A program made the position numbers and the translations under genes. From Oscillospiraceae bacterium (GTDB lineage Bacteria > Bacteroidota > Bacteroidia > Bacteroidales > WCHB1-69), in the NCBI GenBank assembly GCA_963620035.1, contig CAVEXN010000009.1, forward strand, positions 5,332 to 69,331: a DNA stretch of 64,000 nt, given 5' to 3'. The notes under the pieces are model-generated. The model saw only the letters and a program-made list of their open reading frames with translations, was not told the origin of the DNA and searched no databases. Shown piece after piece: positions 1-64,000 of this stretch; position 1 is the stretch's first letter, and the number at the start of each line of letters is the position of its first letter.

Positions 1-84
1 ATTGATTATCAATAAAATATTATAGATATAATATTTTTCATGAAAAAAATGCACCGGTATAGATGGAGGTTGTCAGAAAAAATG

Positions 85-92
85 TATCTTTG
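85..92 (+). promoter_or_regulatory. Bacteroidota sigma-A -7 box (TATCTTTG) upstream of rpmG
   Basis: Matches TAnnTTTG consensus, 44 nt upstream of the rpmG ATG. Confidence 0.5.
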
Positions 93-135
93 CAGCGTCA
101 AACAAAGTAAGGAATACATTTAAGGCTAACAGAAA

Positions 136-324
136 ATGGCAAAGAAAACGAAAGAAGCCCGTCAGCAGGTGATTTTGGAATGTACGGAGCAAAAAGCAAG
201 CGGCGTGCCGGGTATGTCAAGATACATCACGACAAAGAACAGGAAGAACACGCCAGACAGACTGGAACTTATGAAGTACAATCCGTACTTGAAGAAAATG
301 ACATTGCACAAAGAAGTTAAATAG
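136..324 (+). CDS. rpmG: 50S ribosomal protein L33
   Basis: 62 aa; MAKK...VILECTE...[27 protein letters not shown] is the L33 signature as I know it from Bacteroidales. Confidence 0.93.
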
Positions 325-341
325 TTTAAAACGAATAAGAG

Positions 342-497
342 ATGGCAAAGAAGGTTGTTGCAACATTGAAAAGAGAGGGTGGCGTAACCTATACCCGAGT
401 GGTGAAAATGGAGCGTTCCCCCAAAACTGGAGCCTACACTTTCAAAGAGACGGTGATTGACTCCTCCACGGTAAAAGACTTTTTGGCTAAAAAGTAA
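342..497 (+). CDS. DUF4295 family small protein (51 aa), not in the ORF track
   Basis: Read by hand: ATG at 342, MAKKVVATLKREGGVTYTRVVKMERSPKTGAYTFKETVIDSSTVKDFLAKK, stop at 495-497. Position between rpmG and ftsY matches conserved Bacteroidota synteny. Confidence 0.8.
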   Translation: MAKKVVATLKREGGVTYTRVVKMERSPKTGAYTFKETVIDSSTVKDFLAKK

Positions 498-520
498 TAT
501 TTTGTTTTCATGGTTGAAAG

Positions 521-547
521 AAGGTGGTTCTCCGAACCGCCTTTTTT
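521..547 (+). terminator. Rho-independent terminator after the rpmG/DUF4295 unit
   Basis: aaggtggttc / gaaccgcctt 10-bp stem (one G-U) followed by T6. Confidence 0.7.
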
Positions 548-617
548 CGTTTTGAGGGTGAATGTAGTTAAAAAAATGCGCTTCCTGCGTCATATACCTT
601 GAACCGCAATTATTTAT

Positions 618-625
618 TATATTTG
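618..625 (+). promoter_or_regulatory. -7 box TATATTTG upstream of ftsY
   Basis: TAnnTTTG match 26 nt upstream of the ATG at 651. Confidence 0.45.
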
Positions 626-650
626 CCGCCTCAAATCAGATTTAAACTCT

Positions 651-1610
651 ATGGGATTTTTTTCGATATTTTCAAAAGAGAAAAAAAACGAACTCAATGA
701 AGGACTCCAGAAGTCAAAGGAGAGTTTCTTCGCGAAACTTGCCAAAACCGTCGTCGGAAAGTCCAAGGTCGACGATGATGTGCTCGACAGGCTTGAAGAG
801 GTGCTCGTGACCTCCGACGTGGGCGTGGAAACAACCCTAAAGATCATCGAACGCATAGAGGCCCGCGTCTCGCGTGACAAGTACATCGGAACCGAACAGC
901 TCAACACGATTCTCAAAGAGGAGATTGTGAACCTGCTGCTGGAAAACGATATAGAGAAAGCCAACGACTTTGTCATACCGGAAAGGGAAACCCCATACGT
1001 GGTGCTTGTCGTCGGGGTGAACGGGGTAGGCAAGACGACGACGATCGGCAAACTCGCCTACCAGTTCAAGAACAACGGCTATTCGGTGATGCTGGGCGCC
1101 GCCGACACGTTCCGCGCCGCCGCCATCGACCAGCTTAAGGTCTGGGCCGAACGCGCCGGCGTGCCTGTCGTGACCCAGAAGATGGGCTCCGACCCTGCCG
1201 CCGTGGCTTACGACACGGTGGCCTCCGCCATCGCCCGCAAAAGCGACGTGGTGCTGATAGACACTGCCGGCCGCCTCCACAACAAGACGAACCTGATGAA
1301 CGAACTCGTCAAGATCAAGAACGTGATCCGCAAACTTATCCCCGACGGTCCCCACGAGGTGATGCTTGTGCTCGACGGCTCCACCGGCCAGAACGCCTTT
1401 GAACAGGCACGCCAGTTCAGCGCAGCCACCGAAGTGAACTCCTTGGCCGTGACGAAACTCGACGGCACCGCAAAAGGCGGCGTGGTCATCGGCATCTCCG
1501 ACCAGTTCAAGATCCCGATCAAGTATATCGGCGTGGGCGAGAGAATAAATCAACTCCAGGTGTTCAACCGCGCCGAATTCGTCGATTCTCTTTTCCCCGA
1601 CAATTGGTAG
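651..1610 (+). CDS. ftsY: Signal recognition particle receptor FtsY
   Basis: SRP-GTPase motifs [32 protein letters not shown]. Confidence 0.95.
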
Positions 1611-1636
1611 AACGGTTATTTGCCGGCAAGACTGCA

Positions 1637-2500
1637 ATGACTGTCTCCATTGACGAAAAATCAGGTTGCTGCTTCGGCGTAATCAATGCTATCAGGACCG
1701 CCGAAGACTATCTGGCTCTCCATGGGCATCTCTATTGCTTGGGCGACATTGTTCACAACAGCGAAGAGGTGGAACGCCTCACCGGACTGGGGCTGCAAGT
1801 GATAAGCTATGAACAGTTTGCAGCCTTGCACGATACGGTGGTGCTGATACGCGCGCACGGCGAGCCGCCAACCATTTACCGCCTCGCCGAAGAAAACAAC
1901 ATCAGACTCATCGATGCCACATGCCCCGTGGTGCTGAAACTGCAGCAGCGCATCCGTGACTTTTACCGCAACGGAGAAAACCGGCAGAAGCAGATCCTCA
2001 TCTTCGGCAAGAATGGCCACGCCGAGGTGGTCGGGCTGATGGGACAGGCAGACAACAATGTCATCGTTCTCTCCTCTTTTGATGAGGTGGACAAGATTGA
2101 CTTCAGCCGCCCGTCAATGCTCTATTCGCAGACTACGCAAGGACTGCAGCAGTATTACCGCCTCATCGATATGATCCGGAACCGGTACCGTGCCCAAGGC
2201 AAAGAACACCTTTTTGAATATTCGGACACAATCTGCCGAAAGGTCTCCAACCGAGCGGCGGAAATCGCCGAGTTCTCCAGGAACCACGACGCTGTCATCT
2301 TCGTCTCCGGCGAGAAGAGTTCCAACGGACTCTATCTTTTCGAAATCTGCAAGGCAAACAATGCCAACAGTTTTTTCATTTCCAAGAAAGAACAGATTGC
2401 CGGCATCGACTTTTCGCCATACGGAAGCGTCGGCATCTGCGGCGCAACCTCCACCCCGATGTGGCTGATGGAAGCCTGCGCCAAGTGTGTGGAGCGTTGA
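1637..2500 (+). CDS. ispH: 4-hydroxy-3-methylbut-2-enyl diphosphate reductase
   Basis: SGCCFGV, ATCPVV and SSNG motifs typical of IspH/LytB. The track start at 1604 is a TTG; the ATG at 1637 (MTVSIDEKSG) fits homolog N-termini better. Confidence 0.92.
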   Translation: MTVSIDEKSGCCFGVINAIRTAEDYLALHGHLYCLGDIVHNSEEVERLTGLGLQVISYEQFAALHDTVVLIRAHGEPPTIYRLAEENNIRLIDATCPVVLKLQQRIRDFYRNGENRQKQILIFGKNGHAEVVGLMGQADNNVIVLSSFDEVDKIDFSRPSMLYSQTTQGLQQYYRLIDMIRNRYRAQGKEHLFEYSDTICRKVSNRAAEIAEFSRNHDAVIFVSGEKSSNGLYLFEICKANNANSFFISKKEQIAGIDFSPYGSVGICGATSTPMWLMEACAKCVER

Positions 2501-2550
2501 AACGTTACGGGATTTTTTATACTTTTGCATTCATTCTAAAATCAAAAATA

Positions 2551-3192
2551 ATGAAAGACTTTTACACCCTTAAACAAGACACCCGAAACGAACTGCGCGG
2601 TTTTTGGACACAGCCGGTTCTTGCCACATTAGTATTGATGATCATCTCTGGAGCCTGCTCGGCACTTGGCAGCATCGGAATCGGATTCGTTCTGACGCTG
2701 CTGGTCTTCATTCCGCTGGACCTCGGCTACACCATTGCGATGTACGACTTCATACACGGCTCCAAGCTTGACACGATTGACCGCATGTTCAGCTGCTTCA
2801 AACAATATAGCCGCACGCTGGCCGTGTCGCTGCTGAAAAACGTCTATATCTTCCTGTGGTCGCTGCTGCTGATAATTCCCGGCATCGTGAAATCTTACTC
2901 TTACGCGATGACCTATTACATAGCCAAGGAGAATCCTGAAATGCGCCCCGAAGAGTGCATCAACGCCAGCATGAGGATGATGCATGGCTATAAAGGCAGG
3001 CTTTTCCTGCTCGACTTGAGCTTTATTGGATGGTTGATCTTGAGCGTGCTCACTTTCGGCATTCTGTTTTTATGGGTACTGCCGTGGATGGAAGCCACAC
3101 ACGTCAACTTCTATGAGGAACTGAAAGCCAAGAATGCACCTGATCACACTACCGGGACAGGTTGGTACACGACAAATACGAATGAGAACTAA
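2551..3192 (+). CDS. DUF975 family integral membrane protein
   Basis: Multi-pass membrane protein. N-terminus MKDFYTLKQDTRNELRGFW and overall layout resemble DUF975. Start moved to the ATG at 2551. Confidence 0.7.
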   Translation: MKDFYTLKQDTRNELRGFWTQPVLATLVLMIISGACSALGSIGIGFVLTLLVFIPLDLGYTIAMYDFIHGSKLDTIDRMFSCFKQYSRTLAVSLLKNVYIFLWSLLLIIPGIVKSYSYAMTYYIAKENPEMRPEECINASMRMMHGYKGRLFLLDLSFIGWLILSVLTFGILFLWVLPWMEATHVNFYEELKAKNAPDHTTGTGWYTTNTNEN

Positions 3193-3216
3193 TAGATACC
3201 TATAAAATACTGGAAA

Positions 3217-4755
3217 ATGAAGAGAGCAATTGTCAGTGTCAGCGACAAGACGGGACTTGTGCCTTTTGTGGCAGGACTTGTTGAACAAGGATATGAAATA
3301 GTCTCTACCGGCGGGACAAAAAAAATGCTGGAAGATGCCGGTCTTAAGCCCATCGGCATAAGCGAGGTTACGGGTTTCCCCGAAATCATGGACGGTCGCG
3401 TGAAGACGCTGCATCCTAAGGTACACGGCGGTCTGCTCGCAGTACGCGACAATGCGGTACATCGCAATGAGATGGAAGAAAACGGCATCGCTCCTATCGA
3501 TATGGTAGTCGTCAACCTGTACCCTTTCAAGAAGACCGTCGAAAAACCTGGCGTCTCTTTTGAAGAGGCCATAGAGAATATAGACATCGGCGGTCCTTCG
3601 ATGCTGCGCAGTGCAGCCAAAAACCACCGCTTCGTCACTGCGGTGACGGACAGCGCCGACTATGATGCGGTGCTGGAGGAAATAAGAACTCACGGCGACA
3701 CCACATACGAAACCCGCCGCCGGCTTGCCGCCAAAGTGTTCCGCCATACTGCCGCCTATGATACCTACATATCGACATATCTTACCGAAAAGGCCGGCGA
3801 AAAAGATCCCGAAAGCCTGACCATGACGTTTACCCGCAAGCAGAGCCTCCGTTATGGCGAGAACCCGCACCAGCAGGCTACTTTTTATGCCGGGGAAAAA
3901 CAGGGTTATTCCATCGCTTGGGCAAATCAACTGCATGGAAAAGAGTTGTCATACAACAATATCCAGGATGCAGATGCCACTTTGCAGTTGTTGCGCGAAT
4001 TCAGGGAACCTACGGTAGTGGCCGTCAAACACAAGAACCCTTGCGGTGTAGGTGTCGGCGAGAATGTGATGCAGGCCTGGCAGCGCGCCTACGAAGCAGA
4101 CCCCGTTTCGATATTCGGCGGCATCGTGGCTTCAAACAGAGCAATCGACAAGGCTACGGCAGAGGCCATGAAGCCCGTGTTCCTCGAGATTATCCTCGCC
4201 CCGAGTTTCACGCAAGAAGCCTTTGACTGCCTCTCGACAAAGAAGAACATCCGGCTGATGACCTTTGACGCCGCCCCCTCTTCCTGCATAGATGACACGA
4301 CGTTTGTGAGTGTGCGCGGCGGCGTGCTGCGGCAGACTGTCGACAACAAGTCGCCCGAAGATTATACGCTCAATGTGGTGACGGAGAAACAACCTACGGA
4401 TAAAGAGATGAAAGACCTGTTCCTTGCGATGAAGATCTGCAAGCATGTGCGTTCCAATGCCATTACGGTGGCGGCAGACGGCAAGATTGCCGGTATTGGC
4501 GCCGGACAGATGAACCGCGTGGGCGCAGCACATATCGCACTCGAAGAGGCAAAAGGCAAAGGTCTCTCTTCTGGGCTCTGCCTCGCCTCGGATGCTTTCT
4601 TCCCCTTTGACGATGTGGTGAAGATGGCGGCCGAATACGGCGTTACAGCAATCATCCAGCCCGGCGGATCCGTGAGGGACGCAGACTCCATCAAAGCCTG
4701 CAACGATCTGGGCATCGCAATGGTCTTCACCGGCGTGCGCCACTTCAGACACTAA
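3217..4755 (+). CDS. purH: Bifunctional AICAR transformylase / IMP cyclohydrolase
   Basis: MGS-like N-terminus SVSDKTGL, KTLHPKVHGG, C-terminal TGVRHFRH. Confidence 0.97.
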   Translation: MKRAIVSVSDKTGLVPFVAGLVEQGYEIVSTGGTKKMLEDAGLKPIGISEVTGFPEIMDGRVKTLHPKVHGGLLAVRDNAVHRNEMEENGIAPIDMVVVNLYPFKKTVEKPGVSFEEAIENIDIGGPSMLRSAAKNHRFVTAVTDSADYDAVLEEIRTHGDTTYETRRRLAAKVFRHTAAYDTYISTYLTEKAGEKDPESLTMTFTRKQSLRYGENPHQQATFYAGEKQGYSIAWANQLHGKELSYNNIQDADATLQLLREFREPTVVAVKHKNPCGVGVGENVMQAWQRAYEADPVSIFGGIVASNRAIDKATAEAMKPVFLEIILAPSFTQEAFDCLSTKKNIRLMTFDAAPSSCIDDTTFVSVRGGVLRQTVDNKSPEDYTLNVVTEKQPTDKEMKDLFLAMKICKHVRSNAITVAADGKIAGIGAGQMNRVGAAHIALEEAKGKGLSSGLCLASDAFFPFDDVVKMAAEYGVTAIIQPGGSVRDADSIKACNDLGIAMVFTGVRHFRH

Positions 4756-4780
4756 AACCGCTTCACTACGGCATCCGGCT

Positions 4781-5455
4781 ATGGCAGTCAACCCTCAAAT
4801 TGAAGATTCTTGGAAAATGGTGCTCCGGGACCAGTTTCAGGCACCATACTTTTCAGAACTGAAAGCTTTCCTGACGGAAGAGAAGAAGCATTACCGCATT
4901 TTCCCGGCAGGAAACTGCATCTTCAACGCTTTCGATTCTACCCCTTTCGACGAGGTTAAGGTTGTCATCATCGGACAAGACCCCTATCATGAATTGGGGC
5001 AGGCGCACGGACTCTGCTTCTCGGTTCAGGACGGCGTGCCTTTCCCCAAGTCACTGCTCAACATCTTCAAGGAACTCGCAGACGACACCGGCTTTTCCAT
5101 GCCCCGCAGCGGCAACCTGCAGAAATGGGCGAAGCAAGGTGTACTGCTGCTCAACGCGACCCTCACTGTTCGAGAGCATGCGGCCGGCTCTCATCAAGGG
5201 CACGGTTGGGAAACGTTCACGGACTGTGCCATACAGCGGCTGTCGCAGCAGAAAACCGGTCTGGTGTTCCTGCTTTGGGGCAACTATGCCATCAACAAGC
5301 GCACACTCATTGATGCGGGAAGGCATTATGTGCTCACAGCCGCGCACCCATCGCCGCTTTCTGCCTACAGGGGGTTCTTCGGTTGCCGACATTTCTCTAA
5401 AACCAACGAACTGCTGAAAAGCATGGGTAAAGCCCCTATCGACTGGCAATTGTGA
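4781..5455 (+). CDS. ung: Uracil-DNA glycosylase (family 1)
   Basis: GQDPYH water-activating loop and HPSPLSA motif. Confidence 0.95.
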   Translation: MAVNPQIEDSWKMVLRDQFQAPYFSELKAFLTEEKKHYRIFPAGNCIFNAFDSTPFDEVKVVIIGQDPYHELGQAHGLCFSVQDGVPFPKSLLNIFKELADDTGFSMPRSGNLQKWAKQGVLLLNATLTVREHAAGSHQGHGWETFTDCAIQRLSQQKTGLVFLLWGNYAINKRTLIDAGRHYVLTAAHPSPLSAYRGFFGCRHFSKTNELLKSMGKAPIDWQL

Positions 5456-5525
5456 ACCCGCACTTGAAAAGTGCAGCAGTTCTTCATCTTTTGACAGTAA
5501 CAGAAAAAAGAAGAAAACTTAAAAA

Positions 5526-7835
5526 ATGTACAACGGTTCTAAAACGAATAAGAAAAAGGTAAGAAACGGCAACCATAAAGGCGGCGGCGAAAGGTCGCGC
5601 TATATCAAGCCGTTCTGGATCGCATATGCCTCGCTGGTCGGTTTGACGGTAATCGTGTTCCTGTTCATCTCGCTGGGTTGGATGGGGTATATGCCGTCGT
5701 TCTCTGAATTGGAGAACCCCTCGTCGAACCTCGCTTCGGAGGTCATCGCCGAGGATGGCGAACTGTTAGGCACCTATTACCGCGAAAACCGTTCCAACTG
5801 CAAGTACGAAGACCTGTCGCAACCGCTCAAGGACGCTTTGATTGCCACGGAGGACTCCCGCTTCTATAGACATTCCGGAGTGGATGTGAAAGCCCTGTTC
5901 CGTGTGGCAAGCGGCGTGCTTACCTTTAACCGTAAGGGCGGCGGAAGCACGATTACGCAGCAACTGGCCAAGAACCTCTTCCCCCGCACTTCCGGCGACA
6001 GCAAGATTAAACTGGTGTTCACCAAACTCAAAGAGTGGGTGGTGGCTGCAAAATTGGAAAGAGAGTATTCCAAAGATGAGATCATCGCTATGTATTTCAA
6101 TACAGTTGACTTTGGAAATCAGGCAGTTGGCATCAAGTCGGCAGCACGCACCTATTTCGACAAACGCCCCGACGAGATCAATGACGAAGAGGCGGCCTTG
6201 CTGGTGGGTATGCTGAAAGCTCCCTCAAAGTACAGCCCCCGCCGTCACTACCAAGCAGCGATGAACCGAAGGAACACGGTGCTCGGCCAGATGAAGAAAT
6301 ACGGTTACCTCTCCCACGAGGATTTCGATTCATTGAGGATGCTGCCTATCGACATGTCGAATTTCCGCTCTCAAGTGCATTATGCCGGCAAAGCAACCTA
6401 TTTCAGGGAGTACCTGCGACTTGTGCTGAAAGACTGGTGCGACAAGAACCCTAAGAAAGACGGCTCGCATTATGACCTCTACTGCGACGGTCTGAAGATT
6501 TACACGACCATAGATTCCCGTATGCAGAAACATGCCGAAGATGCCGTGAAAGAACATGTCTGCAACTATCTGCAGCCTCTCTTTTTTGCGCAGAATAAAA
6601 AGGCCAAGAACGCTCCGTTTGTCAATCTGTCTGAAGAGCAGACGAATACGATACTATGGAATGCCGTAAAGCGTTCGGAAAGATATGAGGTGATGAAAGA
6701 TGCCGGCATGAGCGATGAGCAGGTTAAAGCGGCTTTCAGCAAGCCCGTGAAGATGAAAGTCTATTCCTATTCGGGCATGAGAGATACGGTGATGTCGCCA
6801 TACGACTCTATACGCTATTACAAGTCGTTTCTGCAGTGCGGCCTGATGTGTATGGAGGTGAACACCGGTCATGTGAAAGCATACGTAGGCGGCACCGACT
6901 ACGAACATTTCCAGTTCGACCATGTCAAACTCTCCAGACGGCAAGTCGGCTCCACTTTCAAGCCATACGTCTATACGGTGGCTATGCAGAGCGGCGAGTT
7001 TGACCCTTGCACCATGGTGCCCAATGTGCCAGTCACCATTGAAGTGCCGGGCGGCACGTGGACGCCCCGTAACTCCGGCGACTACAAGGAGGGGCAGATG
7101 TTGCCCTTGCGCGAAGCACTGGCGCACTCCCTCAACCAGGTGTCGGCATACCTGATGAAACGCTATGGTCCAGAAGCCGTCATCAATCTTGTACGCAATA
7201 TGGGTATGACTTCCGACATCCCCTCTGTGCCGGCAATATGCCTCGGTGCCTGCGAACTCACCCTCTATGAGCAAGTGGGCGCCATCAACTGCTTTCCGAA
7301 CCACGGCGTCTATGTGGAACCTATTTTCATAACCAAAATCTGCGACAGGGATGGGAATGTCATCTATACAAAAGTGCCCAAAACAAACGAGGCCATAAAC
7401 CAGATTACGGCGTTCAAGACCGTACGGCTGATGCAGGGCGTTGTCGATTACGGCACCAGCGGGAGACTCAGAAGCCAGTACAAACTAGATTTTCCTGTAG
7501 GCGGCAAGACCGGCACCACCGACAACCAGTCAGACGGCTGGTTTGTGGGCTATACTCCGCTGCTGACCTGCGGCGTTTGGGTGGGTTGCGAGGACCGCGC
7601 CGCACATTTCAGAAGTATGGCCTACGGACAGGGAGCACGAACCGCAATGCCTGTGTTCGGTCTGTTTATGAGGAAAGTATATGACGATGAAGCCTTGCCC
7701 TATTACTATGTGGTCAGAGGCGACAACAAATATTCAAACAAGGGTTACGATTTCCTTATCCCCGAGGCTTATACCGGAGACCCTTCCGGTTGCAATGAGG
7801 TGAAAAAGAAAGAAACAGAACTGAATTTCGATTAG
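5526..7835 (+). CDS. mrcA: Class A penicillin-binding protein (transglycosylase/transpeptidase, PBP1A-like)
   Basis: GT51 motifs EDSRFYRHSGVD and GGSTITQQLAKN; transpeptidase motifs STFKP, SLN, KTGTT; N-terminal membrane anchor. Confidence 0.92.
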   Translation: MYNGSKTNKKKVRNGNHKGGGERSRYIKPFWIAYASLVGLTVIVFLFISLGWMGYMPSFSELENPSSNLASEVIAEDGELLGTYYRENRSNCKYEDLSQPLKDALIATEDSRFYRHSGVDVKALFRVASGVLTFNRKGGGSTITQQLAKNLFPRTSGDSKIKLVFTKLKEWVVAAKLEREYSKDEIIAMYFNTVDFGNQAVGIKSAARTYFDKRPDEINDEEAALLVGMLKAPSKYSPRRHYQAAMNRRNTVLGQMKKYGYLSHEDFDSLRMLPIDMSNFRSQVHYAGKATYFREYLRLVLKDWCDKNPKKDGSHYDLYCDGLKIYTTIDSRMQKHAEDAVKEHVCNYLQPLFFAQNKKAKNAPFVNLSEEQTNTILWNAVKRSERYEVMKDAGMSDEQVKAAFSKPVKMKVYSYSGMRDTVMSPYDSIRYYKSFLQCGLMCMEVNTGHVKAYVGGTDYEHFQFDHVKLSRRQVGSTFKPYVYTVAMQSGEFDPCTMVPNVPVTIEVPGGTWTPRNSGDYKEGQMLPLREALAHSLNQVSAYLMKRYGPEAVINLVRNMGMTSDIPSVPAICLGACELTLYEQVGAINCFPNHGVYVEPIFITKICDRDGNVIYTKVPKTNEAINQITAFKTVRLMQGVVDYGTSGRLRSQYKLDFPVGGKTGTTDNQSDGWFVGYTPLLTCGVWVGCEDRAAHFRSMAYGQGARTAMPVFGLFMRKVYDDEALPYYYVVRGDNKYSNKGYDFLIPEAYTGDPSGCNEVKKKETELNFD

Positions 7836-9595
7836 TTTCGCATTTTCACGGCGCGCAGCGTGGCCTGTCTATTCCCCTGGCTTATCTTGACGATATACAG
7901 ACCTGCCGGCCAGCCCGATGCCGGGATGGTCAAGGTTTCATAATCTCCTTCAACGGAATACATATGTTGCCCGATGGCATTGTAAACCTCGGCTTTGGTG
8001 ATGTTGCCCGACTGCCCGCGGACGGTGAAAGCATTGCCCTGTATAGGGTTAGGATAGAGGAGGACGCTTGCGCCGGTGTGATCAGTCATGGAAGACGTGC
8101 TTTCACTTTCTATTCTGACAGTCCACTCGAGGGTGTCGTGATGCGGTGTCGAAACGCTGTACCGTAGTGTCCTAACGTTCTGTTCAGGTGTAGAGTTGTT
8201 CACGTCTTCTAACAGCGTGTCGGTTGCGCCGAACGGCAGATGCAAGACTACTGTAAGGTCGCTCAAAGGAGTTGAGAGCTGCGGAACGGTTATCGTAAAG
8301 GTGGACGAGTCTGCCGTTGAGGGAATCCCGTCGTAGTGCGTCCCCTCGTCGGCTTCATCAAAGGCGTAGCACGACAGCACCATAGGGTCGATGGTCATGA
8401 TCGGTTGGTAGAACACCTGTCCGAGGGTTGCGTAGTCGGTTTTATGGAAAATGACTGCTTCGGCCGCGGTGTCGCTGTTCGTTCCCCAATAGTTGGAGAC
8501 GGCGTAGCAGTCGAGGCTGCTGTTGTTGTATAGGGCATAGGTAATGCCGCTGTTCCCATTGTCATAGATGACATTCTCGCCGGGGTCTTCCGCAGTGCCC
8601 ATATCTATGACGGGTGCGCCGATGACGGTGATGCCCCAAAGGTTGCCGTAAATGAGATTGTGCCGGATGCGTGCCGTGCAGGTGTTGCTGTACCCCGTAA
8701 TGCTGATGCCGCTGCCGCCGTTGTTGGGACTTGGCTCAAGATCGTTCTTGGCAAGGGTGTTGCCTTCAATCTCCGAATGGATGTCGTATCCGATTTGGGT
8801 GTAGCCGTAGCGGTTGTGCAAGATGATGTTGTCGCGCACGGTCATTTTGGTAGTTCCAGTAGTGGTGAGCAGGTTGGAAATGCCGATGCCGCCCGACTGG
8901 AAACTGGCGACACCCTCAATGTGGTTTCTGGCAATGACAATTGTGTCGGCAGCGCCGGGTCCTAGGTTGATCTGGGCACGGTTGCTGTTGTTCAGCACAT
9001 TGTTGTAGAAACGGCTGTCCAGGATTTTCGGAGACCCCATCAGGTTTACCGCAGAACCGATGGCCGAAGATTCGTTGTGGTGGAAATAGCAGTTCTGGAT
9101 GGTGGGGTTGCAAGACAGGTACTTGACGGCAATGTCCGTGAAGTTGCTGAACTCGCAATTGTCGAAGGTCAGGTCGCTGTTTGACAAGGTTATGCTTTTG
9201 CAGTGGTCAAACCATAGTCCGGACAGTTCGGCGGTCTGCGTGCTGTCAAACCGGATTGTCACGTAGTCTTGCAGCGAGTCGGAGCGAGTGCCGGAAATCT
9301 GCAACTGGCTGTCGCGGGTGGCACAAACAATGACACCTTTGACGATTACGGTAGTGTTGCCGTCAAAGGTGATGCTGTTGACACTTGAATCCAACACTAA
9401 TGTGTCGTTGCTGGAGAGGGTCAGGCTTTGGTGTACAGCGTAGCTCCCTGTCTGTGTTGAGGTCACAAATCCTGACGGGTCAGAGAGCATACCTGCGAAA
9501 GTGTAACTTTCGCCCGATCCGGGGGTTACGACTTGAGCATGACAGATGATCATGCTCAAAAAAATGAAAAAAGAAGCAAGTAATGTTTTTTTCAT
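7832..9595 (-). CDS. Secreted right-handed parallel beta-helix repeat protein with T9SS C-terminal sorting domain
   Basis: Signal peptide MKKTLLASFFIFLSMIICHA. Repeated N-rich turns (NHIEG, DNIILHN, HNLIYGN) typical of PbH1 repeats. C-terminus LYPNP...GLYIVKI is a type A T9SS CTD. Confidence 0.75.
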   Translation of the reverse strand: MKKTLLASFFIFLSMIICHAQVVTPGSGESYTFAGMLSDPSGFVTSTQTGSYAVHQSLTLSSNDTLVLDSSVNSITFDGNTTVIVKGVIVCATRDSQLQISGTRSDSLQDYVTIRFDSTQTAELSGLWFDHCKSITLSNSDLTFDNCEFSNFTDIAVKYLSCNPTIQNCYFHHNESSAIGSAVNLMGSPKILDSRFYNNVLNNSNRAQINLGPGAADTIVIARNHIEGVASFQSGGIGISNLLTTTGTTKMTVRDNIILHNRYGYTQIGYDIHSEIEGNTLAKNDLEPSPNNGGSGISITGYSNTCTARIRHNLIYGNLWGITVIGAPVIDMGTAEDPGENVIYDNGNSGITYALYNNSSLDCYAVSNYWGTNSDTAAEAVIFHKTDYATLGQVFYQPIMTIDPMVLSCYAFDEADEGTHYDGIPSTADSSTFTITVPQLSTPLSDLTVVLHLPFGATDTLLEDVNNSTPEQNVRTLRYSVSTPHHDTLEWTVRIESESTSSMTDHTGASVLLYPNPIQGNAFTVRGQSGNITKAEVYNAIGQHMYSVEGDYETLTIPASGWPAGLYIVKISQGNRQATLRAVKMRN

Positions 9596-9683
9596 TGCTT
9601 TTGATTATAGGGTGGGGGGTGGATATAATCCCACCGTCAATGGAGCGCTTAAAATCTCCCTTGACGGTGGGTGTTTGTTGTGA

Positions 9684-11033
9684 TTATAGGAAGAACAGGT
9701 AGTCGCAAAGCACATAGATGCCGGCGCCGGCGAGGTAGCCGGCTATTGCCAGAGGCGTGATGCGCTTGAGATACCATATAAAGTCAATTTTCTCCATACC
9801 CATGACGGCCACGCCGGCGGCTGAACCGATGATGAGGATGCTGCCGCCCGTTCCGGCGCAGTAGGAGAGGAATACCCAGAATGTGTCGTCCACCGGGAAG
9901 TTATACATGCCCATAGCACCGGCCACCAGCGGAACGTTGTCCACGATGGAGGAGAGAAATCCTATGACGATGTCGATGAGATGATAGTTGCCGTTGAATG
10001 CGGTATCCATACTGCCGGCAAGAATGGAGAGGTGTCCGGCACTTTGAAGACCGGCCACGGCAAGCAATATGCCGAGGAAGAAAAGAATGCTTGACAAGTC
10101 GATTTTAGCGAGGATGTCAGTGATGCGCAGATGGTATTTATGTTCTGTGTCTTTGCGGTAGATGATTTCCGTAGTGATCCAAAGCACGGAAAGACCCAGC
10201 ATAATGCCCATATATGGTTTCAGATGGGTGAGCATCTTGAAGACGGGAACGAAAATGAGTGCGCCGATGCCCATCCAGAAGATGAGGTTACGCTGCCACA
10301 ACGGGATTTCTGTTTTGTCGTCCCTGTTTTCCAAAACCTGTCTTGGCGGGATTTCGCCTTTCTCGTAGAAAGAGACGATAATGAGCGGGATGACCATGGA
10401 AACCACGCTCGGGAGGAAGCAGCGTGTGATGACTGCGCCCGTAGAGATTTTGCCGGCAATCCAGAGCATGATGGTGGTCACGTCGCCGATAGGTGACCAT
10501 GCGCCGCCTGCGTTGGCCGCCAGAATGATCATGCCGCCGAAAAACCAGCGGTCTTTCTGGTCGGTGATCAGCTTGCGCAGCAAGGCAATCATTACAATGG
10601 CGGTGGTGAGGTTGTCAAGCAGTGCAGACAGGAAGAATGTGAGGAAAGAGAGCGACCAGAGCAGTTTCACCTTGCTTTTGGTTTTGATGTGGTCGGTGAT
10701 GATGTTGAAGCCGCCGTGAGAGTCTATCAGTTCCACTACGGTCATGGCCCCCATCAGGTAGAAGAGGATCTCGGCGATGTCGCCAAGGTGTTCGATGAGT
10801 TCGCTTTTAGTGATGAAATCCACAAAAGTGCCCCCCTCGTGCGTGGCCAGATAGTTCCGGTAACCTTGCCCGAAGCCGGAGACGGTGAAGATGTCGGGGC
10901 CTGCAAGAATGTAGCAGAGCCATATCAGGACTCCTAACATCAGGGCGAAAGCGGATTTGTTCACTTTCAGCGGATGTTCGAGGGCAATGCACGCATAGCC
11001 GACGACAAACAGGATAATCATTAAGTAAAACAT
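9684..11033 (-). CDS. nhaD: NhaD/ArsB-family Na+/H+ antiporter
   Basis: 449 aa polytopic membrane protein with NhaD-like N-terminus and repeated GGxxSPIGD / GSAAGV segments. Confidence 0.75.
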   Translation of the reverse strand: MFYLMIILFVVGYACIALEHPLKVNKSAFALMLGVLIWLCYILAGPDIFTVSGFGQGYRNYLATHEGGTFVDFITKSELIEHLGDIAEILFYLMGAMTVVELIDSHGGFNIITDHIKTKSKVKLLWSLSFLTFFLSALLDNLTTAIVMIALLRKLITDQKDRWFFGGMIILAANAGGAWSPIGDVTTIMLWIAGKISTGAVITRCFLPSVVSMVIPLIIVSFYEKGEIPPRQVLENRDDKTEIPLWQRNLIFWMGIGALIFVPVFKMLTHLKPYMGIMLGLSVLWITTEIIYRKDTEHKYHLRITDILAKIDLSSILFFLGILLAVAGLQSAGHLSILAGSMDTAFNGNYHLIDIVIGFLSSIVDNVPLVAGAMGMYNFPVDDTFWVFLSYCAGTGGSILIIGSAAGVAVMGMEKIDFIWYLKRITPLAIAGYLAGAGIYVLCDYLFFL

Positions 11034-11071
11034 AACAATAGGCGTGATTTTTAGTTAGAAAAAAATATCGG

Positions 11072-11785
11072 TTAGAAGATGCTCAACGAGACTCCTACAG
11101 ACATCGGACAGATCTTGGGACCTTTCCCGGTACTGAAGACCGGTGTGAGTTGGAAACCGTAATAGACATCTACGAATTTCCATCCGATCCTGGTGTAAAC
11201 GTCCACGTTGTATTTCATTTTGTTTTCCATCCTCAGGTTCTTGTACATAACGGTGTCGGCAGCGGTTGACGGGTCTTGCCCTTTGTATTTTTGCGAGACG
11301 TTGCAGATAAGTCCTGCACGTGCACCTATCGTGAATTTGAATCCGCTATCGTGCCGATAGCGGAACTCCAACGGGATGTTCACGTTCAGATAGTTCATCT
11401 TTACGGTATTGAACTTCACCTGGCTCGGCAGCACGAGGTATCGCATGATTTCTTTGTCTTCGTCATACTGCAGCAGGGCGTTGCTGTATTGAGTGTAGTA
11501 GGAGATTCCGACACCGAGACCGAATGCGACGGGTTTCTTGTTGGTGTTGAAGTCCCAAATGGCGGACACGTTGAATCCGGGGTCGAATTTGGCGTGGTTC
11601 ACCTCACTGGGCATACCCATCCAGAATGTATGGTAGATGTCCATGATCAAGCGGTCGCGGAAGATGACAGGCTTGGGCTCGTTTTTGTCTTGCAGCGTAG
11701 AATCGGGGCTGCTTTCTGTCTGACTAAAGGTTATCTGTATGAGTGATAGGCACAAGATAGCCAAAGGAATGATTCTTCTTGTCAT
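11072..11785 (-). CDS. Outer membrane beta-barrel protein (porin-family, uncharacterised)
   Basis: Signal peptide, alternating amphipathic strands, C-terminal ...VSLSIF aromatic terminus. Confidence 0.6.
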   Translation of the reverse strand: MTRRIIPLAILCLSLIQITFSQTESSPDSTLQDKNEPKPVIFRDRLIMDIYHTFWMGMPSEVNHAKFDPGFNVSAIWDFNTNKKPVAFGLGVGISYYTQYSNALLQYDEDKEIMRYLVLPSQVKFNTVKMNYLNVNIPLEFRYRHDSGFKFTIGARAGLICNVSQKYKGQDPSTAADTVMYKNLRMENKMKYNVDVYTRIGWKFVDVYYGFQLTPVFSTGKGPKICPMSVGVSLSIF

Positions 11786-11803
11786 AAAAACATTTTAAGG
11801 CGG

Positions 11804-11811
11804 CAAAGATA
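11804..11811 (-). promoter_or_regulatory. -7 box TATCTTTG (minus strand) for the 11072-11785 OMP gene
   Basis: Reverse complement of caaagata, 19 nt upstream of the ATG. Confidence 0.45.
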
Positions 11812-11853
11812 ACAAAAAAAACAAAGGGGGCGAATTATGATTTCGTCCCCTTT
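11812..11853 (-). terminator. Rho-independent terminator after ppdK
   Basis: gggggcgaa / ttcgtcccc stem (one G-U) followed on the minus strand by a T-rich run. Confidence 0.7.
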
Positions 11854-11881
11854 GTATCATTGTCGGAATGAGTTCCCGGTG

Positions 11882-14623
11882 TTATTTGCCGCAGGAGCAG
11901 CAGTTGCTTTTTTCTGTCAAGATGGCAGCCTGAGCTGCGGCCAGACGGGCGACTGGCACGCGGAACGGGGAACAAGACACATAGTTCATGCCGCAGTTGT
12001 AGAAGAAAGCAGCTGCGGATGGGTCTCCGCCATGCTCGCCGCAAACGCCGCACTTGAGGTCGCTGCGGGTGGAACGTCCGCGCTCTACGCCGATCTTGAC
12101 CAGTTCTCCAACGCATTCGCTGTCGAATGTGTTGAACGGGTCGGCGGGGATGATCTTGTCCTCGACATATTTGTGGACAATGGCGTTGACATCGTCGCGG
12201 GAGAAACCGAATGTCATCTGTGTAAGGTCGTTGGTGCCGAAACTGAAGAAGTCGGCTACTTCTGCGATTTTGTTGGCCACGAGCGCTGCACGCGGGATTT
12301 CAATCATCGTGCCGAAGCGGTATTCGATCTTGACGTTGTATTTGGCTTCAACATCAGCCTTGACTCTGGTGGCGATGGCTTTCTGGTTGCGCAGTTCGGC
12401 GGCATTGATGGTCAGCGGGACCATAATCTCGAGGTGCGGGTCAAAGCCTTCGTTCATCAGTTCGGCGGTGGCGGAGAAGAGCGCCCTGAACTGTGTCTCC
12501 GTGATTTCAGGATAGATGATGCCGAGACGAACGCCGCGGAGTCCCATCATCGGGTTCACCTCGTGCAGTGACTCGATGCGTTTGTGGATTTTCTCATAGT
12601 CAAGTCCGCGTTCTTCGGCCACTTCGCGCTGTTTTTCTTCGGACTGCGGGACAAATTCGTGCAACGGGGGGTCCATCAGACGGAAAGTCAGCGGTTTGCC
12701 GTCCATGACTTTGAGTGTGCTTTTGGCGGCTTCCTTGACATAAGGTTCAAGTTCGTTGAGAGCGGCGATCCTGTCTTCTGTCGTGTCAGCAAGAATCATC
12801 TTGCGAAGTTTCTCGAGAGGTTCTTCGCTGTTTTTGCCGTAGAACATGTGTTCAATGCGGAAGAGGCCGATGCCTTCGGCTCCGAAATCGATGGCGTTCT
12901 GAGCATCTTCCGGCGTGTCGGCATTGGTGCGTACGCCCATCTTGCGGTATTTGTCCACGAGTTTCATGAACTCCTGGAAGAGCGGGTTCTCTGTGGCGTC
13001 GATCATCTTGACGGTGTCGGCATAGACCCACCCCTTGGACCCGTTGAGGCTCAGGGTGTCACCCTCCTTGAATGTTTTCCCGTTGATGGTGACGGTGCGG
13101 CTTGCCATGTCAATCTTGACGGCGTCGCAGCCCACGATGCAGCATTTGCCCCAGCCGCGTGCCACGAGAGCGGCGTGTGACGTCATGCCGCCGCGTGCGG
13201 TCAGGATGCCGGTGGCAGAACGCATGCCTTCTACGTCTTCCGGGTTGGTTTCCTCGCGGACGAGGATGTTCTTTATGTTCTCGGCCGTATAAGCCATGGA
13301 TTTTTCACTGTCAAGGGCTATGACGCCAACGGCGCCGCCAGGTCCTGCGGGAAGACCCTTGGCCAGCACGTCGTGTTTTTTCTCGTCTGAAGCGTCCAGG
13401 ATGGGGTGCAGCAACTCGTCAAGCTGGGCGGGAGAGACACGCATCACCACCTCTTTCTCGTCGATGAGGCCTTCGTGCAGCATATCGAGCGCCATCGTCA
13501 GTGCGGCCACGCCCGTGCGTTTGCCGACACGGCACTGAAGCATATACAACCTGCCTTCTTGAATGGTGAACTCGATGTCGAGCATATCGTGGAAGTTCTT
13601 TTCGAGAATCTCGCGGATGTCACAGAGTTCTTTATAGGTGTCAGGCATCAACTCTTGCATAGAGTGCATCATCCTGTTCTGTTCGTTCTTCGTGTCGTCG
13701 TTCAGCGGGTTAGGGGTGCGGATGCCGGCCACGACGTCCTCGCCCTGGGCGTTGATGAGCCATTCGCCATAGAACTGGTTGTCGCCCGTGGCAGGATTGC
13801 GGGTGAAAGCCACGCCGGTGGCTGAACTGTCGCCCATGTTACCGAATACCATAGCCTGCACGTTTACTGCCGTGCCCCAATCGTCCGGAATGCCCTCGAT
13901 GCGGCGGTAGGAGATGGCTTTCTTGCCGTTCCAGCTCTTGAACACGGCCTTGATGCCGCCTTCCAACTGGGCCTTGGCATCGTCTGGGAACTCTTCTCCG
14001 AGCGCCTCCTTGATTTTTGCCTTGAACTCGTTTGAAAGCTGCAGCAACTCTTCTGCCGTGATCTCTGTGTCGCTCTTGTAGCCTTTCAGCGCCTTGAACT
14101 CATCGAGTTTGTCGTCAAGGATTTTGCGGATGCCCTTGCCCTCGGCAGGCTCGCGGCCCTCGGCTTTCTCCATGACCACATCGGCATACATCATAATCAG
14201 ACGCCGGTATGAGTCATAAACGAAACGCGGATTGTTGGTCTTCTTGATGAGACCGGGAAGTGTCTTTGAACTGAGACCGATGTTCAGTACGGTATCCATC
14301 ATGCCGGGCATGGAACTGCGTGCCCCAGAACGGCATGAAACCAGCAGCGGGTTCTCTGCATCGTCATATTTAAGCCCCATTATTCTCTCAACATTGGAGA
14401 TGCCTGTCCATACATCCTCCATCAAACCTTCAGGAAGTTGACACTTATTGGCATAATAGGCCGTACAACATTCGGTCGTGATGGTGAGGCCTGCGGGAAC
14501 GGGAAGCCCGAGAAGGCACATTTCGGCAAGGTTCGCTCCTTTGCCACCAAGCAGGTTCTTCATGTCTGCTTTACCTTCGGCAGTCTTTCCTCCAAAGGTA
14601 TAAACGTACTTTACGTTACTCAT
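11882..14623 (-). CDS. ppdK: Pyruvate, phosphate dikinase
   Basis: GGMTSHAALVARG phosphohistidine motif, CGEHGGDP PEP-utiliser C-terminal motif, about 913 aa. The track start is a TTG two codons upstream of the ATG at 14623. Confidence 0.97.
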   Translation of the reverse strand: MSNVKYVYTFGGKTAEGKADMKNLLGGKGANLAEMCLLGLPVPAGLTITTECCTAYYANKCQLPEGLMEDVWTGISNVERIMGLKYDDAENPLLVSCRSGARSSMPGMMDTVLNIGLSSKTLPGLIKKTNNPRFVYDSYRRLIMMYADVVMEKAEGREPAEGKGIRKILDDKLDEFKALKGYKSDTEITAEELLQLSNEFKAKIKEALGEEFPDDAKAQLEGGIKAVFKSWNGKKAISYRRIEGIPDDWGTAVNVQAMVFGNMGDSSATGVAFTRNPATGDNQFYGEWLINAQGEDVVAGIRTPNPLNDDTKNEQNRMMHSMQELMPDTYKELCDIREILEKNFHDMLDIEFTIQEGRLYMLQCRVGKRTGVAALTMALDMLHEGLIDEKEVVMRVSPAQLDELLHPILDASDEKKHDVLAKGLPAGPGGAVGVIALDSEKSMAYTAENIKNILVREETNPEDVEGMRSATGILTARGGMTSHAALVARGWGKCCIVGCDAVKIDMASRTVTINGKTFKEGDTLSLNGSKGWVYADTVKMIDATENPLFQEFMKLVDKYRKMGVRTNADTPEDAQNAIDFGAEGIGLFRIEHMFYGKNSEEPLEKLRKMILADTTEDRIAALNELEPYVKEAAKSTLKVMDGKPLTFRLMDPPLHEFVPQSEEKQREVAEERGLDYEKIHKRIESLHEVNPMMGLRGVRLGIIYPEITETQFRALFSATAELMNEGFDPHLEIMVPLTINAAELRNQKAIATRVKADVEAKYNVKIEYRFGTMIEIPRAALVANKIAEVADFFSFGTNDLTQMTFGFSRDDVNAIVHKYVEDKIIPADPFNTFDSECVGELVKIGVERGRSTRSDLKCGVCGEHGGDPSAAAFFYNCGMNYVSCSPFRVPVARLAAAQAAILTEKSNCCSCGK

Positions 14624-14669
14624 ATTCAATACTTTAAATTAATAGTTTGCAACTTCAGTTTTGAGAGCG

Positions 14670-14677
14670 CAAAAATA
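14670..14677 (-). promoter_or_regulatory. -7 box TATTTTTG for ppdK
   Basis: Reverse complement of caaaaata, about 47 nt upstream of the ATG. Confidence 0.45.
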
Positions 14678-14692
14678 GCAAATATTACTGAT

Positions 14693-16918
14693 CTACAGAC
14701 TTGTTTTTATAATCTTTTTGCGTGATGTGTGATTTATTTCGATGATATAGATGCCGTCTTCCAGGTCGCCGAGGTCGATCCGCGTTCCGTAAGCATGTCT
14801 TAATCTTCTCCCTGATAGGTCCAGTACGTCAATGTCGGCCGCCCAGTTGCCGTTCTCTTCCAGCTCTATCCGAAGCATTCCGCTTGTTGGATTAGGATAA
14901 ATGCGCAGTTTCGCCCCTTTCTTTGTCGTCGTGCTTATGTTGACGGGACGTGTGGTCGGCGTGCGCCCTTTGAAAAAACATACTCCGCCGGCATAGTTGC
15001 CTGTGATGAGGTCCGGGAAATCTCCGCCGCAGAGTTTTGCTGCCGCAACCCCCGAACGGATTCCGTCTTTGACTGTGTGTGTGCATGACAGGCATACGCT
15101 GTCATCCGCTTCTGAAATGCTTCCTGCCGGCCGGAACGTGTCGTCAAGGTGGCCGTCTATGTGTTTATAGTAGAAGATCTCGCCCTGCTCACTGCCGCAG
15201 AAGAGCACTGTGCCGTGCAGACTGTCGCGAAAAAGGCAAGGCACGCTGTGCCCGAAATAGGACTGTTCGTAGTCGCGCACATCCACGTTTCCTAAATTGT
15301 CGGTGACTTTCTCGAAAGAGGGGCTGCCGGCAGCGCCGCTGTTTCGCCAATAGCTGAGTGTGCCGCGCCGGTTGCCGATGATGAGGTCGTTGAGCCCGTC
15401 ATAGTCGAGGTCGAAAAAAAACGGCGTGCTGAACTTGTCGCAAGTAATGCTTTGGTACTGTTTTGTAACAGTGTCGTTTCCGCCGTTGAGCCGTCCGTGG
15501 GGGACCAACATCAGCGAGCCGTCCTGCATGCCGCACAGCATGTCGGTGCGGCCGTCGCCGTCAAAGTCACCGAATGTGGGGTGCAGAGCCTTGAGGTTCA
15601 TTGCTTTGAGATTTCCGAAGTCAGCGGTCTGCAGCCGGAACACGGGTGCGCCCGGCACCCCTGTGTTCCTGTAATAGCTTACGGATGATGAGAAATGCGA
15701 TAAGGGAAGCCCGTTGTCGGTGGTCACGCTGTCGAAACTGCCATAGTTGGCAATGAACAGGTCCACTAACCCGTCGCCGTCATAGTCATACAGCACAGGC
15801 CTGCTTCCGCTGCCTACATCGACCATCTCAGCTTGCAGGAAGGCTTTGTTGGCTAATGTATATTGTTGGAGCAGCGAGTCGTAGTCGTATTGCCAAACGC
15901 TGTTGCAGTCGTGCGATTTAGTCAGCGAGGGGTCCGACGGGGAGACTATCAACGAGGGGCTCCCGTGTCCGGGCAAGGTGACGAATGAGGGAGCGGGCAT
16001 CGAGAACAGGTCAATAGGCGTATGTGCCGGGAATGCGGTGTCTTGCCGTGTCATTCGTGCTTCAGCTGCCGTGCCGTGGTTGTAAAGCAGGATAAGGTGC
16101 GGCGAGTCGATGTCGCCGACCAACAAGTCCTGCAGCCCGTTGCCGTCAAAGTCGTGCAGCAGCATAGAGGAGCCGGTGTGGCGTGTGGCTTCCCGGAGGT
16201 CATGGTTCTTGTCGGAACAGTCGGAGAACAGGGTGATCCGGTTGTTGTCAGCCGCCTCGGCGAAGTGTCCCCAACATTCGTTCTCGAGTCTGAAGCCGAA
16301 TGTTTCCGTGTCGTCGCTGTAGTTGCGCAAAAAGTGTACGTATTTGCCGAGGACCCAGAAGTTAAGAATGTCGATCCGACCGTCCCCGTCAATGTCTTCG
16401 ATGACAGGATAGTCGTTTGGAGAGGCGAAGATGTTGACGTAGCCGTTGTAATAAAAAGCGTCGAGTTGGTCGGTGACGAGGGAGAAAGAGAGCGAGTCGT
16501 TGTGTGAAGTGTTCTTGAACACGCATATGCCTGCCAGTCCGTATGTGAAAATGTCGGGTTGTCCGTCGCCGTTGTAGTCTTTGAGTATGGCCCAGTCGTG
16601 AAGATTCGGGAACTGCCGGGCATATTGTGGGGCGAACACGAAGCGGTTGTGCTGCCGCAGGAAGGTCAGGATGCGGTTGCCGTGTTTTTCAAAAGCGAAC
16701 AAATCGTTGATTCCGTCGCCGTTGAGGTCGATTTCAGAGAATCTGACAGCGTTAATGCCGCCGGTCCAAGGTTGCGGCAAGGTGTCTTGGCCGTGAATCA
16801 CGGGTATGGAGGTGTCGCGGAAAAAACTGAAGTCTTCAATGTCACCTTGTCCGAGAGCCTGCCATGCCGGCATGATGAGGCAGAACGTGAGGCAGAGGGC
16901 AAGGGGAAGTGCTCTCAT
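14693..16918 (-). CDS. FG-GAP/VCBS repeat protein (7 DxDGDG blades) with T9SS C-terminal sorting domain
   Basis: Seven Ca-binding-like repeats (DLNGDGINDL, DYNGDGQPDI, DIDGDGRIDI, DFDGNGLQDL, DYDGDGLVDL, DFDGDGRTDM, DLDYDGLNDL). C-terminus IYPNPTSG...GIYIIEI. Confidence 0.8.
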   Translation of the reverse strand: MRALPLALCLTFCLIMPAWQALGQGDIEDFSFFRDTSIPVIHGQDTLPQPWTGGINAVRFSEIDLNGDGINDLFAFEKHGNRILTFLRQHNRFVFAPQYARQFPNLHDWAILKDYNGDGQPDIFTYGLAGICVFKNTSHNDSLSFSLVTDQLDAFYYNGYVNIFASPNDYPVIEDIDGDGRIDILNFWVLGKYVHFLRNYSDDTETFGFRLENECWGHFAEAADNNRITLFSDCSDKNHDLREATRHTGSSMLLHDFDGNGLQDLLVGDIDSPHLILLYNHGTAAEARMTRQDTAFPAHTPIDLFSMPAPSFVTLPGHGSPSLIVSPSDPSLTKSHDCNSVWQYDYDSLLQQYTLANKAFLQAEMVDVGSGSRPVLYDYDGDGLVDLFIANYGSFDSVTTDNGLPLSHFSSSVSYYRNTGVPGAPVFRLQTADFGNLKAMNLKALHPTFGDFDGDGRTDMLCGMQDGSLMLVPHGRLNGGNDTVTKQYQSITCDKFSTPFFFDLDYDGLNDLIIGNRRGTLSYWRNSGAAGSPSFEKVTDNLGNVDVRDYEQSYFGHSVPCLFRDSLHGTVLFCGSEQGEIFYYKHIDGHLDDTFRPAGSISEADDSVCLSCTHTVKDGIRSGVAAAKLCGGDFPDLITGNYAGGVCFFKGRTPTTRPVNISTTTKKGAKLRIYPNPTSGMLRIELEENGNWAADIDVLDLSGRRLRHAYGTRIDLGDLEDGIYIIEINHTSRKKIIKTSL

Positions 16919-16920
16919 GG

Positions 16921-17880
16921 TTACCTTACGCGGAGTCGTTGTCCTTCGCGGATGAAATCGCTTCTGAGCCGGTTGAGTTTTTTGAGTTTTGATACTGAAG
17001 TGTGGTATTTGATGGCGATTTTTCCCAGGTTGTCGCCTTTGCGTACCTTGTAATAGGCAGTCGTGGTCTGAGGTTTCGTGGCGGCCAGTTGCGACGGGTC
17101 TGTTTTGGGCGGTGCAGGGGTGGAAACGCTGTAGCCGGAGACGTACATCGTATCGTACTTCAGGCAGAAATTGTTGAAGTCAACGAGTCTGTTAGGGTTG
17201 ATGTCTATGCCGAGGTAGCGGATTTCGAAGTGGAGATGGGAGCCGTAGGAGCGTCCCGTGTTGCCGCCCAGTCCGATGATGTCGCCGGCATGTACCACTT
17301 GTCCGGGGTTCACGAGGCGGCGTGAGAGGTGGGCGTAATAGGTTTCAAGTCCGTTGTCGTGCCGTATGACGATGAGGTTGCCGTAGCCGCCGGTGTTGCT
17401 GCCTTTGGAAATGCGGACCATTCCGTCCCAGGCGGCTGCTACAGGCGTGCCGGTAGGATAGCCGAGGTCAACGCCGCGGTGCATGCGCCGCCGCCGCCAA
17501 CCGTAGTTGGAGGTTACTTTGTAGTTGGCAGGGTGATGATAGCCGGCAAGGCTGACCGTGTCTTTTGCCGCCGAGCCGATGTGCCGGTAATGTATGCGCA
17601 CAATGTCGAAATTCTGGTAGAGATTTGCCCCCGGCATCCACTTGAAGTAGGTGAACAACATCCCGTCACCATGGTCCACGTTGTCGAAAAGTGCCTGGTC
17701 TTCGTCTATTTGCATCATGTCGCCCAAGGTGTCTTCCGGGATGTCCGCCTCGACATGGGCGGTGTCGTTGACGACGTGGAACTGGATGTGGTTGTCCTGC
17801 TGAATTTGCGCGTTCCCTTGAAAGGTGAGGCAGGATATGAAAAGGGTCAGGGTGACTATTGCGGAAAATGTTCTTTTCAT
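16921..17880 (-). CDS. M23 family metallopeptidase with C-terminal LysM domain
   Basis: HxxxD (HRGVD) and HLHFE zinc motifs. LysM-like YYKVRKGDNLGKIAIKYHTSVSKLKKLN at the C-terminus. Signal peptide. Confidence 0.88.
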   Translation of the reverse strand: MKRTFSAIVTLTLFISCLTFQGNAQIQQDNHIQFHVVNDTAHVEADIPEDTLGDMMQIDEDQALFDNVDHGDGMLFTYFKWMPGANLYQNFDIVRIHYRHIGSAAKDTVSLAGYHHPANYKVTSNYGWRRRRMHRGVDLGYPTGTPVAAAWDGMVRISKGSNTGGYGNLIVIRHDNGLETYYAHLSRRLVNPGQVVHAGDIIGLGGNTGRSYGSHLHFEIRYLGIDINPNRLVDFNNFCLKYDTMYVSGYSVSTPAPPKTDPSQLAATKPQTTTAYYKVRKGDNLGKIAIKYHTSVSKLKKLNRLRSDFIREGQRLRVR

Positions 17881-17895
17881 GCGGTTCTGTTCGGG

Positions 17896-18126
17896 TTAGG
17901 GATTATGCCTTTTCCTGGCGTTGTTCTTCTTGATGTAGTAAGTGGTAGTCTGCGAGGTGGTGGCATTCCATTTGGGCTGATGACGCGTTCTCTTTTTGTT
18001 GTAGGCGGCTTTGTGTTTCGTGTTGGGCCGCGAAGTGCTGCACGATGTGAACGACACAAGAAGAAACGCACATGCCGTAAGCAGCAGAATATGACAGAAA
18101 GAAAATCTTCTACCCATTTTTTCCAT
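17896..18126 (-). CDS. Small, very basic putative lipoprotein (about 76 aa)
   Basis: Hydrophobic segment ending LVSFTSC (lipobox-like), then a K/R/T-rich tail. 15 nt upstream of the M23 gene. Start set at the ATG because the track TTG lies inside the -7 box. Confidence 0.4.
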   Translation of the reverse strand: MEKMGRRFSFCHILLLTACAFLLVSFTSCSTSRPNTKHKAAYNKKRTRHQPKWNATTSQTTTYYIKKNNARKRHNP

Positions 18127-18138
18127 TTTTTCAGGGCG

Positions 18139-18146
18139 CAAATATA
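18139..18146 (-). promoter_or_regulatory. -7 box TATATTTG for the lipoprotein-M23-FG-GAP unit
   Basis: Reverse complement of caaatata, 13 nt upstream of the ATG at 18126. Confidence 0.45.
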
Positions 18147-18366
18147 CACTTTATTTTTTAACTGCGGCTTTTCTTTGAGAATATTGTTTGCGCTAAACGC
18201 CCGCTTTTCTTTGCCGACAATCAGGTTTTATAATATATAAAATGTATGATTGGCTGACGTTCTGTTTTTGCGGAATAATCCAGGAAAGAAGGGAAAGGCA
18301 TTTTTATGCAATGGGTGTTTATGGCAAAAAAAACGGTCCGTAAGTATTGCATACATTTTTGTTTTG

Positions 18367-18374
18367 TATTTTTG
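18367..18374 (+). promoter_or_regulatory. -7 box TATTTTTG for the nrnA-like gene
   Basis: TAnnTTTG match. It lies inside the track ORF, so the real start must be downstream. Confidence 0.45.
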
Positions 18375-18394
18375 CGCTCTTAAACTCGAAAAAA

Positions 18395-19432
18395 TTGAAA
18401 AGGCAAGAGATTCAGAAAGTCAAAGACATCCTGCGGTCTGTGCATAAGATGGCGGTTGTCTTCCATTTCAATCCTGACGGTGATGCCGTAGGTTGCGCCT
18501 TGGCGCTGTATCACTATTTCAACAATGACGGCTACGAGGTTTCCGTCGTGTCGCCAAACGCTTTCCCTGATTTTCTGGGTTGGATGGACGGCAGCGAGCA
18601 TATCATTGTGGCGCAAGAGAATCCAGAAAAGGCCCAAGAGGCAATCCGCGATTCGGAACTCCTGTTTGTTGTTGATATGAATGCACCTCACCGCGCCGGC
18701 GACCTGGCAGACAGCATCAGGAATTTCGACGGAGCCAAGATACTGATAGACCATCATCTTCAGCCCGACATTCATTGTGACGTGATGTATTCGACCCCCA
18801 AAACCAGTTCGGCTTGCGAGTTGGTGTATAACTTCCTGTACCGTTACTTGACCCCCGACCGCCCGTTTACGAAAGCTATCGCAGAGGCGCTCTATGTGGG
18901 CATCATTACCGACACGGGGTCGGTTTCGTATGCTTGCGACTGCCCGAACACTTACCACGTGCTCAAGAAACTGATCTCTTCCGGCATCGACGGGGAGTCT
19001 ATTCACCGGAAAGTATATGACAACTATTCCGAAAGCCGTATCAGACTGCTTGGTCTCGCTTTGTCGCAGCGTCTTACCGTTCTTCATGAGTTTGGCGTTT
19101 CTTATATCTATCTGACGAAAAAAGACCTGCTCGACAACAATTTCCAGATTGGCGACACGGAGGGATTCGTCAACTACGGACTCTCTATAAAGTCTGTCGA
19201 ATTCACGGCTTTTTTCACCGAACGCGACAACCGGATACGCGTCTCTTTCCGCTCCAAAGGAGATTTTGACGTCAATGTCTTTGCGCGCCGGTACTTCAAT
19301 GGCGGCGGTCACCGCAATGCCGCCGGCGCTTTCTATAACGGCACCGTCCAAGAGGCTGTCGCACATTTTGAGGCGGCGGTAAAGGCTGAAAGAACAGGAT
19401 GCACCGCCAATGCCAAAGTCAAAAAGGCCTGA
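18395..19432 (+). CDS. nrnA: DHH/DHHA1 phosphoesterase (oligoribonuclease / pAp phosphatase NrnA-like)
   Basis: Motifs NPDGDAVG, DMN, IDHH, GIITDTG, GGGHRNAAG. Start uncertain: TTG at 18395 (21 nt after the -7 box) or ATG at 18449. Confidence 0.82.
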   Translation: MKRQEIQKVKDILRSVHKMAVVFHFNPDGDAVGCALALYHYFNNDGYEVSVVSPNAFPDFLGWMDGSEHIIVAQENPEKAQEAIRDSELLFVVDMNAPHRAGDLADSIRNFDGAKILIDHHLQPDIHCDVMYSTPKTSSACELVYNFLYRYLTPDRPFTKAIAEALYVGIITDTGSVSYACDCPNTYHVLKKLISSGIDGESIHRKVYDNYSESRIRLLGLALSQRLTVLHEFGVSYIYLTKKDLLDNNFQIGDTEGFVNYGLSIKSVEFTAFFTERDNRIRVSFRSKGDFDVNVFARRYFNGGGHRNAAGAFYNGTVQEAVAHFEAAVKAERTGCTANAKVKKA

Positions 19433-19448
19433 ACAGAATAAACCGGAG

Positions 19449-20012
19449 ATGAGACCGTCAACATTGTTGAGATGCAGTGTCACCCTGCTGGCAACGCTCC
19501 TGCTGGCAGCTTGCCAAAACAAGCCCACGGGCAGTGTCGTGGCAGACATCCATGCCCCGAAGGAAGACAAGGAAGCCCCTTTTGTGGAAGGAAACAAGCG
19601 GATTATCCGGTGGGAGAACGAGGAGATGTGTCTTTTTATAAACCGATACCGCTGGAATATGCAACAGACAGGTTCCGGACTCTATGTCGAAATTCTCGAC
19701 CCGGGCAAAGGCAACCTTTTTGAAGTGGGCGATGAGATTACGATGTCTTACAAGACTTTCTTGCTCGACGGCGAACTGATCTATGATTCGGAACATGACG
19801 GCCTGAAACGGTTCAAGGTTGCGAAATCGCCGGAAATTGAAGCCTTGCACGAAGCGGTGCGTCTGCTCCGCCCCGGTGCGGCCGCACGGATTGTCACGCC
19901 ATCGTACCTTGCCTACGGCGTGGCAGGCGACGGCGACAAGGTGGACGGACGCATGCCCCTGGCTATGATCTTCAAGATAGAAAACAATAATAATTGTAGT
20001 CCAATAAATTAA
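19449..20012 (+). CDS. FKBP-type peptidyl-prolyl isomerase, lipoprotein
   Basis: Lipobox LLLAAC. FKBP core GSGLYVEILDPGKG...YKTFLLDGELIYDS...PSYLAYG. Confidence 0.8.
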   Translation: MRPSTLLRCSVTLLATLLLAACQNKPTGSVVADIHAPKEDKEAPFVEGNKRIIRWENEEMCLFINRYRWNMQQTGSGLYVEILDPGKGNLFEVGDEITMSYKTFLLDGELIYDSEHDGLKRFKVAKSPEIEALHEAVRLLRPGAAARIVTPSYLAYGVAGDGDKVDGRMPLAMIFKIENNNNCSPIN

Positions 20013-20024
20013 CTAGAAAAACTT

Positions 20025-21002
20025 ATGGAAGAAATCAATGAAAAGAATGTTTCCTCTTGCGGAGGGGAAAATGAACAGAAACAGAACGGCAAGTCACGCA
20101 GAAAACTCTGGATAGTCGTGATATGTGCGGCTGTGGTGTTGTGCATCGCTGCTGTGGTGACATTATGCCTGACGAAAGGCTGCGGGAAATACAAAGGTTA
20201 TAAGAAAGACCGCACAACGGGCATCTATTACAAGTTTCACGGAGATGTGAATGATACGGCAGTGATGCCCAAGACCGGCGACCTGGTGGGTATCCTTTTC
20301 TCGCTCAGTGCCGGAGACTCGTTGCTCATACCGATGACCCCCAATGAATTGCAGATGGATTCTCTCTATGAGGGTGACCTTTATGCCGCTATCCGTATGA
20401 TGCATGTGGGAGATTCCGCCTCTTTTGTGCTCGACGGCCCCGAGTTTTTCCGTCATTTCATGCAAGATACGGTTTATCCTTTCGGCAAAGACCCGCTTTA
20501 CCTGAATGTCAAACTCTATGCCCAGATGCCGGCCGCCCAGTTCCAGAAGATGCGGACCGAGTATGAAGAGATGCTTCGTGACAAGAAGACCGAGGAGCAA
20601 CAGAGCATCCAGACATACGCAGCCGAGCATTTCAAGGGCGTCACCCCTACATCCCAGGGACTCTACATCAAGACGCTCAAAAAAGGTACTGGCGCACAAC
20701 CCAAACAGGGTCAGACCGTAACAGTGCATTATACCGGCAAATTCCTCGACGGCAAGTCTTTCGACAGCTCCGTTGACCGCAATGAACCTTTCAAATTCAT
20801 GCTTGGCATCGGTCAGGTGATCCCCGGCTGGGACATTACGGTGGCCGGCATGCATATAGGTGAGAAACTCACCGTGCTCATCCCTTCCGATTACGCTTAC
20901 GGCGAAAGAGGAAACTACGCCATCCCGCCGTACTCTCCGCTCGTGTTCGACATAGAACTGCTCGGTATCGATGACGGAACAGAGACTGCAATTGCACAAT
21001 AA
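20025..21002 (+). CDS. FKBP-type peptidyl-prolyl isomerase, membrane-anchored (FkpA/FklB-like)
   Basis: TVTVHYTGKFLDGKSFDSS, GQVIPGWD, IPSDYAYGERG; N-terminal TM helix. Confidence 0.88.
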   Translation: MEEINEKNVSSCGGENEQKQNGKSRRKLWIVVICAAVVLCIAAVVTLCLTKGCGKYKGYKKDRTTGIYYKFHGDVNDTAVMPKTGDLVGILFSLSAGDSLLIPMTPNELQMDSLYEGDLYAAIRMMHVGDSASFVLDGPEFFRHFMQDTVYPFGKDPLYLNVKLYAQMPAAQFQKMRTEYEEMLRDKKTEEQQSIQTYAAEHFKGVTPTSQGLYIKTLKKGTGAQPKQGQTVTVHYTGKFLDGKSFDSSVDRNEPFKFMLGIGQVIPGWDITVAGMHIGEKLTVLIPSDYAYGERGNYAIPPYSPLVFDIELLGIDDGTETAIAQ

Positions 21003-22701
21003 TAATGCAGTATGGCGCCGCCGCCTTGCAAGAAAAACCGCAATTTTCTGCATCTGTGTGGCACTCGTCTGCTTTGCAGGCTGCCGCAAGAAGAACGGCA
21101 AAGTTCATCTTGACAAAAAAACAGAGACGGCTACACAGACGCGGAATGTTACGGTGACCGAAAACAACCTTCCTGATTTCAGTACGTTGAACCTGGAGGG
21201 CTGCTACTGCGGCAACGTGGCTGGAAAATACTGCTTCGTAGAAATCGACAGGCAGAACAACGACAGCATTGAGGGGCGCTGCTATCCGGTCGGGCAAACG
21301 GCCTGGACGGATGCATCCCCTTTCTGCATTTACCGCAACGGAAACCACTGTTTTTACAGGGACAGAGGACAGGAAAGAGAGATCCGGTTTGAAGTCACCG
21401 TAGATTCAACCGCCCTGAATGGCGAATTTCGATTCAAACGGGCACTCTTTTCCAACGACATTTCGCTTAAACGTTACCATGCCCCCGAGGTACACACTTA
21501 TCCCGTGTCCCGACTGATGAAGCCGCAGTTCGAGGTGACCGAACGCACAGATGTGGAGTATGCAAAAGCCCGTGGCTATTGGTCGTCTTACCCGATTTGC
21601 GACTCGCGTTATATGAAGATGATTTGCGAGACGGTGACCAAAAAAATAGTGCCCAAGGAACTCTCCCTGACAATGGATCTCTATTGTCCCGAAAACGATA
21701 CGCTCAAAAAGCACCCCTTGATTATGTTTATCCATGGCGGCGCATTCTATTTCGGCGACAAAGGGTCAGAGGCAATGAGCGGCTGGTGTCGCCATTTTGC
21801 CAGTCTGGGCTATGTTACGGCTTCGCTCAACTACCGTATGGGCTTCCGTCTGTCAGGCAAGTCGATACGGCAGTGCGAATACAATGCCATACAAGACGCA
21901 CATGCCGCTTTCCGTTTCTTGACGGCACATGCCGCCGAGTACGGTATCGACACATCGGCGCTCTTTGTGGCGGGCACGAGCGCCGGTGCCATCATTGCCC
22001 TTAATGTGGCCTATCTGTCGGCTGCAACAGAAATCCCGTTTGTTCGTCAGACAAATATGACAGACAGGAACGGCAAACTGGACGGGTCGGGCAATTCGCT
22101 CAAAAACAAATTCCGCATATGCGGCGTGGCAAACATGTGGGGTGCGGTGTTTGATACGGACGTGCTGGAAAACAGGAACATACCGGTTATATCATTCCAT
22201 GGTACGGCAGACGACATTGTGCCTTACGAAGAGGGATTACCGATGTCAAACCTGAAACTGAATCCCGGCGAGGCCCTTCTCGAAAAAATGTATGGTTCCG
22301 CCTCAATCCACAAGAAACTGGACGAACTGCGGGTGTATAACGAGTTTTATCCTATTAATGGAGGCCTCCATGCACCATACCAGACTCGCGACGGAAGCCT
22401 AAACCAGTATTATTACTTCATTCAGGACAAAATGCGGTGTTTCTTTTACCGGATTTTAGACGAAACCGCCCCCATTGTGCGAGTCAAGGGCGAGCCCGGG
22501 GGCTATGAAGTCAACGATGAGCGAGTGGCCATTATTGACTGGGAAGCGACGGGAGGTTTCATTCTGAACCAAGAGGGGCCACGCGTCGAGGTGGTTTGGC
22601 GCAAAGACACGCCAGTGCATACGCTCTCTGCTGTCGGGATGTTGGATTCGGGAATCCCTTTCAACACCTCCATAGACATAAAAGAAGAGACGGAGCAATG
22701 A
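20971..22701 (+). CDS. Alpha/beta hydrolase (carboxylesterase-like) lipoprotein
   Basis: HGGAF oxyanion motif and GTSAGA nucleophile elbow. Lipobox VCFAGC. The only start candidate overlaps the upstream FKBP gene by 32 nt. Confidence 0.75.
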   Translation: MTEQRLQLHNNNAVWRRRLARKTAIFCICVALVCFAGCRKKNGKVHLDKKTETATQTRNVTVTENNLPDFSTLNLEGCYCGNVAGKYCFVEIDRQNNDSIEGRCYPVGQTAWTDASPFCIYRNGNHCFYRDRGQEREIRFEVTVDSTALNGEFRFKRALFSNDISLKRYHAPEVHTYPVSRLMKPQFEVTERTDVEYAKARGYWSSYPICDSRYMKMICETVTKKIVPKELSLTMDLYCPENDTLKKHPLIMFIHGGAFYFGDKGSEAMSGWCRHFASLGYVTASLNYRMGFRLSGKSIRQCEYNAIQDAHAAFRFLTAHAAEYGIDTSALFVAGTSAGAIIALNVAYLSAATEIPFVRQTNMTDRNGKLDGSGNSLKNKFRICGVANMWGAVFDTDVLENRNIPVISFHGTADDIVPYEEGLPMSNLKLNPGEALLEKMYGSASIHKKLDELRVYNEFYPINGGLHAPYQTRDGSLNQYYYFIQDKMRCFFYRILDETAPIVRVKGEPGGYEVNDERVAIIDWEATGGFILNQEGPRVEVVWRKDTPVHTLSAVGMLDSGIPFNTSIDIKEETEQ

Positions 22702-24578
22702 AACATGATCCTTTCTTGATGCATCGTTTGCCATTGTTTATGATTGTTTCCGTTTATCTGCTGCTGCTGGAGACGAGCTGCTCCAGATTGTCTCCAAAGG
22801 AGCCTAAACCGCAGTGGTTCAAACGCTATGCTTTTTATGACAACCGGGAATACGAGGCCTATTTCAGACAAAGAATTGCCGGAATGCCCGACGATACGCT
22901 GCCCGGCTGGGCGTGGGTGCTTTCCCACTACCGCGACAAGGGAAAGCCGGAGTGGACGGCACACGGTTTCCAGACGCACCGGATTGATGCGCTGCTCGGC
23001 AGCCTGTCAGCAGTTTATGAACACGGAATTCCGGCTGCTTTTTTCAACGAATCATACCTTACGGCGCAAATCGGCGCTTTGAAACGCTATGTTCCGACAG
23101 ATGCCCGCAGCCTCTATGCCGCACTGTTCCGGCTGGAGATGTCAATGACGGAGGCATACGTCCGCTATGCCGAGGCCTTGCAGTACGGCGCCACCCGCCC
23201 CGAAGTCGCCAACGGCGGAAAATGGCTTTATGAAACGGAAATGCCCGACTCTCTTTTTGTCTCGTCACTGATGGGTAATATGAATCGCCTTCCCATAATC
23301 TTGAAAGAACTTCAGCCGACAGACACCTCTTATTTGATTCTGCAGGAAGAACTGCGCATGCTCTATCCTTTTAAAGATACAGTGTTGCAACAGATCCCGC
23401 ACTTGTCTTTGGCGTTGAACCAAACAAACGTCGCGGTGAATGCAATCTGCGGCAGACTCCGTCTTACGGGCGAACTGCTTGACGATGGCGGTACAGACGT
23501 GTTGACCGAAGAAGTGATGGCAGCCGTGAATTTGTTTAGGGAAAACAATGCACTGCCCCAAAGCGATACACTTGACAGAGAAACTATAGACTGCCTCAAT
23601 CGTCCGATTTCCTATTATGTGGATAAGGTCGCCGTTAACCTCGAACGGATGCGCTGGAAAACAGTCGCTAAGAAGTCGGATTCATTCATTTCAGTAAACA
23701 TCCCGGACTTTAGTTTGAGCGTATTCCGTGACGGTGAAAGAGTGTTCAACACCCGAATCTGTTGCGGCAAGGGCAAGAAACCCGCCAACGACCCTGCCCG
23801 CATGCGTAACGGCTTGGTGAATGCGTTCAAGTCTGAAACGCCGCTCCTGTACGGAGAAATATCCAGTGTGGTGCTCAATCCGGAATGGAACATCCCCTAT
23901 AACATCATGCGAGACGAGTACTATCCCAAGTTGTGCCGCGACAATGTGCAGTTGATCCAAAGAGAGCATTTGCTGGTGCGCGACACACGCACAGGGAAAC
24001 TTGTCGCCCCCGAAACCATCGACTGGACCAACATCAACCCTAAGAATATCCCGTACCGGCTGGTCCAGCAGTCCGGCATATTCAACGCTTTAGGGCGCAT
24101 AAAGTTCGATTTTCAAAACGAGGAGTCTGTATATCTGCACGACACGAACAACAAGGGGGCTTTCAAACGTCGCACCAGGGCGTTGAGCCACGGATGCGTC
24201 AGGGTGGAGAACCCTTTTGATCTGGCTGCATTGCTGTACGAGATGAACGGGTTTGACAGCCTGAAAAGAGAACAACTCGACATTCTTGCCGGCAAGGAGC
24301 CTACGACGGAAGCGGGTGAGAAATATGCTGATGACATCCGCAAGAAAGACTCGATGCGCTATGCAAGGCTCGCGGAGCAAGACAAAAGGTTTTATCGCCG
24401 CCTGATCCCTACACGCATAAAACTGGAATGCAAAATGCCGCTTTTCATCGAATACTTGACCTGTTTTGTCGGCGAAAACGGCTATGTGCAGTATCGCAGG
24501 GATGTTTATGGTAAAGACGGTAATATTCTCAAGTTGCTTGAGTCCCATACCGTAACGCCACAACGGGAGAGAAAGTGA
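22698..24578 (+). CDS. L,D-transpeptidase family protein (YcbB/LdtD-like)
   Basis: YkuD catalytic motif SHGCVRVENP, peptidoglycan-binding-like region upstream. The ATG overlaps the upstream stop (ATGA). Confidence 0.85.
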   Translation: MKHDPFLMHRLPLFMIVSVYLLLLETSCSRLSPKEPKPQWFKRYAFYDNREYEAYFRQRIAGMPDDTLPGWAWVLSHYRDKGKPEWTAHGFQTHRIDALLGSLSAVYEHGIPAAFFNESYLTAQIGALKRYVPTDARSLYAALFRLEMSMTEAYVRYAEALQYGATRPEVANGGKWLYETEMPDSLFVSSLMGNMNRLPIILKELQPTDTSYLILQEELRMLYPFKDTVLQQIPHLSLALNQTNVAVNAICGRLRLTGELLDDGGTDVLTEEVMAAVNLFRENNALPQSDTLDRETIDCLNRPISYYVDKVAVNLERMRWKTVAKKSDSFISVNIPDFSLSVFRDGERVFNTRICCGKGKKPANDPARMRNGLVNAFKSETPLLYGEISSVVLNPEWNIPYNIMRDEYYPKLCRDNVQLIQREHLLVRDTRTGKLVAPETIDWTNINPKNIPYRLVQQSGIFNALGRIKFDFQNEESVYLHDTNNKGAFKRRTRALSHGCVRVENPFDLAALLYEMNGFDSLKREQLDILAGKEPTTEAGEKYADDIRKKDSMRYARLAEQDKRFYRRLIPTRIKLECKMPLFIEYLTCFVGENGYVQYRRDVYGKDGNILKLLESHTVTPQRERK

Positions 24579-24655
24579 CAGCCCGGTTTTTTATGCGGAA
24601 CATACAACAAAAAATCATAGTTGGCGTTGATTGTTATCAAATGAAATCTGTGAAT

Positions 24656-25306
24656 ATGAAACCGGTGATATTAATTGTAACGCTTCTTTGCAGTCTGCTT
24701 GCCTTTTCCGCAAGCGCCCAGAATACCGACGGCGGGGCAACAGAATTGCTGAAAAAGGTCTCCGACAAGTACCAGTCATATAGTTCTATGCAGTTCCGCT
24801 ATACACTGAAAGCCACAAAAGACAACAAAACATTGCACACAATAACGGGCGACTTTGCCATCAAAGGCAGCAAATACAGGACGGGTTTCAACGGCCAGGA
24901 CTTTTTCTGCGACGGCACGACAATCTGGAACTACCAGAAAGAGACTAATGAGGTCTCCATTTATGATTATGACCCCGAGGATGATGACAATATGATGAAC
25001 CCGCAGCGTATTCTGAAGAACTGGTATGCGCATTTTCGGGCTAAATACATCCGCGACGAGTATGTTGGCGGAAAATCTGTCGCCTTGATTGACCTTACAC
25101 CAAAGACGGCACAGTCGTATTACAGAATACGGCTGCATGTGGATAAGAGCGGAAACCGCATTGTGAGGATTTCAGTATATGACAAAGACAATACCGTCTA
25201 TGCGTACTATATTGAACAATTCAAGGCAAATGTAACCTTGTCTGACGGCTATTTTGTGTTCGACAAGAGTACGTATCCCAACGTTGAGGTGAATGATATG
25301 AGATAG
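24656..25306 (+). CDS. LolA-like outer-membrane lipoprotein carrier family protein
   Basis: Signal peptide, size and strand pattern (FRYTLKA...FAIKGSKYR...) resemble LolA/LolB-fold proteins. Start at 24641 or 24656. Confidence 0.6.
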   Translation: MKPVILIVTLLCSLLAFSASAQNTDGGATELLKKVSDKYQSYSSMQFRYTLKATKDNKTLHTITGDFAIKGSKYRTGFNGQDFFCDGTTIWNYQKETNEVSIYDYDPEDDDNMMNPQRILKNWYAHFRAKYIRDEYVGGKSVALIDLTPKTAQSYYRIRLHVDKSGNRIVRISVYDKDNTVYAYYIEQFKANVTLSDGYFVFDKSTYPNVEVNDMR

Positions 25307-25397
25307 CAAAAAAGTTGTCTATAGCATAAAACAACAATAAAATAGAAAATGAAACTGCTGTTGGACTTTTGACCGGCTTATTTTTTTTTGGGGGGGG

Positions 25398-25471
25398 TGG
25401 GTCGTATTGGAGTTGAACCAATGACCTCTGCCGTGTGAAAGCAGCGCTCTAAACCACTGAGCTAACGACCC
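25398..25471 (-). tRNA. tRNA-Val (anticodon CAC)
   Basis: Hand-folded cloverleaf: acceptor GGGTCGT/ACGACCC, D arm GCTC/GAGC, anticodon stem CTGCT/GGCAG with loop TTCACAC, T arm ATTGG/CCAAT with TTCAACT loop. CCA not encoded. Confidence 0.9.
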
Positions 25472-25485
25472 CTCAAAAGGCGGTG

Positions 25486-25493
25486 CAAAGATA
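25486..25493 (-). promoter_or_regulatory. -7 box TATCTTTG for tRNA-Val
   Basis: Reverse complement of caaagata, 15 nt upstream of the tRNA 5' end. Confidence 0.45.
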
Positions 25494-25765
25494 CACTTTT
25501 TTGAATATGAAAGGCATCTGATAAAAAACTTTTCTTGTCCTGTCATGACTATCTGATACAATCCCGGGGAAAAAGGAAAGTAGATGTCAGAAAAACAAGC
25601 ACAGATTCCTGATTAGGCACATTTTTTTGCGGGAAGAAAAGCATTTGTGATGGGGTTATGATCTGTTTTTCCTGTTGTATCGGTGTTTTAAATATTTGAG
25701 GATAAAAAAGATAAAACAAGATTCCAAAAAAGATGGCAAGGGGTTGTGAATGTTGAAAAAAAGTG

Positions 25766-25773
25766 TACTTTTG
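25766..25773 (+). promoter_or_regulatory. -7 box TACTTTTG for tRNA-Pro
   Basis: TAnnTTTG match 32 nt upstream of the tRNA. Confidence 0.45.
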
Positions 25774-25804
25774 CCGCCGATAAGTTTTAAGGGTAATAAT
25801 GGTA

Positions 25805-25877
25805 CGGGGTGTAGCGCAGTTGGTAGCGCGCTACGTTCGGGACGTAGAGGCCGGAAGTTCGAGTCTTCTCACCCCGA
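25805..25877 (+). tRNA. tRNA-Pro (anticodon CGG)
   Basis: Acceptor CGGGGTG/CACCCCG, D arm GCGC/GCGC, anticodon stem CTACG/CGTAG with loop TTCGGGA, T arm GGAAG/CTTCT with TTCGAGT. CCA encoded at 25878-25880. Confidence 0.92.
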
Positions 25878-25885
25878 CCAAAAAA

Positions 25886-25914
25886 AGAGATGCCAAGCGG
25901 TATTTCTTTTTTTT
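25886..25914 (+). terminator. Rho-independent terminator after tRNA-Pro
   Basis: agagatgcc / ggtatttct 9-bp stem (two G-U), loop aagc, followed by T8. Confidence 0.65.
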
Positions 25915-25937
25915 GTCTGCGCTTTACGGAAAAAGTT

Positions 25938-25945
25938 TATTTTTG
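25938..25945 (+). promoter_or_regulatory. -7 box TATTTTTG for dapD
   Basis: TAnnTTTG match about 70 nt upstream of the ATG at 26016. Confidence 0.4.
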
Positions 25946-26015
25946 CGCCCCGTTCAAAGATATGCCAAAACACTTTCTTGTGATACGGAACAAATTGTAA
26001 AATAATGATTTGAAT

Positions 26016-26810
26016 ATGCAGGAAATAATTGAACAAATATGGAACAATCGCGAACTTCTGAATGAAAAGGAGCCTCGGGAAGCCGTTTTGGAAGTGGTTT
26101 CCTTGCTTGACAAAGGTGAAATCCGGGTAGCAGAACCCAATGGAGGCAAATGGCAAGTGAACGAATGGGTGAAAAAAGCCATTCTGCTGTACTTCACCGT
26201 CCGCCCGATGGAAGCATTTAAGGTAGGTCCGTTCGAGTATTATGACAAAATTCCGTTGAAGTCGGGTTTTGAGAACAATAAAGTGCGCATAGTACCCAAT
26301 GCCGTAGCACGTTATGGTTCTTATCAGGCATCCGGGGTGGTTTGTATGCCTTCATATTTGAACATAGGGTCATACGTGGACAGCGGCACTATGGTGGACA
26401 CATGGGCCACGGTGGGGTCTTGCGCACAGATTGGCAAGAATGTGCATCTGAGCGGCGGCGTGGGCATCGGCGGCGTGTTAGAGCCACTTCAGGCCTCGCC
26501 GGTCATCATCGAAGACCATTGTTTCATAGGCTCCCGTGCCATTGTGGTGGAAGGAGTCCGCGTGAGACGCGGCGCCGTGCTTGCCGCCAATGTGGTGCTT
26601 ACAGCCTCAACCAGAATCATTGATGTTACGGGCAAAGAACCTAAAGAGTACAAGTCGGAAGTGCCCGAAAATGCCGTGGTGATTCCCGGCACCCGCCCCA
26701 AACAGTTCCAGGCCGGCACTTTCGAGGTGGCATGCGCACTCATTATCGGAAGACGCAAGGAGAGCACCGATACCAAAACTTCTCTTAATGAAGCGCTGCG
26801 GCTTCTATAG
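26016..26810 (+). CDS. dapD: 2,3,4,5-tetrahydropyridine-2,6-dicarboxylate N-succinyltransferase
   Basis: N-terminal helical domain followed by left-handed beta-helix hexapeptide repeats (GKNVHLSGGVGIGGVLEP, IIEDHCFIGSRAIVVEGV). The track start is a TTG 2 codons upstream. Confidence 0.9.
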   Translation: MQEIIEQIWNNRELLNEKEPREAVLEVVSLLDKGEIRVAEPNGGKWQVNEWVKKAILLYFTVRPMEAFKVGPFEYYDKIPLKSGFENNKVRIVPNAVARYGSYQASGVVCMPSYLNIGSYVDSGTMVDTWATVGSCAQIGKNVHLSGGVGIGGVLEPLQASPVIIEDHCFIGSRAIVVEGVRVRRGAVLAANVVLTASTRIIDVTGKEPKEYKSEVPENAVVIPGTRPKQFQAGTFEVACALIIGRRKESTDTKTSLNEALRLL

Positions 26811-26889
26811 TTTTCGCCATTTTCTGTATTCTTGACAAATAGACAATACACTTCAATTATCTAATATTTTCAACCAAAATTATCTTGTT

Positions 26890-27411
26890 ATGAGAAATTT
26901 GAAATTAGCAGTTGTCGCCCTCGCATTGGTCTCGGGCATTTCGTCCACCGCACAGGCACAGGCTCCTTACAAACACAGCATCGGAGCAACGCTTGGCAGC
27001 ATGGAAGCATTTTCCTGGAAAACCTTCTGCAACAATCATTTCGCCATCCAGATTGATGCCGGCTCCAAATTTACGGTCGGTGCTTTCCGGCATGCATCTG
27101 CTGATATATACACTGCAGAGGCCAATGCCAACTTTATGTACCAAGGTCATTTGTCCAAAAAACTATATGGTTTCGTAGGCGGAGGTCCGAGCCTAGGCTA
27201 CTGCTGGAACCAAAGCTGGGAAGGCTGGTATAATCGCCACTACATCGGCAAATTCGGTGTCAATGCTATCTTCGGACTCGAACACAAAATCAACGCCCCT
27301 GTCACGTTCCAGTTGGATTTCCGTCCCGGCTATGGTATGCTCTTCAATGAAAACTGGACAGGGAACTATTTCGACTGGGGTCTGAACTTCGGCGTCCGTT
27401 ATACGTTCTAA
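26890..27411 (+). CDS. Small outer-membrane beta-barrel protein, paralog 1
   Basis: Signal peptide ...SSTAQA, C-terminal ...NFGVRYTF. About half the residues match the next gene by eye. Confidence 0.6.
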   Translation: MRNLKLAVVALALVSGISSTAQAQAPYKHSIGATLGSMEAFSWKTFCNNHFAIQIDAGSKFTVGAFRHASADIYTAEANANFMYQGHLSKKLYGFVGGGPSLGYCWNQSWEGWYNRHYIGKFGVNAIFGLEHKINAPVTFQLDFRPGYGMLFNENWTGNYFDWGLNFGVRYTF

Positions 27412-27464
27412 CTTTTTTTTTTCTTGTCTGGCATATTGCCGGCATTAGAATAAATACGATATTT

Positions 27465-27494
27465 GGGCAGTCATTTCAAATGGCTGCCCTTTTT
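27465..27494 (+). terminator. Rho-independent terminator between the two OMP paralogs
   Basis: gggcagtc / ggctgccc stem followed by T5. Confidence 0.65.
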
Positions 27495-27520
27495 ATGTTG
27501 TAAATAATAAGAAACTCATT

Positions 27521-28099
27521 ATGAAGAGATTGGGATTGTTTTTGATGACCATTGCAATGACGGCGTTTTCCTCTTTGCGGGCTCAGAATGTAGAAAGCAA
27601 CACGCCTGAAAACACTAAAATGCCTTATAAGAACAGCATAGGCGTTTCATTGCAGAGCCTGAACGGTAGTGCCTATAAGACATTCTGTACCGACCATTTT
27701 GCAATTCAGGTCGACTTGGGCACGAAGTTCACGATTGGGGCCTCGCGCGATTTTGAATATACCATTGAATTTGTTTCAACCGTTGAGGCTGCGGTCAATT
27801 TTATGGCAGAGGCGAATCTTTTCAAAGGCTTGTATGGTTTCATCGGCGGAGGTGTCAGCTTTGGATATTGTTGGAACTTAGGCAATTGGACACCCATAAG
27901 TGACAATTACCGCGGTTGGGAATATTATGACTTTGCGAAGTTCGGTGCCAACGCGCTTTTCGGACTGGAGTACAAACTCAACATCCCGCTCACCATACAA
28001 CTTGACTTCCGCCCGGGCTACGGCATGCTCTTTGACGACGATCATCTTGTCTCTTATTTTGATTGGGCTGTCAATGCCGGTGTCCGCTATACATTCTGA
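27521..28099 (+). CDS. Small outer-membrane beta-barrel protein, paralog 2
   Basis: Shares PYKxSIG, KTFCxxHFAIQxD, LYGFxGGG, GYCWN, QLDFRPGYGMLF and GVRYTF blocks with 26890-27411. Confidence 0.6.
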   Translation: MKRLGLFLMTIAMTAFSSLRAQNVESNTPENTKMPYKNSIGVSLQSLNGSAYKTFCTDHFAIQVDLGTKFTIGASRDFEYTIEFVSTVEAAVNFMAEANLFKGLYGFIGGGVSFGYCWNLGNWTPISDNYRGWEYYDFAKFGANALFGLEYKLNIPLTIQLDFRPGYGMLFDDDHLVSYFDWAVNAGVRYTF

Positions 28100-28119
28100 T
28101 AATAACAGCAAAACCGGCT

Positions 28120-28839
28120 ATGACCTCTGGCAAATTGTATCTGATTCCGACGCCACTCGGCGAAGGCGACTTTCAACACTTCTTTCCCGCCCTCAATGCG
28201 GAACTCATCAACAGAATTGAAGTTTACATCGTGGAAGAGGTGCGCACGGCCCGTCGATTTCTTCGCTATGCCGGCATAAAACGCCCCATCGACGAGCTGA
28301 AGTTCTTCGTGCTGAACGAACACACGCAAGGCAGTGACTTGAATGAGTATCTGCAGCCTTGCATCGAGGGTAAAGACCTCGGGCTGATGTCGGAGGCCGG
28401 TGTGCCTTGTGTGGCAGACCCGGGAAACAAAGTCGTTGCCAAGGCGCATCAACTCAACATTGATGTAGTGCCGCTCATTGGTCCCAGTTCCATAATCCTC
28501 TCGCTGATGGGCAGCGGACTCAACGGCCAGAACTTCACGTTTGACGGTTACCTGCCCATTGACCAGCACGACCGTGAACAGCAGATAAAATCCATAGAAA
28601 CTGACGCACTCCGCAGAAACCGGACTCATATTTTCATAGAGACCCCCTACCGGAACCAGCGGATGATAGCTTCAATCTGCAGCATCTGCCAGCCCGCCAC
28701 AAGAGTTTGCATAGCGGCCGGACTTACCGCCCCCGGCCAGTTCCTGAAAACGATGTCAGTGGCCAAGTGGCGCAAGTTTTTTGAAAATCCGGAACATCAG
28801 TTCGGCAAAGTTCCGGCTATTTTCTTGATAGGAAGATAA
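28120..28839 (+). CDS. SAM-dependent methyltransferase, tetrapyrrole-methylase (RsmI-like) fold
   Basis: LYLIPTPLGEG N-terminus, SEAGVPCVADPG and GPSSIILSLMGSG motifs of the TP_methylase/RsmI family. Start moved to the ATG at 28120. Confidence 0.75.
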   Translation: MTSGKLYLIPTPLGEGDFQHFFPALNAELINRIEVYIVEEVRTARRFLRYAGIKRPIDELKFFVLNEHTQGSDLNEYLQPCIEGKDLGLMSEAGVPCVADPGNKVVAKAHQLNIDVVPLIGPSSIILSLMGSGLNGQNFTFDGYLPIDQHDREQQIKSIETDALRRNRTHIFIETPYRNQRMIASICSICQPATRVCIAAGLTAPGQFLKTMSVAKWRKFFENPEHQFGKVPAIFLIGR

Positions 28840-29074
28840 AAATATCAGCACTGCCGCAAGAACAAGCAACTGATTGCGGCAAAGGCTGGACAGAAAAGGA
28901 AAAATTTTGACTTTTGACCTTTTTTCGTCCAACGCATAAGTCCTCGGGCAGACGTAAGACTTTAAGATGAGTCGATTATGCGTAACGCCTCGTAAGTCTT
29001 ATGTCTAAAATCACTTTCGTATGGTAGCCGTGTAAAAAACTATCGCAGTTTCTACACCCGCATAGTTTTTTTTG

Positions 29075-29082
29075 TATTTTTG
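29075..29082 (+). promoter_or_regulatory. -7 box TATTTTTG for tRNA-Leu
   Basis: TAnnTTTG match 44 nt upstream of the tRNA. Confidence 0.45.
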
Positions 29083-29125
29083 CAGCCTCAAAAAAGCAAG
29101 ACCTTTAACGGTCGTTCTTTGAGAA

Positions 29126-29209
29126 GCCGAAGTGGTGGAATGGTAGACACGAGGGACTTAAAATCCCTTGCTCATTGCGAGCGTGTGGGTTCAAGTCCCA
29201 CCTTCGGTA
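29126..29209 (+). tRNA. tRNA-Leu (anticodon TAA), type II with long variable arm
   Basis: Acceptor GCCGAAG/CTTCGGT, anticodon stem AGGGA/TCCCT with loop CTTAAAA, variable arm GCTCattgCGAGC, T arm GTGGG/CCCAC. CCA encoded at 29210-29212. Confidence 0.9.
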
Positions 29210-29242
29210 CCAATAAATGGCAATTTCTAAAAATGAAAAAGC

Positions 29243-29278
29243 GGCATTGACTTCAATCTGAAGAAATGCCACTTTTTT
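29243..29278 (+). terminator. Terminator hairpin after tRNA-Leu
   Basis: Imperfect long hairpin ggcatt..cttca / tgaag..aatgcc followed by T6. Confidence 0.55.
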
Positions 29279-29351
29279 GTTTTAGAATCCCCAAAAACAA
29301 CGGCGGCAGGTGTCTTCTTTGCGAAGTCTTTGCCCTCGTGCTTTTGTATTC

Positions 29352-31964
29352 CTACATATCAGAAGCCCCGGAGTATTCCTCTTCGGAGTAGGCCTTCTGT
29401 TGTCTGTTCTTGTAGTTGTTGATTTTGTAAGTTAAGTTGAGTGAAATGTTAAAGCCCTCGTGTTCTCTGAGACTGTAGGAATAGTATCCTGTACTGCCCG
29501 CATTGGGCTCGTAATAATCATCGTAAACGGCGCAGTTCTGCCAAGACTGTATCTGCATCTGGCGCACTTTAGGGATGAAATAGAGAATATTTCGGATGTT
29601 GAGACTGACGACAAGCGAGTTGTCGAGGAAGCCTTTCTTCGCACCCATATTCAGCCAGTAAGTGGCGGAGCGTCTTCCTTGGCCAACGCCGCCCGTGCCC
29701 CATCCCATACTGCCTGACGTCAGCGAGGATGACCTGTAACGGAAGTCAAGTTGCAGGTCGAAATTCTTGCCTACGGTGAAAGTCTGGTTCACGCCCATAT
29801 TCCATGCCCAGTCGCGCGAGAGGTTCTCGTCAAGCAAGTTGTCGCTGTCGATGATGTTGCGGTAGAAACTTCCCGTGACGTTTACGCGCCAAACTTTTTT
29901 GACCCTTTGGCTGAAAAAGAATTCCACTCCCATATTCTGACTTTTGTTGTAGTTCATGTAAGTGGTCATAGTATAAGGATTCCTGAGCGTGTCCCATTTC
30001 ATTTCGGTATTCCGCGTAATGAGGTTCGTCCTCCTGCGGTAAAAACCCGTCAGTGTGATGGCGGTTTTGTCTTTGACGTACATATAACCTAATTCAAAGG
30101 AGTTGGCAAATTCAGGTTCCAGTTCCGGGTTTCCGCACGAGAGGTTCTCCTTGTCAGAATAGTTGACGAACGGGTTGAGTTGATGGATGCGAGGACGTTG
30201 CACACGGCGCGAGAAACTGAATTGAAGCGAATGTTCCGGTGTGAACTCGTATTTGAGGTGTATGGTAGGATAGAAGAAGTTCTTGGCAAAGTGGTTGTAG
30301 TTCCAATAGGAGTAAACCGTATCTTGCGACTTGAGGTCGGACACGGTGTATGACACTTCGCCCCGCAGTCCTAATTGCATCTGCAACTTGCTCCAGAACG
30401 TGTTGGAGTAGATGAAATAGAGGGCATTGATATATTCGGAATAGTTGAAATCGTTGCGCTGTGAGAGGTCTTCAACGGTGTCCTCTTCGGAAATGCCGGA
30501 ATAGAGGTGATAGTCTTGTCCTACGCCGCGGTAAGAGAACTTGTAGCCGCTCTCGACACGTCCGCCGTTGCCGACGCCCGTCACAAAGTCAAGTTGGGCT
30601 GACGCATCACGGTTCCGTTCAATTGTCGTGCTTGTCTGGTAATAGTCGGCTCTCTCATCGTTCTTATGTTGCTGGAAAAGGACATCTGTGGCGTTTCCGT
30701 TCCGGCTGGTGAAGAAAAGGTCCGCAGTGAGTTCACGTCCTGGGGTGGCAAAGGTCTTCTTGTAGTTGAGCGAGGCGTCAACAGCATTGAATTTGCGGAG
30801 GTTGTCGCCATCTTGGTCGTATTCGTTCAGGATGCTGTAGGTGGTGTCAGTTGTGGTGACAATCCTTCTTTTTGTAAGCGACCAAAGGTCGTTGTCGCGC
30901 TGCATCTTGCCGAAGTGGCCTCTGACGTTGAATGAAAGCGTATTGTATTTGTTGATGTAATAGTCGAGGGAGAGGGAGCCGTTCTGGAATCTGTCGCTGT
31001 GCGTGCCGTTGTTGTTCTGTTCCATAATGTCGGTGTAAAGGGAGTCCCACGATTCGCGCATCAGTCTCCCGCCGTTGCGGTGTGAGTGGTTGCGGTATCC
31101 GTAACTGGCAAACAGGTTAATCTTGTCGTAACGGTAGTTGAAACTGACGCTTCCGTTGTAGCCGTTGAGGAAGATGTTGTGCTTGCCGTTCTGGAAGATG
31201 CAAGCAGAGGAGCCGCCTACGTTGACCATGCCGTTGAAGCCTGACTCTTTTTTCTTCTTCAGCACCACATTCAGGATGCCGGCCATGCCGTCCGGTTCAA
31301 GCCGGGCCGACGGGTTGGTGATGACCTCGATGCTTTCAATCATGTCGGCGGGAATCTGGTCCATCGTCAGGTTGGTGGCCCGGCCATCTACAAGGATGGT
31401 CACGTTTTCGCTCCCCCTGAGGCTGACATTTCCTTCCAAGTCAACCGAAACGGAGGGGATCTCCTCAAGGACTTCCGCTGCGGTTTGCCCTGTCGCATTG
31501 ATGCTTGACTCGACATTGAAGACGGTCTTGTCAAGGTTGGTCTGAAGCATGTCTTTTTGGGCTTGTATCACTACGGCTTCCAGTTCTGTATTTTTGTCCG
31601 TCATCTTGTATTTCGGAATCCGGAATACCGCATTGCCCTTTGAGATCGAGAATTTGCCGGAGGTTGATTTCTGGTATCCTATATATTGGATTTCGACAAA
31701 ATATTCTCCAAACGGGATGTTTTCCAATGTGAATTTGCCGTCGCTGTCGGTGATGCCGTATTGTACGGTGGTGGAGTCTGTTGTTTTCTTTACGTTCACG
31801 GAGGCGTATTCCAAGGGTACTCCGTTGACATCTACAATTGAACCCGTGACAGTACCTGACGAATAATTTGTTTTGGCGGCCTGCTGCATCTCGGGCTGAG
31901 CCGTGGCCATAATGCACAGCAGCAGCAGGGTTGCGGAGACGACGTGTCGTTTTATGATTTCCAT
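29352..31964 (-). CDS. TonB-dependent-receptor-like outer membrane beta-barrel protein with N-terminal carboxypeptidase-regulatory-like domain
   Basis: 870 aa. Signal peptide, CarbopepD_reg-like SGTVTGSIVDVNGVPLEYASVNV, plug-like region (IESIEVITNPSARLEPDG), long beta-barrel. Confidence 0.8.
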   Translation of the reverse strand: MEIIKRHVVSATLLLLCIMATAQPEMQQAAKTNYSSGTVTGSIVDVNGVPLEYASVNVKKTTDSTTVQYGITDSDGKFTLENIPFGEYFVEIQYIGYQKSTSGKFSISKGNAVFRIPKYKMTDKNTELEAVVIQAQKDMLQTNLDKTVFNVESSINATGQTAAEVLEEIPSVSVDLEGNVSLRGSENVTILVDGRATNLTMDQIPADMIESIEVITNPSARLEPDGMAGILNVVLKKKKESGFNGMVNVGGSSACIFQNGKHNIFLNGYNGSVSFNYRYDKINLFASYGYRNHSHRNGGRLMRESWDSLYTDIMEQNNNGTHSDRFQNGSLSLDYYINKYNTLSFNVRGHFGKMQRDNDLWSLTKRRIVTTTDTTYSILNEYDQDGDNLRKFNAVDASLNYKKTFATPGRELTADLFFTSRNGNATDVLFQQHKNDERADYYQTSTTIERNRDASAQLDFVTGVGNGGRVESGYKFSYRGVGQDYHLYSGISEEDTVEDLSQRNDFNYSEYINALYFIYSNTFWSKLQMQLGLRGEVSYTVSDLKSQDTVYSYWNYNHFAKNFFYPTIHLKYEFTPEHSLQFSFSRRVQRPRIHQLNPFVNYSDKENLSCGNPELEPEFANSFELGYMYVKDKTAITLTGFYRRRTNLITRNTEMKWDTLRNPYTMTTYMNYNKSQNMGVEFFFSQRVKKVWRVNVTGSFYRNIIDSDNLLDENLSRDWAWNMGVNQTFTVGKNFDLQLDFRYRSSSLTSGSMGWGTGGVGQGRRSATYWLNMGAKKGFLDNSLVVSLNIRNILYFIPKVRQMQIQSWQNCAVYDDYYEPNAGSTGYYSYSLREHEGFNISLNLTYKINNYKNRQQKAYSEEEYSGASDM

Positions 31965-32000
31965 AATAGTTTTTTGTGCGATTATTGAGTGAAATGCAAT

Positions 32001-32061
32001 AAAAAAAGTTCAGTAAGGATAAATCCGAAGAGGATAAGTTTAATCCCTACTGAACTTTTTT
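32001..32061 (-). terminator. Terminator hairpin after ppiD (A-tract / hairpin / T-tract, potentially bidirectional)
   Basis: gttcagta.gg / cc.tactgaac stem flanked by A7 and T6. Confidence 0.55.
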
Positions 32062-32080
32062 GTAGTTCTTTTATGATATG

Positions 32081-34249
32081 CTATTTCTGGTAGAAACGGC
32101 AGCGGTTGTCTATAACCTTAGACTGGTTGATGAGATGGTTTACGATGGTCATCTCGCTGCGTTCGCGGCCGATCACCTCGTTGCGGAGCATGTTCTTTTC
32201 GAACATCAGCTGCTGGCTGGCGGGGTTCGTGTTTTTGGATTTCACATCTACCACATAGACCATATTCTTGCCTGCCACGGCTGCGGTCTTGTTCTCTTCA
32301 AGGCTGAAAATCTTGCCGATGGCACTGCCGTCCACGCCGCGGTTGCGGTAGAGGTCGCCGGTGAAGTTCAATATCACGCTGTCCATTACGTGGGAATTGT
32401 ACTGCTGTGCCAGCGCTTGGAAGTCAGCATCGGATGCCAAAGACTTTGCGACTTCTTCGGCCACCATTTCCGTTTTCTTCTCCATTTCGAGTTGTGCCTT
32501 GATGTCGTCTTTGACGTTTTTCAGTTTTTGCACGCCTTCATCGTGTACGTTTCTCACGGCCGCCACAGCGAAAAACATTCTTTCCACATTGATGACATCG
32601 GAAATGTCGTCTTTCTTCACGTCGTCTGAAAAAGCCCAGCTGACGATGTCCCGGCAGTTGGGGAGTTGGTCGATGACGGAAGCCATTGAGAGAACATTGG
32701 TGCCTTTGACTGTCTGGATACCTTTGGAGGCTGCGGTCGAGATAAGTTCGTCTGCGTTGGTCACTGAAGCGGCGAATGTGTTGGCTTGCGATTTCAGGGA
32801 GGCGACAGTTGCATCAGAAGCGGAAATGCTGTAGTCATACAGAACGAACTGTCTTTTGGAAATCGGCCTGGTGCGTGACATCATCTGAAAGACGATGTAG
32901 CCGTTGGGGGCAGCATACACATATACATTGCCGTCGGCGGTGCCGGTGAGGTTGTTGTACAGGACCGGCAGCGTTCCTCTCTCGGGAAGCCAGATGGTGG
33001 TGTCCGTCTGCTCGCGGCCGTCGAGGTAATTAGGCTGCAGGGCGAATATGGTGGACTCTTTGCTTTCAATGACGTTTTTCAGGCTGTCAGCCAAACTCTT
33101 GGCCTCGCTCTTGGAGTATTTGGCAGAAGTGTTTTGGGAGGTCTTGAAAGGAAGTTCAATGAGGGCCACCTGCACGGAGTCTGGTCGGGCGGCCTCTCCA
33201 AACACCTTCCCGAAATACCATTTCTGGTTTTCGTAGTTGTAAGGCTCGATGAAAGAGCCGACAGCGCATTTGAAGATGAGGCTGTCGAGTGCTGGGATGT
33301 TGATGTCCTCGGACTTGTAGTAGGTGCTGTCCACTACGCCGTTGCCTCTTTCTGCGCTGTAGTCTGCCAACGATGTCACGGTCGTGAATGTCCGGAAGTC
33401 TGCGCGCACGCTGTCTTCAATGGCTTTCAAGTCTGCGGCCGTGGGGTTGATCGGGAAAATCGCAACGTCAATGTCGCGGTTCTTCTCATGAACCGTAAAG
33501 AGGTCCTTTTTATGTTTGTTGTAAAAGTCTTTTACTTCCTTGTCGCTGACCGTTGCCGCTATGCTGTTGAAAGTGGCAGCCTGAGGGTTTATGCTCATCA
33601 AAGAAACCATGGCGTCGGTGTTGTCTTTGGCAAGTTGCTGTGCGAGCGGGTCAGAGAAATACACCGTGTTTTGGGCCAGGGCAAAGTAGCGGGTCGATTT
33701 CTCGCCGGAAATGGCGAAGCGTACGATGGCTTTGTATGCGTTGTAAAGCTCCTTGGTCTGGTCGTTGTTGGCGTACTCGTCGATGTTGGAGATGATGGCC
33801 ATCGCATTTTCCGGACCGTAGAGTTGGGCAAGAGCGTTTGCGAACTGGGCCATATACTGGTTGGGACGTTGCGTGTTGAGGCTGGCAATCATCTCTGCCT
33901 TGAAATCCTCTTCCATCTGTGAGGTGAATGAAAGACCGAGTGACTTGAGTTGGTTGTCCAAAATGGCGTCCTGCAGCATCTGCCGCCAGGTCATCTCGTG
34001 AATCTGGTATGTTTCGTTCTCGTCGAATGAAGATTTGTTTTGCATAAGGCGCATCAGCGAGGTGTTTTCTTCAAATTGTTCGCTGTATGCCTTGTCCATA
34101 TTTTTGCCATCGACTTTGGCCATTACATTTTTGTTGGAGAATGTACGGGTCACCTGCGATAGGTCGCCCAGAATAAACGCAAGCATTGCAATTCCGATGA
34201 TGACCATCAGTGCCACGCCATGTTTACGAATCGAGCCAATTGCTGCCAT
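32081..34249 (-). CDS. ppiD: Periplasmic chaperone / peptidyl-prolyl isomerase PpiD-like
   Basis: N-terminal anchor IRKHGVALMVIIGIAMLAFILGD, about 720 aa SurA/PpiD-type architecture. The track start is a TTG 2 codons upstream of the ATG. Confidence 0.8.
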   Translation of the reverse strand: MAAIGSIRKHGVALMVIIGIAMLAFILGDLSQVTRTFSNKNVMAKVDGKNMDKAYSEQFEENTSLMRLMQNKSSFDENETYQIHEMTWRQMLQDAILDNQLKSLGLSFTSQMEEDFKAEMIASLNTQRPNQYMAQFANALAQLYGPENAMAIISNIDEYANNDQTKELYNAYKAIVRFAISGEKSTRYFALAQNTVYFSDPLAQQLAKDNTDAMVSLMSINPQAATFNSIAATVSDKEVKDFYNKHKKDLFTVHEKNRDIDVAIFPINPTAADLKAIEDSVRADFRTFTTVTSLADYSAERGNGVVDSTYYKSEDINIPALDSLIFKCAVGSFIEPYNYENQKWYFGKVFGEAARPDSVQVALIELPFKTSQNTSAKYSKSEAKSLADSLKNVIESKESTIFALQPNYLDGREQTDTTIWLPERGTLPVLYNNLTGTADGNVYVYAAPNGYIVFQMMSRTRPISKRQFVLYDYSISASDATVASLKSQANTFAASVTNADELISTAASKGIQTVKGTNVLSMASVIDQLPNCRDIVSWAFSDDVKKDDISDVINVERMFFAVAAVRNVHDEGVQKLKNVKDDIKAQLEMEKKTEMVAEEVAKSLASDADFQALAQQYNSHVMDSVILNFTGDLYRNRGVDGSAIGKIFSLEENKTAAVAGKNMVYVVDVKSKNTNPASQQLMFEKNMLRNEVIGRERSEMTIVNHLINQSKVIDNRCRFYQK

Positions 34250-34299
34250 ATTCAATTACTGTTTTTTATAGTTGTACAATGTTTTTTCAAAAAAGCGTG

Positions 34300-34307
34300 C
34301 AAAAATA
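34300..34307 (-). promoter_or_regulatory. -7 box TATTTTTG for ppiD
   Basis: Reverse complement of caaaaata, 51 nt upstream of the ATG. Confidence 0.45.
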
Positions 34308-34423
34308 GCATTTTTTCTTTTGGCCTGTGTTTTGCCGCTTCATTATTTTTCGTCTTTGCCGTATGTGCGCCCCGAAAACGTGCAGTTCCATGCTAGGAAA
34401 AGTTGCTTATGTCATATAGACGG

Positions 34424-35080
34424 TCAGTCGCGGATGCGCAGCCCGAGTTCTTGCAGGAAAGGCTTGAGAACAGGGTTCTGTTCTTCGAGATTCTTGAACT
34501 TGTCTTCGGAACTGATGATGATTTTCTTTTTCTCAAGACGTGTGTTCGTCTCTATGACAATGTCGATGACTTTGATGGAGAAATGATTCCGCCAATAATC
34601 CAGCAGCGTCGGTTTCCTGGATTCATATTCTTCTTTCTGGAAATCGTTCAGCACTTCGATGTGGACGATGCCGTCCTTGAAATCGGGCATTCTGTCTTTC
34701 ATGGAATGGTAGATCATCGGGAGGCGCGAAAAGATGTCGTTGAACATCTTGTTCCAGCAGTCGGCGAATGTTTCGGGTTCTGTTGCGGGTCGGCTCTCTT
34801 TATCGGATGTGTGGTTCTCTGTGTTGCCGGTTGGCGCCGGCAGTGACTGCACAGAAGATGCCGCAAGGGGTGTGGTCACTTCACCGTCCATCACGCTGCG
34901 GATAGAGGGAGTCTGCCGTATAGGCGGAACTCCCGGGAACTTGAATTCCTGGTTTGATATTCTCGGCTTGTCGGAAAAGGCTGCGGCTGCCGCTGTCTCA
35001 CCGGTGGTGGAGGCCGTTCCACCCTCTGGGTTATTTACGCTCCTGCGATTGCCTGGCTTTTTTGAACAGGTAGTTTGCGT
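34424..35080 (-). CDS. dnaX: dnaX tau-specific C-terminal half, open in the +1 frame relative to the dnaX N-terminal ORF (stop-to-stop coordinates)
   Basis: The frame is stop-free from 35080 and overlaps the end of the N-terminal ORF by 50 nt. It has an Ala/Thr/Pro/Ser/Gly-rich linker, then a conserved-looking C-terminal domain (CWNKMF...LLDYWRNHF...EDKFKNLEEQNPVLKPFLQELGLRI) like full-length Bacteroidales DnaX. First internal start is the GTG at 34894. Confidence 0.7.
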   Translation of the reverse strand, partial: TQTTCSKKPGNRRSVNNPEGGTASTTGETAAAAAFSDKPRISNQEFKFPGVPPIRQTPSIRSVMDGEVTTPLAASSVQSLPAPTGNTENHTSDKESRPATEPETFADCWNKMFNDIFSRLPMIYHSMKDRMPDFKDGIVHIEVLNDFQKEEYESRKPTLLDYWRNHFSIKVIDIVIETNTRLEKKKIIISSEDKFKNLEEQNPVLKPFLQELGLRIRD

Positions 35081-36158
35081 TTATCTGCATCAGGCAGAGT
35101 TCAACTGACAGTCGCTTGTTGTTGGACATCTTGTAGTTGAAGTCGCACTGGTTGGCCAGTTCCATGGCTCTGAGCAGCAGTGCCCGGTCTGCCGTCTGAG
35201 CCTGCCGCACCAGCCGGTCGCGGATGTTGTCGGAGGTTTCCAGCAGTCTGGATGTGGCCGGGTCGCGGGCAATCATGAGATTCCGGAAATGGGAGGCCAG
35301 TCCCGAGATGAAGTTCTGGGCGTCGAAGCCGCGGGCCAGGATGTCGTCAAAGAGCAGCAGCGCCTGCGCAACCTCTTCGCTGAACAGGTGGTCGGTCACT
35401 TTGAAGAAATTGTCCACGTCCAGTACGTTGAGGTTCTCGATGGCGTCTGTGTATGTGATTCTTTTGCCTGAAAAACTCACCAGGCGGTCGAAGATGGACA
35501 GGGCGTCGCGGAGTGCGCCGTCTGCCTTGTCGGCAATGACGCGCAAGGCTTCCTCCTCGGCCTCAACCCCCTCTTGCGCAGCCACATACTGGAGATGCCT
35601 GATGATGTCACGCTCTTCTATACGTTTGAAATCATATACTTGGCATCTTGAAAGGATGGTCGGGATTATCTTGTGCTTTTCGGTGGTCGCCATGATGAAT
35701 TTGGCGTATGCCGGCGGTTCCTCGAGGGTTTTGAGAAATGCGTTGAAAGCCGCCCCCGAGAGCATGTGAACCTCGTCGATGATGTAAACCTTGTATTTGG
35801 CGCCTTGCGGCGGAATCTGAACCTGCTCCACCAACGAACGGATGTCTTCGACGGAGTTGTTGGAGGCCGCGTCGAGCTCGAACACGTTGAATGACGCCGA
35901 ATTGTTGAAAGACTGGCACGATTCACATACGTTGCAGGGCTCGAAAGAGTCGGTGAGATTCCGGCAGTTGAGCGCCTTGGCGAAAATGCGTGCGCAGGTG
36001 GTCTTGCCGACGCCACGCGGACCGCAGAACAGGAAAGCCTGTGCCACCTGACCGGTGCGGATCGCATTCTTCAATGTTGAGGTTATGGAATCCTGCCCTA
36101 CGACGGAGTTGAATGTCGTTGGCCGGTATTTGCGGGCAGATACAATAAAATTATCCAT
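35031..36158 (-). CDS. dnaX: DNA polymerase III subunit gamma/tau, N-terminal (gamma-like) reading frame
   Basis: Walker A GPRGVGKTT, Walker B IIDEVHML, SRC motif ILSRCQ, MDNFIVSARKYRPTTF N-terminus. The frame ends 9 codons after the A6G tract. Confidence 0.9.
   Translation of the reverse strand: MDNFIVSARKYRPTTFNSVVGQDSITSTLKNAIRTGQVAQAFLFCGPRGVGKTTCARIFAKALNCRNLTDSFEPCNVCESCQSFNNSASFNVFELDAASNNSVEDIRSLVEQVQIPPQGAKYKVYIIDEVHMLSGAAFNAFLKTLEEPPAYAKFIMATTEKHKIIPTILSRCQVYDFKRIEERDIIRHLQYVAAQEGVEAEEEALRVIADKADGALRDALSIFDRLVSFSGKRITYTDAIENLNVLDVDNFFKVTDHLFSEEVAQALLLFDDILARGFDAQNFISGLASHFRNLMIARDPATSRLLETSDNIRDRLVRQAQTADRALLLRAMELANQCDFNYKMSNNKRLSVELCLMQINANYLFKKARQSQERK
35057..35063 (-). promoter_or_regulatory. 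A6G tract (A-AAA-AAG) at the dnaX frame junction; candidate slippery/slippage site or indel-prone homopolymer
   Basis: Minus strand reads TTC AAA AAA GCC in the N-terminal frame and TCA AAA AAG CCA in the tau frame. Confidence 0.5.
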
Positions 36159-36192
36159 GATTGTCTTGCTGTTGTTGTGTTTATTTGAGCGG

Positions 36193-36200
36193 CAAATATA
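36193..36200 (-). promoter_or_regulatory. -7 box TATATTTG for dnaX
   Basis: Reverse complement of caaatata, 35 nt upstream of the ATG at 36158. Confidence 0.45.
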
Positions 36201-36448
36201 CAAAAAACGAAAATACGACAATTCGGGGTCTCGTTCACGGCCGCCGTACGAAAATGATTTTAGACCTTAGACCTTAAAACTTAGATTTCAGAGGCGTTAC
36301 GCTTTGGCTCCGTTTTCAATTCCACGTTGTTGTGCCTCAAAGAGGGCCAACAACAACGGCCGGGCAGCATACAATGACACCGGCGGCCATGCAAGTCCTG
36401 GATATGTTCAATTTTCGGGTTTTGAAACGTGCACTTACAAAATTTTTA

Positions 36449-36456
36449 TATCTTTG
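36449..36456 (+). promoter_or_regulatory. -7 box TATCTTTG for the bamD operon
   Basis: TAnnTTTG match 16 nt upstream of the ATG at 36472. Confidence 0.45.
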
Positions 36457-36471
36457 CACGTTTTACTTATT

Positions 36472-37386
36472 ATGACCAAGAAGATTGTTAACTTGCTGAT
36501 AATAACGATGTTGTTGGCATCTGCAAAGTGCTTTGCAGTTGTTGTCCCGTGCCCCGTGCTTCCGGCAGATACGCCGACAGTGTCTGCCAAGACCGTTGGA
36601 GACACCGCCACGACTGAAGCCAAGGCGAGCAAGAAACCCAAAAAGGTCCGCAGCCAAGGCAGGAAGGTTACGTTCGAGAACTTTGACCAGCAGTATGCGC
36701 GGGCGCTCCGCTATTACAACAACGGCCAATATCTTTCAGCAGCCGGCTTGTTTGAGAATCTTTACCCGCTCTCGCTCGGAACGGAAAAAGCAGATACAAT
36801 ATTATTTCTTTTTGCCCAGAGTTATTACAAGAACGGAGACTACGATATGGCGGCATTCCATTTCAGGGACTATGCCAGACGTTATCCCAATACCACCCGC
36901 ACCGAAGACGCTTTCTACTACGGCATCTGCGCCATTTACAATTCAAGTCCGGAATATTCATTGGACCAGAGCAATACCGAATTCGCCATAGAGCAGATAA
37001 AGGCTTTCCTACAGGCCTATCCAAACAGTTCGCACACCGAGGAGTGCAACGTGATGCTGGATGCCATGCGCACAAAACTGGCCAGGAAGGATTTGGAAAT
37101 CCTGATTCTCTATTATGATACCGACCATTACGAAGCCTGCCAGATTGCGGCAAAGAATTTCTTCAACGACTATTCTTACTCGCCGCTGATGCCTGAAGCC
37201 ATCTATTATCTTGTGCTGAACAATCTTGAATATGCCAAGAGAAGTGTGGAAAGCAAGAAGAAAGAACGCTACACGGCCTGTCTGGACGCATGCAACAGGC
37301 TTCTCTTGAATTACCCCGAGAACAAATACACTGCCGAGGTGAACAAAATCGCGCTTGAGGCGCGCAAACAACTGAACGGAAAATAA
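36472..37386 (+). CDS. bamD: Outer membrane protein assembly factor BamD (TPR lipoprotein)
   Basis: Signal/lipobox region, TPR-like YYNNGQYLSAAGLFE, YYKNGDYDMAAFHFRDY. Conserved position before rpoZ-coaBC. Confidence 0.78.
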   Translation: MTKKIVNLLIITMLLASAKCFAVVVPCPVLPADTPTVSAKTVGDTATTEAKASKKPKKVRSQGRKVTFENFDQQYARALRYYNNGQYLSAAGLFENLYPLSLGTEKADTILFLFAQSYYKNGDYDMAAFHFRDYARRYPNTTRTEDAFYYGICAIYNSSPEYSLDQSNTEFAIEQIKAFLQAYPNSSHTEECNVMLDAMRTKLARKDLEILILYYDTDHYEACQIAAKNFFNDYSYSPLMPEAIYYLVLNNLEYAKRSVESKKKERYTACLDACNRLLLNYPENKYTAEVNKIALEARKQLNGK

Positions 37387-37412
37387 ATTCAAATTCGCGA
37401 AATATATAATAA

Positions 37413-37745
37413 ATGAAAGCTGCAGATTACAAAAAACTTAAGACGGATCTTTTTGCCAAAACCAAAGACATCAGACAATACGACAAGGAGACGGGGAATT
37501 ACTATAAAAGCATTGTCATCATGTCGAAAAGGGCTGACCAGATAGCCGCCGACCTGAAACAGGAATTCATAGAGAGTTCGCAGCAGTACGCCACCGGCAA
37601 TGAAACGCTGGACGAGGTCACGGAGAACCGCGAGCAGATAGAACTCTCCAAGTTCTATGAGCAGTTGCCCAAGCCGACGCAACTTGCCCTTTACGAATTC
37701 GAGCACGAAATGATTTACTTCAAGGATTCAGACAACAACCAATAA
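37413..37745 (+). CDS. rpoZ: RNA polymerase omega subunit-like protein (Bacteroidota long form)
   Basis: 110 aa; YYKSIVIMSKRADQIA resembles the Rpb6/omega core. Conserved bamD-rpoZ-coaBC synteny. Confidence 0.65.
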   Translation: MKAADYKKLKTDLFAKTKDIRQYDKETGNYYKSIVIMSKRADQIAADLKQEFIESSQQYATGNETLDEVTENREQIELSKFYEQLPKPTQLALYEFEHEMIYFKDSDNNQ

Positions 37746-37754
37746 CCCAACAGC

Positions 37755-39014
37755 ATGCCGGAAAGAAAACATGTCGTTATCGGGATTACAGGTGGAATCG
37801 CCGCATACAAATCGTTGTTTTTGATCCGATTGTTCATGAAACAAGGGTATGAAGTTCAGGTCGTGGCCACGGCGAACGCATTGCAGTTTGTGACCCCGCT
37901 GTCCATAGAGACCCTTTCGCAGACCCGGCTGTATGTTGACACTTTTGAGCGGGCCTCTTTTATAGATGTCCGGCATGTGAGCCTGGCCGAATGGGCGGAT
38001 TGTGTGGTGGTGGCGCCGGCTACGGCCAATATGCTCGGAAAATATGCGAACGGCATTGCGGACGACGCACTCTCCACGCTGCTTTTGGCTACAAAAAAAA
38101 CTGTCTTCCTGGCACCGGCCATGAATGACAACATGTTTTCTCATCCTGCCGTGCAGCAGAATCTGCGGACACTCCAACAGCGGGGCTGCCGCATTATCTC
38201 CCCACAGTCGGGATTCCTCGCCTGCGGCAGCACCGGTACGGGACGAATGGATGAACCCGAAAGAATCTTCGATGCCGTAAACCGCTTTTTGGAAGAACTG
38301 CCTCCCCGTTCCATGGAAAAAGCAACGAAGACAGAACCCGAAGGTTTGAAAACAAATCTTTACGGGAAAAAAGTGATGATAACGGCCGGACCAACATACG
38401 AACCCATAGACCCTGTGCGCTTTGTGGGCAACTACTCTTCCGGGCTGATGGGCTTCTGCTTGGCCGAATCCGCAGCCGAACGGGGTGCAGAGGTTACGCT
38501 GGTGACGGGACCTGCCCACCTCAAGACAGTTCACCCCAATATTAAAAGGATTGACGTAGTGACCGCCGAGGAAATGTACCGCTGTTGCATGGACATCTTC
38601 AGGGACCAGGACCTTATGGTGATGGCCGCGGCCGTGGCTGACTACACGCCCGTCAAGGTGGCGAGAGAGAAAATCAAGAAACAGTCTGATACTATACAAC
38701 TCTCGTTGAAGAAAACCCCCGACATCCTTCGCTCTGTCGGACAATTGAAAGGCAAAGAACAGACACTTGTCGGCTTTGCCCTCGAAACAGAAAATGAGAT
38801 TGACAATGCATTGCACAAACTGCATACTAAAAATGCAGATTTCATCGTTCTCAATTCACTTCGCGACAAGGATGCCGGCTTCGGTACCGCCACCAACAAG
38901 GTGCGCATCATCTCCAAAGACGGCCAAATCGTAGAAAGTGAACTGAAAGACAAAAAATCTATTGCTGATGACATTATCGATTTTGTGACCAACAACAATA
39001 ATAATAAACCATAA
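37755..39014 (+). CDS. coaBC: Bifunctional phosphopantothenoylcysteine decarboxylase / phosphopantothenate-cysteine ligase
   Basis: GITGGIAAYK flavoprotein motif, PATANMLGKYANGIADD, CoaB half ITAGPTYEPIDPVRFVGNYSSG. Confidence 0.95.
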   Translation: MPERKHVVIGITGGIAAYKSLFLIRLFMKQGYEVQVVATANALQFVTPLSIETLSQTRLYVDTFERASFIDVRHVSLAEWADCVVVAPATANMLGKYANGIADDALSTLLLATKKTVFLAPAMNDNMFSHPAVQQNLRTLQQRGCRIISPQSGFLACGSTGTGRMDEPERIFDAVNRFLEELPPRSMEKATKTEPEGLKTNLYGKKVMITAGPTYEPIDPVRFVGNYSSGLMGFCLAESAAERGAEVTLVTGPAHLKTVHPNIKRIDVVTAEEMYRCCMDIFRDQDLMVMAAAVADYTPVKVAREKIKKQSDTIQLSLKKTPDILRSVGQLKGKEQTLVGFALETENEIDNALHKLHTKNADFIVLNSLRDKDAGFGTATNKVRIISKDGQIVESELKDKKSIADDIIDFVTNNNNNKP

Positions 39015-39922
39015 TGAAAAGACTCTTCACGCTGATTCTTCTGTCTTGTATCGTAGGCCTGACTTCGGCACAGGACTTCCAATGCCAGGTGTCCGTAAAT
39101 GCGACACAGGTGACCGGAGGGTCGAACCCACAACGCTTCAACGATTTGCAGCAGAAACTGTATCAGTTCATACACGACCGCAAATGGTGCCAATATAACC
39201 TCAAGACCAACGAGCGCATAGAGTGTGCCCTCCAGATCAACCTGACCGAAATATCCGGAGATGTTATGAAAGGCACAATGACAATCCTGCTACAACGTCC
39301 TGTATATAAGGCAAGTTACAAGACAACGCTGCTCAATTTCCAGGATAAGAAAGTGGAGTTCACATACGCAGAGGGCGACCAACTCGAGTATGCCGACAAC
39401 GTGAACCTTTCACAATTCACCTCCTTGATTGCCTATTACCTGAACCTTTTCCTTGCTGTTGAGTTTGATTCTTTCTCCTTGAACGGCGGATCTACATATT
39501 ATACTAAATGTCAGTCGATCGTTAATCTTAACACGTCTGCAAAAGAGGCAGGATGGAGCGTGGCAGACAAAGGGCAGAACAACCGTTACTGGATAACAGA
39601 GAATTTCACGAACAGCACTTACAGCAAACTGCACGATTTCTATTACCAGTACCATCGTCTCGGACTTGATGTTATGAGTGAGACCCCAGACGCCGGCCGT
39701 GCCGTCATTCTCGAGAGCCTCCGCCTTTTGCAGCAAGTATATTCCCAAAAGTCAGGGCTTGCGATGGTAAAGGTCATCACTTCTACCAAATGCGATGAAA
39801 TCGTCAACATTTTCAAAGAGGGTATGCCCAGCGAGAAGACACAGGTTGTCAATATTATGAAGCAGATAGACCCGACAAACTCGTCGAAATATGATGCCAT
39901 AAACTCGTCAAGCAGCAATTAG
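39014..39922 (+). CDS. DUF4835 family protein (labelled PorD-like T9SS component in some annotations, from memory)
   Basis: Signal peptide, about 300 aa, conserved position between coaBC and recN. The start overlaps the coaBC stop (TAATG). Confidence 0.6.
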   Translation: MKRLFTLILLSCIVGLTSAQDFQCQVSVNATQVTGGSNPQRFNDLQQKLYQFIHDRKWCQYNLKTNERIECALQINLTEISGDVMKGTMTILLQRPVYKASYKTTLLNFQDKKVEFTYAEGDQLEYADNVNLSQFTSLIAYYLNLFLAVEFDSFSLNGGSTYYTKCQSIVNLNTSAKEAGWSVADKGQNNRYWITENFTNSTYSKLHDFYYQYHRLGLDVMSETPDAGRAVILESLRLLQQVYSQKSGLAMVKVITSTKCDEIVNIFKEGMPSEKTQVVNIMKQIDPTNSSKYDAINSSSSN

Positions 39923-39927
39923 ACGGC

Positions 39928-41616
39928 ATGTTAAAGTCCCTGCAGATCAAGAATTACGCCCTGATACGGTCGCTCGACATATCGTTTGATTGCGGTTTTA
40001 CCGTCATCACGGGCGAGACCGGTGCGGGCAAGTCCATCTTGCTCGGCGCCTTGTCTCTGCTGCTCGGTAAGAGGGCCGAAACGGATGTGCTTTATGACAA
40101 GTCGCAGAAGTGCATCGTGGAGGGTACCTTCGACATTGCGTCATATGGGATGCAAGACTTGTTCACGACGCACGACCTCGACTATCAGGACTTGACAGTC
40201 ATTCGGCGCGAAATCAATGAAAGGGGAAAGTCGCGGGCCTTTGTCAACGATACTCCGGTGAACCTTGCCGTTCTCAAGGAACTGGCTGCCGGGCTGATAG
40301 ACATTCATTCGCAGCACCAGAACCTGTTTCTGCAAGATTCCGGATTCCGCTTGCAGTTGTTGGACCGTTTTGCACGCAATCAGGCAGCATTGTCGGCCTA
40401 TCGGGAATCTTTCGCATTACTGAAAAAGACAGAACGTGAATACGACAATCTGAAAGCAAGGCACAGCGAGGCTGCCTTGCAGCAGGAATTCAACAATTAT
40501 ACCATCCAGGAACTGGAAAAGGCATCGCTACAGCCCGGCGAGCAGGAAGAGGCAGAGAAATCCGTCTATATGCTTGACCACGCAGAACAGATAAAAACGC
40601 ACCTTTACAAAGCCGCAATGCAGCTTTCGGAGCAGGAAGGAGAAACTGTACTCACCAGACTCAAGGCCATACAGCAAGATTGTGAGTCGTTGAAAGAAAT
40701 TGGAACAGAATACGTTGACCTTTGCAACAGACTCAATGCAGTCATCATTGAACTGAAGGACATCTCTTACGACATTGCCCGCAAAGAGCAAGAGGTCACC
40801 GTGGACCCGGCGGAACAGAACCGCCTCAACGAACGGCTTGACCTGATTTATTCGTTGGAGCACAAATACCGGGTGGAGACCGTTGCAGACCTGCTGGCCA
40901 TTGCGGAACGGCTGAAAAAAGAGTCGGAAGCGTACGTTGACGGCGGAGCACAACTGGAGGCCTTGAACGCAGAACGGCGGCTGCTGCATGACCGGACCGC
41001 GCAGCTGGCCGCACGGCTTTCGGACAGCCGCCGGAAGGCGATACCGCAATTGGAGTCTGAAATCATGCAACAACTATCGCAGTTGTCTCTGCCAGGCGGC
41101 CGCTTTGAGATTAAGATGGAAAAAACGGGCGATTTACAGGAAAACGGCACGGACAGCGTAGCGTTCCTGTTCTCGGCCAACAAAGGCATGCCGCTTTCCG
41201 ATTTCGGCAAGGTGGCATCCGGCGGTGAAATGTCGCGCGTGATGTTGGCTCTGAAGTCTGTGATTTCAGACTCTGTGCTGCTCCCTACCGTAATCTTTGA
41301 TGAAATAGACACCGGCATATCCGGCGAGACGGCCAACAAGGTGGCAGAAGCCATGGAGCAGCTTGCCGGACGACATCAGGTCATAGCCATCACGCACCTC
41401 CCGCAGATTGCAGCCAAAGGAACCCGGCAGTATTGTGTGTTCAAGGAAGAACATGACGGTATGGTCGCCACGGGGCTCAAGGCGCTTGACGAAGCAGAAC
41501 GCGTGAAAGCGATTGCCGCACTCATTGGCGGAAACCAGGCGACTGACGCCACCACGAATGCCGCCCGCGAACTGCTCTACGGCAACAAGGTCGAGGATAA
41601 CCAATCTCCAAACTGA
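39928..41616 (+). CDS. recN: DNA repair protein RecN
   Basis: Walker A GETGAGKSIL, SMC signature ASGGEMSRVMLALK, Walker B VIFDEIDTG, long coiled-coil middle. Confidence 0.95.
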   Translation: MLKSLQIKNYALIRSLDISFDCGFTVITGETGAGKSILLGALSLLLGKRAETDVLYDKSQKCIVEGTFDIASYGMQDLFTTHDLDYQDLTVIRREINERGKSRAFVNDTPVNLAVLKELAAGLIDIHSQHQNLFLQDSGFRLQLLDRFARNQAALSAYRESFALLKKTEREYDNLKARHSEAALQQEFNNYTIQELEKASLQPGEQEEAEKSVYMLDHAEQIKTHLYKAAMQLSEQEGETVLTRLKAIQQDCESLKEIGTEYVDLCNRLNAVIIELKDISYDIARKEQEVTVDPAEQNRLNERLDLIYSLEHKYRVETVADLLAIAERLKKESEAYVDGGAQLEALNAERRLLHDRTAQLAARLSDSRRKAIPQLESEIMQQLSQLSLPGGRFEIKMEKTGDLQENGTDSVAFLFSANKGMPLSDFGKVASGGEMSRVMLALKSVISDSVLLPTVIFDEIDTGISGETANKVAEAMEQLAGRHQVIAITHLPQIAAKGTRQYCVFKEEHDGMVATGLKALDEAERVKAIAALIGGNQATDATTNAARELLYGNKVEDNQSPN

Positions 41617-41636
41617 ACAATCTCACGTGTGATAAA

Positions 41637-42263
41637 ATGAAAAAAACAATACTGTTCATTCTCGTGTTCATGACTCTCGTCTGTTCTTTGCAGGCACAGC
41701 GCCGACAGCAAGGCAGACGTTTTGTGTATATGACCTCTATAGGCTGCGCCGGTGGGATCGGGCATGTTGACCTTATAGACGATGACGGCGCTGCTTTCAA
41801 ACGTATCAACAATGACTTGGCCACTTTCCAGATCAACCAGTTGTTTGCCTACCGTTTCAATCCATACGTGATGTTGGGTATCGGCGCCGGGTTTGACATC
41901 TGGCGCACTACAGCATTCATTCCCGTTTATGCCAACCTGACCGTTGACTTCTGCAACACCCGCATAGCCCCATTGTGCTATGTCAACGCCGGGGCCGGCG
42001 GAAAGTGGTACATACAGTCAAAACCGCAGACCAACGACCGGATAGTCCATGGGATGAAATGGGGACCGTCGTGCGAAGCCGGCCTCGGCCTTCGCATAAA
42101 GTTCAACGACCGGCTCTCGTTGCTGCTTGCCGCCTGCTACAGGCTGCAACGTTCGGTGATAGGTTATTCGTACGACAACGACCAGTTTTCGGAATATTAT
42201 ACAAACCGCAGCTTGCCAATGAATTATCAATTCATTGGAGCCGGAATCGGAATCTCTTATTAA
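41637..42263 (+). CDS. Outer membrane beta-barrel protein (uncharacterised)
   Basis: Signal peptide, amphipathic strands, C-terminal GAGIGISY. Confidence 0.55.
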   Translation: MKKTILFILVFMTLVCSLQAQRRQQGRRFVYMTSIGCAGGIGHVDLIDDDGAAFKRINNDLATFQINQLFAYRFNPYVMLGIGAGFDIWRTTAFIPVYANLTVDFCNTRIAPLCYVNAGAGGKWYIQSKPQTNDRIVHGMKWGPSCEAGLGLRIKFNDRLSLLLAACYRLQRSVIGYSYDNDQFSEYYTNRSLPMNYQFIGAGIGISY

Positions 42264-42276
42264 AAACAGCCAAAAA

Positions 42277-42471
42277 ATGGACAAAGAAATATCTTATACA
42301 GAAGCTTTCAAGAAGTTGCAGGACATTGTGCAGAAGATGGAAAATGCAGACATCTCTGTTGACGACCTGAACGAGAACATCAAAGAGGCTTCACGTCTGA
42401 TCAGGATCTGCAAGGACAAATTGACGAAGACGGAAGAAGAAGTGAACAAAACCATTTCAGAACTCTCCTGA
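42277..42471 (+). CDS. xseB: Exodeoxyribonuclease VII small subunit
   Basis: 64 aa; SYTEAFKKLQDIVQKMENADISVDDL matches the XseB helical hairpin pattern. Start moved to the ATG at 42277. Confidence 0.82.
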   Translation: MDKEISYTEAFKKLQDIVQKMENADISVDDLNENIKEASRLIRICKDKLTKTEEEVNKTISELS

Positions 42472-43136
42472 TGTCCACGTTTGACCTGATAGACGCCGGC
42501 ACGGAAGCCTATTGCGAAGCGCACACCACACCGGAGAGCGATCTGCTCTACAGTCTTGGACGCGAGACGCACCTGCAGACCATCAATCCCCGTATGGCTT
42601 CGGGGCAGATGCAGGGGTTGCTGCTTTCGTTCATCGCCAAGATGCTGCGTCCGGCATATATTCTGGAAATCGGCACATTTACCGGCTATTCGGCACTACG
42701 CCTCGCCGAAGGACTCGCTCCCAAGGGCGAATTGCATACCATAGAGGTGAATGTTGAATACGAAGACCGCATACGACGTTATTGCAGCCAGTCGCCGCTC
42801 AACGACCGCATTTTTCTCCATGTAGGAGATGCTCGGGAAGTGGTGCCGGCGTTGCCAAACGTCTGGGACTTGGTTTTCATTGATGCCGACAAGGAGAACT
42901 ATACGCTTTATTATGACTTGGTGTTCCCGCATGTGAAAGAAGGCGGCTTCATTTTGGCCGACAACGTGCTGTGGAACGGAAAAGTGACAGAGGAGGTGGT
43001 TGCCTTCGACAAAGATACCCATGCCATTATGGACTTCAACGACAAGGTTCAGCAGGACAGCCGCGTGCGGAACCTCCTCTTGCCATTCCGTGACGGTATT
43101 ATGATGATTGAAAAACTACAGAATAATGCGCATTGA
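42471..43136 (+). CDS. Class I SAM-dependent O-methyltransferase (caffeoyl-CoA OMT-like family)
   Basis: [16 protein letters not shown]-binding motif, FIDADKENY. The start overlaps the xseB stop (TGATG). Confidence 0.8.
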
Positions 43137-43809
43137 CATACTCACGCTTTTCCCTGACATGTTCAAGGGAGTGTTCGGGAACTCCATCCTCAAAAGAGCC
43201 GTTGACAAAGGCTACGTTTCGCTGCACACCCATGACATCAGGGACTATACCACCGACAAGCACCACAAGGCCGACGACTATCCTTTTGGCGGCGGCGCCG
43301 GTATGGTGATGATGATTGAACCTATTGCCCGATGCATAGAGCAACTGAAACAGGAACGGACCTACGACGCAGTCTTCCTGATGGCGCCGGACGGCAAAAC
43401 GTTCAACCAACGCAAAGCCAACGAAATGTCGTTGCTCAACAACATCATTTTGCTGTGCGGGCATTACAAGGGAGTTGACGAAAGAGTAAGGGAACTCTAT
43501 GTGACCGAAGAACTGAGCATCGGCGACTATGTGCTGTCCGGAGGCGAGCTTGCCGCCATGGTCATTGCAGACGCCATCGCCCGCGTTATTCCCGGGGTAC
43601 TCGGAGATGCCGAATCGGCACTGTCAGATTCGTTCCAAGACGGGTTGCTTTCTGCCCCTGTCTATACCCGCCCCGCAAACTACAACGGCCATTGTGTCCC
43701 CGAGGTGCTGCTTTCCGGCAACGACCGGCTCATCTCCGAATGGAAACGGGAACAGCAATTGAAAAGAACCGGACAACGTCGCCCTGACCTGCTAGATAAA
43801 CGCCTATGA
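43126..43809 (+). CDS. trmD: tRNA (guanine37-N1)-methyltransferase
   Basis: [39 protein letters not shown]. Confidence 0.95.
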
Positions 43810-45095
43810 ACGGAAATGCAGTCTCGGATGTGCACAGACAGTCCGGCAAAGGACGCCTCTTTACCGGCAATTGGCATTTTTACGTCTTTTATGCTCTGTT
43901 GTTGCTGGCAATGGCTTCATTGCCGTTTACCAATTGGCTGATGCTCCCTGTCGCGGTCCTGATGTTTCTCGATTGGATTATAGCCTGGAATTGGAAAGAA
44001 AAAATCCGGAATCTGAAAGAGAATGTTTCGCCCGCTGCCGGCATCATCCTTTTCTCGCTTTATGCACTGGTGATTTATGGCTTTTTCCTTTCATCCAATA
44101 AAGCACATGCGTTTGCGGCTTTCGACTGCAACCTCTGGTTTCTGGCCGCACCGCTCTTTATCCTGGCATACAGCCGCAAAGATCTCAACCCAATGCGAAT
44201 ACGTGTCGCCTTGCTGGTTTTTGCACTGTTCACCTTTCTGCACCTATGCGTCATATTCGGCATAGCCATTACCAAATATATCCGGACGGACGACAGTTAT
44301 GGGCTGTTCTATATACACTTGTCCTTGTTGAGACACCCCTCATACCTCGCCATGTATGTTACATTTTCATTCTGCATAGTTCTTGAATTTCTCGCAAAAG
44401 AAAAAGAGCGGCTCTCAACCTTGGCCGAAATGTTTGTCATCTTCGTTTTGGCGGTTTTTGTGGTGAGTGTATTCTTCTTGCAGTCAAAAGCCGGCATATT
44501 GATATTCCTATTGATCGGTGCATTGTGGATGGTGAACCTCTGGATCATACGCACCGTCAACATCGCGGCGGTGCTCAGCATTCTGGTCTGCGTAGGCAGT
44601 GCTGTTGTGGTTTTGAACCAAACCGGCGACTTGCCGGTTCGTCGGTTCCAGGCTTCGGTTGAGGACATCGAGCAGTTCCGGAACCAAGAACTCGGCGACG
44701 GCAGTACAGAAATTCGTCTTACAGTATGGAAGTCGGCCTTGGAAATCAGCCGCAAAAACATGCCATGGGGGGTAGGCACCGGCGATGCGACGGACGAACT
44801 CTGTCTGAATGCCGTCCAAAAGAACTACACAAACCTGATAGGACATCATTTCAATGCACACAACCAGTACCTTCAAACCTTGCTCACTCTTGGCCTCCCC
44901 GGAATGGTAGCACTGCTCTGCTATTGCGGCTTGCCCTTTGTAGTCGGTTTCAAGCGAAAGGATGTCTTGTATCTATCCTTTGCCGTCATCGTAATACTGA
45001 ATTTGGCGGCAGAATCGATGTTTGAGACGCGCGCCGGGGTCGATTTCATTGCCTTGATGAACGTGTTGCTGCTTTTGAAAGCCAAAACAATCTGA
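43806..45095 (+). CDS. O-antigen ligase (Wzy_C) family polytopic membrane protein
   Basis: About 10-12 TM segments with a large loop containing WGVGTGD...HNQYLQTL typical of O-antigen ligase-like proteins. ATGA overlap with trmD. Confidence 0.7.
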
Positions 45096-45173
45096 AAAAG
45101 ACGTGATTTACTTCTATGCGTTGCCAGATGTTCTTCTTGCGGAAATGAGTATCGTCCCTTTGTCTTTTTATGC

Positions 45174-45181
45174 TATCTTTG
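45174..45181 (+). promoter_or_regulatory. -7 box TATCTTTG for the C25 peptidase gene
   Basis: TAnnTTTG match 42 nt upstream of the ATG. Confidence 0.45.
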
Positions 45182-45222
45182 CGCCCTTGTTTAAAAGATG
45201 TTGAAATAAAAAAACACGTGCA

Positions 45223-48200
45223 ATGAGTCGTTTGAAAAAGTTTGTCCTGCTTTTGTCCGCATTGTTCATCCTCATATCATCTGTATATTCACAGAATGAA
45301 AAGATTCGTGTCACGACAGTGACCGCTTCGGAAAAGGAGATTGTGGTGCGTGCCGATTTCCCGGATTTCGAAATCTCTTCGGTAGAGGTGAACGGAGAAA
45401 CGATGCAAAAGTTGTTCATGCCGGATGCTTGCCCCTTGCTGAACGCTGGCGAACCGGAACTTCTCCAGAAATCCGTTTCGCTGATTGTGCCCGAACATAG
45501 CCGCCCCGTCGTTGAAGTCATGTCTTCGGAGTACGAAATAATGCCGGATGTGAATCTGGTCCCGTCAAAAGGGAAGTTATACCGCAATGTTGACCCGTCT
45601 GACATTCCTTACAAAAAAGGGGCGGTCTATCAGAAAGACTGTTTCCTTTATGGGGATTCTGTTGAGGTGCAGAAGCCTTACGTGCTGCGTGACTATTCAG
45701 GAGTATCGGTGCGGCTTTTCCCTTTTGCCTACAATCCGCTCCGCCGGCAACTGAAGGTCTGCAAAAGCATTACGCTAAAGGTGACATATAACAGCAAAAA
45801 TCACATAAAACCCGTACCGGTCGTTCCCGCAGTCTTTGATGCGGTATATAAAGAGCATTTTCTGAATTACGAAACGGTCAGTGCCGGCAGTATGACTGAA
45901 AGCGGGGAAATCCTTGTCGTGTCGCCGGCGGAGTTCCTTGCAGCCCTGCAACCGTACGTGCAATGGAAAACCCGCTGCGGCTATAAGGTCACCGCAGTCT
46001 CGCTTGAAACGGCAGGCAATACGGCAAATGCTGTCAAAGCCTACATTTCAAATTATTACAACCGACACCGGCCGGCCTTTCTGCTGTTGGTGGGCGATGA
46101 CAGCAAGTTTCCCGTGCTGACGGTTGGCGGCAACACGAGCGACAACTGTTACGGCGAACTTGCGGGCGACGATGTCTATCCGGATGTCATCGTGGGCAAG
46201 ATTTCAGCAGTTACGGCAGACCAGGTGCGCACACAGGTGGAACGTTTTGTGGATTACGAGCGCAACCCGTCCGACACGGCCCACTTCCCCGTGTTTTGCG
46301 GCATCGCCTCCTCCGAAGGCCCCGGCGACAACAACGAGTATGACTATGACCATATCCGCAATATCGGAAATGTGCTGTCTGCTTATACATATACCTCTGG
46401 TTATGAACTCTTTGACGGTAGTCATGGTGGTATGGATGCTGCGGGTGACCCCGCCCCCGCACATGTGACAACGGCGCTCAACGGCGGGGTAGGCATTGTC
46501 AACTACTGCGGACATGGTGTCTATACGGGCTGGAGTACTACGGGATTCAGTTCTGCCCATGTCAGGCAACTTGACAATGCAGGGAAGTTGCCTTTCATCA
46601 TCTCCGTGGCTTGTCAGAACGGCGATTATGTAGGCAGAACCTGCTTCGCCGAGGAGTGGCTGCGCGCTGAAAGGAACGGAAGCCCCGTTGGTGCGGTGGG
46701 CGCGCTGATGTCCACGATAAACCAGCCGTGGATTTCGCCAATGTATGCACAAGACCGTATGATGCAACACTTGACAGGCACGAACGGGAGTTTTCAGTCC
46801 GAAACGTTAGGCGGCATCATTTTTAACGGCATTGCAGACATGCTCGACCATTACAACGACTATGAAGTATCCCGCACCTGGGTGCTCTTTGGCGACCCGA
46901 CGCTGCGAGTGCGCACTTCCGCTCCGCAAACACTCGATGTGACGCACGCAAGCCAGATATCCGCCGGATTGTCTTCCGTTGACTTCACGTCGCCGGCGGA
47001 GGGTGCAAGGGTTTCTGTCGTCAAAGGCGATGAACTTGTGACCACGGGTGTGGTGCGAGGCGGCAACGTGACGCTAGATATCTCCGCGTTCCCCGTTGAC
47101 ATAGACACGCTGGATGTGGTGGCAGTCGCCTCCGGCTATTTGCCCTACGAGGGAACAATCAGCAGAACGTCTGTGCAAGGTCCCTATATATTCTGCTCTT
47201 CCCTTGAACCCGACAGTTCCAGAATGGCGGTTTATGGCACCAGGGTAACCCTGAAAGCCGCATTCCGCAATATAGGCAACAATGGCGCAACCCGTATCCA
47301 GACGCGCCTCAGAACGGAGGATCCTTATTTGACGGTCGTTGATAGTTCGTTGACGCTGCTCAGGCTCGACTCGGGCAGCACGTCTGAAAGGCACGCCGCA
47401 TATACCATCAGCGTCGCCCCGAATGCGCCGGCAGCGCATGAGGCTAAGCTTACAGTAAGAACGGCTTTTGAGGGAACTGTCGTGGAACGCACATTCACGA
47501 TAACACTTCACGCACCTGCGCTGACTGTCGAGTCGTGTACGTTCAATGATGCCGCTTCGGACAACCCGAACGGGCGTTTTGATTTCGGTGAGACGGGTCA
47601 ATTGCAGCTTTCCCTCGTCAATCAGGGCAACTATGAGGCTCCGGCCGGCAACCTCCGCATCAATTCCATGGATGGCAAGATATTGTTGACAGAGCAGGAT
47701 TTTCTTGTCGCAACTATCGGAGTGGGGGAGAAAAGTGTTGTAGAGGTTACGGCAACCGCCTCCCCGGAGGTCACAAGTCCAACATACGCCAGACTTAAGG
47801 CGGTATATACCGCAGGAAGCATTACATCCGAAAAGGTCTTTTCCGTCAGGGTGGGAGCCCTGGTTGAGAATTGGGAGTCAGGCGATTTTTCCGCTTTCGC
47901 CTGGAATACATCCGGCAGCAAGGCCTGGACTGTTACTGACCGGAATGTTTATGAGGGCAGTTATGCCGTTCGTTCGGCCGCCATCGGCAACAATGCCACC
48001 AGCAATCTCTCCATCACGGTCTCCACCAATGTGCCCGACACGCTCTCTTTTTATTATTGGGTGTCGTCAGAGGAGGACTACGACTTCTTGATTTTCAAGG
48101 TTGACGGGGAGGAGAAAGGAAAATGGAGCGGCAATACCGGATGGCAACGCTTTGCCTGTGTCCTGCCCGCAGGTCAGCATTTGATCAAATGGACTTATGA

Positions 48201-48543
48201 AAAGGATGCCTATTATTCTGAAGGCTCAGACATGGCGATGCTTGACATGATTGAGTTCCCACTCCCGGATGCTGCTACCGGCATTCCGGAAAACAGTGCC
48301 GGAACCCTATATTTGTCGCCGAACCCAACAACCGGCATCACTTACCTTTGCGCAGAAAGTTCTGTCCCTTTGAACGGAAGCGAATATAGACTGTTTGATG
48401 TCGGCGGACGCTTGTTGTTGCAAGGTGTCGTTGAAAGCACACGACAGCAGTTCGCATTCGATGGACTGAAAGCCGGTATTTACCTGTTAGAGGTGACAGA
48501 TAATGATAAGAACATTCAGATTTTAAAGTTGATTAAACAGTAA
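45223..48543 (+). CDS. C25 (gingipain-like) cysteine peptidase with Ig-like/lectin-like domains and T9SS C-terminal sorting domain
   Basis: Catalytic-type motifs NYCGHG (His) and SVACQNG (Cys), LLLVGDD, N-terminal pro-domain-sized region, WESGDFSAFAW lectin/MAM-like module. C-terminus LSPNPTTG...GIYLLEV. Confidence 0.85.
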   Translation: MSRLKKFVLLLSALFILISSVYSQNEKIRVTTVTASEKEIVVRADFPDFEISSVEVNGETMQKLFMPDACPLLNAGEPELLQKSVSLIVPEHSRPVVEVMSSEYEIMPDVNLVPSKGKLYRNVDPSDIPYKKGAVYQKDCFLYGDSVEVQKPYVLRDYSGVSVRLFPFAYNPLRRQLKVCKSITLKVTYNSKNHIKPVPVVPAVFDAVYKEHFLNYETVSAGSMTESGEILVVSPAEFLAALQPYVQWKTRCGYKVTAVSLETAGNTANAVKAYISNYYNRHRPAFLLLVGDDSKFPVLTVGGNTSDNCYGELAGDDVYPDVIVGKISAVTADQVRTQVERFVDYERNPSDTAHFPVFCGIASSEGPGDNNEYDYDHIRNIGNVLSAYTYTSGYELFDGSHGGMDAAGDPAPAHVTTALNGGVGIVNYCGHGVYTGWSTTGFSSAHVRQLDNAGKLPFIISVACQNGDYVGRTCFAEEWLRAERNGSPVGAVGALMSTINQPWISPMYAQDRMMQHLTGTNGSFQSETLGGIIFNGIADMLDHYNDYEVSRTWVLFGDPTLRVRTSAPQTLDVTHASQISAGLSSVDFTSPAEGARVSVVKGDELVTTGVVRGGNVTLDISAFPVDIDTLDVVAVASGYLPYEGTISRTSVQGPYIFCSSLEPDSSRMAVYGTRVTLKAAFRNIGNNGATRIQTRLRTEDPYLTVVDSSLTLLRLDSGSTSERHAAYTISVAPNAPAAHEAKLTVRTAFEGTVVERTFTITLHAPALTVESCTFNDAASDNPNGRFDFGETGQLQLSLVNQGNYEAPAGNLRINSMDGKILLTEQDFLVATIGVGEKSVVEVTATASPEVTSPTYARLKAVYTAGSITSEKVFSVRVGALVENWESGDFSAFAWNTSGSKAWTVTDRNVYEGSYAVRSAAIGNNATSNLSITVSTNVPDTLSFYYWVSSEEDYDFLIFKVDGEEKGKWSGNTGWQRFACVLPAGQHLIKWTYEKDAYYSEGSDMAMLDMIEFPLPDAATGIPENSAGTLYLSPNPTTGITYLCAESSVPLNGSEYRLFDVGGRLLLQGVVESTRQQFAFDGLKAGIYLLEVTDNDKNIQILKLIKQ

Positions 48544-48546
48544 AAA

Positions 48547-49329
48547 ATGCAGAAAAAACCGTTGATATTGGTTGTGAATGACGACGGCTATGAAGCCAAG
48601 GGGCTTGAAGCGATGGTTCAGATTGCCAAAACGTATGGGGAAGTGGTTGTCGTCGCACCCGACAGAGTGCGTTCGGCATCGGCTCATTCCATCACGATGC
48701 ACGAGCCGCTCCACGTCACCCATTACAAGACCGAGGACGGCATTCCCTACTGGCGCACCAACGGCACACCCGTTGATTGTGTGAAACTTGGACAAAAAGT
48801 GGTCCTGCGCGGACGCAAGATAGATCTTGTGCTGTCGGGCATCAACCATGGTTCAAACTCCTCTGTCAGCATTATCTATTCCGGCACGATGGGGGCTGCC
48901 ATTGAGGCTTCATTTGAAACGATGGCAGTGGGCATTTCTGTCCTCGACTACTCTAAAGACCCTGATTTCACCGCTGCTGTACATTATGGGAAAATAATTG
49001 TTGAACAGGTGCTGAAAAACGGACTTCCACCCAGAATATGCCTGAATGTGAATGTCCCTAAATTGCCGTTGAGTGAAATCAAAGGTATGAAAGTGACCAG
49101 GCAGACCGAAGGCTATTGGGAAGAGGACCTGGAAGAACGGACAGATCCGCAAGGCCGCAAATACTATTGGCTGGCTGGACATTTAGTGGATACAGACCAT
49201 AAAGATGACTCATGCGAGTGGGCTCTCCATCATCGGTATGTTTCTATACAGCCTGTACAGTATGACCTTACTGCCTATAAAAATATGAATGAAGTCAAAT
49301 ACCTTGAATTAGAAGAAAATGGAAAGTAG
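48547..49329 (+). CDS. surE: 5'/3'-nucleotidase SurE
   Basis: ILVVNDDGYEAKG and SGINHGSNSS motifs. Confidence 0.93.
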   Translation: MQKKPLILVVNDDGYEAKGLEAMVQIAKTYGEVVVVAPDRVRSASAHSITMHEPLHVTHYKTEDGIPYWRTNGTPVDCVKLGQKVVLRGRKIDLVLSGINHGSNSSVSIIYSGTMGAAIEASFETMAVGISVLDYSKDPDFTAAVHYGKIIVEQVLKNGLPPRICLNVNVPKLPLSEIKGMKVTRQTEGYWEEDLEERTDPQGRKYYWLAGHLVDTDHKDDSCEWALHHRYVSIQPVQYDLTAYKNMNEVKYLELEENGK

Positions 49330-49642
49330 GTTTTTAAACTTTTTGCGTAAAGATTCTATCGGTATGGGAGTTGTGACAGGCTTTGCAGTGCCGGCGGTTC
49401 TCTTCGGTATTCTTTTTGCCATATTCGCCATTCTGGTGAAGACGAACCCGGAAATGCTGGTCAACAATCCCTCGCTGCAGCGCACCATCATCCCGAAACT
49501 GATCCTGATCAGTCTTATACCGTCGCTGCTGATTCTCCGTCACTATCTGCTCAAATTGAAATACGACAAGACGGGACGTGGCATCATCATATCCACATTT
49601 GTTTTGGGTCTGGTGTTTGTTATCGTTCAGTTTTCCTTGTAG
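49319..49642 (+). CDS. Small membrane protein (3 predicted TM segments), uncharacterised
   Basis: Hydrophobic segments. Overlaps the surE stop by 11 nt and the convergent GT2 gene by 23 nt. Confidence 0.45.
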   Translation: MESRFLNFLRKDSIGMGVVTGFAVPAVLFGILFAIFAILVKTNPEMLVNNPSLQRTIIPKLILISLIPSLLILRHYLLKLKYDKTGRGIIISTFVLGLVFVIVQFSL

Positions 49643-50563
49643 GATTGTCATTCCCGGTTTCCCGGAAAAGGCACAAAAGCTTGTACAGGTCTAGAGCGCA
49701 TATGCAGTAGTGCCGGAGGATGAGCCTTTTCAGTGTGTGGCGGTTGATGTTCAGGAGAATCTCTGTCGGCTTTGACAGATGCCATTCTGTAAGATTCAGA
49801 AAGGTGCGCAGCAGCCGGTTCTCGCGGATGAAATCCGGAGTGGTTTTCCGGTTGTTCAGCAGCATCGCCAAGTTGGCGACTGCGGTTTCGGTTTTTGAAA
49901 GAAACACCTCGTTACGGTCAAGCCCCTCGTGGTAAATCCCGTTGTCGATATGCTCTATGGGGATGCCGTTGTTTCTCAACTGTTCTCCGAAAAAGACATC
50001 TTCAAAGCCGTAGGTCTTGAAAGACTCGTCGAAGCGGCAAATGCCGAACACGGATTTTGACAGTAGTATATTGAACGGCGTAAAGGAGCGGTAGGGATGC
50101 CGGATGCGTTGGGCCGCACTTTTCTGTTCGCGGCTGATGCCGTAGCGCCAGCGGAGACGATATGTTTTTTCCGGCGGCGTTTCATGATAGGACACGCCGC
50201 CCATAGCCACAAAAGGTTCGGTGATGTCGGGATGCCGGTTGCGGGCATATTGCATATAGTGTTCCAGATAGCCGGTACTTTTCATGCCGGCATCTCCGTC
50301 AATAAAGAGAAGATAGGGGTATTGTGCGGCCGTTGCAAGGCGGTTGCGGGTATAGGCGCGCCCCCGGTTTGTTTTGTTGCGGAGAAATGTAATTTCCGGA
50401 TGATCCGCCAACCTCTTGTTTTCAAGGATGGTTTGCATGTCGGTGGAGGCATCGTCCAAAATAATGATTTCAAAAGGGATGGAGAGCCGGCGTGCTTGCT
50501 CAAGCAGGGGAGTGGCGAGCGGTTCGGCTGAAATGTTGTAAACAGGCAGCAGAATGGAGAGCA

Positions 50564-50564
<1 letters not shown>
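49620..50564 (-). CDS. Family 2 glycosyltransferase
   Basis: [21 protein letters not shown] (DxD) motifs. Confidence 0.82.
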
Positions 50565-53291
<2,727 letters not shown>

Positions 53292-53324
53292 TTACAAATG
53301 GTTTTGTTATAAATTCAAAGTATG

Positions 53325-53332
53325 CAAAGATA
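53325..53332 (-). promoter_or_regulatory. -7 box TATCTTTG for gyrB
   Basis: Reverse complement of caaagata, 34 nt upstream of the ATG. Confidence 0.45.
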
Positions 53333-53420
53333 TAAAAAAACGTTGGAAGATCGATGCGCAATCTTGCTAAAAGTTATGCATTGTTCAAGATTGTTCCGTC
53401 ACGAAGGATGTTGTATTCTG

Positions 53421-53452
53421 AAAAGAAAAAAGGCGGCTTTGAGGCCGCCTTT
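53421..53452 (-). terminator. Rho-independent terminator after the PLP-enzyme gene
   Basis: aggcggc / gccgcct stem; on the minus strand followed by TTTTTCTTTT. Confidence 0.7.
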
Positions 53453-53472
53453 GAAAGGATGTCAAGATGGGA

Positions 53473-54669
53473 TTACCGGGTCTCTTCGATGGCTTGTTTG
53501 ATGAGCTGGAATGTGCGTTCCGGGTCGTTGTCGAGACCGACAGAGAAGCGGATGAGGCCTTCGCTCATGCCCATTTCTTTCTGGATGTCCTCGGGAACTT
53601 CCGAAGAGGTGGATTTCCCGGAGTTGCTGAAGAGGGTCTTGAAGTAGCCGAGGCTGACGGCGAGGTAGCCTACGCCCAGTTCCTGCATCTTCTCCATAAT
53701 GGCGCTGGCTCTTTCAGCCGTGCCCATATCGATGGAAATCATACCGCCGTAGCCGTAGCCTTCATTCATCATTTCGGTGAACAGTTTGTGGTCAGGATGC
53801 TCTTCGAGACCGGGATAGTTGTACTTGATGCCGGTTTCCTTGAAACGTTTGGCCAGATACATGGCGTTTTCGCCGTGTTTCTTCATGCGGATATGCAGCG
53901 TGTGCAGGTTCTTCTGGATGCTGGATGAACGGAAAGTGTCCAATACCGGCCCGAGCAGCATGGCGGTACCGTTGTTGACATCAATCAGAGAATTGATATA
54001 TTCGGCTGTCCCGCAGATGGCGCCTGCAACGCAGTCGTTCATGCCGTTGACATATTTGGTCATGCTGTAGATGACTACATCGGCGCCGAGACGGTGCGGA
54101 GAGAAAATCATCGGCGTGAATGTGTTGTCCACCAGTAATTTGGCACCGGCGGCGTGGGCGATCCTGGAGATCTCAGGGATGTTGGCGATACGGAGCAGCG
54201 GATTGTTCATCGTTTCCGTATAAAGAACCTTAGTGTTGGGTCTGATGGCTTTCTTGACGGCGTCGAGGTCCTGCATGTTGACGAAAGTTACCTCGACATT
54301 GAATTTCTTGAGGTAGTTGTTCAGAAATGCAAACGTTCCGCCGTAGGTGGTCATGCTGGATACGATATGGTCGCCGGCTTTCACTTCGTGGAGCAGCGCC
54401 ACCGTAATGGCTGCCATTCCGGAACCGGTAGCCCAGGCAGACTCGGTGCCTTCCATCGCGGCCAAGGACTTCGCCAATGCCAGCGTGCTCGGATTCCAAT
54501 GTCTGGAGTAGAGGAAATAACCCTCCGTCTCGCCATGGAAGGTGTCGGTCATGGTCTTGGCATGTTCAAACATGAATGTGGCGCTGTCGCAGATGGCAGG
54601 GTTGACGCCGCGGTAAGCGTCTTTTTTGTCCAACTTCTCGATGTTGGTTGCGGGATCGAATTTTTCCAT
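53473..54669 (-). CDS. Cys/Met-metabolism PLP-dependent enzyme (methionine gamma-lyase / cystathionine gamma-synthase family)
   Basis: 398 aa, SMTKYVNG PLP-lysine motif, family-typical YSRHWNPT-like and GGMIS blocks. Confidence 0.8.
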   Translation of the reverse strand: MEKFDPATNIEKLDKKDAYRGVNPAICDSATFMFEHAKTMTDTFHGETEGYFLYSRHWNPSTLALAKSLAAMEGTESAWATGSGMAAITVALLHEVKAGDHIVSSMTTYGGTFAFLNNYLKKFNVEVTFVNMQDLDAVKKAIRPNTKVLYTETMNNPLLRIANIPEISRIAHAAGAKLLVDNTFTPMIFSPHRLGADVVIYSMTKYVNGMNDCVAGAICGTAEYINSLIDVNNGTAMLLGPVLDTFRSSSIQKNLHTLHIRMKKHGENAMYLAKRFKETGIKYNYPGLEEHPDHKLFTEMMNEGYGYGGMISIDMGTAERASAIMEKMQELGVGYLAVSLGYFKTLFSNSGKSTSSEVPEDIQKEMGMSEGLIRFSVGLDNDPERTFQLIKQAIEETR

Positions 54670-54731
54670 ATTGTTTATCAGTTATTTAGAAAATGTTAGA
54701 TTATGTGCCTGCGGTTTTGCCTTAAAGCGTG

Positions 54732-54739
54732 CAAAGATA
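54732..54739 (-). promoter_or_regulatory. -7 box TATCTTTG for the PLP-enzyme gene
   Basis: Reverse complement of caaagata, 63 nt upstream of the ATG. Confidence 0.45.
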
Positions 54740-54750
54740 TGTTTTTTATG

Positions 54751-56868
54751 TTATTCGAGTCCGCGGTTCTTCAGCAGCGGCTTGATGGAAGGTTCGTGGC
54801 CGCGGAATGCCGTATAGAGTTCCATGCACTCTTCGGTGTTGCCCTTTTCCAGTATGTTGATGCGGAATGCCGTGGCAGTCTCCTGATCGAAGATGCCGTG
54901 CTCGCGGAATGCTTCAAAGGCATCGTTGTCGAGAACTGCTGCCCAAGTGTAACTGTAATAGCCGGCGCCGTAGCCCCCGGAGAAGATGTGCTGGAAGTAG
55001 GTGCTCTTGTACCTCGACACAATGGACGATATCAGCCCGATCTGAGCCATTCGGCGGCTCTCATAATCCGGAAGGACGATGTCCGTCTTTTGGGTGAAGG
55101 TGTGATAGTCCATGTCAAGCAGCGCGGCGGCCAGCAACTCGGTGTTGATGAAACCCTGCCCGTAAGTCTTGGAAGCCTGTATTTTCTTGACCAGTTCGTC
55201 AGGGATGACTTGCCCGGTGCTGTAATGCCTGGCGTACATTTTGAGCACTTCCGGCTCGAATGCGAAATGCTCCATAAACTGCGAAGGCATCTCCACATAG
55301 TCGCGGGGCACGTTGGTGCCGGAAAGCGAACGGTAGTGGCAGCGCGAAAGCATGCTGTGCAACCCATGGCCGAACTCGTGGAAGAGGGTTTCCACCTGGT
55401 CGATGTTGAGCAATGCCGGCCTGCCGCCTGACGGTTTGGTGAAGTTGAAGACTAACGACACAACAGGAATGACGTTCTCCCCGTCGCGCGTGTAATACTG
55501 CTCCCTGAAGTTGGTCATCCAAGCGCCGCTCCGTTTCGTCTCCCGGGGAAAGAAGTCCATATAGACGATGGCGATGACCTCGTTGCGGTCGATGACTTCG
55601 TATGCTTTCACGTCTTTGTGATAAACAGGGATGTCTTTGTTTTCGCGGAAGGTGAGCCCGTACAGTTTGTTGCATACCATGAAGAGCCCTTTCTGTGCGG
55701 TGTCAAGGGAGAAGAAAGGCCTGATAGCCTCTTCGTCCACGTCATATTTGGCTTTCCGTTCTTTTTCGCAGTAGTAGCGCCAGTCGCACGGCTCCAGTTG
55801 GAAACCGCCTTTTTCTTTGTCAATCATCTTTTGGTAAGAAGCGGCCTCTTCTTTGGCTTTGGCAAGGGCCGGTTTCCAGACCTGCATGAGCAAGTCATAC
55901 ACGTTCTTGTCACTTTTGGCCATGCAGTCGTCCAATACATAGTTGGCGTAATTGTCGAAGCCGAGGATGTTGGCTTTTTCCAACCGCAGGTTCACGATTT
56001 CGTTGATGATAGCGGTGTTGTCAAACTTCCCGCCGAGGCAGCGGCTTGTATAGGCCGTCCAGATTTCCTTGCGGAGACTGCGGTCTTGGCAGTACATCAG
56101 GAATGGCTCTAATGTGGGCATGTCCAACGTGAACACGTATTTGCCTTTGGTGTCATTGTTGGCGTTCCCTGTCTCAAGGGCGGCTTGGAGCAGCGAGGAC
56201 GGAAGCCCCGCCAGCCTGGTAGAGTCGGCAACTGCCAGTTTGTAGTCGTTGGTGGCCCCCAGCACGTTGTTGCCGAATTTCAGGGTTAATGTCGAAAGCC
56301 GGCTGTTTATTTCACGGAAACGCCCCTGCTTCTCTTTGGGGATGTTTGCGCCGCCCCGGACAAAACTTTTGTAGGTCTCTTCCAGCAGACGCATCTGCTC
56401 GCTGTTCAGATTCTCGCTCTCACGGTTGTCGTAAACTTGTTTCACCCTTGCAAACAACTTCTCGTTCAGCATAATGTCGTCGCTGTGCTGCGAGAGAACG
56501 GGGAATATGGTGTCGGCTATGGCCTCCATCTCTTCGTCGTTGCAACATTCTGACAAGTTCATGAATACAGAACTGACTTTGTTGAGCAGTTCGTCGCTGT
56601 ATTCCAATGCGATGATGGTGTTGGCGAACGTGGGCTTCTCTTTGCTGCCGCAGATGTTGTCTATGGCTTCTTTCTGCTGCCGCATGCCTTCTTCGAATGC
56701 CGGCAAATAATGAATTGTCTTGATTTCATCGAACGGAGGAACACCGTAAGGCGTCTCCCATTTTTGCATAAAAGGATTGTCTGAAAGGTCTGTCTTGCTT
56801 TTCTTGCCGCATGCACCGCTGATCAGGCCGGCGGTAACGATGCTCATGACGACGAGATTGTGCTTCAT
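54751..56868 (-). CDS. M3 family metallopeptidase (peptidyl-dipeptidase Dcp-like), lipoprotein
   Basis: HEFGH zinc motif with downstream E. Lipobox LISGACG after the ATG at 56868 (track start is further upstream). Confidence 0.88.
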   Translation of the reverse strand: MKHNLVVMSIVTAGLISGACGKKSKTDLSDNPFMQKWETPYGVPPFDEIKTIHYLPAFEEGMRQQKEAIDNICGSKEKPTFANTIIALEYSDELLNKVSSVFMNLSECCNDEEMEAIADTIFPVLSQHSDDIMLNEKLFARVKQVYDNRESENLNSEQMRLLEETYKSFVRGGANIPKEKQGRFREINSRLSTLTLKFGNNVLGATNDYKLAVADSTRLAGLPSSLLQAALETGNANNDTKGKYVFTLDMPTLEPFLMYCQDRSLRKEIWTAYTSRCLGGKFDNTAIINEIVNLRLEKANILGFDNYANYVLDDCMAKSDKNVYDLLMQVWKPALAKAKEEAASYQKMIDKEKGGFQLEPCDWRYYCEKERKAKYDVDEEAIRPFFSLDTAQKGLFMVCNKLYGLTFRENKDIPVYHKDVKAYEVIDRNEVIAIVYMDFFPRETKRSGAWMTNFREQYYTRDGENVIPVVSLVFNFTKPSGGRPALLNIDQVETLFHEFGHGLHSMLSRCHYRSLSGTNVPRDYVEMPSQFMEHFAFEPEVLKMYARHYSTGQVIPDELVKKIQASKTYGQGFINTELLAAALLDMDYHTFTQKTDIVLPDYESRRMAQIGLISSIVSRYKSTYFQHIFSGGYGAGYYSYTWAAVLDNDAFEAFREHGIFDQETATAFRINILEKGNTEECMELYTAFRGHEPSIKPLLKNRGLE

Positions 56869-56893
56869 AGTGGTGTAGATAAAAAATTTGTGG

Positions 56894-56901
56894 CAAAGAT
56901 A
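56894..56901 (-). promoter_or_regulatory. -7 box TATCTTTG for the M3 peptidase gene
   Basis: Reverse complement of caaagata, 26 nt upstream of the ATG at 56868. Confidence 0.45.
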
Positions 56902-57084
56902 CAAAAAAGGTGTAGTCTTAGCCTCGGTTGATGAAAGTCCGTCCAATTGTCAAAATATTGCGAAAAACGCCCGCTTCCGTTAGGTAAAAATTGTAAAAAA
57001 TATGTTGAAGACAAATCTAAGTTTTTTATTTTCAACGAGAAAAAAATTAAACGGAACCTCTTGACAAACGTATGGCTGTGGCTG

Positions 57085-57092
57085 TATCTTTG
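57085..57092 (+). promoter_or_regulatory. -7 box TATCTTTG about 240 nt upstream of the 57334 gene
   Basis: TAnnTTTG match with a TTG-containing segment about 20 nt upstream. Implies an unusually long leader. Confidence 0.35.
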
Positions 57093-57333
57093 TGGTGTTG
57101 ATTTTATGCAGGGGCTGGCATCCCCGCTTAAGGTTTTCAGAAAGACATCCGGAACAGGATCGTGACTATTTAATGAACGAATAATAATAACGAATTAAAA
57201 TACAAAACGCCGTATTAGACCAGAAAACAACTGAAGTGCCGCCGTCCGGCCCGGAAGCGATGATTGGATTGAACTCCTCCTGCGTAAGTGGAAATAATAT
57301 AATCAATATCAAAAAATCAAAAAAACAAAAACC

Positions 57334-57834
57334 ATGAAAAAATTATTATTGTTAGCAAGCATTTGTTTAATCGGCATCAGCGCCTCTTTCGCAGAAGGCG
57401 ATCCCGCAATCATTGTCCGCAAATACAACGGTGGATGGTGGGCCTGGCTCAATTTGTATAACAGAGTCGAGTTTACGCCTTCCCAAAATGGCGCTCCTGC
57501 AATTCTGGACTGTAGCGGAAAGGGCTTCACTTTCTGCCGTGTCCCATCTGCTGCATTCAGTTTCGTCCTCGGTTCGACAAATAACGGGACTGTCAATATG
57601 ACCCCGCAGGTCAACTCCAGATTCGCGGATGCCGTCAATGAACTGATCGAACAGAGTGAGAACAGCAGCTCAAAAGGGGTGAATTCAGGAATGGCGACCA
57701 AAAAGATTGCCGTGCAGAGCTCATCCAAGAAGGTAGATACTTATGTCGTCAAGGGGCAATGGTCCTATAACCAGTACGGTGAAGGCACCATAATGATCTA
57801 CATCGACAAGTTGAACCTCTTGCAAAGACAATAA
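57334..57834 (+). CDS. Secreted hypothetical protein (166 aa)
   Basis: Clear signal peptide MKKLLLLASICLIGISASFA; no family recognised; two Cys in the mature part (CSGKGFTFC). Confidence 0.6.
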   Translation: MKKLLLLASICLIGISASFAEGDPAIIVRKYNGGWWAWLNLYNRVEFTPSQNGAPAILDCSGKGFTFCRVPSAAFSFVLGSTNNGTVNMTPQVNSRFADAVNELIEQSENSSSKGVNSGMATKKIAVQSSSKKVDTYVVKGQWSYNQYGEGTIMIYIDKLNLLQRQ

Positions 57835-57875
57835 TCCGCCTTGATTAGCGAAGGATATTCAAAAACAATATAGAA

Positions 57876-59525
57876 ATGAAAAAGATAGGAATTATTATGC
57901 TCTGCCTCACGGGGTTCTTCAGTGGGGAAACGTGTCTGGGCCAAGACTGGATGGGTTCTCAATTCGCACTCGACACAGTTGTTGAGATGCAAGGCAACTA
58001 TGACGGGTACAACGTGAACAAACTGGTGTGCTGCATCTGCGACGGGGTGTTCTACTTTACCGAATTGCAAGCGTACCAACATCCGGAGAATGGCCATGTC
58101 GCCAAGATTCACGCACTTTCCTTGTCAGACTATACCCAGTTTGAACTGACCATGCCGTTGCCGGCAACTTTCCCGAAGAAATATGAGGTGGAAAGCAGTT
58201 TCTGGGTGTACGACTTCAGAATCTATGAAGACAGGGCTGTGATTTCTGTCCAGGACTATATTCTCCTGTACCGCCGAGATGGAGGTTCCGCATTCCAATT
58301 CGATACGATGTTTCATCGCCCCTTCAGTATGGCTGTCTTCCTGAAAGGCAACAAACTGCATTATTTCACGGAAGACCACGACAAGGGTTACCGTTGGAAT
58401 TGCCTGGACCTCCGGACCGGCAAGGACAAGGTGTTGACGGAACTGAAGTATGAGGCTCCACATGTGGTGCAGGCTAATCCTAATCGCTATCTCTTTCACG
58501 ATGAAAACAATGTTTACTTTTTGAGTACAAGGTATCCCGTCTTACATAAATATGACCAGGATGGCCGCCGGGTGGACGACATTACGTTCAGCCTGCCCGG
58601 CTGGCATCCTTTTGAGGACGAGTATATCAAACGCAGCCTCTCATACGAATACGGGGCTGCGCGAATCTATGCCACGATGGATAAGATTTTCAATTATTCG
58701 TATCCTAAATTGGTGTTCCCGATAGGCGGAAGTTACCTGATGTACTATACGCAATACGATACGGCCACAGGAAAGTCATTCCCGATGTATGCTCTGTCAG
58801 CCAAAGGAGATTCTGTCAAGATGTACGGCTGTCAAGACTTGCAGAACGAACCCTACGGGGCTGGAAGGTTCCCGTTCAATCTGCTGTACCCGCTCGAAGA
58901 CAAGGCCCGGACAAGCTGGGGCGACTTGCTCGTCGAGGTCTCCGCAGGCATCAGCAAGTCGTGGAATGGGCTGACACCGGCAGAATATGAACAGGAAAAG
59001 GAACGCTTCTTCCGGAAAAACGACCCGGTCCTGCAAATCAGGGTGATGCGGCTCATGAACAGCAGCCCGGAAGAACAGGTCTTCTTTTATGACGAGGACG
59101 ACAAACCACATTCACTGAACGACTTGAATGTTGACAAACAGGTGCTGCTGTTGCATCAGTCGTTGGAGTGTTCGGCCTGCAACAGCCATATTCTGCGTAT
59201 CATGAACACGCTTGATACGGCAGATGTCCGTATCGGAATTATGTATGCCAAATATCGTGGGGCTTTGAGCGAAAGAGAAACACGCCATGATGTGGCACAA
59301 TACATAGACAAACACTACAATCTCTATTATCTGCTTCCGGTCTTTGGCGAACAATACCCCCGGTTCTTTGCCCGAAATCCGCGCAGTTATCCGTTAGTGT
59401 GTCTCTATGAACGCGGAAAAGCCCCCGTTTTGTTCTCTGTAAATGAGATATTCACCGACAATGAATATACGCTTCAGTTCTCGGATGATTTTATGGCGGC
59501 ATGGAGGAAGTTCCTGTCAAAGTGA
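57876..59525 (+). CDS. Secreted hypothetical protein (549 aa) with C-terminal thioredoxin-fold-like region (ECSAC)
   Basis: Signal peptide MKKIGIIMLCLTGFFSG. The C-terminal about 130 aa has VLLLHQSLECSAC plus a later YPLVCLYERGKAPV segment, arranged like the CxxC and cis-Pro elements of TlpA/redoxin domains. Confidence 0.6.
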   Translation: MKKIGIIMLCLTGFFSGETCLGQDWMGSQFALDTVVEMQGNYDGYNVNKLVCCICDGVFYFTELQAYQHPENGHVAKIHALSLSDYTQFELTMPLPATFPKKYEVESSFWVYDFRIYEDRAVISVQDYILLYRRDGGSAFQFDTMFHRPFSMAVFLKGNKLHYFTEDHDKGYRWNCLDLRTGKDKVLTELKYEAPHVVQANPNRYLFHDENNVYFLSTRYPVLHKYDQDGRRVDDITFSLPGWHPFEDEYIKRSLSYEYGAARIYATMDKIFNYSYPKLVFPIGGSYLMYYTQYDTATGKSFPMYALSAKGDSVKMYGCQDLQNEPYGAGRFPFNLLYPLEDKARTSWGDLLVEVSAGISKSWNGLTPAEYEQEKERFFRKNDPVLQIRVMRLMNSSPEEQVFFYDEDDKPHSLNDLNVDKQVLLLHQSLECSACNSHILRIMNTLDTADVRIGIMYAKYRGALSERETRHDVAQYIDKHYNLYYLLPVFGEQYPRFFARNPRSYPLVCLYERGKAPVLFSVNEIFTDNEYTLQFSDDFMAAWRKFLSK

Positions 59526-59562
59526 ACGGACGCATGAGTTGAATACAGTTATGTAAAAACGC

Positions 59563-59570
59563 TATTTTTG
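59563..59570 (+). promoter_or_regulatory. -7 box TATTTTTG for the DUF58-radC unit
   Basis: TAnnTTTG match 23 nt upstream of the ATG. Confidence 0.45.
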
Positions 59571-59592
59571 CAGCCCGAAAACACCAAAAAAG

Positions 59593-60528
59593 ATGCCATA
59601 TACGATAGACCTAACGAAAATAACGCAGTACGACAACATTGAATTTGTCGCCAAGCAAGTGGTTGAGGGTTTCATAACAGGGATACACAAGAGCCCGATG
59701 CACGGTTTTTCAGTGGAGTTCGCAGAACACCGCCAATACAACACAGGCGAACCGGTAAGGCATATAGACTGGAAATTGTATGCCCGCACTGACAAACTTT
59801 TCGTCAAGCAGTATGAAGAGGAGACGAACCTTCGCTGTCATCTGGTTATCGACAATTCGGCTTCAATGTATTTTCCTGTACGCAAGCATTATTCATTGGC
59901 AGAACCGAACAAGATTTTCTTTTCCGTGTATGCGGCGGCTGTCTTGATGCAGGTTTTCAAGAACCAGCGCGACGCCGTCGGGTTGAGCCTCTTTTCTGAC
60001 AAACTGGAACTGCACACCGCCGCACGTGGCGGAGACGCCCACAGCAAAATGATATACCGGGAGTTGGAGAAAGTGTTGCAGCCTATCGGAACAGATGTCA
60101 AAAAAGGCTCAATGGTGGCAGATACCTTGCACCAGATTGCGGAACAGATACATAGAAGGTCGCTGGTCATCATCTTCAGCGATATGTTTGAAAGCCAAAA
60201 GAATGTCGAAGACCTGATGCTCGCCCTGGGACATCTGCGCCATAATAAACATGAAGTCGTGCTGTTCCATACGTTCGACAAGGGCCTGGAATATGATTTC
60301 GCTTTCGATAACCGCCTCTATCGTTTTGTGGATATGGAAACCGGCAATGAAATCAAGGTACATGCCAACAATATCCGGGAACTCTATCAACACGAAGTAC
60401 ATGGTTTTTTCCATGAAATCAAGGTGAAATGCGGTCAATATCAGGTAGATGTCGTTCCGGTTGACATCACGCAAGGATTCGACCAGATTTTGCTTCCCTA
60501 TTTGCTGAAGCGTTCACATACGGTTTGA
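59593..60528 (+). CDS. DUF58 domain protein (vWA-like, MoxR-associated family)
   Basis: GxHxSxxxGxSxEFxExRxYxxGD pattern (GIHKSPMHGFSVEFAEHRQYNTGEPVRHIDWK) and VIDNSASM. Confidence 0.85.
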   Translation: MPYTIDLTKITQYDNIEFVAKQVVEGFITGIHKSPMHGFSVEFAEHRQYNTGEPVRHIDWKLYARTDKLFVKQYEEETNLRCHLVIDNSASMYFPVRKHYSLAEPNKIFFSVYAAAVLMQVFKNQRDAVGLSLFSDKLELHTAARGGDAHSKMIYRELEKVLQPIGTDVKKGSMVADTLHQIAEQIHRRSLVIIFSDMFESQKNVEDLMLALGHLRHNKHEVVLFHTFDKGLEYDFAFDNRLYRFVDMETGNEIKVHANNIRELYQHEVHGFFHEIKVKCGQYQVDVVPVDITQGFDQILLPYLLKRSHTV

Positions 60529-61238
60529 TGAAAAGGGAGACCAAAGCGTCCGGACTCTCAATTGCCGACTGGAGCAAGCAGGACAGACCTCGCGAGAAAT
60601 ACATGGAGAAAGGCATCTCTTCGCTTACGGATGCGGAACTGATTGCCATCTTGCTGCGAACAGGCACGGCTTCCGAAAATGCCGTCGATCTGGCCCGAAG
60701 AGTACTTGCCGGATGTGGCAATCGGCTACATACACTGGCTACATGTTCTTTGAAGACACTCCTTGAAACGAAAGGCATCGGACTTGCCAAGGCCGTGACG
60801 CTGCATGCGGCGTTCGAAATCGGAAACCGCATCCGGGCCGAAAAGGTGATGGAAGCGAAACGCATTAACAGCATTGTTGATGTGGTGGAACTGATGCAGG
60901 ACAAAATCGCCAATCTGCCACATGAAGAGTTCTGGGCCGTTTATCTCAACCAAGCCGGCCGTATCCTCGATGTGAAACAGATCGGAAAAGGCAGCCTTAC
61001 GGATACTTTGGTGGACATCCGTACGCTCGTTCAGTATGCACTCGACCAAAGGGCAACCAGTATGATTGTTTGCCACAACCACCCTTCAGGAACGATGCGC
61101 CCAAGTCAGGCCGATATCCGGCTCACACATCAGATACAAGATGCTGCCAGACTTTTCAAAATAGCACTTGTGGACCATGTTATTCTGCATAAGGACGCTT
61201 ATTACAGTTTTGCAGACCAAGGACTCCTTTCAGTGTGA
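60528..61238 (+). CDS. radC: RadC-family JAB/MPN domain protein
   Basis: HhH-like N-terminal part (TDAELIAILLRTG, GIGLAKA) and JAMM motif HNHPSG. TGATG overlap with the DUF58 gene. Confidence 0.88.
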   Translation: MKRETKASGLSIADWSKQDRPREKYMEKGISSLTDAELIAILLRTGTASENAVDLARRVLAGCGNRLHTLATCSLKTLLETKGIGLAKAVTLHAAFEIGNRIRAEKVMEAKRINSIVDVVELMQDKIANLPHEEFWAVYLNQAGRILDVKQIGKGSLTDTLVDIRTLVQYALDQRATSMIVCHNHPSGTMRPSQADIRLTHQIQDAARLFKIALVDHVILHKDAYYSFADQGLLSV

Positions 61239-61307
61239 CCGGTCACGTAAGTCTTCCCCTCCCCTCCAACTGTTGTTTCATCAGAGTAACTGCCACATAT
61301 ATTTTTG

Positions 61308-61315
61308 TACTTTTG
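61308..61315 (+). promoter_or_regulatory. -7 box TACTTTTG for the yfcC-like gene
   Basis: TAnnTTTG match 26 nt upstream of the ATG at 61341. Confidence 0.45.
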
Positions 61316-61340
61316 CACGTTTTTTTCAAATTTTTCAATT

Positions 61341-62945
61341 ATGCGTAAAAATTTCAAGATTCCTCACACTTTTACTATCGTGTTTGTCCTGATTGTTGTG
61401 TGTGCTGTGCTCACTTGGATTGTACCGGGCGGCGAGTTTGATAGGCAGACCGTTGTGGTGGATGGTCACGAAAAGAGTGTTGTTGTGGCAGATTCCTATC
61501 ATCATACCGACAATAACCCTCAGACCTGGCAGATATTCACCGCCCTCTTTAAAGGCTTCAACCGGACTTCTGACATTGTCGTGTTCATCTTGATGATTGG
61601 CGGCGCCTTTTGGGTGATGAACGAGACCAAGGCTATCAACAAGGGCATTTATTTCTTCTTAAGTAAAACAGAAAAGATACAGCAACTACCGTTCTTTCGG
61701 AAAGTCGGGGTGAACAATCTGCTCATAATTGCTATAATGTTGTTGTTCAGTATTTTCGGTTCAGTGTTCGGTATGAGCGAAGAGACGATTGCCTTTGTCG
61801 TGATATTCATACCGCTGGCAATATCTATGGGGTATGATTCCATAGTCGGGGTACTGATGTGCTATGTGGCTGCGCATGTCGGCTTTGCAGGCGCAATGCT
61901 CAATCCGTTCACCATAGGCATAGCCCAAGGACTCTCAGGATTGCCAGCATTCTCTGGAATAGGATACCGCTTTCTTTGCTGGGCAATCCTGACTCTCTCA
62001 GCTGTTGTTTTCACTCTGCTCTATGCCCGAAGAGTGAAGAAAAATCCCGAGAAGTCGGTGATGTACGAGTTGGACCAGTATTGGCGCGACCGCAGCGAGC
62101 GGGTCAGCGTTGACCAGTCCGTTGAGAAATCGACGCTCCCGGCGTATGTGGTCTATGGCATTGTTACTGCGGTATTGGTTTACTGCGCATTCGCACTGCC
62201 GGAGACGTCTTTGAAAGTGGGATCCGCTTCTCATCCGATTGTGCTGTTTCCCGTTCTGGCAGCGTGCTTTGTCGTGCTTGGCTTTTTCGCTGTACGCAAA
62301 TCGGTGCATCATTTTATTCTGGTGCTGCTCCTGTTTACGGTCCTTGTCTTGGTTGCTGGCGTGCTGGGTTATGGCTGGTATGTGATGGAAATTGCCGGGC
62401 TTTTCTTTGCGATGGGGCTGGCAGCCGGACTGGCATACGGTTTTCCACTCGACAAGGTGACCAGACTCTTTCTGGACGGATGCAAGGATATTCTGGTGGC
62501 GGCACTGGTTGTAGGCTTGGCCGGCGGGATCATTGTGATATTGGAAGACGGAAGGATCATCGATACTATTCTCTATGCCGTTTCTCAATGTTTTGGCGAT
62601 TCGGGCAGAATTGGCGCTACAGGTGTGATGTATGCGATGCAGAACCTGCTCAACCTCATCATCCCTTCAGGCTCCGCCAAGGCCGCACTGACGATACCTA
62701 TGATGGCCGAATGGTCGGACCTTATGGGTGTGTCTCGGCAGCTTACCGTTTTGGCGTTCCAGTTCGGCGACGGGTTTACGAATATGATTACCCCGACATC
62801 GGGCGTGCTTGTCGGTGTGCTGGGCGTGGCCAGAATCCCATATTCCACATGGTTCAAGTTTATTTGGCCTTTTATTGTGGCATTGATTATTGCGGGGTTC
62901 TTCTTGCTGCTGCCCCCATTGTTTATGTCGTTTGTGGGTTTTTAG
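61341..62945 (+). CDS. YfcC / DcuC-like anaerobic C4-dicarboxylate-carrier family transporter
   Basis: About 535 aa polytopic protein. N-terminus MRKNFKIPHTFTIVFVLIVVCAVLTWIVPGGEF is typical of the YfcC family. Confidence 0.75.
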   Translation: MRKNFKIPHTFTIVFVLIVVCAVLTWIVPGGEFDRQTVVVDGHEKSVVVADSYHHTDNNPQTWQIFTALFKGFNRTSDIVVFILMIGGAFWVMNETKAINKGIYFFLSKTEKIQQLPFFRKVGVNNLLIIAIMLLFSIFGSVFGMSEETIAFVVIFIPLAISMGYDSIVGVLMCYVAAHVGFAGAMLNPFTIGIAQGLSGLPAFSGIGYRFLCWAILTLSAVVFTLLYARRVKKNPEKSVMYELDQYWRDRSERVSVDQSVEKSTLPAYVVYGIVTAVLVYCAFALPETSLKVGSASHPIVLFPVLAACFVVLGFFAVRKSVHHFILVLLLFTVLVLVAGVLGYGWYVMEIAGLFFAMGLAAGLAYGFPLDKVTRLFLDGCKDILVAALVVGLAGGIIVILEDGRIIDTILYAVSQCFGDSGRIGATGVMYAMQNLLNLIIPSGSAKAALTIPMMAEWSDLMGVSRQLTVLAFQFGDGFTNMITPTSGVLVGVLGVARIPYSTWFKFIWPFIVALIIAGFFLLLPPLFMSFVGF

Positions 62946-63781
62946 CGGCTGTTCTTGTATTCTTCGGCATAGCGGTAGAACTTCCGCGCCATTTCCAAAT
63001 TATGCCTGCGTTCGGCCTCCCGTGCAATGGAGAGGTAGGATTCATACACCCCTTCGCGCGAACGGAGTATGCCGCGGTAATAGTCGTCGTTGCAGTATCC
63101 TGTCGGCATGTTAGAGCAGAATTGCTCCAAGGCGAAGAATACTTCCAACGCATCCGCCGAGCGGTTGCATCGGGCCAGCGAGTCCCCGATATGGTAAAGA
63201 TTGTCGTAGAGTTCCAGGGTGAAATCGGAGACGTCACGCTCTTGTTGCTCTGTCAATGTCGGCAGAATGTAAATGTCGTGGATCAGCGAGACGCTCTCTT
63301 TGTAATGGCCCATAGCAAGACTCATCCTGGCTTTCAGCAAGAGAGCCTCAGGATTGCCCGGGTTGTATTGTAGCGCGCGGTCTATGTTGTAAAGCGCAGA
63401 CGATGTGTCATGGAATAAGATCACCTCGACGGCACGTTCATAGAAAATGTCGTCCACATGCGCTTTCAGCGCCGACAGCCGTTGCTCCGCTTTGTCTGCT
63501 TTGACCGCAATCTTAAGGAATGCGGCTTTGGCCTCGTAATAGTCAAGGTGCATGCATCTGTACAAGTATGGAAGGTCCGTGGCCCTGAACCGGTCAATTT
63601 CTTTCCGAATGTCTTGCAGGAAGAGATAATGAAGGCTTATCAGTTCGGGATCCTCATAGTTGAGTTTGTCAAGACGATTCCCCCATTGGCGGAATGTCGA
63701 GTATGTGCTGTCGCACTCATGCTGTGCATGTAAACTCGACAGAATGATGCAGAATCCGGCTATTATGATGTGCTTTTTCAA
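62942..63781 (-). CDS. Secreted TPR-like repeat protein, uncharacterised
   Basis: Signal peptide MKKHIIIAGFCIILSSLHA, helical repeat composition. Apparent TTG start 3 nt after the upstream thioredoxin stop. Confidence 0.5.
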   Translation of the reverse strand: MKKHIIIAGFCIILSSLHAQHECDSTYSTFRQWGNRLDKLNYEDPELISLHYLFLQDIRKEIDRFRATDLPYLYRCMHLDYYEAKAAFLKIAVKADKAEQRLSALKAHVDDIFYERAVEVILFHDTSSALYNIDRALQYNPGNPEALLLKARMSLAMGHYKESVSLIHDIYILPTLTEQQERDVSDFTLELYDNLYHIGDSLARCNRSADALEVFFALEQFCSNMPTGYCNDDYYRGILRSREGVYESYLSIAREAERRHNLEMARKFYRYAEEYKNSR

Positions 63782-63784
63782 CGG

Positions 63785-64000
63785 CTATTCGCTGAGGAAA
63801 TCGTCAAAGGTTTTTGTCAGTTCAGGTTGCGAAACATAGCCGACCATTTTTTTCGGTTGGCTCGTACGGTTGAAAAACAACAGGGTAGGGATATTCGTGA
63901 TGCCAAATGCCTGACACACGTCTTGCGTTTTGTCCACATTGACAGAATAGACGATGATTTTGCCTTTGTACTCTTTGGCGAGGCTTTCCAAGACCGGCTT
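63785..64000 (-). CDS. trxA: Thioredoxin (3' part only; gene continues past the window end)
   Basis: KPVLESLAKEYKGKIIVYSVNVDKTQDVCQAFGITNIPTLLFF matches the thioredoxin region downstream of the active site, including the cis-Pro IPT. Confidence 0.75.
   Translation of the reverse strand, partial: KPVLESLAKEYKGKIIVYSVNVDKTQDVCQAFGITNIPTLLFFNRTSQPKKMVGYVSQPELTKTFDDFLSE

What the first reader, a model, noticed from the sequence alone, without database searches (positions are those of the whole stretch)
34424..36158. dnaX is broken at an A6G tract (A-AAA-AAG): gamma-like product in frame 0, tau half only reachable by +1/-2 recoding, RNA slippage or an indel
**Seen directly.** The AAA+ clamp-loader part of dnaX (Walker A/B, SRC motif) reads ...NANYLFKKARQSQERK-stop. 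Its minus-strand sequence TTC AAA AAA GCC AGG ... AAA TAA ends at 35031.

The +1 frame is stop-free from 35080 to 34424. From the same A-run it reads TCA AAA AAG CCA GGC..., giving KKPGNRRSVNNPEGGTASTTGETAAAAAFSDKPR... This is a low-complexity linker followed by the conserved C-terminal domain that sits at the end of about 600-aa Bacteroidales DnaX.

Joining the frames at the run gives a protein of about 577 aa, which is the normal length. The six-A run plus G is the same heptamer as the E. coli dnaX -1 slippery site, and it is phased A-AAA-AAG in the tau frame. Both non-tau frames close within 10 codons of the run. This is the layout seen at known dnaX recoding sites (E. coli translational frameshift, Thermus transcriptional slippage).

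**What is unusual.** The polarity is reversed. The genomic frame encodes the short product, and the tau-length protein needs the shift. In E. coli the tau-specific C-terminal domains IV-V make the DnaB and alpha-subunit contacts and are essential.

**Inference.** There are four possibilities:
1. a one-base homopolymer error in the assembly (A5 would restore one ORF)
2. a real frameshift compensated by +1 slippage of tRNA-Lys from AAA to AAG
3. RNA polymerase slippage on the A-run
4. a genuinely split gene, with the C-terminal piece started at GTG 34894

The 55 stop-free codons upstream of that GTG argue mildly against a split gene (rough chance expectation about 0.07).
Basis: partly seen in the sequence, partly recalled or inferred. 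Interest (0 to 1): 0.72.

Follow-up and report, generated by a model that had tools for sequence, protein, structure and literature searches.

The report
dnaX needs a conserved +1 frameshift

Summary
On the minus strand, dnaX reads ATG 36158 to TAA 35031 (375 aa, clamp-loader domains I-III). The +1 frame is open from 35080 to 34424 and encodes the tau-specific end of the same NCBIfam model.

It is not an assembly error. All 120 closest database homologues are about 375 aa. DNA from more than 20 independent assemblies shows the same two-frame layout.

The A6G run is not the recoding site. Relatives carry A5, AAGAAG or no run there. What is conserved lies just downstream: G(C/U)N AGG CAA UCG, plus CAG GAG CG in the window's clade, followed by the frame-0 stop. 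In one relative the +1 frame opens only 14 nt before that stop.

The +1 ORF is under purifying selection. That includes a conserved linker motif with no start codon upstream of it, so a split gene is unlikely.

Best reading: a programmed +1 ribosomal frameshift makes tau, and the gamma-like protein is the default product. The exact codon is not resolved. An AGG_C site of the Ty1 type is favoured over a shift at the stop codon.

The reversed polarity (tau needs recoding) was published in 2013, but only for -1 and poly-A sites. This +1 site with no homopolymer looks like a new variant.

The parts
35031..36158 (-). dnaX frame-0 ORF: clamp-loader domains I-III, 375 aa. This is the gamma-like default product, ending ...KKARQSQERK, with TAA at 35033-35031.
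   Evidence: Pfam DNA_pol3_delta2, DNAX_ATPase_lid and DNA_pol3_gamma3. NF011531 positions 1-361, 682 bits.
34424..35080 (-). +1-frame ORF, open from the TAA at 35083-35081 to the TGA at 34426-34424. It holds the tau-specific linker and C-terminal domain.
   Evidence: NF011531 positions 417-613. BLASTP to the C-terminus of a 563-aa DnaX, E=6e-12. pN is well below pS in relatives.
35046..35057 (-). Universal conserved core GCC AGG CAA TCG, with AGG at 35054-35052. This is the favoured +1 shift site. The +1 codon GGC (35053-35051) starts the tau-frame reading G-N-R.
   Evidence: G(C/U)N AGG CAA UCG is present in all 15 sequenced junctions of two clades that are about 66% identical. The third positions of the flanking frame-0 codons vary freely, while those of the core do not. 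In L185 the +1 frame opens only 14 nt before the stop.
35037..35045 (-). Clade-specific extension CAG GAG CGT. It is SD-like (AGGAG) and can form a 3-bp mini-hairpin CGC-AGGA-GCG. It is nearly invariant in the window's clade.
   Evidence: There is one compensatory change in L001, and the shuffle and slide controls are exceeded. The element is absent from the L083 clade.
35031..35036 (-). AAA TAA: the last sense codon and the frame-0 stop. This is the alternative shift site (AAA UAA C), of the prfB or shifty-stop type.
   Evidence: The stop lies 0 to 5 codons after the core in relatives, and the codon before it varies (AAA, CAA, CGC, CGA, TGC, TCG, GCG).
35057..35063 (-). The A6G run named in the finding. 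It is probably a relic of the poly-A/KKK site and is not conserved.
   Evidence: The longest A-run upstream of AGG is 6 in WIN and L161, 5 in L162, L165 and L176, and 2-3 in the others.
35006..35023 (-). Possible 3' stem-loop GGUGGA-ACGGCC-UCCACC. It starts 7 nt after the TAA. Support is weak.
   Evidence: RNAalifold helix with compensatory changes in 3 of 4 pairs. Folding of the window sequence is no better than shuffles (z=-0.16). There is no counterpart in the L083 clade.
34895..34972 (-). Conserved tau-frame linker motif DKPRISNQEFKFPGVPPIRQTPSIRS. It lies upstream of the first possible start codon (GTG 34894).
   Evidence: Alignment. pN 0.19-0.49 against pS 0.6-0.96. There is no ATG, GTG or TTG in the first 51-54 tau-frame codons of WIN, L162, L165 and L172.
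34427..34774 (-). Conserved C-terminal domain of Bacteroidota DnaX (ETFADCWNKMF...LGLRIRD).
   Evidence: Fragments called in relatives hit Pfam DUF8439, PF28557.

Best explanation
dnaX of this Bacteroidales lineage is a two-frame gene.

**Default product.** Standard decoding gives a 375-aa gamma-like clamp-loader subunit that stops at TAA 35031.

**Recoded product.** A fraction of ribosomes shift +1 inside the short overlap and continue for about 200 codons. This makes a 577-aa tau carrying the linker and C-terminal domain.

**The signal.** It is a conserved sequence with no homopolymer: G(C/U)N AGG CAA UCG, extended by CAG GAG CG in the window's clade, with the frame-0 stop 0-5 codons later.

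**Favoured site (inferred).** The shift happens at GCC_AGG_C (35057-35051).
- Either AGG sits undecoded in the A site and the abundant Gly codon GGC is read instead. This is the Ty1/Ty3 logic and predicts the junction ...LFKKA|GNRRSV.
- Or tRNA-Arg slips from AGG to GGC in the P site, which predicts ...KKAR|NRRSV.

**Shown:** the two-frame architecture, its conservation, selection on the +1 ORF, the conserved motif and the narrow window for the shift.

**Inferred:** that the event is ribosomal, the exact codon, and the efficiency.

The confidence given is for a +1 ribosomal frameshift at the AGG core. A +1 ribosomal frameshift anywhere in 35031-35057 I put at about 0.8.
For: 1. **Conserved break.**
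- All 120 best homologues of the fused protein (79-94% identity) are 374-411 aa and cover 64-65% of it.
- Their tails end [AVL]RQSQER(K)*.
- A second clade (P0121-P0144) ends ...VRQS*.

2. **Independent DNA.** Contigs from ENA, JGI, NCBI and Logan samples all show the +1 ORF overlapping the frame-0 stop and running 202-304 codons.

3. **No homopolymer is needed.** L163 reads tat aag aag gcg AGG. L172 reads cgt cag cgt gcg AGG.

4. **RNA-level constraint.**
- Only 10.8% of amino-acid-invariant codons keep an invariant third base across 9 clade members.
- AGG CAA TCG CAG GAG is nevertheless almost invariant.
- The flanking GCN and CGN third bases take 3 and 4 states.

5. **Narrow shift window.** The +1 frame opens 14 nt (L185) or 17 nt (L182) before the frame-0 stop.

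6. **The +1 ORF is translated.**
- pN is below pS in the C-terminal domain and in a linker motif that precedes any start codon.
- The first ATG in the tau frame is at codon 125 (L162), 159 (L172) and 209 of 230 (L175).

7. **One gene.** The two ORFs are collinear parts of a single family model.

8. **Site logic.**
- AGG and the +1 codon GGC are invariant in both clades.
- In the window AGG is a minor Arg codon (5.5 per 1000) and GGC is the top Gly codon (35.7 per 1000).
- CUU_AGG_C alone gives about 40% +1 shifting in yeast. AGG_AGG shifts in E. coli when the mRNA is over-expressed (PMC5009743).

9. **Context.** 29 of 152 other Bacteroidota loci break dnaX at the same boundary with A10-A13 runs. 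Gamma by default and tau by recoding is therefore a recurrent solution in the phylum.
Against: - There is no direct evidence of the product: no proteomic, ribosome-profiling or reporter data.
- AGG is not very rare here (5.5 per 1000).
- GCC and GUC peptidyl-tRNAs cannot re-pair in the +1 frame. By E. coli rules such a site would be inefficient.
- The CAG GAG CG extension and the nearby stop are conserved within the window's clade. A pure AGG_C model does not explain that.
- Substitutions in the block look more synonymous in frame 0 (TCA, CGC, CGA, CGG) than in +1. This fits translation of the block in frame 0.
- No significant RNA structure is found in the window sequence (z=-0.16).
- Tau is presumably essential, so a high or at least reliable efficiency is required. 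That efficiency is undemonstrated.
Confidence: 0.55

Rival explanations
1. The +1 frameshift happens at the frame-0 stop codon, as in prfB or other shifty-stop sites.

In the window the arrangement would be SD-like AGGAG, a 3-nt spacer CGU, P-site AAA, then UAA C. This predicts the junction ...ARQSQERK|NPEGG. In the L083 clade the arrangement would be AGG-CAA-UCG-UGA-G.
For: - AGGAG-CGU-AAA-UAA-C has the same spacing as AGGGGG-UAU-CUU-UGA-C in prfB. L083 shows the same spacing from AGG.
- Variants keep the SD-like character: AGGUG in L175, GGGAG in L001.
- Variation in the block is synonymous in frame 0.
- The predicted tau junctions align well...QERK|NPEG against ...QER|KNPG.
- A stem with compensatory changes starts 7-10 nt after the stop.
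- A frame-0 stop always lies within 0-5 codons of the core.
Against: - The codon before the stop is not conserved (AAA, CAA, CGC, CGA, UGC, UCG, GCG). Most of these cannot re-pair in +1.
- The distance from the SD-like element to the stop differs by 3 nt between subclades.
- This model leaves the invariance of AGG CAA UCG unexplained in the window's clade, where that core lies 21-24 nt before the stop.
- Bacteroidia ribosomes sequester the anti-SD. Even the optimal prfB site gives only about 7% shifting in F. johnsoniae (PMC10798248).
- The window sequence has no significant structure.
Confidence: 0.2
2. Tau is made by slippage on the A6G run, either by tRNA-Lys on AAA AAA G or by RNA polymerase stuttering on A6.
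For: - A6G is present at 35063-35057 inside the overlap.
- Long A-runs (A10-A13) clearly serve this role in other Bacteroidota dnaX genes (PMC3711429).
Against: - The run is only A6. It is A5, AAGAAG or absent in clade members that have the identical two-frame layout.
The shortest poly-A reported at a two-ORF dnaX is A7 (PMC3711429).
- The heptamer is phased for ribosomes that are already in the tau frame.
- In L185 and L182 a +1-frame stop lies between the equivalent position and the core.
Confidence: 0.04
3. The gene is truly split. The 375-aa protein is the only clamp-loader ATPase. The C-terminal part is translated on its own from an internal start (for example GTG 34894) or is not made at all.
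For: - Gene callers annotate a separate downstream ORF of 107-291 aa in relatives.
- GTG 34894 exists in the window.
Against: - No start codon is conserved. The called starts differ in every relative.
- The first tau-frame ATG lies at codon 125-209 in several relatives.
- A conserved linker motif under purifying selection lies upstream of the first ATG, GTG or TTG.
- The +1 frame always overlaps the frame-0 stop.
- The chance that 60 linker codons stay open is 0.02-0.2 per lineage, and the linkers are highly diverged between lineages.
- A detached tau C-terminus would not be tethered to the clamp loader (established knowledge of E. coli tau).
Confidence: 0.08
4. A one-base homopolymer error in the assembly, or a recent inactivating mutation (pseudogene).
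For: The break lies next to a homopolymer in this window.
Against: - The same break is seen in more than 140 protein clusters (at 90% identity) and in more than 20 independently assembled contigs from different studies and assemblers.
- Some of those contigs have no homopolymer.
- Both ORFs are under purifying selection.
Confidence: 0.01

Closest known systems
Two-ORF dnaX in which tau needs recoding (Antonov et al. 2013, NAR 41:6514, PMC3711429; Flavobacterium johnsoniae, Chlorobium and others)
   Same: - The genomic frame ends after domain III, giving a gamma-like default product.
- Tau requires a frame change.
- The location at the domain III/linker boundary is the same.
- The phylum is the same for some members.
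   Different: - The published cases are all -1 at the DNA level. Most sit on A7-A10 runs, for which transcriptional realignment was proposed.
- Here the change is +1, there is no conserved homopolymer, and a different conserved motif (AGG CAA UCG) is present.
E. coli dnaX -1 programmed ribosomal frameshift (A_AAA_AAG with an upstream SD and a 3' stem-loop; Rfam RF00382)
   Same: - Same gene.
- Two products that share the N-terminus.
- An A6G string happens to be present in the window.
   Different: - The direction is opposite (+1 against -1).
- The polarity is opposite, since here tau is the recoded product.
- The heptamer is not conserved and is in the wrong phase.
- There is no Rfam match.
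Thermus thermophilus dnaX transcriptional slippage on A9
   Same: Two DnaX products arise from one gene by a change of frame near the same boundary.
   Different: - That mechanism needs a long A-run, and tau is the product of the genomic frame.
- Relatives of the window have no run.
Ty1/ABP140 CUU_AGG_C and Ty3 GCG_AGU_U +1 frameshift sites of yeast
   Same: - The heptamer has the form NNN_AGG_C. GCG_AGG_C is found in most clade members.
- The frame-0 codon is a minor Arg codon and the +1 codon GGC is abundant.
- A frame-0 stop follows soon after.
- As in Ty3, conserved 3' nucleotides could act as a context stimulator.
   Different: - This is a bacterial ribosome.
- The P-site codon is Ala or Val, and Leu in some, rather than CUU.
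- AGG is not demonstrably starved here.
- The resemblance is a lead, not a tested mechanism.
prfB (RF2) +1 programmed frameshift: SD, 3 nt, CUU UGA C
   Same: - The direction is +1.
- In the window an SD-like AGGAG lies 3 nt before AAA UAA C.
- A stop follows the candidate P-site codon.
   Different: - There is no conserved slippery P-site codon.
- The SD-to-stop spacing varies.
- There is no autoregulatory logic.
- Bacteroidia ribosomes largely ignore SD sequences (PMC10798248).

Membership tests
DnaX (DNA polymerase III gamma/tau), Bacteroidota type NF011531 | N-terminal AAA+ clamp-loader domains I-III | tested here: met
   NF011531 positions 1-361, 682 bits. TIGR02397 dnaX_nterm, 438 bits against a cut-off of 250. 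Pfam domains.
DnaX (DNA polymerase III gamma/tau), Bacteroidota type NF011531 | Collinear tau-specific C-terminal region in the same gene | tested here: met
   The +1 ORF matches model positions 417-613 (E=1.5e-9) and the C-terminus of the 563-aa P0149. It lies in a different frame.
E. coli-type dnaX -1 PRF | X_XXY_YYZ heptamer in phase with incoming frame-0 ribosomes, leading to the -1 frame | tested here: not met
   The frame-0 phasing is UUC AAA AAA GCC. The required change is +1. The -1 frame closes at 35037-35035.
E. coli-type dnaX -1 PRF | Heptamer and 3' stem-loop conserved in relatives; match to Rfam DnaX element | tested here: not met
   The heptamer is absent in most clade members. 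No Rfam hit at E<=10 falls in the junction.
Poly-A transcriptional-slippage dnaX (Thermus; Antonov two-ORF type) | Homopolymeric A-run of about 7-10 or more at the frame junction | tested here: not met
   A6 in the window. A5 down to A2 in relatives with the same layout.
Poly-A transcriptional-slippage dnaX (Thermus; Antonov two-ORF type) | Two adjacent ORFs, with tau requiring the frame change | tested here: met
prfB-type +1 PRF | In-frame stop in the A site directly after a conserved slippery P-site codon | tested here: not met
   The stop is present, but the preceding codon varies: AAA, CAA, CGC, CGA, UGC, UCG, GCG.
prfB-type +1 PRF | SD-like element at a fixed spacing of about 3 nt upstream of the P-site codon | tested here: inconclusive
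   Met in the window, L162, L169, L176 and L175. The spacing is 0 nt in L165, L172, L177 and L001. In L083 only AGG is present.
Ty1/Ty3-type +1 PRF at a slow AGG codon | Conserved NNN_AGG_C heptamer inside the ORF overlap | tested here: met
   G(C/U)N AGG C in 15 of 15 junctions from two clades. It lies within the 14-nt window allowed by L185.
Ty1/Ty3-type +1 PRF at a slow AGG codon | Frame-0 A-site codon rare or its tRNA sparse; +1 codon read by an abundant tRNA | tested here: inconclusive
   AGG 5.5 per 1000 against GGC 35.7 per 1000 in 18,409 window codons. tRNA gene content of the genome is unknown, since only 3 tRNAs lie in the window.
Ty1/Ty3-type +1 PRF at a slow AGG codon | Trans-frame product with the junction at the heptamer | not testable with these tools
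   Needs proteomics or reporter assays.

The most novel reading that the evidence does not exclude
AGG-CAA-UCG, with its clade-specific extension, is a new kind of efficient +1 frameshift signal. It has no homopolymer and does not depend on SD pairing. It works on the SD-blind ribosomes of Bacteroidia and supplies an essential replisome subunit.

It would be one of at least three interchangeable recoding devices that Bacteroidota have swapped at the same gamma/tau boundary of dnaX:
- poly-A slippage;
- this +1 site;
- an in-frame UAG that is read through in a sister clade.
Probability: 0.45. Interest if true: 0.8.

Novelty: new variant of a known kind. Interest (0 to 1): 0.68.

Why it matters
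dnaX is the textbook bacterial recoding gene. Three routes to its two products appear in the literature found here: a -1 frameshift, transcriptional slippage and proteolysis.

**What would be new**
- A conserved +1 site with no slippery run and no conserved slippery P-site codon would add a fourth route.
- It would sit in an essential gene of a large, abundant and uncultured gut/rumen lineage.
- It would give a natural test case for how +1 frameshifting is stimulated on ribosomes that cannot use SD/anti-SD pairing.

**Annotation**
- Every close database homologue found here (about 140 clusters at 90% identity) is the short 368-411-aa product; no fused tau-length protein turned up.
- The tau-specific part is called as an anonymous downstream ORF.
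- Completeness or pseudogene calls for these MAGs could therefore be misled.

**Evolution**
Neighbouring clades use a poly-A run, a +1 site or an in-frame UAG at one and the same junction. This suggests strong selection for a set gamma:tau ratio and easy exchange of recoding devices.

Tried and rejected
- **Exact look-up of the window's 375-aa protein.** It is not on record. The nearest is P0001, 94% identical.
- **Scans of genome contigs and metagenome contigs with the N-part.** They were useful for the census but not for the close clade. Close-clade DNA had to come from 11 exact-protein look-ups.
- **RNA structure as a stimulator.**
  - The window fold is no better than shuffles (z=-0.16).
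  - RNAalifold gives only two tiny helices at -4.7 kcal/mol. Covariation support is modest and possibly biased.
  - Neither helix exists in the L083 clade.
- **Rfam.** There is no frameshift element. Two sub-threshold, unrelated hits lie outside the junction.
- **Help from uninterrupted relatives in placing the junction.** Their linkers are unalignable.
- **Other in-frame copies of AGGCAATCG as a test of shiftiness.** The only other copy in the window (61794, minus strand) is antisense to the ORF there. The extra regex hits in L165 and L169 are out of frame.
- **Hungry-codon argument.** AGG is a minor codon but not a rare one, so this stays inconclusive.
- **Literature.** I found no paper describing a +1 or a read-through dnaX.
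Full report
**1. The observation**

On the minus strand, dnaX starts at ATG 36158. In frame 0 it reads 375 codons to TAA 35033-35031 and ends ...NANYLFKKARQSQERK.

The +1 frame has a TAA at 35083-35081 and is then open down to the TGA at 34426-34424. The third frame closes at 35037-35035. The A-run is A6 (35063-35058) followed by G.

The N-part is an unambiguous DnaX clamp-loader module. It matches NF011531 positions 1-361 at 682 bits and TIGR02397 at 438 bits. The +1 ORF matches positions 417-613 of the same 614-position model (E=1.5e-9). It also aligns with the last 160 residues of an uninterrupted 563-aa Bacteroidales DnaX.

So the description is correct: one gene, two frames, and 577 aa when joined.

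**2. Not an artefact**

I searched with the fused 577-aa protein. All 120 best hits (79-94% identity; NCBI, ENA, JGI and Logan sources) are 374-411 aa and cover only 64-65% of the query. Their C-termini are nearly identical: [A/V/L]RQSQER(K)-stop.

I then fetched DNA for representatives from more than 20 different samples and assemblers. Every one shows the same layout. The +1 frame is open across the frame-0 stop and runs 202-304 codons to a conserved C-terminal domain. A homopolymer miscall in this window cannot explain that.

**3. The A-run is not the signal**

Clade members with the same two-frame layout read as follows upstream of the junction:

| Locus | Sequence before AGG |
|---|---|
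| Window | ttc aaa aaa gcc |
| L162 | tat aaa aag gcg |
| L163 | tat aag aag gcg |
| L169 | aag ctg cga aat gcg |
| L172 | aag cgt cag cgt gcg |
| L177 | atg cgg cac cgt gcg |
| L001 | caa gct gtg gct |

The longest A-run is 6 only in the window and its 94% relative. Elsewhere it is 2-5. That rules out RNA polymerase stuttering and tRNA-Lys slippage as the conserved mechanism.

The heptamer's phase is also wrong. It is A-AAA-AAG for ribosomes already in the tau frame, not for those arriving in frame 0.

The two Lys codons line up with the KKK/poly-A site of other Bacteroidota. The run is best seen as a decaying relic of that site.

**4. What is conserved**

Directly downstream lies the block GCN AGG CAA TCG CAG GAG CGN (AAA) TAA.

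Among nine diverged clade members, only 22 of 203 amino-acid-invariant codons (10.8%) keep an invariant third base. Synonymous sites are therefore close to saturated. AGG, CAG and GAG are nevertheless invariant in their third base, and CAA and TCG each deviate in one sequence. The third bases of the flanking GCN and CGN codons take 3 and 4 states. This points to a constraint at the RNA level.

A second clade, about 66% identical to the window, comprises L083 and P0121-P0144. Its proteins are all 368-371 aa and end ...VRQS-stop. Its DNA reads GTC AGG CAA TCG TGA G...

The universal core is therefore G(C/U)N AGG CAA UCG.

In L185 a +1-frame TGA lies 14 nt before the frame-0 stop. In L182 a +1-frame TAA lies 17 nt before it. 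The frame change must therefore happen within (A)AA GUC AGG CAA UCG UGA.

**5. The +1 ORF is translated from upstream**

- In the tau frame, pN is well below pS. This holds for the C-terminal domain (pN 0.28-0.46, pS 0.68-0.97).
- It also holds for a linker motif (window 34972-34895, DKPRISNQEFKFPGVPPIRQTPSIRS; pN 0.19-0.49, pS 0.6-0.96).
- That motif precedes the first ATG, GTG or TTG in the window, L162, L165 and L172.
- The first tau-frame ATG is at codon 125 in L162, 159 in L172 and 209 of 230 in L175.
- No start codon is conserved in any alignment column, and gene callers pick a different start in almost every relative.
- Shuffles of the first 60 linker codons stay open in only 2-20% of cases per lineage.

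A separately initiated C-terminal protein is therefore unlikely. Ribosomes must enter this frame from dnaX frame 0.

**6. Mechanism**

With no homopolymer available, a transcriptional route is implausible. The best explanation is a programmed +1 ribosomal frameshift. Two placements fit the data.

*(i) Within the universal core, at G(C/U)N_AGG_C.*
- AGG and the overlapping +1 codon GGC are invariant in both clades.
- In the window AGG is a minor Arg codon (5.5 per 1000), while GGC is the commonest Gly codon (35.7 per 1000).
- This is the logic of the yeast Ty1/ABP140 site CUU_AGG_C and, with Ala in the P site, of Ty3 GCG_AGU_U (review PMC5009743).
- A P-site variant is also possible. tRNA-Arg slipping from AGG to GGC keeps a G·U and a G-C pair.
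- The conserved CAA UCG (CAG GAG CG) would then be a 3' context element.

*(ii) At the frame-0 stop.*
- In the window, AGGAG-CGU-AAA-UAA-C copies the spacing of prfB, and so does AGG-CAA-UCG-UGA-G in L083.
- Base changes in the block are mostly synonymous in frame 0.
- A small stem with compensatory changes starts 7-10 nt after the stop.

*Points against (ii).*
- The codon before the stop varies widely (AAA, CAA, CGC, CGA, UGC, UCG, GCG).
- The SD-to-stop spacing differs by 3 nt between subclades.
- The core would be unexplained in the window's clade.
- Bacteroidia ribosomes sequester the anti-SD, and even the canonical prfB site shifts only about 7% in F. johnsoniae (PMC10798248).

*Points against (i).*
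- AGG is not truly rare.
- Ala and Val peptidyl-tRNAs cannot re-pair in +1.
- The clade-specific extension has no assigned role.
- The window sequence has no significant fold (z=-0.16), and Rfam finds nothing.

My estimates: about 0.8 that tau is made by a +1 ribosomal frameshift somewhere in 35031-35057. I split that roughly as 0.5-0.55 for the core, 0.2 for the stop and the rest for another codon in the block.

**7. Comparison with what is known**

Antonov et al. 2013 (PMC3711429) reported a novel dnaX organisation in which recoding is required for tau. It covers 17 genes in 12 genera, all -1 at the DNA level, and 12 of them have A7-A10 runs. F. johnsoniae and Chlorobium are included, and transcriptional realignment was proposed. 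The 2016 review repeats this.

My census agrees. Of 152 assessable Bacteroidota loci, 117 have an uninterrupted dnaX of 525-682 aa. Another 29 break it at A10-A13 runs, with tau in the -1 frame or, in four cases, the +1 frame.

The window's type differs in three ways: it is +1, it has no homopolymer, and it has its own conserved motif. It was not mentioned in any paper I could find. No database entry fuses the two ORFs. I therefore file it as a new variant of a known kind.

**8. Seen in passing**

A third large Bacteroidales clade comprises L018, L032, L037 and P0239-P0358. Its proteins are all about 366 aa. In all three loci with DNA, and probably in the rest, the frame-0 ORF ends at an in-frame TAG, mostly after Pro (CCA TAG ATT GCA AGG). 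The same frame then continues 189-254 codons to the tau C-terminus. This looks like a programmed read-through version of the same gamma/tau switch. I found no report of it.

**9. Limits**

Everything here is comparative sequence analysis. No product has been observed. The site, the efficiency and the role of the conserved 3' nucleotides are inferred.

Noticed in passing
L018:2787, L032:4101, L037:4098 (loci from genome contigs); proteins P0239-P0358: A large sister clade of uncultured Bacteroidales has a dnaX product of about 366 aa that mostly ends ...NP or ...YP. In the three loci with DNA the ORF ends at an in-frame TAG (CCA TAG ATT GCA AGG). The same frame continues 189-254 codons to the tau C-terminus. 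This is a candidate programmed UAG read-through that makes tau, and I found no report of it.
   Followed up: partly
L017, L027-L030, L034, L038, L042, L043, L048, L051, L054, L055, L062, L064, L070, L075, L079, L093, L097, L104, L115, L116, L127, L129, L133, L141, L145, L147: 29 of 152 Bacteroidota dnaX loci end frame 0 at about 355-375 aa on an A10-A13 run. Tau continues in the -1 frame in most and in the +1 frame in L028, L030, L051 and L115. This is the published two-ORF poly-A type, and it is far more widespread than the 17 genes reported in 2013.
   Followed up: partly
window 34895-34972 (-) and the aligned positions in L161-L185: The otherwise variable tau linker contains a conserved peptide motif, F-x-[FY]-P-G-x-P-P-[IV]-[RK]-x-x-P-[ST]-I-[RK]. 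It is recognisable in both +1-type clades. Its function is unknown; it might be a partner-binding motif.
   Followed up: no
L175:2084-2120: In L175 the core motif occurs twice, 26 nt apart: AGGCAATCG before the stop and AGGCAAGCG right after TAA CC. The second copy is in a different frame. This is a single case and may be chance.
   Followed up: no
L148 (dnaX match, frame-0 stop after ...gagggaaaa TAA atc): This short dnaX (354 aa) fits none of the three types. It has only A4 before the stop, and a -1-frame ORF of 121 codons follows. It could be an assembly error or yet another variant.
   Followed up: no
window 35037-35048 (-): The mini-hairpin CGC-AGGA-GCG extends to 5 bp in L172 and L177 and shows a G-C to A-U compensatory change in L001. 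It places the SD-like AGGA in the loop. It is too weak to call and is absent from the L083 clade.
   Followed up: partly
window 25396-25471 (-), 25805-25880 (+), 29126-29212 (+): Three ordinary tRNA genes: Val-CAC, Pro-CGG and Leu-TAA. None is relevant to decoding AGG or Lys.
   Followed up: yes
window 35234-35290 (-): A sub-threshold Rfam hit to Pseudomonas sRNA P10 (22 bits against a gathering score of 37, E=0.0045) lies inside the dnaX coding region. It is almost certainly chance.
   Followed up: no
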